64,000 nt of DNA, taken from assembly GCA_003344405.1 (NCBI GenBank), contig NOWV01000103.1, positions 1 to 64,000 on the forward strand, read 5' to 3'. This DNA comes from Trichoplax sp. H2. Taxonomy: Eukaryota. The first letter of the stretch is position 1; each line of letters begins with the position of its first letter. The notes beneath the pieces were generated by a model, which saw only the letters and a program-made list of their open reading frames with translations, had not been told where the DNA came from and did no database searches. Of this stretch, positions 1 to 64,000 are shown one piece after another. The position numbers and the translations under genes are program-made.

Positions 1-404
1 ATCAATTTCAATTGAGCAATCCAGGCTACTACTGTACTACTAATAAGCTTTAGTATGGATAATGTTATTGGAGGATTAGGCTCAAAAGAGAGAGAAGACG
101 AATGAAAGTGGTTGAAAATTGCAAACGTCTGCAATTTCTTGCCGTTGCAAATGGCAAAGAATGATGTCATAGCTGGTCGCTATACAGTACAGTACTGTAC
201 AGTCACTGTGTACCGTGGAATGGTACCGCACTTGGTAGGATAATGCGTTTCATTTCAAGATACGGTACGGATTATTTTATTCCTAATATCACCATACTAT
301 ACACTAGTATATAGTACTGTATTTATTGCAATAATGGATTTATGAAATTTTAGTAATTATTGCTATTTTAGTGACAGGAATTTTCGTCAGGTAGCTTTTA
401 CTAC

Positions 405-870
405 TTGTTTTTACTATCCAGTACAGTAAAAATAAGTACTGTAGTTATATACTGTACAGTACTGCATAACATGAATTGGTTACAGTACTGTACAAAGTGT
501 CTCAGAAAGTCTGTCCGTACAGTAGTACAGTACACTAGTACACTTACTGTACTTAGTAAGTACAGTACACTGAGTACAGTACTGTACAGTCAATCGCGTT
601 ATACTGTACAGTGTACAGTACTTTACACCCGAGAACCTGGAATTTGTGGTTGGCATACAGTACTGTACACACTGTACTGTACAGTACAGTACACTGTACA
701 GTACAGTACAGTACAGTACTGTATTCAAACTTTTTCCACACGACTGTACTGTACACTGTACAGCAGTTCACTGTACTGTACAGTACAGTACAGCACTTCA
801 CCGTACTCAGTACTATGTACTGTACGTGATGGAGGCTGACTGTACTGTAGGACCTGCCCGCTTTTTATAC
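405..870. repeat. Low-complexity (ACAGT/ACTGT/GTAC)n microsatellite-like tract
   Basis: Dense runs of TACAG, TACTG and GTAC in both orientations. These produce the spurious Y/C/T/V/S-rich ORFs on both strands. Confidence 0.9.
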
Positions 871-1010
871 TGTAAAAAGAGAAAAGAGGACACCAAAAAG
901 GTTCATTGGCAAATGATGTGTGCAAGCCAAAACTTGCAAACGGTAATCAAAAGCAATTGACAAGTGATTGGCAAAGCTTTTCTTCACCTATTTCCTATGT
1001 GGAATACAAG

Positions 1011-4000
1011 ATGGCTACCCAAAGTGTTCGGTAAGTTCAAAATAATCAAAAAACCTATCTCGACGTTCAGTAAGTACAGTAAAGTGTTGTCATTGGAATA
1101 AGAATGCATTTGCACTGATCAAAATCAGCAAAATGTTCATGAATCCTGACCCATGTTCGGCAACCAATCGGTTGATGTTGTACAGTACTACAGGCATCCT
1201 TCACACTACTATCACACATGAGTACAGTACACTACAGTAAGTGTTAGCCAACTTTGCAAGAATTGAACTTTTCACTAAAAAAAGTGGTAGCCAACTTTGC
1301 AAGAATTGGAACTTTTCACTCCAAATTTGGCCTAGTCATTTTCGTGACTACACAGACCACACACAACAGTGTAGACCGTGTGATGGTGTCGGCCATGCTC
1401 ACAAGTTACCTGCATACTATTGCTTGACGTTACAATTACTGCAAGTACAGTACTGTACATTGACTACAGTATGGCAAACTTTGCAAGAATTGAAACTTTT
1501 CACTAAAAAAAGTGGTAGCCAACATTGCAAGAATTGGAACTTTTCACTCCAAATTTGGCCTAGTCATTTTCGTGACTACACAGAGCACACACAACAGTGT
1601 AGACCGTGTGATGGTGTCGGCCATGCTCACAAGTTACCTGCATACTATTGCTTGACGTTACAATTACTGCAAGTACAGTACTGTACATTGACTACAGTAT
1701 GGCAAACTTTGCAAGAATTGAAACTTTTCACTAAAAAAAGTGGTAGCCAACTTTGCAAGAATTGGAACTTTTCACTCCAAATTTGGCCTAGTCATTTTCG
1801 TGACTACACAGACCACACACAACAGTGTAGACCGTGTGATGGTGTCGGCCATGGCCAGCTCACAAGCTACCTGCATACTATTGCTTGACGTTACACTTAC
1901 TGCAAGTACAGTACAGTACATTGACTACAGTATGGCAAACTCCGTCAACGGTTGGCATGACCTATCATGGACGGTATGTACAGTACTATACACTGTACTG
2001 TACTGTACTGTACTCACAGGATTCAAGATCGGCCATCTAGACATCATCGAAAACATCTTCAATAACTAAATTCCTATCATGTATTGCACAAAGATTGTCA
2101 TTATACTACGTTGATCAAATTTACCAACAGTTGCTCTCTTGTGTATATACAGTATAGAGACATACTCTTTAACGTTTTGTTATTGTTTTAATGATAGGAC
2201 TAAACGTAAAAGTAAATGGGATCAACGTGCTCCCAATGTCAATGATAAAGCCAATTTAACCACAGAAAATAAGGCTGATGATAATCCACCTTCAACTGTA
2301 AATGAAGAGGATAAAGCCGCCGTAGCCAAAGCTGCTGCAGCAAGATTAAATGCTATCTTAGCTGCGAAAGGCAAGATTATCAAGAGTGAACCACCTACTG
2401 CTCTGGTTCGACTGACTACAGTATTCATTCTTCTTACTCTAGATGACAGTGTGCCATATTAAAGGAACAGGATAGGACAGTTTCATTCGTACTCTACATC
2501 ATGCTATTAAGACGTTCACAAACTAAAACATACATTATTGAACTACGTGTACTCCACCCTGACGATTTCTGTCTTGTAAAGTGTAGTAAGGAGAACGCGC
2601 TATCAGCTCATATTAATAAACCGATATCAGTATCAAACATTTACGATCGTTCTTCTACGCATAGCTACTAAAGTACAGTACAATAGCATCAATCAAGATA
2701 GTCTACGTAAATAGTGAATCGATCAGCCACTGTTCCATATTTTAAAGATGCATACTCTTACAATACAACTTGCTTCATAGACTCTCCTACAGGTATAAAC
2801 ATGTTATCAACCATTTCACTCATAATATTTAGGCTAAACCCACAACTACAAGTAGTGTGACGAATACAAGTACGAGTAGTACCTCCGATAACAATGGAAG
2901 CAATCAAGCTTCGAAATCATCTCAACCAGCAGTAATTACAGCCGAAATAGAAATTAATGACTTAATTAGCAGGTAACCCACACAAGATGTGAATTTATGA
3001 TTATGGTAATGCCGGCAGTATGCAATTATGCCTTAGATATACTGTATTTCTGTTTTTGTAGGACTATTCTATGTAAAGGCCTAACTCAGGATGATGTAAG
3101 TAATCAATGTGACAAATTTCTTTCGTAAAATAGTCAAGTCGATATAATCTCCACCATTCATGCCTTACTTTATATAGTATAGTCTAAGCAATGGAAGTTA
3201 ATGCATTCCATTTTATCAATTTTTTTACTATCAAAATTTTGTTCAACATTCAAATTCTATGCATTGTATATGCTATTTTACATAGATTAACAGACAGTCC
3301 GGTGCTGCCGTATCAACTAAAGGGCGTTACATCTCACCCAGTGAGAAACTAGGCATTGATTTAACAGTGTAAGGCTAATAATTTGACTTTTATTAATGAA
3401 TCTTAAATATTATCTGCTTGTTCTAACATTGCTCCTTCAATTACAGTAGTAACAATATTTATAGCGAATTTGTGTTTTATTCTTGCCATAAACAGAGATA
3501 GACCTTTATACCTACATATTCAAGCAGCGGCAAAGGAAAATATTCACAGTAAGCTTTTTTTAAAAGATTATTTCTTCATCGCGTTATCGCTGTAGGCAAA
3601 ATACTCTTATAGACGAAATAATTATCTTCTATTTTATATCTAGCTGCTGCTAGAATTATTTTAGCAAAGATTGCCAAAATTGATCCAGCAACTAAACCTG
3701 AAGTTAAATATACACCAGCAGATGCCGCTCCATCATCAACTGACGTCACTACTACAACAGTGCCTCTTCCAACAGGGGTAGCTAGCTTTCTTATTTTTTT
3801 GGTCAATAGAATTTTGACCTACGATACCGTACTGTGTCAAAGTAACATCGATCTTATACTTTGTTATTGTCTAGCTACATTATGTCCAGGATAAGGTCTT
3901 TGTGGGTCTAAATGACGCCCCTGCACAATTTAATTTGAAAGAAAAATTACAGGGTTCAAATGTAATAATTTAGATCTTTGCTAAATTATGACCATTATCG

Positions 4001-7000
4001 GAAGACTTCATATTCGATTAAACCAATGAATAAACTCCATATTGATATATTAAATCTAGGGTAGCTTCTTCCTGCACATAATAAAAGAAACAGGCGCAAA
4101 GGTAATAAAATTACTTATTAGTTCATTGTTGGGTCTAAGGGTTAAATAGACTAGCAACTGTCTCCTAATGTTGTTGTTGTTATTCTGTGTATAGTTTATA
4201 ATATAACAATCCTTAAGCTTCACTATTGGTATCCCAGTAGTTTGATGATATTTATGGATTTTGAACGGCTGTTGCGTTGATAGGTGCAGTTAAGAGGGAA
4301 GGGCTCTGGATACATCGAACCGACTTCCGGCAAGGAAGCCTTCGAACCGTTACACATTTATGTGAAGTATGTATAAGTGCTATTCTCGTATATAAAATAA
4401 CTATATTATGTCGTACCTGGCTTAATTCGTTCTTCAATGTACTATATGCATTTTTTTTTATATTTGTTCTTATGAACGTAGTCATGGAACATACGAAGGC
4501 CTCGAATCTGCAAAAAAGCTTTGTCAAAATCTAGTTGACACGGTAAATTAATTTACAAATTATGCACGTAGTATTGCATTCCATTGTATGCATACCATAC
4601 CGTACGTGATTATGTAGAGATAGCATAATTATAGCCTATTTATCATATGATAATTAATTTTAATATAGGTAAAGCAACAATATAAACAATTTGAAGAATC
4701 ACAAGCGAAGGCTCAAGTTCCCATAACATATCAGTCTCCTTATCCAACACCTAGTAAGAATTTTCTCGTTGGGACAATTTAATGTACTGATAATTAATTA
4801 AGCATTCTAATTTCACGATAAAAACAAAAAAACCTTAGGAGGGTAAAGAAGGTGGATAATTTCCTTCAAGAATTAATTATTCCATCGATACCACCCTCCA
4901 ATAATAGTAGCAGTTTGTTTTAGTTTACTGTCTGAGAGGCATGACTGCTTGAAATTACTACGGCTGCTAACATGTCCAATTAATAAAAATTGTAGCTTAA
5001 TTAACAATAAGGATACACACCTATGTACAGGTTACGAATTGATATTAACATTTTCTTTGAATTCTCCAAGATACAAATTATTTTGCATCTGGATATCCCC
5101 CACCTTCTCCGGTACTTTGAATATTATATAATTTTAGTTACGGTATATATCATTAGTATATATGGCATGTTATAAACCCAACAATGTGTTTTGTTCTGTA
5201 TTTTCCATGTGTATTAGGTACCTTATCAGAATATGTATGGGTATCCTATGTATGGGCAGCAACAAGTACCTCCTGCTCTTCCACCTCATATGGTAGGACA
5301 CTGTATCTGATGATGTGTAAATCATTTGTTTCTTATCTAGTACGTTTCATCAATTCATAGGTCTCACCTAATCCTTATGCCTCTCCATATGGACAATTCG
5401 GTAAGTTATGAAAATAATGCGCAATTAACATGATATATTTCGCAATAATTTGATTTTGGAATCTACTTTATGGCAAAAAAATATAGCAAATTATGGACAA
5501 TCAAATCAGTATCAAGGAAATATGTACAATAATTATTACGGTTATCCAATGGCTACTTCTACTCAAAACGAAATTCCTCAAGTGTCGCCATCAACCGTAA
5601 GTAGCCGTTCTTGTCCAATTGTCCGAGTTGGTATTCTCTTAAAAATGTTGCAACAAGTACTGTACTGTAACTTAATTGAATTATAATCTTGTATTCAAAT
5701 TTAGTAGATTAGAGAAATTTCTTTCTTTGATTTGTGATTACTGTATCATGTATTAAGTATAATATAAAAATGTAAAATGCTATTTTCATACTAGACCGTA
5801 AATCAAGAAGAGCCACCGGCGAAAAAATTAAAAAATGAAGAACCAAATAGGTAAATTTCGTTGGGTTGTGTAAATTACTCTTAAAAATTTGAAAAATTAA
5901 ATCAATCGATTTCCAATTACAATAGTAGTTCAATTGCGGAAGATTCCAGTGAACTCCCCCAAGATATCGAAAAAGTATGCTGTAATTAGATAGTGTAATA
6001 AATAAAATTGATTGGATTTCGAAGTTAAATGTATTAAATTTTCCTATCTGATTGTCCCAACTATTGTAGATGCCTAATCTACCTGATTATACCAATACTC
6101 TAAACGCAATAGGGAAGGTATAATATGACTAACGGCTTCTTAAATTTTCAGAAATTTCCCACAATCCGTTGCAGGGATATGGTGCCATTATATTATTGTA
6201 CTAACGCGAAATTTTTTTTGCTTTACTTTATTACTTGTTGGCTTTGTTTTTCGCCTATGTAATTGATAGGATGAGATTTCGCAGAAAGTAGGGAATAAAG
6301 CTATTGACGTGCCAGATCCATTTGGATTATTAGGAACTGGTAAATCTAATAGTAAACCAAAATCATCAAGACAAAATACTGAAACATCAGCAATGAAAGA
6401 TCGAGATTTAATGCCTCCGCCAGCATTTCTTCCTGTATCTAATCCAATAGGTAATGGTTTGTTTGAAAATAATTTCGCATTAGACAAATTTCATACATTC
6501 ATTGAAGTTTCTTTGCGATAAATTACCGGACGTGAAAAAGATGTAGCAATTTTGTATGGCAAAAGAGATAGTATAAGATGACAATTTAACAATGATATTT
6601 TAATTTCAACTGAAATTTTGCACCGTATTTTAGCAAGTCATTAATTTTTTTACAAATACTATTTCATATTCTTGGGAGTCTAAATGGTACATAGAATCCG
6701 TACAAGAACTATCTTGAAATTTTACGTATATTTTAATAGTTAAATTGATTTATCTGCTCGTGTTTTTATCTAATCCATGGTTTATTTTATTCTTTATGAC
6801 TTCTTTTCTTCCTTAATTTCATACAATTTTGGTGCCACGTGATGTCTCGCCCCCATCAACAAATACCAACTGGACTAACAATCATACGTAATTAATTTAC
6901 TAATGTCAAATTTGTTTTGTATTATTGGTGTTGTTTATTGAAATATAGCTCCTGGAAACACTAAAATCCAAGCCTCCAATGGTTTTAAATCTACCACTAA

Positions 7001-7160
7001 GCAGAAGAACTCAACAGGTGAAAGTAGTAAATCAGGGCTGTTGTCTTTAGCCTCTTACGGTTCAGATTCTGATGAAGAATCTTCCGACAGTGCAAGCGCA
7101 CCAGATGGTAATCGCTTGCCATTTTGGGCTGCACATGATTATAAAAAGGCAACCGAATAG
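1011..7160 (+). CDS. KHDC4: KH domain-containing protein 4 (BLOM7/KIAA0907), multi-exon
   Basis: Exon 1 1011-1030 (MATQSV-CG|gtaagt) splices in phase to 2198 ([10 protein letters not shown]...[14 protein letters not shown]). Later exons give [79 protein letters not shown] and terminal LPFWA...TAG at 7158-7160. All match recalled KHDC4 motifs. Confidence 0.95.
1247..1941. repeat. 228-bp tandem repeat, about 3 near-identical copies, in KHDC4 intron 1
   Basis: CCAAATTTGG recurs at 1321, 1549 and 1777 (period 228). Each unit carries the subrepeat ACTTTGCAAGAATTG(G/A)AACTTTTCACT twice, with minor variants. Confidence 0.95.
4835..4975 (+). ncRNA. SCARNA4: Box H/ACA scaRNA, SCARNA4 (ACA26)-like, guide for U2 snRNA pseudouridylation; in KHDC4 intron 4754-5070
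   Basis: Hairpin 1 GGAGGGT(4838)...ACCCTCC(4899). H box ATAATA 4901-4906. Hairpin 2 TAGCAG...CTGCTA with a TGAG (CAB-like) loop at 4933-4936. ACA at 4970-4972. Pocket AAGAA (4846-50)/GATAC (4887-91, 14 nt from the H box) is complementary to U2 GUAUC-UG-UUCUU. TACTAC (4956-61, 14 nt from ACA) is complementary to U2 GUAGUA. Confidence 0.85.
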
Positions 7161-7757
7161 TGTAAAGCAGTTGATTTTTAGATTGTCTTATAGTATATTT
7201 ACGTTAGCCTTCATCATAGTCATTCATTTCTAATATTCGTTACTGTATTGTATAGCAGGTAGTAAATAATGTCGTAATGTATCATAAATTTCGTGACTTG
7301 ACATTGCTATAAATTAACTACTTTTTCATCAACATAATAGAAAATAAATATCATTTAGTATTTGTAATTTGAGCGATTGCTTTTCTTCCAACCTGGAAGA
7401 TTGACTGATTGATAAACAAATACATATGTGATGAATGCATTGAGAGAGACATGAATATGTTATGCGAATATATCATTTAATCAAGTAATTTTGCTACATC
7501 ATTATCGTAATATAAAATATTTCGAATAAAGAATTTACGTATTTGACAGATTATGCTGTTTTGTTTATTACATTGTGTAAATTTAATAATAAGCCTAATT
7601 TTGGCCTATAAAAATATACATAGTGAAAAATAAACTCTAAAATCAGAAACTTGAATTTATAATGTCATGATTCAGGCATTTAATATACAATATAGTACAC
7701 AAACTATGAATCTATAATATAAAATATTATGTTCTATTCTATAAACTTTTTACGGAA

Positions 7758-10700
7758 TCATGAAGTTGTTGATGACAGCATCTTAGCAACTGTATCGTTC
7801 TTCTTTTCTGTCTCGGTCAAGTGATTCTTTCATTATAAATCGAATTCATTTCATGTAAGCATTGTGGTCGAAGTGAAGTTATGAAAAATTGAAATAGGAA
7901 TTATATTTTTGAAGAAATACTTTTCAAAATTTGTAATCTACCGAAAGTAGGCGAATGCCTGTTAATAAGTGATAAGACTTACCCGCCAGAGAATAACTTG
8001 GTTATCCACCCCACATGATACAAAAGAAAATTCATGACAATTGAGGAGTTTCTATCATTTAGATTGAAGCAAAGTTAATAAAACTGTTGTAAGCTGGTTT
8101 ACTTGGCAACTATCATAAAGAGTAATATCAAGTTTTCCCAACTTCTATTCCCCCGGCATGAACGGTACAATCTCCAATTAAGACGGGTGGTCCGTAGCAG
8201 GTTTTAGGACCGAGGAGACTAAAGATGATTTAATAGAAGTAAGAAATGTTTATTTTTTCGAAATATACCATGTACTATGTTATTAACAGTCCTACTACTG
8301 TCAAGGTAGTACCTGCTGCCTAAAAACTTTCTTACGCCAGTAAATTTCTTAATGGTATCATCTTTAATATCTAATCAAGGAATATATTAATCATTTAAAC
8401 CAATTTTATGAGTACCAGTGTAATACTTGTCCAACAAGAATCCTCAACTTTAGACCTACTAGCAAGTTACTATATTCAACCCAAACTAATATACCAAATC
8501 TCACCAATTGCGCACGACCATAATCTTACAGACCCGTCTTGTGAACTTGTTACTAAATACCCTCTAAAATATGGGGAAATAATTGATTTGTTTAGGGATA
8601 CAAATAGTTAAAATACGTACAAATAGAGTACGTATAGTCTTCAATAAAATAATATGCCGAAAATCAAGTTCAAAGTTTTCTTTTTAACGAGGGATAAATC
8701 GATTTCAAATTAATGTCACACGTTATACTTACAGTGTTGATAGAAAAGCGAGACTAGTTACTTTCAAAGGATGAGCATTTACCACACCCGTCAGGGTAGT
8801 CCCTAATTTGATAGTAGCAATACGCGTATCATCATTTTATATCATGGAATTACATCGTATATTAATCAACTAGTAACCTCGCCCAGTATGAAACAAAAAA
8901 AAGCCATTTCCAACTGCAGCAAAAAGAAATTCCTATAATATAGGTATGAAGGAAATTTCAATTCGTTCGAATTAAAATTATCAGTATGGAGGTTACAATA
9001 TATCTTTATCGACTTGATTCATTACATTCTCTAAGCTTAGTAATTCCTGGACACTGTATGGGAAATCATGAAATTGGCTATCTTCTCGTTTATAGGTTTC
9101 ATGATTATTCAAGATACAGGTAACTTCAAAATTATCGGCTGATTCTGGTATAGACCAAATAACAACTGAGCCATCCAAGGAAGCGGAAGCAAAGCAAGTA
9201 TCTGATGAAATAATGTAGATGATAGCCAAGATAGGGGTACGAATAGTTTACTTAGAACCAGTAAAAATTTATAATAGCAATAACTTTAGAATTAAAATGA
9301 ACCTTAGCTTACGATCTGCCTAATTTACCTGATATCTTTAGAAGGTGTCGAATATGTTCGGGATGTGAGGTTTTAAGAGCATATCTGTGGCGTAGGATAA
9401 CTCGACAATTATTTCCATCAATAAATTGTATTTGGAAAATTTCTATTCGTTTAAATCAAAAATTAGAGGCATTATGGTTATCATAAAATATTTTCTAGTG
9501 CAAAATGTGAAGTGATTGTAATTAATCTTTATATTTGCCGAAAGAATGACTACACAAGTGTAATATATTTGGGCACATGACTTACGTAACTCATTGTCGT
9601 CAGAAGCAGCGATCAAGAATTCTCTTCTCACAATTAACAGACTATGAATATCAGCTAAGGTTAATAAGAAAACAGAAGTGTTCTGTTAACACTTTTATCA
9701 TATTGGGAGTCAGTAACGGACAAGATAGAAGCAGAATTAGGCTTACAATGTAGATTGCTTGTCATATCCATGTCATGTATTGAAAAGCCATGGTAGGTAA
9801 ATACATTAAGTCCACCGCCGGCAGCACATACGACGTTTTGGTCTTGAATGTTAATAAAAACCTTGAGTAAAAAGTACATCAAAATGAGATATTATTACAT
9901 AATTATATGTACGATTTTATAGGCCATACGCGTATACTACAATTAAATCGATTTCATGACCACTCACTTTAATAGAGCCTATTAAGGATTCAACATGTGT
10001 CATTAAACGTCCTTTTTCCAATGACCAGAACTGATATCAGCAGGGAATAATACATTTTTCTAGCTCAAGAAAATCTCTATTTTTACATAGTAATTTTCAT
10101 TTTTTTTCGTAGGCAACATCTAGTATTAACTGTATACCCATATTGACTGTTATAACAATCATCTATTCTAGTTAGGTTAATAATAAGTAATCTGTTACTG
10201 CATAAAAGAGTGGAAATAAGGCTACCATTATACTATATCGCTTAATTAAAGCATGAAATATCACAAAATTGAAATGCATGCAGTATAATAATTGTTATAA
10301 TCAGATAAAGTTGTGTGCATATAATATACACAGTTAGAAAAAAAGTATAATAAACGTGGGTTCTACTAGTATTCATTGATCGAACGAGCTCACCATTTTA
10401 GGGTATCTAATACAAAGACACTCGTATATATATATATTAGGTAGGATACACAAACTGATTTATCGGACGATCCCGTAATTAACACCTTGCTTTCGTCCAC
10501 CACAATCATACTTGTTATAGGTCTAGTATGCTGCTTTAAGTGATGTAGTAAGATGCCATCCTATAATATGATTATCGAATTATGTCAAAAAAAATGATTT
10601 GTGAACCATAGCCGACTAGCATTAGAATAATTTGATCTTATTTCACGATCATTTCATTGCTTTAGCTAAAAACAGTGGGTACAATCGGAGTATAGTTAAT

Positions 10701-12318
10701 CATCTATGAAACTCTGAACTGCAATTGATGTAATCGCTACACTCTCATAGCAATGAGCATAACAGTCAGCTGCATAAGATAAAATTAATAATCTCTAAAT
10801 TACTTTCATTATAGCTACAACTAACCTCGATATCCCAGATGATAACCGTACCATCATCGCTACCGGTTACGATCCTAGTTCAAAGATCAAAACAGATATC
10901 ATTAGCTGTAACGATATCTAAATTTATTCGCTAAGATGCTGATATATCACGGTGTATTATGTTACAAGTAAATATAGAATATGAAAGATAGATGATCAGA
11001 TTGCTAAATATTAATATTTATTGTTGATAGCCTATTTCTCATGGAACTTTCCAGTTTAAATGGCAAAATGTGAATAGAATTGTATTATAACTGTATAACA
11101 CCAGAATAAAATTGTAAAAGTAGCAATATAATTTATTCTAATATGAATAATACAGTATATGCGGATGTACGGTAGTATGCAATTCACTACAATACGCGTA
11201 CAGTATGTTGTCTTAGATGTTTACTATTATTACGATTTGACAAATTATTTTACTATGCACGAGAAACATGAACGCTAAAGGACAAACAACTGGGATAGTA
11301 CTAAGTGGCATACCTAATACTAACCGATGACCATCACTACAAACTATAACAGAAGTATTTAGAAGGTATTTTAGTAGTTGATGTTGTAACAGAGAAATTT
11401 ATAGATTGGAAATGAATGAATCTATCCTGTTGATTTGAGGTTACAGTGTTGCCATGATTAGCGATATGAATTTACTTGTAAAATTCTATTTAACATTATT
11501 AGTACCTATCATTTCCAACACAAAGCAAGAGTCTAACAATGTCTGTATGCTTGTTTAATAGTTGTATCTCTCTGTAATCATTGAATGGCTGCTCATTATC
11601 CAGCTCAGGAACCTCGCCATCATGCTACACATCAAGAAGAAAAAAACAAGGGAAAATATTTAGTTAATATCTACATGAAATAAAAATTAGCAACGCAACT
11701 GTGTCCGTTACAAGTCACGCTTTACTAGACAGGAATTGATGTCCTATCGACGTCATGTATTCAAGACTACATTAATTAAGTCTGTAGGGTTCAAAATCAA
11801 TATGCCATTAATCATCATCATTCTTCAATATCAATTCGATAACTACGAAAGCAAAGATAATTAATAGTTAGTCAAGATTATCTCATTCTATTTATCTGAA
11901 TCTGAACACTCTTTCCATCCATGAAGCAGGTCTACTGTAGATCAGACCTTAGCTATTCAAATTTATTGTACAGTATCAAAAGCAAGCAATTGGATGCCTG
12001 AAATTGATTGAACTGAATACAATTGCTGGTAGTCCTATGATCGATATTGATCGTTCAAGTCTTATCGATGCAGCTAAGCTTAATAATCTCCATCAATATT
12101 AACTGACGAATACTGACGAATCATTATTAATCTGCTTCATCATTCAACGTCAACAAACGTGGCTACCGTAACGATAACTAGTAGCATTTTATTTAAGAGT
12201 GGAGATTTAACGACATACAGAAGAGAACATTGATAACATTTTCCAATCGAACGAATTACATCCTTACTATTGCAGGTTTATCCGGTCCAGTGAGTAGTTT
12301 CCACAAATTTCGGAACAT
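7758..12318 (-). CDS. WDR41: WD repeat protein 41 (C9orf72-SMCR8 complex subunit), multi-exon
   Basis: Exon 1 12318-12268 MFRNLWKLLTGPDKPAI. Then NEQPFNDYREIQLLNKHTDIVRLL, IVTGSDDGTVIIWD, LITGSSDKSVCFW, EFLFAAVGNGF, LVTSSQDGSVRLW and FVSCGVDNQVILWR. Last exon 7826-7758 is less certain. Motif order matches recalled human WDR41. Confidence 0.88.
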
Positions 12319-14400
12319 TCTCTACCTTGAACGAATTTAGCGTGTTGACATTATCGTTGGGCATAGGGAAGTATCAGCAGTTATCATCGGATCGATAGCA
12401 GTTCTATCTTTGAATAAGACACAGTTGATTTTTCTTGTCATCAAATGAAAAAAAGGTTGATTTGCGGGATTCCCAGCGAATCAATTGATCTTTTCTACTG
12501 TATATTAGCCCACCAAGGTAATTTCATCAAGATTCCTGATCAAATCGACTCTAGTTCTGTACTCTACGGATCATATTATGAGCAATGGCATATTATTAAT
12601 ACTACTACTATTCTATCACCATAAATATTATTATGGATTCTGTATCAGACGCTAGTTGCATACTAGACAGTACAGTACTATTACGCCATGATGCACAAGC
12701 CTTCCCAATGCAGTGCTAAAATGGTATAGTATACTAATAGAGATGGCGTGAAAATTTTGCTGGTGCTTATTAATTATGTATGCATGCAATTGTTTAGCTT
12801 TAAAACCTATCCACTTGTCACTTTGGGATAACAAAGGGCAATCTTGGAGATGGAGAGCGAGAGTGGGAGCTACTCCTGATCTCCTATTTCTAAGCATCCA
12901 AGAATGATGGTATGGGAGTAGGACACGTTCCTCGACTACTTTCATTACTGCTAAACTCTATGATTGTTCATATTAAACGAGATTGTAGCCATTCTTGATC
13001 GCAGTTTAGATACAATGAACGACCTTATAAAGGTATTTTTAAATGCAAGTAGCTGCTAGAATATTATGAGATCTTGCAAACTACAGGGTTATGCTTTTCC
13101 TAACTCGATTGGCACCGCTAGTGTGCCATCCGGTGCCATTATAACGTAGTCGCACCATGACTCATAAACTGGATGATTATTCATAGTAAAATTATTACAG
13201 TCATACAACAAACTAGCTTATAAAGATATCTTGCTTTTTAATACAAGTATCTGTAACTAAGGTATTATGCTTTTGCTAGCCCTACTCACACAGATAGCGT
13301 ACCGTGCATGTGCCCGTACAACTTAGCTTGCTGACTGTACCTATATGGAACAGCTTGGCTTAAATCCTTAAGCAAATATTCTAAACATAACTTACATTTA
13401 TCGCTCTAGAAACAAAAAGGTAATCATATATAGATACGCATCTTATACGATTTAATATCTATCTTGTATAACTTGTACCTATATTTTATCCCTCTGATCA
13501 CTACTTGAACAAGTGTACAATCAATTAATAATATTTGCAATTTATTATAGTACTGAATGTTACATTAAACTTAGAATACTATACTTTGCTCAAATTGCAT
13601 TATTGCATTAGTAGCACAAAAACCTGCAGTATTGTCATACAGTGTAAGACGGATACAAACATTACAAATGAAATGAAATAGTTTCAGCTTTATTGCGGAT
13701 ATCGTCAGTTGTCTTATAATTTTTCATTAATTTATGTGAGTTATACATCTATGTCGATCGAATGATATGTACGAAATTATTTACTACATCTTATATTGAA
13801 GTAGGAAATAAAGGCATCATTAATCATTAATGCATAGACACGTCAATAAAAGACATTGCCTGATGATTTGTACTCACAGTGATAATCATGACGGTACATT
13901 ATGGTAAATACACTTAGAAGATTTTCACACCATATTGATACACCATCTCCTCGCTAAGGCATCAGCAGCTATTAGATTAATTTTAATCTATGATTTTGCA
14001 ATTTAGAGTAAACAGCTAATCTATCAATAAACAACACTGTATAAAATTCAACATGGTAATCAGGGCTTTATCGGATTCCACCCTAACAACTAATTTTATT
14101 TTTTAGGAGGTGAAATAGCAATAATACTTTAGGATTACGTACAGACTTTGATGCAAATACTGAATCTACAGTAAACAAAGTTGAAAGGTATCAAAAATGG
14201 TTACTAGCTGATAATTCATATATATTGTTGTAAGTTATTCGATACACAGTTTTCTTAAGCATTCCATTAAATCCAATACTAGTACTGCATATTCATTCTT
14301 TGATGTAGCCTTTCAGAAAGTTATAGCAAAACTCTCAGCTTATATCTAATTAATTCAGTTTTGTAATATCGATTCCTTTTTAGCCATCTCGATAGGATGT

Positions 14401-17400
14401 TTATTTTCGCCAATACTACGAGCGAATAAATTAAACGATTATGAATACAACTGTAATACGTATTACTGCTAATATAAAAATTTTCCAAGAATTTAGACTA
14501 CTACTATACCTGGGCAACCTTATGGATGTGTTCTACTACAACTGGAAATAATGCTGTGACACTTTCATCAATTAATGATTGAATATGTTTTACAGCTTCT
14601 TCATCTGATAGATCTAAAACAAATTTATCTTGAACCTAAGATATCAAAATGAAATCAAGATATCAACTTACTATTGATGAAAAGCCATACAGATTCAAGC
14701 AAGTCTACTTAAAGATAAGTAACGAATCTTTAAAGGAACACTTTACTATCACTTTACCTTTTTCATAGTTTTATCAGGCTCCATAGCAATATCTGGAACG
14801 TTTGCATCCAACATCAGCGAGAACAAATTTAGGATCAAGTTTGCAGATCTTTAGAGACGAGAGATAATCAAATATTTAGTCACTAAAATACAATTAAATC
14901 AATTTTAAATTAGTTCATAGCTGTCGTAAACCTTCGAAGATGCAAGAACGCCGTATAGCAGAGTTGTCTAAATTCCTGGTAATGTTCTGTATACTGGCCT
15001 CCCATACCTTCCACCTTTCGTTGTAATCATCATAAATGATGTAACCATTATGGAGAGATAGAAACTCTAACAGCCTTTGCAATATAATTCTAGACTTACC
15101 ATTTCTTTGCTAAGCTTCATTGGAGGGGGGAATGGTTTAGGATCTCTACCAAGGATATATCCAAAATCGATATGGAATAAATTACCTTGATTGACATTAA
15201 AAAATCACTTCAGTTAGGATCAACATGGCTACTACCACCACGCTATTAACTATCAAAAGTAGCTTTTTCCTAAAGGAAAACACTTCTGGTATACAAGGTT
15301 GTAATGCTGTCAATGTTGTACCTGATTTAGTTAATAATAAATTGTCCAAATGTCTATCACCAATACCAAGTAAATACGTGATGATGCAATATCCAGCTAA
15401 GCAACCATAAGTCATGGAAATGGCAATATTTAAAAAATTTACAATCCAGCTAATATTGTACGATAATTACATTAGCATTATTAAATTTACTGATATCAAA
15501 AACTCATACCACAACTCTTTACGTAAGTATCCATAACTTCTGGATTAATGCTATATGGCGCGCCTTCACTTGGATTATGTTTTCTGAAGAAATTCTGTTG
15601 GTAGTATTTATAAAACATTTATTTCAATAGAATAAATTCAGTGACAAATACTTTAGTAATTATTGAAAATAAATTCTAACCGTACCTGAATGCTACCTTC
15701 AGCACCTAAAACCTCAGCTACGGCGGTGGAAGTTATATACTGTACAAATCCTATCATTGAAATAACAATTAGCGGGAGCAATTGAACGTACTGTACTGTA
15801 CAATCTATATTATTTGAAGATTTTATTAATTAAAAAAATTATGGATTAGATCGAATAGAACTTGCCACTCGTTGTACTAGTTGCTAAAACTTTATATGGA
15901 GTTAATTTCAGATCCAAATTTTCCATCCTTAACAGCTAGAAACGAAATTTATTGCCATAAGTTGTACTAATATTAGCAATTGAATTAAAAACAATCTATA
16001 ATTATAATTAATCCAAATTGACTGATTAAATACCTTATCCATCAATGTGATTATTTGCAAAATCAACTGATCCTGCCTAAGGTCGTCACCATTCTTGAAA
16101 ATAGTCTTAGATTTAATAAAAGGAAGAAATATTATAATGAATTACAAATCATGTACAATATTAAGGTGATAAATTTTTGACCCTGTCAATTAACATCGAC
16201 ATCTATTGACTATAAAATAGCCAAAAATACTGCTATAACTATACAATAATATTCACATGAGAAGTTAAACTTAAAATAAACATTACAACGTAAATATGAT
16301 CATCTACTGTCTTGAAAGGTAATCGACCAGGCATAAGATTACTCTTAAATAGCGATGCTTTATCTGTGAAAAGAAATTATTTTATATCAAATATTATATT
16401 CACTGTTCACTTGTTACTTCTTATTTTATCGAGTGCCATGAATAAAAGTATCTACAATAGTGTACCCGCAATAATTCCATTTATATGTACATTGGGATCT
16501 AAAGGAAACTGTAGCGGGTCGAAAGTAGTAAACTCCATCGATTTTATGTGGACACGCAATCGTTCAATCTACAAGAAGATCAGAAGGATTAGTATTAACA
16601 AATTTAATCTAGTTAGGGATTGATTACATTTAATTACTAAATGTCATGGCCTTGATAACCTTTTTCTTTCGATTGCCACCTTGTGAAACAACGGTGGACA
16701 TCAAAACTAGTAATTTATCGATGAATTTTTGCTGCCTGTGCATCATTCTAGCACGCATTTTATATTTGTAACCTCCCTAAAGAAAGATAATAGATCCGAT
16801 TTTTTACAAAGCACATGCATGATTATAATTGATGGCAATTGCGATAAAACTACAACTTACATTATTTAAACGATTCATAAACATCTTCATGACTGCTTTG
16901 TACATGATAGCAATCTTATCAGATTTTTTTAAATTAGGATCTTCGCATTCCACATGTAAGTACCTAATTTTTGTGATGTAAAGTATTTTTATTACTATTC
17001 TGTATCGTGTTAAAGCTCAAATTTTGGATATTAATGGCCATACTAAAATCATACCAATAAAAGTAGTTTGCTAAAGTATCATTTTTGCACGCTCTATATA
17101 TAAGAAAGGACGATAGATCCTGAGCCTAGGTAAAGGTGAAAGGAAAATTTTACTTAAAAAAAGTTAACTTTTACAACCGAGGGATTAAAATCTTACCAAT
17201 TCTTCATCATCTTCTTCTTCTATTGACAGCGGAGAGCTATCCTTCGACTGCTGCTTTAGCAAATCTTCAACTATAACGTTATAAATGTATTTTATAATCA
17301 TTTATTTGTGACTATCTAAAATATCAATAACAACGAAATTGAAATATTACCGGACTCCTTTCCTTGAGTAAATTCTTGTTTATTAGTAATTATTGTATCA

Positions 17401-20400
17401 ATGACCGTTCTTGACATTGGCTCCGAAAGATCGTCAATGTAAAGTTTCTGATATTTACAGATAATGCTATCCAGATTTTCATACTTTAATGCTTGCACTA
17501 ATTGTAAAAGGTATAGCAGCAAGTGCTAAAGAATATTTTAGCAATTAGACAAAGCAAATATGTTAACAAGTCTATCCTATACAGCAAAATGCCGCGATTT
17601 ATATAATTACCTCGTCATCGGCTTTCCATAATCTAGCTACAGCATAACCACGTACTTTTTCATGTTTATAATTTGTCGAAAGTAATTCCAACGCATCATC
17701 AAAATCCATTGGTGACCACTTTTCCAACAATTCTAATGCCTATGTAACAGCGACAATCATTCATATTTTAAAGTACTGAGAGTAGCTACGATAACTCAGT
17801 AGTACAGTAATTTGTTTTGCATCAATGCAAGTTAGATGTGAACCTGCTTAGCTTCTTGAGGTGTATCCCACTTCACACATCTTAAAAATTTAGGAAGAGC
17901 CTACGTACACGTACGGATATAGTTTGATAGCGTAAGTCAATAAATGACTAAAACGACATCGAGATAATTACATCAATTTTTTAGGACAAACTTTTTTATA
18001 ACTGGATAAATAGAAACGAAATCTCCAGATTAAATCTTCTTCGTCAGCCGTTAAAAACTTTGTAGGCGGATAATTCATAATTATCTGTTTATGCCAGGAG
18101 TTCAAATAAGATAGTTTAGTGAAAACATTGCAATACAAATCCTTGCTAAACATTCCAAGTAAATGAGACAATTTAAGATAATCTAGATTGTCTACATTCA
18201 GTAAGTCTCTAATTTCCGCATTGGGTTTAAGCTCGCGTGTTCCTGTCCTTAGGGCTCGCATCAATTTATGGTGCTTCATCTCAGCTAAATTACTCTAACG
18301 AGGATTACGCAAAAATTGCAAAGCTTCAGACAGATGGGAAAAAATGAAATGGAAATATCTGTTATTCCTTACACATTCTAATTCTGGATCCGGTAAAACA
18401 ATAATATCGTTTAATGGCTTAACAACATCTTCAGAAGTTGCATCCTGTCCACAAATAATTGAGTTAAGGATACAATCAAGTCTGTGGTACAGTGTGACAT
18501 AGTAAACGTACTTGCATTTTATTCTAATGAATTAGCAATAGAACTTACAACTAGCTATCATAACCTACCTTTTCAAAGTATACAATGCAATAATCGTCAT
18601 TTTCACGATGTATCCGTGGAAATTCCACCATTAAAAACATCATGTTAGAATCTCTTTTTTCTTTCTAATTAATATCAAAAATGGCCACATATAACTGACA
18701 AACCAATAGCGCTCATAAGAAGACTTATTTTATTGGTTATTATTCTCAAACGACACAACGAGCTAATTGAAGTTCATAATGATAAGAACGGTCATAACCT
18801 CATTAATTTGCTCAATTTCTCTAAAAGCAAGCCTATCAAGCCAATCGACTTCTTTCATTCGGCCTTTACGGTGTTTTTTGCTTAGCTAAAATTAGAGTAG
18901 GTAGGTGACGAGATAGTAGTGACGCCAAGTTATAACGAAATGTCTAGAGCGATTTTACGTTCAATTACTCCTGTCTAAAGTAGTAGTTTACCTTGCTTAA
19001 TCGCATCATTTGTTTCTGAGAGCAGTCATCGGACATTTTACCTGGGGTAGTAGTATTAACCTTCCCATCAGCCTCAACATCAGGCCACACTTTAAAATCA
19101 TGTATTCCGCGTCGGAAAATTCTGTGGTAGAAACAATGATACGAGTATATCCATATTTAGTTAGCTTACATGACACTACAGCAATCAGTAGTTTTGTAGT
19201 ATTAATTAATTCGGTTAAAGCAGATTAATAACTAGTATAATGCTGGCAAGTATTATGATTAGTATACTCTTAATCAAGGTAGGTATTTAGATACAATAAG
19301 TAAAGAAAATTGCATATACGTGTACGCGAGTGTAAGTTGAAGGATTACTTTGATTGAAACCTATCGCAGAAAAGTATAGTACAATTGCATTCTGCCTATT
19401 TTTGAAATTACCCGTTCTTGCCAAATAGTGATACCGTTGTTGCGCCAACAGGTATAGCTTTCTTTGACCCGTAAATATCCCAAATGGTAATAGCAATCTA
19501 TCATAAAGGTGTAAAGTAATGCAATCAAATGGATTGTTTTTCAAGTTAAGCAGTAAGTACTGCTTGTAGATCAGTCGTTGTATTGTAGATGAATGAATAG
19601 ATTAAGCAAATATGACAACCATTCAGATACCGTAGAAAGGCTTTAGTATCGAGAATAAGATTACTGTACCTGGGCATTCCTTGGCAAATCGCTATACTTG
19701 ATAGGTAATTTAATCCATTCATTCCAACTAAGAAATTACACGTGCAGTATTAGAATCAATATGTAGTCATGTATCCAGTCAATTTGTATATGCAAAATTA
19801 GCAATTTGGATACCAGCTATAGCAAATAAACTTACTTCCATCTTCTGCTAAAAGGTTTGTAAGATGTTCTTGTTGGCAGTGTTAATTCAACGTTGTTGTC
19901 ATAGACTTTGCATGATACAAATAGATCTGCTTTCTCACTATATGGAATCATAGTCAAGATTTCAAGTTTAATCTGGAGGCACAATACAATACTGTAGGAT
20001 GACGGATGAGAATCTTTCCTACATTCCTCGTACTGTATGGAGGCGATAGCATTAATGTACTACGAATCCATGGTAACGAGTATACGTCTAGAAATGGTCT
20101 GATTTTGGAAAATGTACTTGTACGTTTATCTATCCTCAATTAGCCTAGCAACATCATTGTCTACTGCTGGGATATTGATAGTATAAAACGATTACTGTAG
20201 ATTGATATGAGGAAGAAGAGCAGTCATTGCACGTTCTATCTGTCAAACCACTGCATCGATTATCCTTGTTGCTATTGCAGTTGTTATTGTTACAATGGTG
20301 ATATAATTTCACAACGTTCTAATGATAGTCGCATATTGATCGGTATATCTTCTCATCAAGGGTAAAGCTAACTCATTTATAACCTAGACTGATTATTCAT

Positions 20401-20855
20401 TGATTGCACTCGGTTGTGATTTTATATTCGACTTACCTTTCATAAAGACCTGAAAATTTTAAGACTGGATCGTCAACAAGAGCTTTTAAACACTTTCGAT
20501 CTCGTTTCCCTTCTAAAGTTCCTCTACATATTTGGATCAAGATATGATTAGATTTTTCTCCTTTACATTCTCATGTCTATCATCGTATTCATTCCTTATT
20601 ATTTACATCGACTTGGTAGAGAATGATTTAGTGTAGTCAATCAAGCATATTTATTGGTTATTGGAGAGAGACATCTTGTCTCGACAGACAGAATCTCTAT
20701 CCAGTAGAACGAATGCATTGCTTCATGCAACAACTCTTAGGGCAGAATAACGACTTACTTTCCTATCCATTTACTTACATTTTAATATAGACATAAGTAT
20801 CTAGATCGCAGCTGTAGACATAGTTAAACTTATCGAGTAGATCAGAAGCAGCCAT
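14401..20855 (-). CDS. PIK3C3: Class III phosphatidylinositol 3-kinase Vps34, multi-exon
   Basis: Starts [20 protein letters not shown]2 region [19 protein letters not shown] and helical domain [14 protein letters not shown]. Kinase motifs [25 protein letters not shown] and [15 protein letters not shown]. Ends AQYWRK*, stop at 14403-14401. Confidence 0.98.
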
Positions 20856-21329
20856 GACTGTGTATTCCAATTACGCCATTGAAGGCAAGAAGGAGGAGGA
20901 TAAGTTGCTGGTAGCCATTTCTCTTGCCACGTATGACGCAATGCTAGCCTGTCAGCGAGTTTCGTAGAATTTCAACAGATTTTGACTCTACTCCGATGGA
21001 GTGGATGGAGCAGTATACTGTATTTGCAAGATTTGACAAATGACCCCACTCTCGGCAATCGCAGTATGTCCAAAATATCGTCCTACCATTAAAAGCTATT
21101 TGACTGAGTTGGGTAGTAGCCCATGATACACTCTATAGTAGACTGATATTCCTGTCAAGCGACAGCAAGTAATTATTCAATTAGACTTAGGTTTGACTGA
21201 CTTGATTGGAGCGTATGCTACACTATCCTATATTCTACCCTCGAGCAAGGCAGTTGTAAATAAATAAAATGGCGAGCTGCTTGCATGCAAGTTTATAGCA
21301 GTCTAACCCTAATCTACAATCAATTAAAG

Positions 21330-23052
21330 GGCTTCCAAGAGGGAAAACTGGCAAAGTCCCTTGACCAATAATGACCTCCCTGCCTCGATTAGATCAGGGA
21401 CTGATTAAATGTCCAGAAAAGAAATTGTGTTGTGAAGAATCTGCCATCATCTGCAATGCTTCTCCATTACGTTTCTGCTTTGCAGCTGGCTGACCTAAAG
21501 TAAGCCAGAATCAATCACGGGCTTCTTAATAAGAGGGAAAACTAGCAAAGTCCCTGGATCAACAATCCCTGCCTCGATTAGATCAGCGACTGATCAAATT
21601 CCAGAAAAGAAATTGTGTTGTGAAGAATCTGTCATCATCTGCAATGCTTCTCTAGTACAGTACGTTTCTGCTCTGTAGCTGGCTGACCTAAAGTAAGCCA
21701 GAATCAATCACGGGCTTCTTAATAAGAGGGAAAACTAGCAAAGTCCCTGGATCAACAATCCCTGCCTCGATTGGATCAAGGACTGATCAAATTCCAGAAA
21801 AGAAATTCTATTCTGAAGAATCTGCCATCATCTGCAATGCTTCTCCAGTACGTTTCTACTTTGCAGCTGGCTGACCTTAAGTAAGCCAGAATCAATCACG
21901 GGCTTCTTAATAAGAGGGAAAACTAGCAAAGTCCCTGAATCAACAATCCCTGCCTCGATTAGATCAGCGACTGATCAAATTCCAGAAAAGAAATTCTATT
22001 CTGAAGAATCTGTCATCATCTGCAATGCTTCTCCAATACAGTACGTTTCTACTTTGCAGCTTGATGACCTAAAGTCCCTGGATCAACAATGATCTCCCTG
22101 CCTCGATTAGATCAAGGACTGATCAAATTTCTGATGATATGTCCAGAGGAATCTGTAAGCATCTGCAATGCTTCTCCAGTACTGCAAGTCTCTGCTTTGC
22201 AGCTGGCTGATCTAAAGTAAGCCAGAATCAATCACGGGCTTGTTAATAAGTGGGAAAACTGACAAAGTCCTTGGATCAACCATGATCTTCCTGCCTCGAT
22301 TAGATCAGGGACTAATCAAATATCCAGAAAAGAAATTCTATTCTGAAGAATCTGTCATCATCTGCAATGCTTCTCCAATACAGTACGTTTCTACTTTGTA
22401 GCTAGATGACCTAAAGTCCCTGGATCAACATTAATCTCCCTGCCTCTCTTAGATCAAGGACTGATCAAATTTCTGGTGATCTATCCAGAGGAATCTGTAA
22501 GCATCTGCAATGCTACTCCAGTACTGCACGTTTCTACTTTGCAGCTGGCTGACCTAAGTAAGCCAGAATGAATCATGGGCTTGTTCATAAGTGGGAAAAC
22601 TGAAAAAGTCCCTGGATCAACAATGATCTCCTTGCCTCGATTAGATCAGGGACTGATCCAATTTCTTTCTTTAGTAGTCGCTGATTGTATGACAGTATGT
22701 GTCATGCACCGTAGCGATGAAAGATGGCATGCACTGCGGCGAAATGCCAGAAAGAAATCTTATTCTAAAGATTCTGTCATCATCTGCAATGGTTCTCCAG
22801 TACGTGGCTACTAGGCAGCTTGCTGACCTAAAGCAAGCCAGAATCAATCAGAGGCTTCTTAAAAAGAGGGAAAACTTCAAAGTCCCTAGATCAACAATGA
22901 TCCTCTTGCCTTTGCTAGATCAGGGACTGATCCAATTTCTTTCCTTAGTAGTCGCTGACTGTATGCACCGTAGCGATGAAAAAATGCCCAGGAAAGAAAT
23001 TTGATTCTGAAGAATCGGTCATCATCTGCAATGCTTCTCCAGTACGTTTCTA
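21330..23052. repeat. Tandem array of about nine ~190-bp units with higher-order variants, between divergent PIK3C3 and SHC
   Basis: The TGCCT(CGATT) anchor occurs at 21381, 21570, 21763, 21951, 22099, 22292, 22441, 22633 and 22907. Spacings are 189, 193, 188, 148, 193, 149, 192 and 274. Confidence 0.95.
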
Positions 23053-24081
23053 CCGTATACTTCTACAGTGACTGTCATAGACTTGCCGATTACTTTGCAA
23101 GTAATGGACAAGTCCATGGCATAGTCTACAGCATGATTGAGCATCTCTTGTAGACTGCAGCCCATTTCTTCTAGCGGTTAAAGGATGATTCATTCATGCT
23201 TACTAACTTGCTTTTTATAAATGTGTGACAAAATAATGTATTATTATTATAATAATAATAATAACAATGTATGAGTCATGGCCACTCGGGGATTTTACCA
23301 GCCTACTGAGCACTGCCGGCGGCACTATCATATTTGTTTTTATCTTGGTTTTGAATCGTTGCTCTACTATAAAGCTTAGCGACAAATTGAAAGACTCAGC
23401 TCCAATCAATTTGCTGTGCAAAGTAGTCTCCAATTCGACCTGGTGGAAAATAGCCTCAAAGCTATTCATTGCTGACAGCTGAGCTCTATTTTTATTGTTG
23501 CTGGTCAGACTTTCTACCCTATTACTGTCTCAAAAGGATTGGGGGCTTAATTTCTGAAGCACTGAGCAATGTACAAATGGTACATGCTGTAGTCTGTAGA
23601 CTAGTCATTTGATTTAGTCAAAACAATCGTTGTCGGCATTGGAGGAGTATCGCTGTGAAGGATTAGTATAGCAATTTTCAATAGTCCATCATGTTGTAAT
23701 CGTCGCTTATGCTTTGCTGCTAGGACATTTTTACCAAATGCAGCTACGTCCTGCCAGCTCCATTCCATTTTTAAGGAATTTCTCTTATTAATTAAGCATC
23801 CCTGTTATAATGCTATACTACTGGGATATTTTTAACCAATGCTACTGCCTAGCTTAGTTTACTGCATCAACATTTCTACCTAATACTACTCTGCCTTCTG
23901 ATAGCTCATTTCTAGCGATCATGGCCATTTTTATCAACTGCTATAGACTTAATAAAGCGTACCGACTATTTTTCTCCTCGTTTACACTGTACCGTATGAC
24001 TAAAACCGGACACTACCCTATGATGTGGCATGGACATGATTGTTTCCCATAGTGTTTCTAGTGCTAGCACTGGTGCTGCAC

Positions 24082-24114
24082 TACATGACGTCATCACCAC
24101 GATGACGTCATGTA
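24082..24114. promoter_or_regulatory. Two full CRE sites (TGACGTCA) within a perfect 14-bp inverted repeat upstream of the SHC gene
   Basis: TACATGACGTCATC-accac-GATGACGTCATGTA. CREs at 24086-24093 and 24103-24110, about 150 bp before the ATG at 24260. Confidence 0.55.
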
Positions 24115-24259
24115 CTGCTGAAGATGACCTTTAAGGTGGAGTGACGTGCAATTGTGAGTCAATTTGTGACGATGATGACCACCAGGTGCTCAGCCGGACA
24201 CCGCACTGGACGCGTCTTAAATAAGCTGCCACTAGCCTACTAGGCATGCAAAATCCAAG

Positions 24260-27200
24260 ATGAATGGCCGTCGAGAACATCGTAAAAAAGGCAAAGCTTA
24301 CCGTTGGATCCATCCATCTAGTGTCTTCGAAGATGGTGGTGGAGCTTGTTATACATCTAAAGTAAGTGTTAATTATCGATACTTCTTGATTGCTATTGGA
24401 TCTCCATTTTGAAGGGTGCAAAAGATGATGATCAAGTTGAATTTTACACGCATCATCCAACAATAACAACAAGAGCGCAAGCAAAAAATTAGGGGGGAGG
24501 AGGACGGAAAGAATTGAGCCAGTTGAAAGGAGAAATAGCAGTCTAGATATCATCCAAGGGATAATCGAACTGATTGATGATGGACAAGATGATCATGTTG
24601 GATGGGGTTTATGAATAGAAGAGGGATTTATAGTTAATGGGTTCGATTTGGATTGATAAATTCATGATTCATCATCTCATCGCTTGTCCACCATGCATGT
24701 TTCGCAAGAGTAGCAAGCATGAGTAGAATAGACCTGGAAAATCGTCAAGACAACATGGCAGTAGCTCCATGTCTCTTAATTTTGTAATAGAGTCATACCT
24801 ACTCTAGATGAGATGAGTAATCTTAGTTCATAGCTCTATTGCAGGGAGTCATGGACTCTGTGATAGGGTATCGCTAGTGGACACCTTTGATATTCCTTTT
24901 TCCTTGATGTGTGCACTCTACTCTTGGATATTGCCCAAGCCTGATAAAAAGCCATCTAGGCAATCGACTTGCAAAGTACAGTGTAGTTCTACTTCATGTT
25001 GAATGGGCGAATAAATCCATTGGATAATATCCAACTGCAGTAGCAAATTTTTCATATCCTTTCCAGTAAGTTACAAAGCGTTAAAATCAAGTACACCTTC
25101 ATGATGGATTGCCTTATACGTGTAGTACTTCAAGTTCTACACGACAAAATCGTTTGAATAATTATACTGTAATGAACTGATCTACAGTACATAACTTTTA
25201 ATCCTTCTGGTAAATCTGATCATAAGATTCCTATCCAATGATCAACTTTATTCTACCTTGAACATGATCGACTAGATATGAATCATTCTCGATTACATAT
25301 GGATTGAAATGCAATCTTAAATTGTTCAATTTACTAAGTTTGGCCTTCAACGTAATCCATGCTAGTGATTTTCTACAAGTACAATCATGTCTTCCATTTA
25401 ACCTTAATTTTTGTTTTCACTAACCTACAATTTTATGCAAGCGGATGAAGCCATTTTAAAATACTATAAGAAGATCATCCACTTAATCATTCTATCTTAA
25501 ATTTGATTTCTTCTAGTACATTGGATGCATTCCGATCATCAGTTCTATACGAACCTGTACAGACGAACTTCGCACGGAAATTATTCGGTAAGTGCAAGTA
25601 TACAAGATTTACTGTATATCATGAAATCCTATACGGGTAAAATCATCACCACCCTATCTTTTTTTTATCCAGTCCCATTGCTTTCACCCTAGATACACTT
25701 TATAAATGCTAAGACTAAAAGTGATGCTGTTTAAATTTTTACAAGATCCAAGCAGCATGTTGTACTACGTTTGAAATTTGAAATTTGAATTTTTTTACTG
25801 CACCTAAATCCCCATGTGAATTCTCATCACAATTTCGTCCAAATAGATGAACAATCAATAAGATAAATCATCCATTAAAAAAGATTACCAATGTTTTATT
25901 TTATTGACCATCTAAACACTAGAAACGGAATTGAGTTTTATTGACATACTCGCATAGTAGATACAATTATATGATGAAATGAGGAAAGTATTTGAATTGT
26001 AAATAATTTTCTTGAACTGATCCTGATGTGTAATAGTTACTATTGCAAGACGATGGATACTTCTCATTTAAAACATCCTTAGATACTGTAAGTAACAAAA
26101 AAATAATCAACAACTTGATGTCATCATTCTTATGTCATCGTTGTTCATCTGTGATTGATTTCCATGTAATCCGCTAGCGATGATTCACAAATCTACTCCA
26201 TTGCTTTACCCTATATGAACGTATTCAATCGGACAATGCAGTACTGTCCAAGCCAACCATTCTATTTTTTCCACACCTGGTTCTTCTACCAACTATAACG
26301 CTTACTATAACTATGCAAAATGTAATTAATTGAAGGTAAAAGAATGAAAAGACAAACTAAATGGCAGTAGAAATGTTCATCATCGTCGTATGTAAATGAA
26401 TCAAAAAGATCGAAATACCGCAATGGTTTGATCGCCATCGCTTCATGATATCGATCCAACAGCGACAATGTTTTTACTTATGCTCATTGCTGAATGTCGT
26501 CAAATTATTATTTTTTTTTTATAGAATGACATAAGAGGTCCAATGTTAAAATCAATCAAATTATTGTATGCCAACATAAACAATCCACACTTTTAAAAGG
26601 GCACTGTTAGCTATCTTAATAAAGGAACACATATGTTAAAACATATTTTTGCATCTTTTTCTACTAATCCCTTAATCCATAATTGGCATATTGATCTGTT
26701 ACAAAAAAAAAAATCTGTTAGCCACTTGCTTAGCAACAATATCTTTGACAGCAAATTGGTGATAACTGTTGCCATTGACTATTTGCGAAATAGGTCAAAT
26801 TATGAATATCCATATCCACACTACTATTATACATCGTCTATGTTATAGCGACAGGATTGAATTTAAATATCTAAACCACTAGGTCACTTGTCTTGGATGT
26901 TCTTTCCCGATAATTTCAGGACTGATGATAATTTGGCTTACTGTAATCAACAGTTCTACGGAATTTCATCATTGAATGAATTGCTGCCGGTACAAATCAA
27001 AACTGTCGGCATCGACATAATCAATTTTCTAACGGTGATAGGAACGATAACTCTAGTCTGATAGGCTTACCCGCAAACTACCAACTATATCTAACATATC
27101 GACGACAGTTCATGGCTTGCCTCTCGCCAACAATCACCTATCTTCTGCATTATACTTGTACCGTAGATACAGTAGTTTTCTTTTTGAATTACTTACTACA

Positions 27201-30200
27201 CATACAGTAAACTTAATATATCAAGCTCAATGGCGCTATTAACATGTGATATCCCCTTTTGCAGCATTGATAGTTGAAACAAAAGTAATAGACATAAAAA
27301 TGAGAAAAAAAGTTTCCTTTAAAGTTGTTACTGGAGTAATATTTAAAATATCTCGTATCGATATAGTTGTAGCTGCCAAAGCCATGCGCCTTGAATAATA
27401 TCACAAAATTACTTTTGGAGATAAAAATGAAGAGAAAAATCAGTGATAGACGGATACTACGATATCTAGTATCCTGGCAGATTCGGTTATCGATCAAATA
27501 TGGGAATGGTCAATCCGAGGAGATGACCAACTACAAAATGAGTTTTACATATAGAACGATCATATAGAGAGCAAAAGTGAGAAGCCAAATTGGGGGATGT
27601 ACTGACAAATGCAGTATATGGACCACTGTTGGAATTCCACGCTAGCTAGAGCTGCCAAAGCCATGCGTCTCAAGTCTTGACTAATTTCACAAGATTTCGA
27701 GATTAGCATTCGCATATTAGTCCATGATAGTTTTACGAGTACCCAATTTCTATGTAATGATATAGTTATCCTTGGAAAATAATATTTAGACGTGGATATT
27801 GTACAAGTGTGTAGATTGATAAACAGGATTCGGTTAGAATAAAACTAAACCCAATTCCTCTGATATACAGCACATGTATTCTACAAGATGAATCGATTAC
27901 TTCTTATAGCTACGGGAGTCGCTCAATTTTTAATCCGTCACTGCTCAGTGCTCACAATTATTATTTTAATGCCGCCGATGTATCAATCTTGAATCATTAA
28001 ATTTGTCAAAAGTAATTCGGGACTTTTTTAAAGAAAGAAAAGTGCTTATAAATTGATCCATGTTTCAATTTAACCTTAATGTTCGTATATAGTGATGCCA
28101 TTTCAAAATGCGCGATAGAAACAAAATGTGGCCCGTACAAGGATATGAAAAAACGAAAGGTACTGACAACCTCAACAAATCAATGATCATATAGGCGCAC
28201 CTTCTCTAGTACTAAGCAGTCGAATATAACGCTGAAAAATGAATAGCTACAGCCTTAACCATAGACGTCTTCATAGTTTTCAACTCGAATATTCCTTTAT
28301 ATTATATTTCAATTTAGATGAGCAAGCAAGCAGCAAAGTTTCTCGGCGGTAATCACGATTACAATCAATTGATTGTGCCTATTGCTAAAGTGGATTGACA
28401 AATTAAATAGGATCTTATATATCGTTACTTGGATTACTTAACATCAATCATATTTGATCTTCATTTTCTTAGCTTATGCTAAAAATTCATTTGTTGGTCA
28501 TGAAGTTGGTGTAGCCGTGACTGTAACTCAAGTGATTACTTATGATATCAAGTTAAACGAGGTATGCCATTAGTATATTATGATGCAGTATTCCTAATGA
28601 TGATCAAGTTTTATACTATACTCGTATTGTGCAATAGATGCTAAGCGACTATTTTACAACATCTATACACATGTATTAATTATAATTTCATGTATCAGAG
28701 TATTTTCAATCACAGCGTCAAAGGCATTTCCTACGTTGCTTGCGGTGAAAAGGTTTGAATTTGATATATGTCTCATATTTTTTTATTCAAGTTTACCACA
28801 ATATTTCCTGATAACACTGACCAAAATTTCTATATACAATGATAGGAACAATCTCAGTTTTTAGCCTATGTCGCTAAAGAATCTGCAGACAAAAGATGTA
28901 AGTTTAGACTTGAACGCTCATTTCTGAACAATCTTTTATTATTTGTGTTCAAGCCATAAGATTAAATAAAGAATGATTGGAAATTACTTCGAGACAAATA
29001 AAATTGACATATTTCAATTAATCAAGGCTGCTACGTCTTCTCCTGTGAAAATGACGTTGCTGACTGTTTGGTGGTAACACTTGGTCAAGCTTTTGAATTG
29101 TGTTATAAAAGAACTACCAAACAAGCTAGAGCAAGCGCTCAGCAAGCAGTCGATGGTGAAATTCCAAAGTAGGCCCTGTAGTCCTTATTTTTATATATTC
29201 TATTCGTACCTATCTTTAACTATACTTTTTCATCTTCTCGCAATTTCTATGTGTTAGTAATATGTCTAAGAACAAAGATGTTAATGAGCTGGAATCTCAG
29301 GTACAAAATTTGCCAATTTGTATTGTAAGCAATGCAGCTCTTTCAAGAATGAATTAATAAGAGTATATTGTCCATGTATGTGTAGGCGAAATATATCAAT
29401 GATGATATTATCAGAACGTTAACCAGACAACCGTCAGCTCCTCCTGAGTTACAAACCTCTGTTCCTCCTGAATTGCAAAGCGTTGCTCCTGTTCAATTGC
29501 GAGGCACTGCTCCACCAGATGATCAAAACTTATCGGTAACAAAGTTATAATCAATCAATTACTTCTTAGTAGTAGAGCATAAGTAACTTTTATTTTTAAT
29601 CGAAAAATTAGGTACCACCTAAAGTTTTGCGCAGCCAATCAGCCCATATCGAAACCGAAGTTGCCTTAATCGATTTATCTGTAAGTCATTATAATTTTGA
29701 AGTTATACCAACGTAATATAAGTACCTATGGTATGGCAGTATTTCAATCTCTAATACTTTTATTTAAGCTATCAATATGTTTAATCGATAGGATACGACA
29801 GGAAATATTAATGATAGGTTAAAGGATAGCCATTTAGTTGCTACTAATGATCCATGGGCAGAAGTGATGGCCTCCAATAATCCACAAGATGTTTACATCA
29901 ACACGAGCCCACCGGAATATTATAATATCGTCAATTTTGATGTATGTTATCAACTCATGCAATAATAACATGTTCGATTGATCTTCCTTACTGATGTTCT
30001 ACTTTTTCCATGCATGTTTAGGTTCCATCTCATGTGGCTAATAGTGTCGGTAAATATCAGAATTTACAGTTTACTTTCCTAGAAATAATCATCGTTATTT
30101 ACAGTATATCGATAAGATCTTCGCTACTGAATTCATTAATAGAGTAATAACTTTAATTAATGCAGGGTTAGCAAAACTCCAACGTGAACTCTGGTATCAT

Positions 30201-30613
30201 GGGGGTCTTAGTCGTGGTGATGCGGAGAAACTATTGCAAAAAAATGGTCAATTTCTAGTTCGACAAAGTGTAAACAACCCTATGCAATTTGTATTAAGCG
30301 GCATGATCGATAACGTACCACATCACGTTCTTGTTACTAATGAGCAAGGCATAGTAAGTCAATGGACTGCCCAATGGCTCTCCGATAACAACATCCTTTG
30401 TATACTCAAAATTGCAGTATTCTTTTATTCTGTCTCTGCTAATCTTAATATATTAATCTCACACTTTTGTTATTATCATTGCAGGTTAAAACACAGGACT
30501 ACAAATTTGATAGTGTCAGTCAACTTGTTGAATTTCATCGAAAATCCGATAAACCTTTGGTGTCGCAAACCGATCATCTTTGGCTTAAATTTCCTATTCC
30601 CAGGCAGTGTTAG
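24260..30613 (+). CDS. SHC: SHC-family adaptor (N-terminal PTB, CH1 linker, C-terminal SH2)
   Basis: Exon 1 24260-24361 MNGRREHRKKGKAYRWIHPSSVFEDGGGACYTSK (in-frame TAG upstream). Exon 2 25517-25587 YIGCIPIISSIRTCTDELRTEIIR. PTB motifs LAYVAKE and TLGQAFE. SH2 WYHGGLSRGDAEKLLQKNGQFLVRQS...VKTQDYKFDSVSQLVEFH. Stop TAG 30611-30613. Confidence 0.92.
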
Positions 30614-32244
30614 GATCATGGCTAATAGTTTTCCTTCTTAATAAATAGTAATTTTATTGCTATAAACTTTAACGTGACATGGAAAATTTAGGATTGATAA
30701 CTAGTAAATTTGTACAAATTGTATTTGATCATGCTAGTAATATACGTACATTATTTATCATTACTTTTTTAAAATAATTTACTAGAAATCATTTAGTTGA
30801 TAATGCATGTTACATAATTTGGTCAACTCTATTATTTGTGACATCCTTATACATATAATCGTGTATCAGTAGTACCTATATAGTAAGTAGGTTTACATTA
30901 GTTGCTACATTGCTGATATCAAATATTATCATGGCGTTAAGACTAGTTCAGCCATACTTGCACCGAAGCAATTTCGATATAAATGTTATTAACCATGGCA
31001 AGAAGATGGATACGATACAGCTACACTTAGTTTAACACGGCGGAATGAACCACTTTTAAAGTAAAAATTATCGCTGTTGAAAAGGCTTATTACATGTACT
31101 TACGTCATTGCTTCAACGTTTGTTTGATGGAATGTTAACAACTATGTGCCAAGTCTCAATAACAAATGTTCGTCGTTTACTGATCGTTAAACATTAAAAT
31201 TGTAACTTTGTTTTATTTTGATAGCCCTTTACCAAATAACATAACTATATCCATCCATTCCTCATTTAATTTAGATGGACATTAATGTAATAATCCAAAT
31301 CTTATCATTATGTATTTTACTATTCCATGATGGACATAATAAAGAGTAATAATCAAGTACACTCAACCTTCCTATATATTTTTTTTACCCGAAATGACCC
31401 AAATTGACGTTATGCTTGGTATTTCAATCAAATCCATTAAATGCTATCTTTATAAATATCTCTTCAAGTAGGATCAACTTATAGAACAACGTATAGTACT
31501 TGTAGTTGATTGGTTACCGTAGAAAGGCAAACAAAAATGATTATACAATATTAATAAGCGAAATGAGAGATGACACTGGATAGAACACTGTAAAAGCCGA
31601 TTTAAATGCTATGAAGAATACTTACAGAATATTAATTAGTATTGTCATTACTAGATAAAGAGTAATTAGAAGTCTAGAAAATGGACTTATCCGAATATTT
31701 TTACAACTGCCACAGTTTACTCTTCATACCAACTTACTTGTCGTAGTAACTTCATAAATAATTAATTTATTCAAAGCGTAATTTGAAGAGCGACAAATTA
31801 AACTCAATGCACCGCTTTATCGCTTATAAGTGTTTTTACTGTACAAGTGTTCATAGAAGTAATCCAACAAAAATGATGGTATCGTCTAATAGTAATCACA
31901 ATATTATACCTCATAGTGAACAGTGATGCAGTAAAACCAGTATAGAATATATGATAACAAATAATTTCATGAAATAAAATTTGCATTTTATACAGTTAAT
32001 ATTATTAAATAACAAAGAGCTGACCAAAAAAATTTCCGTGATTACATATGTCCATAATTTATATTAACTACATTCATCATACCAATATACAGTACATTGG
32101 ATTTTAAATGAAATTACGCAATTACTTATGTGCTTGAAGTAACAAATTGTAGCAGCAGAAATCTCTAATTTATTAATCAAAATACATGATCATTGAATAC
32201 TAATAGATTTCTAACAGTTTTTAAAGCATGCAAACCTTGGGGAA

Positions 32245-34161
32245 TTACAATATTATACATGTACAACAAGAACATTTAGAACCCTCTTGTGTTACTACTC
32301 TAGTTGGAAAAAGATCAAATTCTTCATCATCCGTTGCTTCATCCAGTCGAAAACCATCTTTCATTAATTGCTGCTTAATTTCAAAGATCTTAAATAATGA
32401 ACAAAAGGAAAATCGATCTTTCATATTCGATGCCATATATGACATAACACCTTATTCTTATAATTAATTATATAAAATAGGATGTGAGTATAATACTGTA
32501 ACAACACGTTCACGATTATACAAGTAGATAAAAAAACTTACTTCTACAGGTTGCAGCATGGCACTATTGTCGCTTTAATACAAAAATGTAAAAGAATAAT
32601 ATTATTATTTATCTTTATTGAGTAAAATAATTAAAATCTTATCTGATTAACAATTAATTAAAGCGTAGTATTGATGAACACGGAATTGCATTATTTTGAC
32701 GGAATTTATCCGAACTACTGCATGTAGGTAATGCGGAAACGTAAAACATCTGCACGATCTACCAACTAAACCTTAATCAGAAAAACTTTAAATGAATTTC
32801 AACAATCAGTTACATACTTAGCTTCATGATTTAGAAGTTGTTTTCCGTCAATTTTACTATATTTTGGTGGTCTAGCATAAAACAGATATTTAAAATATCA
32901 TCATATAAATCAGTTTTGCTATGAATTAAGATGTAAAAGTATACAAAAACCGATTTATTCAAATAACACTGGCTGCATTGAATACAGGTAATCAATGTAT
33001 AACATAGTATATTCAAGACGTTCAAAATTTTATCACAAATGTAGGGTTATTATAAAGAGCATAGAAAACGATAACATCGCAAGCTACTTCTAGGACAACT
33101 ATCAGTAAATCTTCTCATCGTTTTATTCTCCTATGTTATTTATGTCACATTTTATAATGCAGAATCACTAATATGTTACCAATCCAATGCCTTTAAAAAA
33201 TTAATAAAGTTAAAATAAGTGTATTACAGAATCAATTATAGCTGAAATTAATCTATCTGTACACTAATAAAAAAAAGTAATGGTGATTCAATAAAGTGAC
33301 ATCTTTATCCACTTTATAGCATAATTACCGTATACCGTATACTGTACATATATCACAAAATCTAAAGCTAAGTTCGTAGCTGCTGTTTTGATGCTCGCTC
33401 ATCATTGACAATAATTGCCTAATTTAATCCATTACCTATTTGAACTGCTTTTAGGCAATATTCTCGTTTTCTCTTTACTTTTATCATTATTTAATTTCTT
33501 CGTCATAATCTTATGATCCTCTGTAATTGTTTTAAAAATGGAAGACATTTCTTAACACTATTGATATAAGAATGAGATTCCAAATCGTATAATCTAGAAG
33601 TTATAAAATGATTCTTACACTTTTTTTAAGCCTACACTTTTAAGGTAAATGACAATTTGTACGGTGTTATAAAAGATAGTTACAGTGGTCAAGAATTTTT
33701 GAAGTCATGCTAGGAGTAAGTAATCAAACCACAATATAAATCATACGGACTAAATTTACCTATTATAGCTAAAAGAATCTCTAATCACAGTTACTTATAT
33801 TAAATAATTGGCAAGTTAGTATGCCATAGTTTAAAACGGAAATTTTGCGTTTGCTATACTACATTACTGCGACCACTAAGCATTATTCATTAGCAATATA
33901 ATGCACAATTTGTGAATTACAAGCATTTCCAAGTCATAATCTAATCCATGGCTAGTATTAAGAGATTCTAACTGACTAGGTGTGCTACATAAGAAGTGTG
34001 ATTTTGATCATACTGCATTTGTCATGATACTGTGGATAGCCTGTGATCTATTTATCAATTAGTGGCACCTTACCGATTTGCTGTAATCCATGTGATGGTT
34101 TCATTACTTTTTTAGTTAATTTCTTGACACGACTTTCGCGATTATCGACTTCGAAAAGGAC
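32245..34161 (-). CDS. FAM219: FAM219-family small protein with C-terminal CaaX (5' end unresolved, upstream of 34161)
   Basis: Five phase-consistent GT-AG exons give VLFEVDNRESRVKKLTKKVMKPSHGLQQIEDHK...PPKYSKIDGK...MLQPVE|IFEIKQQLMKDGFRLDEATDDEEFDLFPTRVVTQEGSKCSCCTCIIL*. QLMKDGFRLDE..DDE..DL.P plus the Cys cluster matches recalled FAM219A QLLKDGYRLDEIPDDEDLDLIP...CMCC. Confidence 0.85.
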
Positions 34162-37100
34162 CTTTTAATAAATAAATCATCCAATTCAATCAAATGAGTA
34201 GCAATGTTATCACATTTTATGTAGCTATCCATCCGATTAATTCATAACTGGCTTGACGATAAACTCATTCCACTGTATAATGGTAATAATTTAAACTATG
34301 AAACTTTCATAAAATTAAGCAAGCCATCCATTGCAGGCATGATAACAGGTAAAGTACAGTTTTAGGCTTGTGATTTGACGTATTTTGAATCATCATGGAG
34401 GCATCATGAAAGGGAGAAAATAGCGATGGTGACTGTTTCTATATATCTGAAGTAAATCGATAAGTACGGTTTGCAGTTGCACTGATGTTGTTTACCGTGC
34501 TCGCATGGCGGATGTGAAATTTGTATTTCTGTTTTTAAAATTTACCTGATTAATCATCTAAAAGCTAAATAGCACACTGTTGGTTTGCAATGCCGTAATT
34601 AATTCTTTCAATGTAATTATTTAGGGTACCCCGCATTAGCGTGTCCTGTCAAGGACAAGGTAAAGATTAAAGGTAGCCAATGATAGAATCGCAGAGGTGA
34701 AAAAGATTACTCTATGGATTGAAGTTAAGAAAAACTGTGAATATTACATAGTTAACTGAGACGTACACTATGGCATCTGATCTCTTTTAAGTTTACAAAC
34801 TGCAGCCTACTACAGTACTTTCATAATAACATAAAACTTCAATTCTTGTCAAGTTAGTGATAAGAAAGTTTCATCATGTTCAGTTGATGGGTAAAATGAA
34901 CCAATTATATTATCGTTTTGGAGTCTAAACTTGTTGAAAGGCAATAGAATCCTATTTTAATACTACGAAAATCAATTCTTTTCCAATGATAATGGCTTTC
35001 ACAGATGAAATAGTTTGGTATCAAAGTGATGATAATTGCATATCAATATTTTACCGAAATAATTATTACTCATCATGACAGAATATCCAATGTTCACATC
35101 ATTCATCACCAGGTGAAGGTGAATGATTATTCTAACTGCGGATTGATGATTGATAAAATCAAGATCGAAATGAGTCTGGATGATGATAACTACAGTAGAG
35201 TACATGAAGAAATCATGTTAGCCTAACACGATACCAATCCTGTATAATCTGTCTGCCGACTATGCTCGGCTAGTAAGCGTGTTGATTTTTTCATTTACAA
35301 GACTTACGAAATGGATGTTAGCCATTTCTATGTCATAAAATAGGATAGCAGATGAGAGCAACATCAAGACACGGTCTACAAATAGTACACAGTCGATAGA
35401 AGGGATTGATTGTAGAAGGAGCAGATATTCCATTCTCTTAATAAGCTACATCAAGTATTGTCAATCGATAGTTTAAATTGAAGATCTTTTCTTCTAACAA
35501 GGTAAACTAGCTCCATTATTACTAAGGGATAGCATAAAATCATTGCCTATAACGTAGCTTTTAAGTATTTTAGAATTACTTCAGCTTGGTGATGGACTAG
35601 CTACGAGTATCCGTGCGTTGTCGTATTGCATTCAAGTATTGGCATTGACTGTTTCTATCGAGAAATAGCATCGTTTGTCGAGTGTAAAGTGCAATCCTAG
35701 CTTGACATAGTCGTATTGCATCCATCTACCACGCTATTCCTCTTTCTATGTATCATTGCAGTAAAACTCTTGTAGGCCATGAATTATATACGCGGCATCC
35801 TACAGCATAGCAATATTACCTCTTCATCGATGTCAGCATCGTCAGCGGTGGATGTTGACGATGTATGGCCATAACTAGCGAATCCTCCGATCAGGTTTAC
35901 GTTGACATTTCCCGTAGGCATTTTCAATATCTCATCCAGGACAAAACTGATCGATTGACAGGACTTTCCAATTCTACCGACATTCAATAATAGATTTTTA
36001 ACTTTGTAATTTCATGAGATGCTTTCAACTGGAGCCTACCTGAAGATGAAATACTGCTGGTCAAGAGAATGAAATCGACAATGTCATAATCCACTTTTAC
36101 TGGCCTACCCCCAAAACAGAATGACGATCAATTTTTCGATCGAGAAGCTTGTACTTACAAGTTCTACCTTAACCCTAGCTAACTCTGCAATGATCAGCAG
36201 GTATTCTCTGTCCAGATCTTTCTTCAAGCCAACTAACCCACTCGAAATGATTTTCCTCCTCAATACTAGCAGCCTTTTTGCAGACTAAAGAATTACTTTG
36301 TTGAAGAATAATGTTGTTGCTACTGCATGGACTAATCCCACTATCGCATGTAGTGTGTAGTCGATCGTGAGTATAGCTTTACTATGGCCAGCGATGGCAG
36401 GCATAAGATCAACTCAATTTGAACCAATCGTTTCTACGACGCCCTGCTAATGGCTTCCTAAATAAATATATTCCAACACCGTCGGTAAGTTAGCGTTGCC
36501 TTAATAGAGTTCTAAGTATAGTTTGAGTATATTAGCCGATGATATTGAATAGGGATATGCTAATAGTTTGCTAATATAGTATGCTAATGATGTCATAATA
36601 ACGTCATCATTGCTTCTCGGTGGCAGAAGATTAATTGACCTCGGTTCGATATCAACAGAACGAGAAGTAGGAGTGCTTGGCCTTGCAAATGGATTCATTT
36701 GACATACTGTAAAATTCTAGGTAGAAGAATCGCTTGGATTGGATGCATTTTGATTTGGCTTTTAGCAAGCTACTGATTTAGGCGCGTGTTGGAGATGATT
36801 TTTCCTTCCTTGTATTCTAATCAAGTAGGTGTGCTATGATAAGCTGTGTTTCTCCAACAGGCAGTCCTAGGAGAACAACTGCAAAGCTTCTACAATAGTG
36901 GACTCTACGAATGCGGTAGTGAAAAAGCGAACCGATTTGAAATGGGCATGCATTGATGGACAGATTCAACTAGCACCCACGATCTTGGAATCCATTTTGA
37001 GATGGCACTACTTCTAACGATAATTACAGCCTGTCATTCACAGGTTACTGTCTACTAGGAACTTCAATTTGCACGGCACTTTGAGCGGTTATGTATTATA

Positions 37101-38337
37101 AAATCAAGAAATATACAACAGTGACTAAGGCCACTTATGCCAGCGCATCTTCAGTTACCACACCAACGATTCAAAACTGGAATTCTTGCTCGAGGTTTAC
37201 TACTTCATATTTTGTAGTACATACAGTAACTACAGGACTTTATTACAAATCACGACATTGCACTGATGAACCTCGTCAACATCTACTGTACAGTAAAATC
37301 CCCCTACCATGGTCCTACAAATGCTACCTACTTTATATTGTTGTATTTCTCTTGCAAGTTTGAGTCTCTTGCCACCATTCCTAGCTAGAATCTACGATAC
37401 TCAAATGCGCCTCTCGTCTTGACTCTACTGTTAAGGGCAATCCAAGCTTAAAATAATTGAGATTATTAATTGATGAATTCATTCTACAGTATAGTTATCA
37501 CTCGTTTTACGAGAATATCTTTTCATTTTAGGCAGTTGATCAAAAATTCCAGAAATAAATATCGCATGTTTGTCAAGGATTTCAATTTTAATGTCAAAAT
37601 TTCCATGGCCTCTATACTGTATAAGAAATTTCAGTATGTTGTCGATCCGCCATGATTGAACGGATGCCAGCAATTTGCGCATCTCTACGCAGACTCAAAC
37701 CATAAGCGGAGTAATTATGACTTGGTATTTATAGGTATGGCTCGCCTTGTTACAACTTCGTGAACTACGCAGGTCTGCTGTACGCTAACAACGAACAGCG
37801 CAACTCCAATCTAAACTCTCAATGTATAGACTGGCGTTCCCACTGCGGAAAGTTAGATTGAGCTCTCGCTATCTTGCCCGCTCGTATTGATCAGCTTGCG
37901 AGACGAAAGAGCTCTACAGAATGCTTAGAATGTAGTATTAAGTATTAACTGGCCAAGGATGATTCTGTCCTACTGTAATGTGAGAAGTTGTATCTTGTCT
38001 TTTTCGACTACAAATCCCACAGCATACGCGTAAGCTGTACAGTACATGATGATGATAAAAAATGCAGATTATCATTTCAATGGAAGAGTCCTAACTAGCT
38101 TGACGTTAATGACTATAGCTATTTATTAAGGCGTCATAATTTTATGAAGAGTCATTTCATTCTGACTGCAGATTTTTTGAATTACATTTCATGGATCACT
38201 AGAAGAATAAGCACTAAGTATATTTCGAGTGGTCCATGGTACAATAGTATCTTCTAATACCAGAACAATACAAAAGATTGCTACGGCATCATGGAAAACG
38301 ATATCGAAACCCTTCCCTTTTCGACCATTACGATAAA

Positions 38338-38650
38338 ATACTCGTATACTATTCGTCAAAGTAATATGAAGCATGATACTGACGTATACGAAGGTAAAGG
38401 TGCATATAGATGAAATAAACTTGCAAACGTTTCCGATGTCGACTTTATGAAAGCGAATAGCCTCGTAGCCATTGAATCAAGACACAATTTTATACTCGTA
38501 TGCTATTCGTCAAAGTAATATGAATCATGATACTGACGTATACGAAGGTAAAGGTGCATATATAAGATGAAATAAACTTGCAAACGTTTCCGATGTCGAC
38601 TGTATGAAAGCGAATAGCTTCGTAGCCATTGAATCAAGACACAATTTTAT
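38338..38650. repeat. Head-to-tail duplication of a ~154-bp intergenic segment
   Basis: ATACTCGTAT...GACACAATTTTAT starts at 38338 and again at 38492, with few substitutions. Confidence 0.92.
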
Positions 38651-39382
38651 AATTTTACCCCCCCCCCCAAATCTACAGCATAATACGCGTATATTACCGT
38701 ATAGGAGTTTCACACCACATAGAACCATTTTCCACACTATGGCAAAACAAGAAAATACCATAACATGATAAAGCTTGACATGCTACGTCATCAGAACAAA
38801 AAGAATTAAATACATGATTTCAAAGATTTGATAATTGTTTATATCAGTAACTTTATCCAAGCGTCATAAATAACTTTTATATGAGTCTCGTCGTATAAAC
38901 GGTAAAATAAATTGTAATTTACAGACTGATCTATGACAAATGACGATAAATTTCAATATTTAAAATAACATTAACTATAAAAGCAAACTAGCATACCCTT
39001 ACCAAAACTTCTAAACCATTTTAATCATGGTTAACGTTGATTATTATTAAAAGTAGCAAATTACAAGCTTTCTCAAGTAACAATATGAAAATAAAGACAT
39101 GTGTACACTCAGATATATATGCTTATATATAGGTATATATCTGTCTGTATTGATACGATCTTGCCAAAATTAATCCAAATCGTGATGAAATCATGCGTGA
39201 GCAAAGTAAACCTGTAATACTAAATTCATTGTAGCGGTAATAATAGAAATAGTCAAGTTGATACCGTTAATCTATCAAATATGATTATTAACTTATGTTA
39301 CTGTATTTTATAACCGACAGCGGCGTTATTACATTTTACAAATAAGATATTCCTTATTTACCCAGTAGGGAAACAATAAATA

Positions 39383-42300
39383 TTAAAGCGGAAGATTTAA
39401 AGGTAAAAAGGCTTTTCTACAAAATGTAACTGCAGGGGCTGGAACGCGATCATAATCGTGTAATTGATCCATATGTGCAGGAGACAAGCCCCGTAGTCCA
39501 GAACGAAATTCTTTATCAAAATTGTCTTCAAAGTAGATCAAAAAATATAACCATAAATAAATTGCATTCAAAAGTTTAACAAAATATCATTATAATATCT
39601 CTACTGCCAGATTAGCACTATACTTACATAGCTATCATGATATTTCACTTACCTTGTTCAATATATTGACTGCAGACACAAGCTAGGAATAATAATTCTC
39701 TGTAAATACTTCTAAAAATTGAAATACACACTAAATCAATCCTTTAACTAGGGCAAGATGAATAGTCAATCGAAGCACACAGTAACACAATACAGTACTG
39801 TATCGAACGTATTTCACTTTTTCATACCGGTGATGCATCCGTAAAGGATTTTTTATTCTTTCTTCTAACAATAAGGTAATTGGAGTGAAAACATTGTTCT
39901 TTTGAAGATTCGTGACGATAGTTTGAACCAAATCAACGTGACTGTCATGAAAAACGTAAAATTATTCTATCGAAATTTTGTGGGGGAAAAGCAACTTGCA
40001 ACATGCAAAGTATTTCCTACGCGTATATGCAAAAACATACCAATTCGAATGATCTTCATAAAAGTTTCCTTCATAATCATCTATGTCGACATAATTGTTA
40101 TCTAAGAAATTTACAATAAAAGATCAATATAAGGACTAACGTATACCCAATATAACCATAAATATAGCGTACCACTCAAGAACTGCCTATATAATGGAAT
40201 CCCATCACTTTCGTCATATTTCTCAAAATCCCATATAGGCAGTACAGCAACTCGCTTTACGTCTAGACGCAGCTGATATTATTGAAGCGCAGTATGTGTT
40301 AATGATTTAATATTGGTACCACATATACTGTACAGTTCAAGTTGAACTTCATCTAACAACAATGGCAGAGTCAAGCATAAAAATGAATTAAGCAAGTTAG
40401 CTAAACCTTAAGAGCTTCTCCATAATGTTCGATATCTTGCGCCTGAGCTCTTTTTAACAATAGTTTTGGTAAAGTTTTCGAGAATCCCGTTCTTGAGAAA
40501 TACCAAACCTAAAATCAACATTATATGGAATCATCCTTCTACAGGTATCAATTAGAAAATAAAGAAATACAATACTATACCAAATTCCAATAAACAGTGC
40601 CATGGTTATCAATAATGGCTGGATCAGCGAAAATATCAAGACCATGATTATCAACCAGGCTCTCTAACTCCTTCTGAAGTACAATTGGGCTTAAATATGG
40701 TACGGATATTGATTCCTCTCGTATAGTATGCTCCGTGTAGAGTGCAGGCATTGACACAGAATATCCACCCGATACCTTAACATTACCATCATCTTTTACA
40801 TCAGAAGTATCGTTTGGTACCATCAAATCATATGCCAATGTCTCTTCCGGTTTGTCGTTGATATCTAAATCATTTACTTGTTTTCTTAAATCACTCATAC
40901 TAAATGACTTATGGGAAGAATGTGAATTAAAAGAATGCAAGCGTCCATGGTTTGTCATGTTATCATTTTCAATCAATTCCTTGTAGGGTTCTTCGTACTG
41001 ATCAAGAACAACAGCATTCGTAACCGGTGTTAAAACTGAACTCGGATACGCAGATTTTGGTGGAAACAAATTATTAATATCATACGAAACAGGATCGCCG
41101 TCCTCGAATGTATTTTCCCGTTCTTCTGAATCTAAAGATCCTGACATATCACTATTTGGTAACGAAATAGTCCTGAAAATGAAAATGATACATTATAAAC
41201 AGCCTAATATCCTAATTAATACATTATCTACAAGCCAACTTACGTTGGATGCCTTTCTTGATACAGCGGTCGATAATCCTACAATAATCGATAAACATAT
41301 AATTATATATTAACGGTTAAAGTTATTTTTATAAAGATCATACAGTAATACAGGCAATGCAACTGTCACTCCTACCTTGATAACTACTGTTAGGAATGCT
41401 ACAAACTTGGCACAACAATAACGACAGCTTTTACGAAGAATAAACAACATCATTATTATATAGATACAGAAGCAAAAAATAAATAGAAAGCTATAACAAT
41501 AAAGCAATTTAGAATTTATCAAACCTTGTGTTTAAGTTCGATTCATTCGCGGTCCATCCAGCCATAATTTCTTCATCATATAGAATAGCACTGCACGAAT
41601 GACACTTTGCACAGCTACTTATCGTAGCTTCAACTGCCAAATCTTCATCTTCATCATCTTCGTCATCTGCCTCAAGTAATGTACCATCTACAAGAGTACC
41701 ATCTAAGAAATTTGAAAATTCGTACTTGCTGTCAAAAGATGACAACAATCCAGACTCTAGCTTAGTATCAAAAGATTTAGAAAATCCATTTTTTCCACGT
41801 TTAAAGGTTAGACGTCGAGAAATCGAAGATAGAGATGAATTTAGAGATGATGACAGACTACTCGCAGCAGATAGCGTATCAAATGAACGTCTTGATCGAA
41901 TTGAAAAAATGTTTTGTTTTCTTGAACTTGCACTAGATGACATACTTGTATTCGAACTAACATTTCCTTGATTTATATTATACGACTTGCGAGGTGTTTT
42001 TACAGGAGTATTACAAGGTGGAACCCTTTGCTCCGAAATTATTTTGTGATTTGCCGTAGGTGATGGAGTTGACGCCATAAAAGGCCTTGTAAAATGTTCT
42101 GAATTATGAGATTGAGGTAACATCTCAAGACTATTATATAATTTCTTATATAAAATCGTTTTCGACATAACATCGTTATCTAAGTACTCATTTCTAGTGA
42201 TGCTATCGTTGTTATAAAAGTTGTCGCTGTAACTCGCATGATCTCCTTGGGCTTGCATCGTGTCAACATTATTTATTTTTAAGAAACTACGAAAAATTGC

Positions 42301-45300
42301 AATAGCAGTAACTACATTTCGGAGAAGAGACCACAACTTTGGGCCTGTTTTTTCCGGCCACGGATTTTCACTTACCGCCTAAAGAACAAAATTTGTTCAA
42401 ACTCTAGAATAAATAACTACAAGTAATTTTTATAAATCTTTATACCTTGTTGTAATAACCATAGGTAACTGCATTAGGGTGAATGCCGACAGCTCGCATA
42501 GTTAATAAAACCTACGTAGTGGTAAAGTTAGTAATGAATAAGTAATAATTATACAGCAAAAATAGATGCAAATATTGCAATTATAAAGATTTTTACTCGT
42601 ATGGCTAAAATTGGCAGCTTGTAAACCGCACACAGGTGCATCATTGATCTGTAGCAAAACTTAAAATGTTCAGGATGTTAGTTTTCCCGTAATATTTCCA
42701 GTAAATATTTATGATGTCAATATATATCTATATTATATTCAAATTACTTCGTCTTGCATGTGTAATTTTGATGTTTGCATTTGTAATAAGACCTACATAG
42801 TAAGAATATTAAGATTTACTACACTTAGCGGAAATATCGCTGATGTACCATATACAATATAAAATGCTCCTTCAAACCTGAAATCCTTTTTTGAGCGCAC
42901 GATTGGGCGATGATTGAACCTTCACGTAAGCAGGAAGATACATGAACCAAATAGTATAGCAACTTCTTAATAAGTATTTTGCCCAAAGTAGCGGACTTTT
43001 CGACTGTTTTCTGGCGATCTACATGTAAACATTAAGCTAAAAATTTTAGCATATGCTCTATATTCCATTTTACAAACTCAACTTTCCTATTTAGAAAACT
43101 CTTCAACTTATGGAAGTATAGAATAACCTCAGCAGCTTCTTCCCTTTCTGCTTGTGAACGTAATAAATTTCCTCGTATTTGCGGCGAGTACATCAAATCT
43201 AACTGATAGTCTTGACATTTCGTAGGCAGAACCAGGAGCGACTCATCTAGTGCAGGAAATGATGAGTACCTAAACATTCATTATAAACATAAGTCCTCAT
43301 GTTAAAATACAGCACTTGCTACTATGCTATTAAGCCAATTCGTACTCGTATTTTTTATTTTCTGGAAGTCCTTCCGTATCTGGCGATGGAATGACTAAGG
43401 TTGTGTAGTTTCTAGAATATGTATAAAAACGTGGCGCAATATATGACTTGAAGATATCAAACAGTCGAGCACTTAAATTGTATTTATGCATTACTTTTGC
43501 TTATGGTCGTCTAACTCCGTAAGGGAAATACCATTCTCAACCTTAAAATGTAAATGATACCGATAAGACTCACGCGGTAGTAATTAATAAAGAAATATAT
43601 GATAACTCAATAAACTGAGAACTAAAAGTAACGCTTTAGTTTAAAACCTTGTTGATATAGTCATCAAAAAATGCAAATTGGACATCGACAGGGGACACAA
43701 ATGATCTCTGCTCTATGAATCGCGTAAATAACTAAAATATGTACGGATAGCAACACTTAGCTTAGATGTAACATCACTTTTGTTAGGCCTACCATATTAA
43801 TACAAATGTAAATAAACCTGAGTTTTGACTAATTGAGAAAAAAATTTCTTTGCTCCACTAGATCTACTTTTCAGAAAACCTGTTAAAAAATGAAATGCTT
43901 TGTAAAGCAATATTCGCCACCCTCTATTAAAAGATAATTATAATTCTCTCACCTTCAAAATCAAACAATGATCTAGCATCGTATACATCTGAAGATGGCG
44001 ATTTCGTTATGGGTAGCAAAAATCGCCTATTTAAACATAGAGAAAGTATGAACGTTGTAACGATAATGTAATCAAAAGGCGATACAACTGCTAAAGGTGA
44101 ATAAATTTTGGATACGTACTTGTAGCCACGCAATAATATCGCTTGTATCGCTAAAAATATATGCTGTATATTTGAGCTAATCGATCTCTGAAAGAATGGT
44201 TAAAATATATTTGTTACTAATCAAATAATTCCTAAAGTTTTCATAGCAAGTTAAATTCGTTAGCAAACCAATTTTCGCTTGATCGTCACATCGTATTCTA
44301 AAGGCGCAATATCAACGGCATAACTTAAACTATCTAAGTTGCCTTGATTCTCTAATGCTATAATATAATGAAACAGAGTTATTTTAAACATAATTTTCGT
44401 TCCTCGACATTTGGTTATAAATAGTCCGTACACTGCAGTAACTGCTGATGAATCCTTCTAAGCTGTTTAAGGACCACGTCTGCGTATTTCTATAAAATTT
44501 ACGACTAGTTAAAAAGTTGTCTAAGACCCAATATTTCAAGCAAGTTATATTGTAAATAAATAAAAGTTCGTCTCGTACCTTTGGTAATATTTTCCAAGTG
44601 ATAGCCCTTTTCTCTGCCCCACTATCGGACGAAATTTTTATGAAAAGTAAAATTAGATTCGTACAGAATTCACCTTTAGCTCACTTATCATGAATTATAC
44701 TTACTATGATATCGTATTTGTATCTAAATCGACACATGTTAATTCAAGAGGTGGTCGGTAAAGATCAAAATACTTAGAATCAATGCCTGTTAAAGATACA
44801 ATACAAACGTTTTCATTATCATTTCAATATCTAGCTCTTAGATATCTAGTACAGCGTGAAATACCTTGGCTATACAAGTACAGAAAGGAATTAATTCAAA
44901 GACAGCAAATTTAACACAATTCGATTTATACCATACTATGAATCCTGCAGAGGTACTAAGTAGCTAAATCTTAATATAGTTTAAACAGTATTTATTTCTA
45001 GCATTAAATATTACCAACCGACAATAAATGGACATGGTGCATTAAGAACATCAGCTAATTTGACCGGACACAGAGGAATATAAGGACACTGCCATTCGAA
45101 TGGGAATATAATCTGTGGTAGTTTATAAAAATTAATTAATAATCAATTAATTTTGTAACGCAAAGATACTTCCAATAAAATTCTAGATTTATCTGCATAG
45201 TATCTATAAGAAGGCATTATACAGTAATTAATAATATAGGTTATCAAGCAAAATCAATTTACTGAAGTGAGCGCTTCAGCTACGCTTGTCAATAATGCCG

Positions 45301-48290
45301 GTCGGCGACAGTGTAAAAGAATCTTTTGCTCCGTCAAAGCTAAACATAGCAATGTTAAACTATTTTCAGGTCCCAGGCAGCGTAAGAAATTAATAAAGGA
45401 AGCACCACTGTAATAGAATAAAAGTATGTATCAAAAAATTTTCTTTATAAACTTGTGAGATGGTAAGGTCAAGTACTGTGTCAATAATATTCCTTGTAAT
45501 AATATGCATACGATCGTCATTACTTAACCTTAATGGTAAAGGAGAATCGACAGGCCTTTGCAAATAATGCTTTTCATGACCCATCTGTAAATGAGATGTA
45601 ATTGTAACCATTACATCAACGGTATGGTACTTTATAAATAAGACTTCCATCGTACCTGCAACAATATCTGTGGTCGATCGGGTGGTGGAAATGGTACAGC
45701 ATCCATAAAATGGGTTACATACCTGATGAAATCCAATAAAACATTGGTTACAATAGTTTGTATATACATGAGAATTTTAATATTCATAAAATTTTATGCT
45801 AGGTTACGTGGTTCTTTACAAGCAAAGTATAATAGTTTTAATACCTTTCGATTGGAATCTCAGTTTGTGCAGATACAGATATTCTATAAAGATTACGTAA
45901 AAACCACCGAAAAGTATCAAAAAAAGGCCAATGAGATAGAAGACAAATACACTTAGTCGCATAGGCTTGCTTAGGATCGGATTTCTGTAAGCAGTAGGCA
46001 AACAGAATGAAATGTCTTTTGATAAGTTGCAATAACCGTACTTAATAATATTACAGTAAACGTTGGAATGCATTATTGTAATTACTAACGGTGAATCAAT
46101 TTCTCTACCTTAAAAACTCGTTCCATATATGGTGTCCACATATCAGACGGTAATTGTTCATAAAATGTTACAGCAGCACCATATACCTAATTAAATTTTA
46201 AATAGTATTGAAATATGGTAAAATAGGAAGGTAAATCAAGACTTTCATATTACATTAATTTTTAATTATCCATCATACATTTAATAAGTAGAGTACAGTA
46301 CAGTACATCATACGATTTGCCGATACCTTATCACCCGATTCCTGAGTTAGAGCAAACGTTGAAAACATCGGTAATGGATGAACGGCATGGTCTGACCAAT
46401 ACTCAACAACAGCTCCCATAGGCAGACAAAATAAAACAACACTATCTGGCAGAGCAAACCAGCTATGATCCTTTAAAGGGTATCGACTTAGTACGTCTAA
46501 TATTAAGATTAAATTAAAATCAATGTCGGTTTTATATCCAAGCGATACGTTCAACGAAGTCGTAAATTGCCTTGATGAATGACGTTAATATCAACATTAA
46601 TTAATGCGAACCTGCTTTGTAGCGAATTGAACGAGCTTGTACTATGGCTTTATTGTAGCAAAGATGAACTTCAGATCCAATCTGTTATACAAAAAATTAA
46701 ACATACAGTATAATAAGTTTCAAAGCGTTCTAGGTGTGCTGTATCTTTGCATATAGGGTTACATAGCGTATTTATAATCCAACTTGAAGATTTGTAAACA
46801 ACTAAAGCTGTTAATCTTACAATGCTTTTGTTAAGACATCTTTTTACTATATGGAATGTATGCGGTGGACTTTCTCCCTAATACATAATAATAAGAATAA
46901 ATTCATTTTTTTTAAATGAAGAATAAATGAACTATACTGTTTGATTGTAGATGTTATTCCTGTTCCATAATTATTTTAAAAGTAATTTTCCCTCTTGATA
47001 CCTTGCTGCTGAGTACAACACCAATACTTGTAATTGCTAACTGATTATGTCCACCAGCTGAAGCGGCACGGCGAAATGCCAAGAATGTGGACGGCTTAGA
47101 CTTATAATTCAAATCTGCTGATCTCCCATATGCCGTCGTCTTAACTATTTGATAGCCACTAGGTAGTTTCTCTTTACCACCATAGTAAACACTATTCGCA
47201 TTAAAAGATGAATAAGATGAAAACAATTGTAGTGGAAAATTGCCATATTACCATTATCAGGGAAATGAAAATAATGGTAGGAGGGAAATTCAAGTTTATA
47301 ACAGCTAAGTAATTATCGTGGGAACCCATTCTACCGCAGTGTGTGCTGAATTAAGAATAGGATAATAGCATTTTTTTTCTACTTTCAATTTACGAGAAGG
47401 TAGTACAATTTTTTTTACCTAATATCGGTTATGGGAGGTTCATCGGTGCCACGACGGAAGCAAAGGTAATAAGAAAAGCCGCGGAAGCTACCATAATTGA
47501 GATCAGCAGCATACCCACTTAAAGTATTTTCTACGCAGGTATAACCTTGACCGTGGGATACAAAAGATATTCATCTAAGTTTACGCACTGGAGCACAATA
47601 CATTACAAGCCGTCTGTTTCTGCTTGTTTCACAGTTGTTAAATTATAAAATCTGGGGAAATGCAGCTTCCTCCATTTTTTGACTTTTACTAACTTTTCCA
47701 TTCTATGTACAAGGTCATGAAATGATTTAAAGTTAAATTCCCCCCCCCCAAAAAAAGAAGAAAATAATGTGGAAAATGAAAGAAGCACTGGTAATACGCG
47801 TATGCCTTCAGGACTTGTAAATACACGTACGCCGGTTTACTTTGCTGAGTATTTATTGCCCGTGATATATGGCAACTAATAATGGAAACTGTCAAAATGT
47901 AGTTACTGCAGTAAATGGAGTATCAATAAAATTAAACAATTCATTGAATAGCATCAAATAACAGAAAGCACAGTCGTATTTCTTTTCCAGGTGAAATAGA
48001 TTGTATTACATGTTGTTGAAGCGTTTCCATTTACAATACTAATCAAGTTATTTGACTACTACGCGTTGATGGTGAGAGAAGAATACAACTCTCCTACCTG
48101 GAGGTACATCTTCTCCAACACTTCTACAAATAACAGTAATATCGGTGATGGGTTCAGTAGGCCTGGGGACAACGGTATTGCCTAAAGTCTCATTACATTC
48201 ACGTTCTTGCATCGGGCTGTCTGTATTTTGCAATCCTACCATAACAAAATAATCGGCAATACGTTGTGCTCTTCTTGATTGATACGCCAT
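39383..48290 (-). CDS. DENND4: DENN domain protein 4 (MABP + DENN + PPR-like; Rab10 GEF family, Crag/MYCPBP-like), multi-exon
   Basis: Starts [33 protein letters not shown] and ADLNYGS. u[27 protein letters not shown] and [15 protein letters not shown]. c[30 protein letters not shown]-terminal [17 protein letters not shown] and YWNLVWYF. Stop at 39385-39383. Confidence 0.95.
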
Positions 48291-51200
48291 CTTGATATCC
48301 AATCAATTAAGCTTTTCTTCCCATCCAGTATCGGCTCGTAATGTACGTTGAATGATATTGACTTGAAGAGCGATAGACCAGATATCAATGAGAACTGGTA
48401 GTGATAATATAGTAATTGAAAATTCAGTGATGACTAGGCGTTAATTCAACAATAATTTGTACGATCTACTCCAATTCAACAAGGCCATTGCATCCAGTAC
48501 TAGCGACGTCTACAGCGGAAAAAAAATTACCAAAGTCCAAGACTGACGAGTAATATCTATTCTCAGTCAATTTAAAAATCCATGGATACCCTATCAAAAG
48601 ATCGATACCAGTCAAATTGGATCATGTTGATACTCTTTTAATCGCAGTCATCGTTCCAAAGTCTTCTATGAATCAAGATCTTTCAATGGCTAGCAATAGC
48701 ATTAATTTATTTATTCTACCAATTAATAATTCTATGCCGTAAAATGCAGTGAATGCGGGACTTGGAGAAACGCCAGACCTGAACAGGAAGTGCAATCTGG
48801 ACGCTTTTATACCCACACTACTTACAGTACTTGGTACTGTGAATCGAGAGTAGTTTATACTACAGCACGACGAAGCTGAAGTCATCCGTGGCCAACATAG
48901 TCAAGAGCTAGCAATCAAACTTGCTGTTTGAGTAGCTGATCGCAATCGTCATCCTTGCCCGTCCTACAGTGCATTTCACTGCAAGACTCATTTCTACGGG
49001 TATTGTCATGGAGAAAAATGACGTACGCCAAACGCCGTATGTGGACAGAGCATTAATGGCTCGCTGTTGGTTTCTTGCCATTAACGTGGGATGATGGCTA
49101 CAAAAGTGTTTGTTATTCGTCCTACAGTAGGCACTAAAAGTAGGTAGTGATACTGGTGGATTTTCCACTTTGAAGCAATCCCCATAGGACGAATAATAGG
49201 GACTAGAAATGATTTTCAACATGGAGAAATTGAATCATCATCGTAACCAATTGACTCTGAGATGGACATCGAGATATTCCATTTATCTCGATGCTGGCTG
49301 GCTTGCCAAAGCCTACAATCTCTGTGTAGTCAATGGGTTTACAATACTAAACTCCAAATTGGAACGATTAAAATTGACCAAATCTCGAATAACGTGATAC
49401 AATGACTGAAACTACAAGCCCGCAAATAGAAAGAAAAAAAAAATGAATTCCATCTGACTCGCAATCGATCATAACCCATGCATTTATTCAAAATTTCACA
49501 ACAGATTATAGAGCTCGTATATCAGCAATGGCTATCATTTCCTCCAATGGATCTTCTAAGTTGCCAATATTTACACAAAAAGTAGCAGCGAGCGTGGATA
49601 GGCAGACCAGCAATACTCGATAGTTTTGGATAGTGTATTTAATTTTGATTTTGGGGGGTGATGGATTGATTGATTTTATTATAGCATCAAAAGAATCACA
49701 ACGTGGTATTATATTCATAGATGTGTATTGAATTCATGAATCGCATCTTGGAAGTCATTTCTACGCATATGATCATGGTTGTACAGTATTGTATTGTCAA
49801 CTGTATAAAGTACCCTTTTAATATTCCGGTGTTGAAGTATATAGTAGAATAGAGAGTACCGAAAGTGGGCTATGCAAATCAGTACAGCTTCGTCATTTTG
49901 ACACAAATTGTAAGTCATCAAAAGCGATAATTATACTGTAATACAAACCATAAATTCATCATACTCTCTTCTTGCTTAACTAAACGACAAATCTTTTGCT
50001 CATGGAACACCTTGAGAGTATCTACTACCGTTACATAAAGTATGTTACTCCATCGAACGCTAGCTAATTTTGAGCTTGTCATAACAATTACTTTCAACTT
50101 GATGTAGATGGATGACTTAAATCAAGGCGCAATCATTCCAATCTTAACCTGTTTATATCATTTCTACTTGTAATGAATGAATGAATTAATAAGTGAAAAT
50201 AGGTAAATGAACAGTCCATGTACCGCCTATTCGTCACATGCATTGACAGTATATATAGACTGTATATATATAGTATTGTAAACTAAGAAATAGTGCGTGT
50301 GTGATCAAGAATAACCGTGGAATGTCAATAGTCAACATTGTAGTAGAAATGGATTTCATGAAACAGCCTTCGCATTCGTAAATACGCGTATTATAGAGCC
50401 CAGGGTAGCTCAGGGAATGACACTAATTTTTTTAGATTGATTATCTCAAAAGCGTATCTAGCAAGCTGTGATAGTTTATAGCCGCAACTTTGGATGTTTT
50501 CTTGGAACAATAATTCGAAGTTATTTGCCTGATGTATTAGCATTCTTCTTCTCTTTGCTAACGCAAATAATTTGCATGGAGATTTATATAAAGATCGTAA
50601 TAAGACATATGACTAAACAATTGCGTTGTAGTTTATGAGTCATAAATCCACGCCGATTGTTACCTACAAGGATACCGTAAAAGTGTGTGTGGGTTGATGA
50701 ACATGATGATGGCCCGTATGCTATAAGCACATAAGTTACGAAACTGTTGGCAATTCATTAATGAATCGTCATTAAATGACAATGATCATTATTTTACCGT
50801 TTACACTAAGCGTATACAGTATTCTATCATGGCTGTAAGCCTTTCTGCTGTACTGTATACGTACAGTAGAAAAACAACAATTTTCCAATATACGCACTTT
50901 ACAGTTTCGTTCAGTTGAGCCTTAATACGTAATAACGTAAAACGCTTACGAATTTATAATCGCCTTCATGCAAACATAAAACTCGATTTTTAGCTTATTT
51001 AAATCCCAGAATTAGAATTAATCAATGAACCCTTTTAAATTTCTGTATGCATGAAACCGTAAGGCGAAATTCATTGTTGGTCTATTGTCATGGAAAGAGG
51101 AAATCAATATGGCTTTAAATCAATAACTATTGTGCGAACAGAAACCTCTAATCAATAAATAATGATTTAATTAAAAGGATTACGTAGTAATACGCAGATA

Positions 51201-52971
51201 TTCTATGCAGTCCTTGGGTATAGATAGTAAATTGCATGTTTGACTGCTGGAAACTTTCAATTTAAATTTATCGTAAAATAATCAAAAGTTTTCCATTGCC
51301 AATACAGTAGTCTAATGATACTGTACGGCCAATATGCAAGCGTAATACTATACAGTACTATAGCACGAGCAATGAATAGCTGTGATTTTGCTAATTAACC
51401 GCTTTTACAACAAAAAGAAAAAGATGCAGTTATGTTGTGTGCACTATGCGCCTCTAAAATAATACTGCACAGTATTGCCATCTTTACAGAAATTCAACCT
51501 TTATTTCTGTCCGGTTCCAATTGGTGTCAACATTTTAATTTTTTTTATTTTCTTTCTAAATTTTAAATTTATGTTGACATACTGTGCAATGTGCCATTAC
51601 AATACTGCCAATTTGAAAAGCTGCTTAGTCATACAAATCAAAGAAAGAAGAAAAAACATGTTGTACACTTAGTGGTTTATAGTACTGTAGTACTGGTCTT
51701 TAGATGAAAAGTACTAGAGGTAAAAGAAAAGAAAACACTATAGTTGTGATGCTGATGTTGATGGAGGTTTCTATTTTTCTTTCTTTTATCGCCACAGTTC
51801 CGTAGACCGAGTACGGTAGTAAGTACCATATGAAAGCAAGATAATGCTAAAGCAAAAGGGACGCCAAGACAAGAGTGAAAGATCGACTACCGTATCATGG
51901 ACTACTAAAATACAGAATACACTACAATAATCATATTTTAGTAGTTCATGACTGTACACTGTACAGTATGTAAAAAAGAAGAGAGGGGACCGCCGGCGGC
52001 CATTAGTGCAAGATGATTTTTTCGGTTATTCTTCGAAATCGTGTACAGTAATGTACTGTAGATAGTATACAGCACACTGGGCCAGGGACTCTTTTTAAGT
52101 CTCTTCTTAAAGCAGAAAATCGTTAAGTAATCCCTGACTGGGCCCAGATATTGCATATAATTAATTATTAGTCAACGGCCGTAGGCTGTGGGTCTAGGAC
52201 AATTTGACGTGGACAATTTACCGCTGTACAATGTCGTAGGATGGAAACAATATCAATCTAGATTTAATATTGCGAGGACGAATTGAATACTTTGCAGCGT
52301 TCAATCCTATACACCGTAAAATTAATCGAATGCAGTAAAGTATCTGTTTCGATATTACGAGGGTGGATTGAATAATTTACAGCATTCAATCCTATACAGT
52401 GTAAAATTAATTTAATGTGATAAAAATTATCCGGTTGATGTCGATACCTTTAATAATTAAGCGACTTACGTTGAGTATTTAATTAGGATATCGACATCAA
52501 CATGGCTACAGTCATGGACTACTCAGTCAAAAATTATACCCGTTGCATAAAAATTGTCACCTTCACTCCATTAAGAGAGTAACTCTTTTTTCTACATAAA
52601 GGTGACAATCTTTATGCACAAGGTGACGATTTCAATCAAGTAGTCTTTACTGCCGTATAGTACTGTATGTGCACAAAGAAAATGTTCCCCCATGCAAAAA
52701 AACGAACTTGTGTTCTGTCTGTCCTTCTGTGTTTTGTATTGCATCAATGTGCGTCTGCGCAATATGGCACCGCATTCAGTTTCACTGTACTGTACTATAC
52801 TGTAGAATAGAATAGTGATTGCCTCATACTGTACCATGTACACTGAAGACTGTATCACACAGTACTATACCGTAAGGTACTGCACACTGCACCAATAGAC
52901 AGTACCCCCCCCCTAAAGCTTGTTTTTCATTACTGTAGCATACAGTATACAATATTGATGGATGAGAAAGC

Positions 52972-55404
<2,433 letters not shown>

Positions 55405-56638
55405 ATATGGATTAATGCCGACGATAATTTGTTCTAGGCATAAGTTCTCCACGTTGCTAATTTACGCAAAAGTTTTAATAATTGTCCATTGATATTGCTA
55501 TAATTTGATTATGCTTCATGTAATATACACTATATTCTTTTAACATATAGCAAACATCGTGACAAACTATTATAAACATTTGTGATAGGGTTAGATAAAA
55601 GATACAGCTATGCATACGAGTCATTTTGCTTTGTACAGTACAACGTTAAAAATCATTTTTATTGAAATTATTTCTAACCGCAAATTATTTACTTACTGTT
55701 ATGACAGACAAAACTAAGTAAGCAGTATGCACTGCCTTAACCTAATAATTAATAAATATTTAAATTTATACGTCAAGTATAAAAAATTGATTCAAACGTA
55801 CTTCTTGTCCTGTGCTGATAGCAAATCTAGATATAGATGACAAAATCACTACTGAAACTGGATCAAAGCTTGTACTACACTGTTAGAGTCAGAACTATCC
55901 AACTGGCACCATTAAAGTTACATACTGATGTAGCAGTCATTTTCATTCATGACTATGCTACTTATAGTAGCTGTCACTTTTGTGTATCGTTACAAAATTA
56001 ATGGCCAAAAATACGAGTTAATACGTTACAAGTATGATTGCTGAAATGATTAATACGCCTTGAGCCCAACTTGACACTATCGGCCGTAGTTTGCTATTTG
56101 TAGTCAATCAAACGTACAGTACTAAAGTTAAAATTCAACAAGGGCTATTTCAAACAAAGTTTTTCTATTTATTTAATCGTAAGCATGGAAACTTACTAAT
56201 ATGACCAATATTAAATTTAACGATAGAATTTGATAGCATTCAAACAAAATGACAGATGATATACAAATTGGATAATTTTAAACTCTAGATTATGTCTAAT
56301 CAAGCCCCTTTCATACAATGGAAAGAAGGTAGCGTTAGCGAGCAAAATACGTGTATCCGGCATACACGTGTTCGTAAAAATACGACATGATCGCCAGGCT
56401 CACTAATATAGTTTATTGAATCAAAACGGATACATCTGCATCATTAATACGCCTGATAAAAGAATTATTTTATCAAAGTTAACCGTAATGCACGATATTA
56501 TCGTAAGTTGTAGTTGACATGTACAGCATACTGTACGTGTATGTACTAAGTTTTCATTTTATAGTTTAACAAGAACATTATGCTCCCTTTAGCCATAAGA
56601 TAAGTAACACAATAAACTACGGGAATTTGAAGTATAAT

Positions 56639-58809
56639 TTACAGTTTAAGAGATGCGGCGGTCAACTTTCTCTTAACACTTGTTCTCTTAGCAGTTCTAC
56701 CTTCAACATCTCGCTTGGCTTCTTTTTGTAATTTATCAAAAAAGGTAGTTGATGACAGTGTCTTTCTACTTTTACTACTATTTCGATCATCAACAATACT
56801 AACACTATTTAAACCGCCTTCTTTTTTCAAGCGTTGTATAGCTTCCTTTTTATCGTGTTTACTACCACGGCCAATATTCACTTTTGCTAAAGACTTGTTT
56901 TTCTGACTCATTTCTTTAAATCTTAATTTTTTACTTTTCTTTCTCAATTTTCTTTCTCGTAATTTATCAGTGGTAGTTTTCTCACTTTCTCCCTTCAATT
57001 CCGATCTAGACTTTGCTTTGACTTCTTCAGGTGCTAATAAAGCTGCATCGCTAACGCTTACTGGTGCAACCTCTTCCATACTTATAGCAGGTGCATTAAC
57101 AACCACTTCAATCTCTTTCTTTGGCTGTTGATTCAATAATTGACAAAAAAATACAATTACTTACTGTTCGTAAGGAAAATCATACGTGTTTGTTCATTTG
57201 CTTAACAAAACAGTAGCAGAGTAATAAAAGTATTCCATGCAAATGTAATATTTCAAGAAAAAATCAACTTTAAACGTATCTATAGTGATACCGATGTAAG
57301 CAAGCAAAGCATACTTACCGGCTTAGGGGTAAAATGAAAATTGGATAAGGCATCTAATTTCGCAAACAAACTCTTCATTAATTCTTTGCCTTCAGTAATT
57401 TCCGGCTTCTCTTGTACTTTAACACCTTGTGTTTGTTTAAGATATTCCTTTTCGTAAATTTCACTTAAACTCAATTTACTCTTTTCATGATCCAATTCAA
57501 TCCTTTTTCTATATTCAAAAGGTTGCTCCATCGGTTTTTCTTTACGTTGGACATCATCCCATGCTTCATCTTTAATTCTTTGCTTTATAACATCTTCCAA
57601 AGTCAACGACTTCTCTTCTGTTATCACAGGAGTTTTATTGGCTGCAATATCAAAAATTAAGTCTTCCTCCAGTAAACTATTTGCTGGTCGTTGACGAGCT
57701 GATACTTCGCCATGCAACTGCCAAGGTTTATCCATTAAACTAGCTTCTTCGTAATCTGATATGACAGCTTTCAATTGATCTTGACGCTTTTGATGCATAG
57801 AAAGTTTCTCATTTTCCTTCTCGTCCGACGCATCATCATATTGGATATCACTGTTATCATCATCATCATCATCGCCAAAAGTGGCGTTTAAACTTAAATC
57901 AACTTCATCTTCAAAGTCATTATCATCTTGGGAATCCGATAGGTTATGATCGATATCCTTTAATTGCATGCTGGCTCCTTTACTTTTCTTACCAATAGAG
58001 CTTTCTTCATCCGGTGGTGGATCAAAAAAATCCTCATATTTGATTTCTTTCTTATTTTTGTCACTACTCGTCTTACTTTTACCGACCAACTTTGCAGTTT
58101 GGCGTATAGCCTGTTCCCAGTCTTGATCGTCCTCGCTGTCCACATCAGCGAACATATCTATATCATCATCGTCATCAGCATCATCTTGGAGATGATTTTG
58201 AGTTTGATCATTGATCTTTTGCTCTTCTAATTGTAAAAATTGATTCATTTGATCTAATTTAAAGAACTGATCATCGACCGCGCTCTTCTTTTTCAATTTA
58301 TTTCCCTTTTTGCTCTTTGTGACTGAGCTCTCCAGGGTGTTTGGACTATCGATATCAAATCGTACCCTTTTGGATTTCTCTGCATTATCATTATCATGAT
58401 CCATGGATTCTTCATCCTCGACGTCACTATCGGCCGAATTTCCTTGACTATTCATCTCTGGTGGGTCATCATTGGCAAGCATTAATCGCCAGTTACGATC
58501 TTGCGATAATCTCTTTAAATTCTTGGTTAAAATTTTGAATAAAGGCTGATTTTGTAATTGTAATTCTTGCCAAATCTGCTCATGAGTAAAGTTGTCAATG
58601 ATCAACTCCTTTAAAGGTGATAATTTATCTTTATCGATTTCATTTTGCTTGATAAAATCGAATAATGCTTTGGTACATTGCAATAACTTGGCATTGGTAT
58701 TGATATCATGATTAATAAAGACAGTTTTATCGTCAACAACTTGATTAAAGGATTGTAAAATACTTGTAATATCGGCCATCTCTGTTGTACGTGTTGTCAT
58801 TTTGCTCAT
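56639..58809 (-). CDS. MPHOSPH10: U3 snoRNP protein MPP10, two coding exons (58809-57319, 57124-56639)
   Basis: EQIWQELQLQN, DDQFFKLDQMNQFL, YEDFFDPP, KPWQLHGEVSARQRPANSLLEEDL, LDALSNFHFTPKP|PKKEIEVVVNAPAISMEEVAP. GT-AG intron 57318-57125. Confidence 0.97.
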
Positions 58810-59236
58810 TCTACATGTTTATCCTGCACACTATCCCAACTTTGCAATATTATTCTCCTTTATTTACAGCTCCATTAAGCAAAACGACATTGCAAATTGA
58901 CACTATTCGATCATGTGTATCATTGCGTTAACCGTCGATTTAATTTCAATATGTTCTACCTGTCCAATACAATCCTTTTGGCCTTTTAACGTCCTTGATT
59001 GCAAATAACCAACACTCTTTCCCTGCAATGAGCTAAAATAGGATTGAAGATGCTGGAGCAGCTCTGCTGTGTTGAGGCTTTGATCAAACCGATCGCTATG
59101 CAATCGTCTACTCCTACCAGAGTAGGTGTACTTTCATACAAGTCCCTGAACAAGATGATTGTTTCCAGCGCTGGTATAGACTGTCCAGTTGTGTATGCGC
59201 TGAACCATGTGCCTGACCTACTAGCCGTGTGTAAAA

Positions 59237-60160
59237 TAGATGTCGCAAAAATAACACACTCGCCATGTCAAGTCTTTATGCTATAGCTGCCATGGTCGCC
59301 TTCACTGCCCCGACATCTGTTTTACACCGTTACTGTACACTATGCTGTACATCACCACTGGGACGCACAACCTGTCATCCGATCTCACATGGCTGACGTG
59401 AAGATGAGAGTCACCCATGAGACATACAGTACAATTCTGTACAGTGTACAGTTCCGTCATACAGTACTAAAAAGTACTGTACACTGTACACCACAGCAAT
59501 GGACGGGTCACTTCGCCCAGCCACGGACTACGGGGGTGTAGATGTCGCAAAAATAACACACTCGCCATGTCAAGTCTTTATGCTATAGCTGCAATGGTCG
59601 CCTTTAATACTGCCCCAACATGTGTTTTACACCGTTACTCTACACTATGCTGTACATCACCACTGGGACATACAACCTGTCATCTCACCATGATCCGATC
59701 TCACATGGCTGACGTGAAGATGAGAGTCACCCATGAGACATACTGTACACTGTACAGTACAGTACAATTCTGTACAGTGTACAGTTCCGTCATACAGTAC
59801 TAAAAAGTACTGTACACTGTACACCACAGCAATGGACGCGTCACTTCGCCTAGCCACGGACTACGGGGGTGTAGATGTCGCAAAAATAACACACTCGCCA
59901 TGTCAAGTCTTTATGCTATAGCTGCAGTGGTCGCCTTCACTGCCCCGACATCTGTTTCACACCGTTACTGTACACTATGCAGTACATCATCACCATGATC
60001 CGATCTCACACGGCTGACGTGAAGATGAGAGTCACCATGAGACATAAAGTACAATTCTGTACAGTGTACAGTTCCGTCATACAGTACTAGACAGTACTGT
60101 ACACTGTACACCACAGCAATGGACGCGTCACTTCGCTCAGCCACGGACTACGGGGGTGTA
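59237..60160. repeat. Three ~290-330 bp tandem units between divergent MPHOSPH10 and RPS15
   Basis: TGTCGCAAAAATAACACACTCGCC at 59241, 59543 and 59876. Each unit ends CCACGGACTACGGGGGTGTA. Units differ by small indels. Confidence 0.95.
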
Positions 60161-60750
60161 ATGTACCGGCTTGCAGACATACGCTTCACTTGAAATGACC
60201 ACGTTCGCCTGCACAGCGCACACTCGTAGTCGATTGTCTTATTTTGAGTGGCATGCTTCTATGCCACTAGTCAGGTGCTGTTAACATGCAGAATATTGAG
60301 GCTGTCATGGAGTGTGGCTGTGTTTAGCAGCTCCTTTGCCTTGCGATCCTTTCCGTAAGGTCAAGCACAGTATGACAGTGACTATCAGTACACTGGTACT
60401 TTCTTTTTTACAATTTTAAAAATCCAATTTTGACTGAGGGACTGAAAAGTGCGATGAAAGTGACTTCACACTGACTGAATAATACTCGTACAGTATACCA
60501 ATGGACTACTGTACGGTACTGTATTACTCGATGTATCCAGTAGTTCCATCCCTTCCATGACAGTCCTGTGCGTACGAGTGGCTGTCCGTCCCGTACTGTG
60601 CGGGGGAGTTGTAAGACAATTGCTCATAACTGGACCATTGTACCCTGTCGAGTCTTCTTCACAGACACAGTGCGCGTGCTCGGCCAAGACCACACGCGCT
60701 ACGCGATGCCGTCCCGTCCTTTCCGTAGCCGACTGGACGTCGCGCTTGCG

Positions 60751-60790
60751 TATAAGATCAAGTGTTCACCCTGGTGACGGTCCTCTTACC
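60751..60790 (+). promoter_or_regulatory. Putative RPS15 core promoter: TATA-like box plus polypyrimidine (TCT/TOP-like) start
   Basis: TATAAG at 60751 lies about 30 bp upstream of TCCTCTT (60781-60787), which is about 20 nt before the ATG. The preceding ~200 bp are CpG-rich. Confidence 0.5.
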
Positions 60791-60803
60791 ACTCGACTCC
60801 AAA

Positions 60804-62058
<1,255 letters not shown>

Positions 62059-64000
62059 AAATAGCGGAAGAGATAGATTTGCAAGATATGTGCTATAACT
62101 AAGGCTATGATGTTGTAACAATATTCCGTCTTTTCTTGTATAGAATAATAAAAAGACTCTTTCACAACTTACGCTTAGAAACTGATTCTCTAATTTTAGA
62201 TATCATCAAATTATAGATCTTTAAGTAACCTTCTAAGCATCTACGCGATAAAGTACTAGAAATTTATGCAAAATTTTAGTGCCTTGCATTAAGTTAGCTA
62301 CTGTACCTGTAACGATCTTAGCCAATGAACCATTCCTACAATATTGCTCTTTGCAATCCAATCGGTTTCAATTTTGATCCTAACTACTCTATTAAAGCAA
62401 TGAACATCTCAATTTCATTCCCAACCTTAGTTAAAAGCTTTAAAAAGCAACCATTGATTACCAATTTTGGCTAAAGTGTCCAAGGAAGATATCAAAAAAA
62501 TAAGTGGTTAACTAAATTGTGATAGTAATACGTAAGCTTTGTACTAGTAAATGAATATACATTGTGTCGAACATTCATATACTGTATTATAATAATTAAA
62601 AGTAAACAGGATAGAATGGACCACTGTATCCCAGCACCAAAACCATTTCTCCAAAGTAATACTACGAATCGATGTTGAAGTACATCTGTGTGTATCGCAT
62701 GAAATCTATCAGTTACATAGGAAGGAACTCTTTGAAAATCGACTTTGACAAACTAGCCATGATCTGTATTCTTTTTAATCTTTAATACGCTCTAAAGGAA
62801 AGTTTTCAATAACTTGTAACTGCATTGCAAACATTGTGCGCATCACTAGTCGCTGGATAGATCTTAACCTGCTTAACGAAAAATGTAGGAGCGTAATTCC
62901 TGCTGAATTTTGAACAAATCTTAACATAGCTACTCCGATACATGAGCGTAAATTCCGTTGAATATTTATGCACTCTCCATTAATGCATCCATTTTAAAGA
63001 TTCTAATCAACACGCAACAGAAATGTATCTTATAAAACCATCTAACTGCAAACTTCGTTGTATTTATTTCATATAAGTTAAACATGATAATTTTTACAAA
63101 TTGTTAAAAAATATGCAATAAATGTATAACTAAAGCATCGAGTTATAGTACATTGATACAAATTATTACATCTTGCAGAAACGTTATTTACATACGAGTT
63201 GATTATCTTCAGATAAATCGCGATATTTTTAAATTTTCGAGTAGAGAGTAATCGATTATATAATTTTAATCGAAATTTTCATATAAGTTAAACAATAGTG
63301 AATGATTTGATTGCGAGAAATAAAGGAAATTCCATCCGCAAAATAAAGTATAAGCTCTAATATCGGGCTGTATCCGTATTATCAAAACATTACATAGCAA
63401 TTGCCATTATTCTTACATCCTTTACTAACTACGTACTTCGGTATTGCAATTTTATGAAAGTAATCTTAATAAGTATGGCTATATATCTTTAAAGTATAAG
63501 TAAACCATTTAGAAATGGTTATTATACCACTAGTCAAAATGAACCATTAGATGTTCAGTATTACATCACCTATTCATTAGTATTTAACAAGGCATGATAA
63601 TTCTATTTGATAAGTACATTACTCTACTACTAACAATACGTGGAAATAACTCTTATAATATTTATGAAATCATTTTTCCATAAAAAATATTATTAAAATA
63701 ATATTTCAAGCTAACATAAAGGAGTATGTGATGAAAATAGAGGACTCAATAATATAATTGGCAGTCCTTGAAATATCTAATTGCAAAAGGTGAGTACAGC
63801 GATGTAATAATTCGTACTATTTATCTGATCATATTACGGTAAGTGTTGTTACACTATAAAAATTTCGCAAAAACAACTTCAGTCAAAAATTTGACTAATA
63901 TAGATCAACATTACAAATTTCAAAACAATCTTGCGATACTTGTACTTCATCGTTGGTAGCAGAAACGCCAATTAGTTGATCGTAAGAAACCTTTAAATAG

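Follow-up and report, generated by a model that had tools for sequence, protein, structure and literature searches.

The window analysed here, a 64,000-nt stretch of the Trichoplax sp. H2 genome to which all positions refer, contains on its forward strand a gene whose product corresponds to the T. adhaerens protein TRIADDRAFT_54683, named KH homology domain-containing protein 4 in UniRef. One exon of this gene scores 37.5 bits on Pfam PF22675, and the best relatives of the protein are the KHDC4/KIAA0907 proteins of coral, amphioxus and vertebrates; judged by its sequence, the gene is the Trichoplax orthologue of KHDC4, which we take to be a pre-mRNA splicing factor gene. Spliced contigs of two RNA runs (X5 and X6) join position 4753 to position 5071, bearing out a 317-nt GT..AG intron that an earlier note on this DNA, made without database searches, had proposed. 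Within this intron lies a candidate box H/ACA scaRNA (Table 1), which is single-copy within the 64-kb window; the other introns of the host gene (window positions 2000-8000) yielded no further snoRNA-like match better than E 5. The note had also claimed that vertebrate SCARNA4 resides in the same host gene, and this holds: besides the orthology just described, the human SCARNA4 host is listed as KIAA0907/KHDC4 (PMC6023535 Table 1; PMC6466398 Table 2), and a sauropsid-like KHDC4 contig, L005, contains a true SCARNA4.

Table 1. Features of the host gene and of the candidate RNA, in window positions
Feature	Position	Strand	Description and basis
Trichoplax intron at the vertebrate SCARNA4 position (...PLPTG / LHYVQDK)	3778..3874	+	97 nt, empty; sequence, exon map, L005 comparison
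Upstream exon (...YPTP)	4669..4753	+	contig joint 4541/4668 with 'cut +1'; tblastn of P0001
Host intron	4754..5070	+	317 nt, GT..AG, phase 1, 27 residues after conserved DTV motif; spliced contigs X5, X6; phase from reading frame
Candidate box H/ACA scaRNA	4835..4975	+	141 nt; 81 nt from 5' splice site, 95 nt from 3' splice site; fold and RF02667 alignment
Hairpin 1 lower stem, 5' strand GGAGGGU	4838..4844	+	pairs with ACCCUCC 4893-4899 (fold)
Pocket 1, 5' strand AAAGAA	4845..4850	+	AAGAA 4846-4850 complementary to UUCUU in U2 motif
Hairpin 1 upper stem and 13-nt loop	4851..4886	+	4851-4861 paired with 4875-4886 (fold)
Pocket 1, 3' strand GAUACC	4887..4892	+	GAUAC (4887-4891) complementary to U2 GUAUC; starts 14 nt before H box
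H box AUAAUA (ANANNA)	4901..4906	+	within hinge
Hairpin 2	4908..4969	+	lower stem UAGCAG(UU) / (GG)CUGCUA
CAB-box-like UGAG	4933..4936	+	hairpin 2 tip
Pocket 2, 3' strand UACUAC	4956..4961	+	complementary to U2 GUAGUA; starts 14 nt before ACA; no matching 5' strand, half pocket for U39-equivalent
ACA box	4970..4972	+	directly after second stem; 3 nt before proposed 3' end 4975
Downstream exon	5071..5111	+	spliced contigs and tblastn of P0001

Read along the forward strand, 4835-4975 has the order hairpin, H box, hairpin, ACA and 3-nt tail. Its unconstrained fold consists of two hairpins of 62 nt, both interrupted by an internal loop where one is expected, and has a minimum free energy of -37.8 kcal/mol (z = -2.92), with none of 200 shuffles folding as well. 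Of the features of the H/ACA class, an H box in the hinge and, in pocket 1, a target-matching pocket at 14 nt from its box are present; the feature of the scaRNA subclass, a CAB box (ugAG) in a terminal loop, is found in hairpin 2 only, the loop of hairpin 1 being devoid of UGAG. In the unconstrained fold the U of this UGAG is drawn paired to an A, leaving a GAG triloop, and the lower stem of hairpin 2 takes a second register, UAGUAGC/GCUGCUA. The hairpin-H-hairpin-ACA structure with a UGAG loop described in the earlier note was recovered in every element and at the same positions, as was the 14-nt spacing of both 3' pocket strands, GAUAC to the H box and UACUAC to ACA. We also considered a third hairpin with a later 3' end at an ACA near 5018 and rejected it, as 4976-5023 folds at only -3.0 kcal/mol.

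Against a 15-nt U2 motif, which was quoted in the earlier note rather than read from Trichoplax U2 and which Trichoplax U2 presumably carries, pocket 1 forms 5+5 Watson-Crick pairs at 14 nt from the box and exposes the U41-equivalent, in agreement with the proposal that AAGAA/GATAC places this very residue. In a structure-aware scan, a site was accepted if the box followed the 3' strand by 14-16 nt, if no fewer than 4+4 pairs and 9 pairs in all could form with the 15-nt motif, and if an adjoining upper stem and a lower stem each measured 5 bp or more. With both strands of the window scanned, exactly one site satisfied these rules, the candidate itself. When H or ACA boxes were allowed, 9 of 60 simulated composition-matched windows contained one match (0.15 per window); restricted to H boxes, the scan gave 19 matches in 400 simulated windows, a single one of which also had the second hairpin and ACA. 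The complete two-hairpin architecture is thus expected by chance about once per 400 windows of such composition. Loose guide matches without stems occur by the dozen in the window. For pocket 2, inspection by eye found no register adjoining an upper stem in which the 5' strand pairs with U2, and a pairing scan returned only non-adjacent 4-nt matches to U2. Alternative registers against U37 and U39 were rejected, since none had its 5' strand next to an upper stem; the caveat of the earlier note that the 5' strand of its TACTAC/U39 pocket pairs poorly was correct.

At gathering scores, an Rfam search of the window returned no family. The covariance-model check proposed in the earlier note fails: SCARNA4 (RF00423, gathering score 60 bits) gave no match at E ≤ 10 even in a 401-nt search, nor did SCARNA15, and the positive control for RF00423, the SCARNA4 of L005, scores 89.9 bits. 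The best of 4227 families in this local search was RF02667 (PsiU2-38.40.42), with 24.3 bits and an E value of 0.031 in 401 nt that rises to 0.46 in a 6-kb search; being 64 bits short of its gathering score of 88 bits, the match would not stand genome-wide. It extends over the whole model (1-136) and falls exactly on 4835-4975, and no other Rfam family aligns in this way from end to end.

Like Drosophila PsiU2-38.40.42 (pugU2-38/40/42), whose guide activity is reported as verified in Xenopus extract and yeast (PMC3884663), the candidate has the build of a two-hairpin H/ACA scaRNA, and the Drosophila consensus pocket ACAAGAA/GAUACAA stands opposite its own AAAGAA/GAUACC at the U41-equivalent. 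Unlike this model, it lacks an AGAAC 5' strand in the 3' pocket, and the Drosophila RNA is hosted by bur (PMC3884663), not by the KHDC4 orthologue. With vertebrate SCARNA4/ACA26 (RF00423, clan CL00019), the candidate shares the host gene KHDC4/KIAA0907 and the same 5' pocket (consensus UAAGaAg/GAUACaa on a GGaGg/cCuCC stem). SCARNA4 is reported as verified for U2-41 only, with a weak, non-functional U39 pocket in its 3' hairpin (PMC5733568), and the human and Xenopus RNAs as active only at the U41-equivalent (PMC5733568, PMC3884663); of the two U2 targets that the earlier note had assigned to SCARNA4, U41 therefore stands, while U39 is, by that account, no longer an accepted target (PMC5733568). 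This non-functional pocket parallels the half pocket of the candidate, which differs from SCARNA4 in giving no usable pairwise alignment with it (MAFFT) and in occupying another intron of the host gene. SCARNA15/ACA45 (RF00426), of the same clan as SCARNA4, is described in non-eutherian vertebrates as directing its 5' pocket to the U41-equivalent and its 3' pocket to the 39/37-equivalents, as is its C. elegans orthologue C50C3.14 (PMC5733568); in contrast, the candidate has neither a SCARNA15 match nor a functional-looking 39/37 pocket. The same division of labour between 5' and 3' pockets characterizes this group of guides and has been tested for those of Xenopus, Drosophila and C. elegans (PMC5733568, PMC3884663). 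A functional analogue, likened by function and not by sequence, is yeast snR81, the H/ACA guide for U2-Psi42, whose deletion strain has served as test bed for every animal guide named in this paragraph (PMC5733568, PMC3884663).

A metagenome scan reduced 340 pattern matches to 21 KHDC4 loci, most of them cDNA-like or ending before the relevant intron. One locus, L004, is a distant second KHDC4 gene that contains, in an intron at the Trichoplax position, H/ACA-like RNAs related to the candidate. The intron has the same phase as in Trichoplax and lies 26 residues after QTV, compared to 27 after DTV. Hairpin 1 of the candidate aligns with its L004 counterpart at a score of 42 (shuffles 23.1 ± 4.3; 0 of 2000 reach 42), with 11 of 11 shared pairs kept and one G-C exchanged for U-A, and its GGAGG/CCUCC stem is common to L004 and to the Rfam consensus lines of both SCARNA4 and SCARNA15. 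A model of hairpin 1 built from the candidate and L004 gave four matches at E ≤ 10 over the window and the 21 loci (146,921 bases): the two sequences used to build it, the candidate's reverse strand, and L004:873-938. L004 carries a tandem duplication of candidate-like RNAs within KHDC4. Among Rfam families, the L004 relative of the candidate matches SCARNA15 best (27.4 bits). A loose match in L013 near 2101 was dropped as a TACTAC-rich low-complexity stretch, and 41 pattern matches in prokaryote genome contigs included no relatives.

The L004 RNAs are devoid of a U2-41 pocket, their 3' strand being AGUUGUUGA and pocket scans giving no match. It is therefore conceivable that the candidate is a real H/ACA RNA whose working target lies in rRNA or in a different snRNA rather than in U2, so that its 5+5 pairs with U2 would be incidental or a relic. 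Besides the missing GAUAC strand in these relatives from the equivalent intron, the lack of convincing U2 pairing in pocket 2 fits this explanation, as do several Rfam scores: the second L004 RNA is nearly as good on SNORA47, an rRNA guide (23.6 bits), as on SCARNA15 (27.4 bits), and the true SCARNA4 in L005 also matches SNORA47 weakly (18.7 bits), suggesting that the 5' hairpins of these families are alike. Further observations were counted against a U2 guide scaRNA, namely a guide duplex of only 5+5 bp, the sub-threshold RF02667 score, the missing SCARNA4 and SCARNA15 matches and the hairpin 1 loop devoid of UGAG. However, it would be rare for a 10-nt bipartite guide of random sequence to match one particular 15-nt stretch, correctly spaced, at a U known to be modified, the pocket strands match both the Drosophila guide reported as experimentally verified and the SCARNA4 consensus (PMC3884663, PMC5733568), and a UGAG in the terminal loop suits an snRNA guide. 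We consider a target other than U2 unlikely on these grounds.

Over the candidate, run X5 has a contig from 4724 to 5100 (depth 10.9) that is unspliced across the whole intron, and run X6 has one from 4849 to 5024 (depth 5.2) that ends 49 nt beyond 4975; both runs also have separate spliced KHDC4 contigs. Since the contig ends do not coincide with those predicted, the contigs could be derived from pre-mRNA or DNA. Most other intron bins are without depth in X5, with 4.48 in bin 5169-5219; in X6 the same bin has 9.44, and the remaining intron bins are without depth. As contigs cannot show RNA ends or levels, and gaps in their cover prove nothing, we regard those over the candidate as a weak hint of RNA. 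In run X4, several introns are covered at similar depth, a DNA-like pattern. Over 1501 nt, the likewise DNA-like run X1 shows 8 base differences and 3 indels relative to the window, none of them within 4835-4975; about one would be expected there, so this absence of variation is not informative.

That the RNA contigs ignore the predicted ends would also be compatible with an AT-rich intron folding in H/ACA-like fashion by chance and giving rise to no stable RNA. The sub-threshold Rfam score, with an E value of 0.46 in as little as 6 kb, and the commonness of stemless guide matches point in the same direction. Nevertheless, we judge such a coincidence to be very unlikely, considering that the full architecture appeared in one of 400 simulated windows, that the candidate beats all of the 200 shuffles in folding, and that it lies in sense orientation within an intron, typically spaced from both splice sites, in the very gene that harbours the vertebrate counterpart. 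That hairpin 1 resembles an RNA from the equivalent intron in another organism, to a degree reached by none of 2000 shuffles, argues further against chance.

We thus propose, with a probability of roughly three in four, that 4835-4975 on the forward strand is an unannotated, intron-encoded H/ACA scaRNA guiding pseudouridylation of the U2 U41-equivalent. It would probably represent a U2-Psi41-type scaRNA, whose RNA class and target are both known, in a new occurrence in a placozoan. From this we infer a stable RNA with these ends, its protein binding, its localisation and the modification itself. The RNA would be transcribed within the KHDC4 pre-mRNA and freed from the 317-nt intron after splicing, with exonucleases trimming it back to a bound dyskerin/NOP10/NHP2/GAR1 core, and the UGAG loop of the 3' hairpin would direct it to Cajal bodies via a TCAB1/WDR79 orthologue. 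In the pocket of the 5' hairpin, GAUAC would pair with U2 GUAUC and AAGAA with UUCUU, leaving the intervening UG unpaired at 14 nt from the H box, where dyskerin would turn the unpaired U, which corresponds to U41 in vertebrates, to U42 in Drosophila and yeast and to U43 in C. elegans, into pseudouridine. The 3' hairpin would serve as the obligatory second H/ACA domain and carry the CAB box, and its pocket, with only the UACUAC half, is probably weak or inactive at the U39-equivalent, as reported for human SCARNA4. The telomerase RNA of T. adhaerens is reported to retain a box H/ACA domain, and most telomerase RNAs of basal metazoans to retain a CAB box (PMC8480181), suggesting that the required machinery is present in the lineage.

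In L005, the one vertebrate-type contig from which we took the vertebrate intron position, SCARNA4 lies between the ...PFQSG and MHYVQDK exons. The Trichoplax counterpart of this intron, at only 97 nt, is too short for an H/ACA RNA, and the candidate intron lies five introns downstream. Downstream of SCARNA4 in L005 (5190-7775) there is no H/ACA match, so that a possible counterpart of the Trichoplax host intron would be empty there. The comparison of host intron positions, proposed as a check in the earlier note, accordingly places the candidate outside the vertebrate SCARNA4 intron, and the note's inference that a guide RNA stayed in the intron of its gene through deep animal evolution goes further than the findings: the shared gene stands, the shared intron does not, and common descent is a matter of interpretation.

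Considering these positions, one can ask whether an RNA that works as described reached KHDC4 by independent capture of a mobile guide, rather than by inheritance from the ancestor of SCARNA4. The empty intron at the SCARNA4 position speaks for capture, as do the lack of a meaningful MAFFT alignment between candidate and SCARNA4, the residence of the Drosophila functional equivalent in the bur gene, as reported in PMC3884663, and two coral KHDC4 contigs (L016 and L017) that contain no candidate in their introns up to residue 320; these contigs end about 570 nt past the exon for residues 298-320, before the orthologous coral intron. On the other hand, arrival in the same gene out of roughly ten thousand is unlikely by chance, the order of pockets is the same (U41-type 5', decayed U39-type 3'), and the GGAGG/CCUCC basal stem is that of the SCARNA4/SCARNA15 clan consensus. 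In addition, the tandem duplication of such RNAs within KHDC4 of L004 makes copying into another intron, followed by differential loss, a simple route. We put independent capture only slightly short of an even chance. That both guides descend from a single ancestral one hosted by KHDC4 is plausible, though unproven. We propose tentatively, at somewhat less than even odds, that KHDC4 has carried a U2 branch-site guide of the SCARNA4/SCARNA15 clan since before the placozoan/bilaterian split, and that within-gene duplication and differential loss shifted its intron, leaving the copy after the KH2 region in Trichoplax and L004 and the copy before it in vertebrates.

To our knowledge, hardly any guide RNAs for spliceosomal snRNAs have been charted outside bilaterians. 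A 2009 survey of Trichoplax ncRNAs reports three H/ACA candidates, makes no mention of scaRNAs in the part of the article considered here, and describes the putative host genes as not conserved in human (PMC2655684). The suspicion in the earlier note that the RNA may be unannotated agrees with that part of the survey, in which we found no annotation of the candidate; its supplements may list further H/ACA candidates (PMC2655684). With RNA class and target already known, the claim made here is modest in kind; what makes it valuable is how far it reaches phylogenetically, together with the host-gene question. If the candidate is what we propose, guided pseudouridylation of U2's branch-point-recognition region and CAB-box targeting would predate the placozoan-bilaterian split. 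If common descent is true as well, KHDC4 and its guide would be among the oldest partnerships of host gene and guide RNA known, and would be an exception to the reported lack of conservation in human of Trichoplax snoRNA hosts. The sharing of KHDC4 also provides a concrete, testable example of the time over which a guide RNA can remain with a functionally related host, and of whether guides move between the introns of one gene.

The candidate guide RNA at 4835-4975 (+) lies in an orthologue of KHDC4, as had been proposed from the sequence alone. The first coding exon led to one protein, TRIADDRAFT_54683 of T. adhaerens (P0001, 613 aa, 96% identical), which UniRef names KH homology domain-containing protein 4, and tblastn of this protein on the window recovered the entire gene at about 2196-7157 with few substitutions, which assigns the window to T. 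adhaerens or a very near relative. The KHDC4/BBP-like KH domain (PF22675) was found in the exon at 4284-4376, at 37.5 bits versus a cut-off of 30. Of 8000 scored candidates, 223 proteins were related to P0001 at E <= 1e-10; the top relatives, taken from the best 120 of these 223, are coral, vertebrate and amphioxus proteins called KHDC4 or KIAA0907, all with PF22675 and PF23469. An alignment of 12 sequences has both KH regions in common, along with SKWD near the N terminus and, at the C terminus, an acidic-serine tract with PFW. The first large KHDC4 intron contains about three tandem copies of a ~228-nt unit (1241-1888), visible among the listed ORFs as one open frame that recurs. Elsewhere in the window, a long low-complexity stretch at 375-960, several frames of which translate to CTVQYSTVQY-like peptide repeats, suggests a simple-sequence repeat.

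The intronic stretch was found in nine sequencing runs, four of which were compared over 4200-5700. X1, with even depth over everything, looks like DNA, and X4, covering several introns at similar low depth, looks DNA-like as well. X5 is recorded as RNA, and X6 is RNA because its contig is spliced; contigs of both join six GT..AG introns, and their joint of 4753 to 5071 confirms the claimed 317-nt host intron. Over the candidate, X5 has an unspliced contig (4724-5100, 376 nt, depth 10.9 versus 76-243 for its spliced contigs) and X6 a separate one (4849-5024, 176 nt, depth 5.2 versus 160 for its spliced contig). These are no more than a weak hint of intron-derived RNA: neither contig has the boundaries predicted for the candidate, and RNA ends or abundance cannot be read from contigs.

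The complete order of hairpin, H box, hairpin and ACA described in the earlier note is present, and an unconstrained fold of the candidate recovered both hairpins (MFE -37.8 kcal/mol, z = -2.92; matched by 0 of 200 shuffles). The spacing was also as described: 14 nt separate the start of GAUAC from the H box, and the same distance separates the start of UACUAC from ACA. The window holds one copy. A second GAUAC, with ACACAC directly 3', occurs at 5012-5020, ~40 nt past the candidate's ACA, and is taken as chance, since no hairpin lies next to it (-3.0 kcal/mol for the fold of 4976-5023).

Elements of the candidate H/ACA RNA in the KHDC4 intron
Feature	Position	Strand	Basis
Hairpin 1 basal stem GGAGGGU/ACCCUCC	4838-4844 with 4893-4899	+	sequence, fold
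Pocket 1 5' side AAAGAA	4845-4850	+	internal loop
Pocket 1 3' side GAUACC	4887-4892	+	internal loop
Hairpin 1 upper stem, 13-nt closing loop	4851-4861 with 4875-4886	+	fold
H box AUAAUA in hinge, fits pattern ANANNA	4901-4906	+	sequence
Hairpin 2, 62 nt	4908-4969	+	fold
UGAG, tip of hairpin 2	4933-4936	+	sequence, fold
Pocket 2 strand UACUAC	4956-4961	+	sequence
ACA, then three bases to end	4970-4972	+	sequence

Both pockets were compared with the 15-nt stretch of U2 that the earlier note quotes. The two strands of pocket 1 are complementary to this motif, GAUAC to GUAUC and AAGAA to UUCUU, leaving the intervening UG free, so that the proposed placement of U41 is borne out. The unpaired U would be the equivalent of vertebrate U41, a numbering consistent with PMC5733568 and PMC3884663. 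In pocket 2, the single strand UACUAC is the complement of GUAGUA; in registers with a two- or three-nucleotide gap, the U2 bases that come next find no partner in a 5' strand adjacent to an upper stem, and the sole 4-nt matches reported sit in the lower stem or H box. Pocket 2 is at most a half pocket for the U39-equivalent, in line with the poor 5' strand already conceded. SCARNA4 of human and Xenopus acts on the U41-equivalent only, and the authors judge the U39 pocket too weak (PMC5733568).

If stems are not required, loose guide matches abound, and the window has dozens of them. A strict scan called for a box at 14-16 nt; for guide pairing of 4+4 or more, 9 pairs or more in total and no more than one G-U; and for two stems, each 5 bp or longer, the upper one adjacent to the pocket and the lower one with its end at most 3 nt from the box. 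On both strands of the window it returned one match, the candidate site. Simulated windows had matched dinucleotide composition, kept only approximately because they were built from reshuffled transitions; when either box type (H or ACA) was allowed, one match each came from 9 of 60, and with H boxes only, 400 gave 19 matches, one of which also had a second hairpin and ACA.

Rfam returned no family at gathering score over the 64-kb window, and the proposed check with the SCARNA4 model failed: in a permissive search of 4700-5100, neither SCARNA4 (RF00423) nor SCARNA15 (RF00426) matched at E <= 10. The top of five matches was RF02667, the Drosophila scaRNA PsiU2-38.40.42, which aligned over its full length (model 1-136) on exactly 4835-4975, with the model pocket strands opposite the candidate's. 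It scored 24.3 bits against a family cut-off of 88 (E 0.031 in 4700-5100, 0.46 in a 6-kb search), and is not independent of the earlier observation, as both largely rest on the same pocket and boxes. The remaining four were C/D models (E 4-8), taken as noise.

The host of scaRNA4 is listed as KIAA0907/KHDC4 (PMC6023535 Table 1 and PMC6466398 Table 2), as had been stated for human; the candidate shares the host gene of vertebrate SCARNA4, but not its intron. A KHDC4-alignment scan gave 21 KHDC4 loci from metagenome contigs. One of these, L005 (7775 nt; nearest to bird and turtle KHDC4), carries a true SCARNA4 at 4749-4877 (89.9 bits versus a gathering score of 60), flanked by an exon ending ...PFQSG and one starting MHYVQDK. 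At this position Trichoplax has an intron of 97 nt (...PLPTG / LHYVQDK; 3778-3874) that is empty, and the candidate lies five introns further downstream, so that the suggested comparison of intron positions went against correspondence. The L005 introns downstream of SCARNA4 gave no H/ACA match. The empty intron keeps an independent capture of a guide by KHDC4 plausible, as do the missing covariance-model match and the different host of the Drosophila guide, in a comparison drawn from the Trichoplax, L005 and L004 introns. The candidate and the L005 SCARNA4 gave no meaningful pairwise alignment. The Rfam SCARNA4 consensus agrees with the candidate in its pocket strands (UAAGaAg / GAUACaa) and basal stem (GGaGg/cCuCC), whereas both 5' pocket strands of the L005 copy deviate from it despite the high score. 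This copy may have lost its U2-41 pocket, and such a loss would be in keeping with the reported presence of this pocket in SCARNA15 of non-eutherians. In a coral locus, L003, a 1.3-kb insert with a tRNA match (1218-1290, 38.9 bits versus a gathering score of 29) interrupts an otherwise cDNA-like KHDC4 contig. Just 3' of the last sampled coral KHDC4 exon, ~220 nt of L016 (8540-8760) look like a long inverted repeat; on each strand they gave sub-threshold matches to several models of miRNA precursors from plants and animals.

Another locus, L004 (1214 nt), encodes KHDC4 residues 226-336 free of introns; its identity to P0001 is 62%, and its distance from vertebrates is about the same. Its coding run stops at 721, followed by GTAAGT. 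This intron is in phase 1, 26 residues past QTV, and the Trichoplax host intron in phase 1, 27 past DTV (phases read from frames). Within the L004 intron lie two H/ACA-like RNAs in tandem. The fold of the first (873-1012) consists of a hairpin, H box AUAGUA, a further hairpin and ACA, and this RNA scored 20.4 bits on R1, a model from hairpin 1 of the candidate and L004; the second (1066-1213; H box AUAGCA, ACA at 1208) scored 27.4 bits on SCARNA15 (E 0.0031, 315-nt search) and 23.6 on SNORA47. The two have in common a basal stem GGAGGU/ACCUCC, then UAUAG, and the first has UGAG near the first-hairpin tip. Global alignment of hairpin 1 between the candidate and the second RNA scored 42 versus 23.1 +/- 4.3, reached by 0 of 2000 mononucleotide shuffles, and at full length 66 versus 49.7 +/- 6.0, reached by 11 of 1000. 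A MAFFT alignment of this pair kept 11 of 11 drawn pairs in both; one pair goes from G-C to U-A and another from U-A to U-G. The structure was drawn from the same two sequences, and with only two the shuffle control is uninformative (246/500). The 5' side of the L004 pocket, UGAGAA, could pair with the U2 bases in question if one G-U is allowed; its 3' side, AGUUGUUGA, has no fit to U2, and U2-pocket scans of L004 found none. The equivalent intron thus retains structure and boxes but not the U2-41 guide, and the U2 motif fits none of the four pockets of the L004 RNAs.

According to PMC5733568, SCARNA15 targets positions 39 and 37, and also 41 in non-eutherian vertebrates; the triple guide of Drosophila and C50C3.14 of C. 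elegans are counted as its counterparts, and in Xenopus and C. elegans a 5' pocket serves the U41-equivalent. The Drosophila guide, verified in yeast and Xenopus extract, sits in a bur intron (PMC3884663). A Trichoplax ncRNA survey, in its accessible portion, has U17, an uncertain U71 and one novel H/ACA RNA, with putative host genes stated as not conserved in human and no occurrence of "scaRNA" (PMC2655684). A box H/ACA domain is present in the telomerase RNA of T. adhaerens, and a CAB box in most telomerase RNAs of basal metazoans (PMC8480181). Among the titles listed on Trichoplax snoRNAs, placozoan scaRNAs, and SCARNA4 with KHDC4/KIAA0907, and in the passages covered, we found no description of a placozoan scaRNA.

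Most simply, judged by its sequence and fold, the candidate would be a real box H/ACA scaRNA guiding pseudouridylation of the U2 U41-equivalent, with a putative CAB box and a decayed U39-type pocket in hairpin 2. The claim that a guide was kept here across deep animal evolution retains the shared host gene, but is weakened by the other intron and the lack of a SCARNA4 model match; we give common descent, as one old guide lineage resident in KHDC4 and moved via within-gene duplication, a probability of about 0.4. The same pocket order, the basal stem common to the candidate and the SCARNA4/SCARNA15 clan, and the L004 relatives in a Trichoplax-type intron favour such a lineage. RNAs of this kind are already known; what would be new is their occurrence in a lineage without an earlier annotated member.
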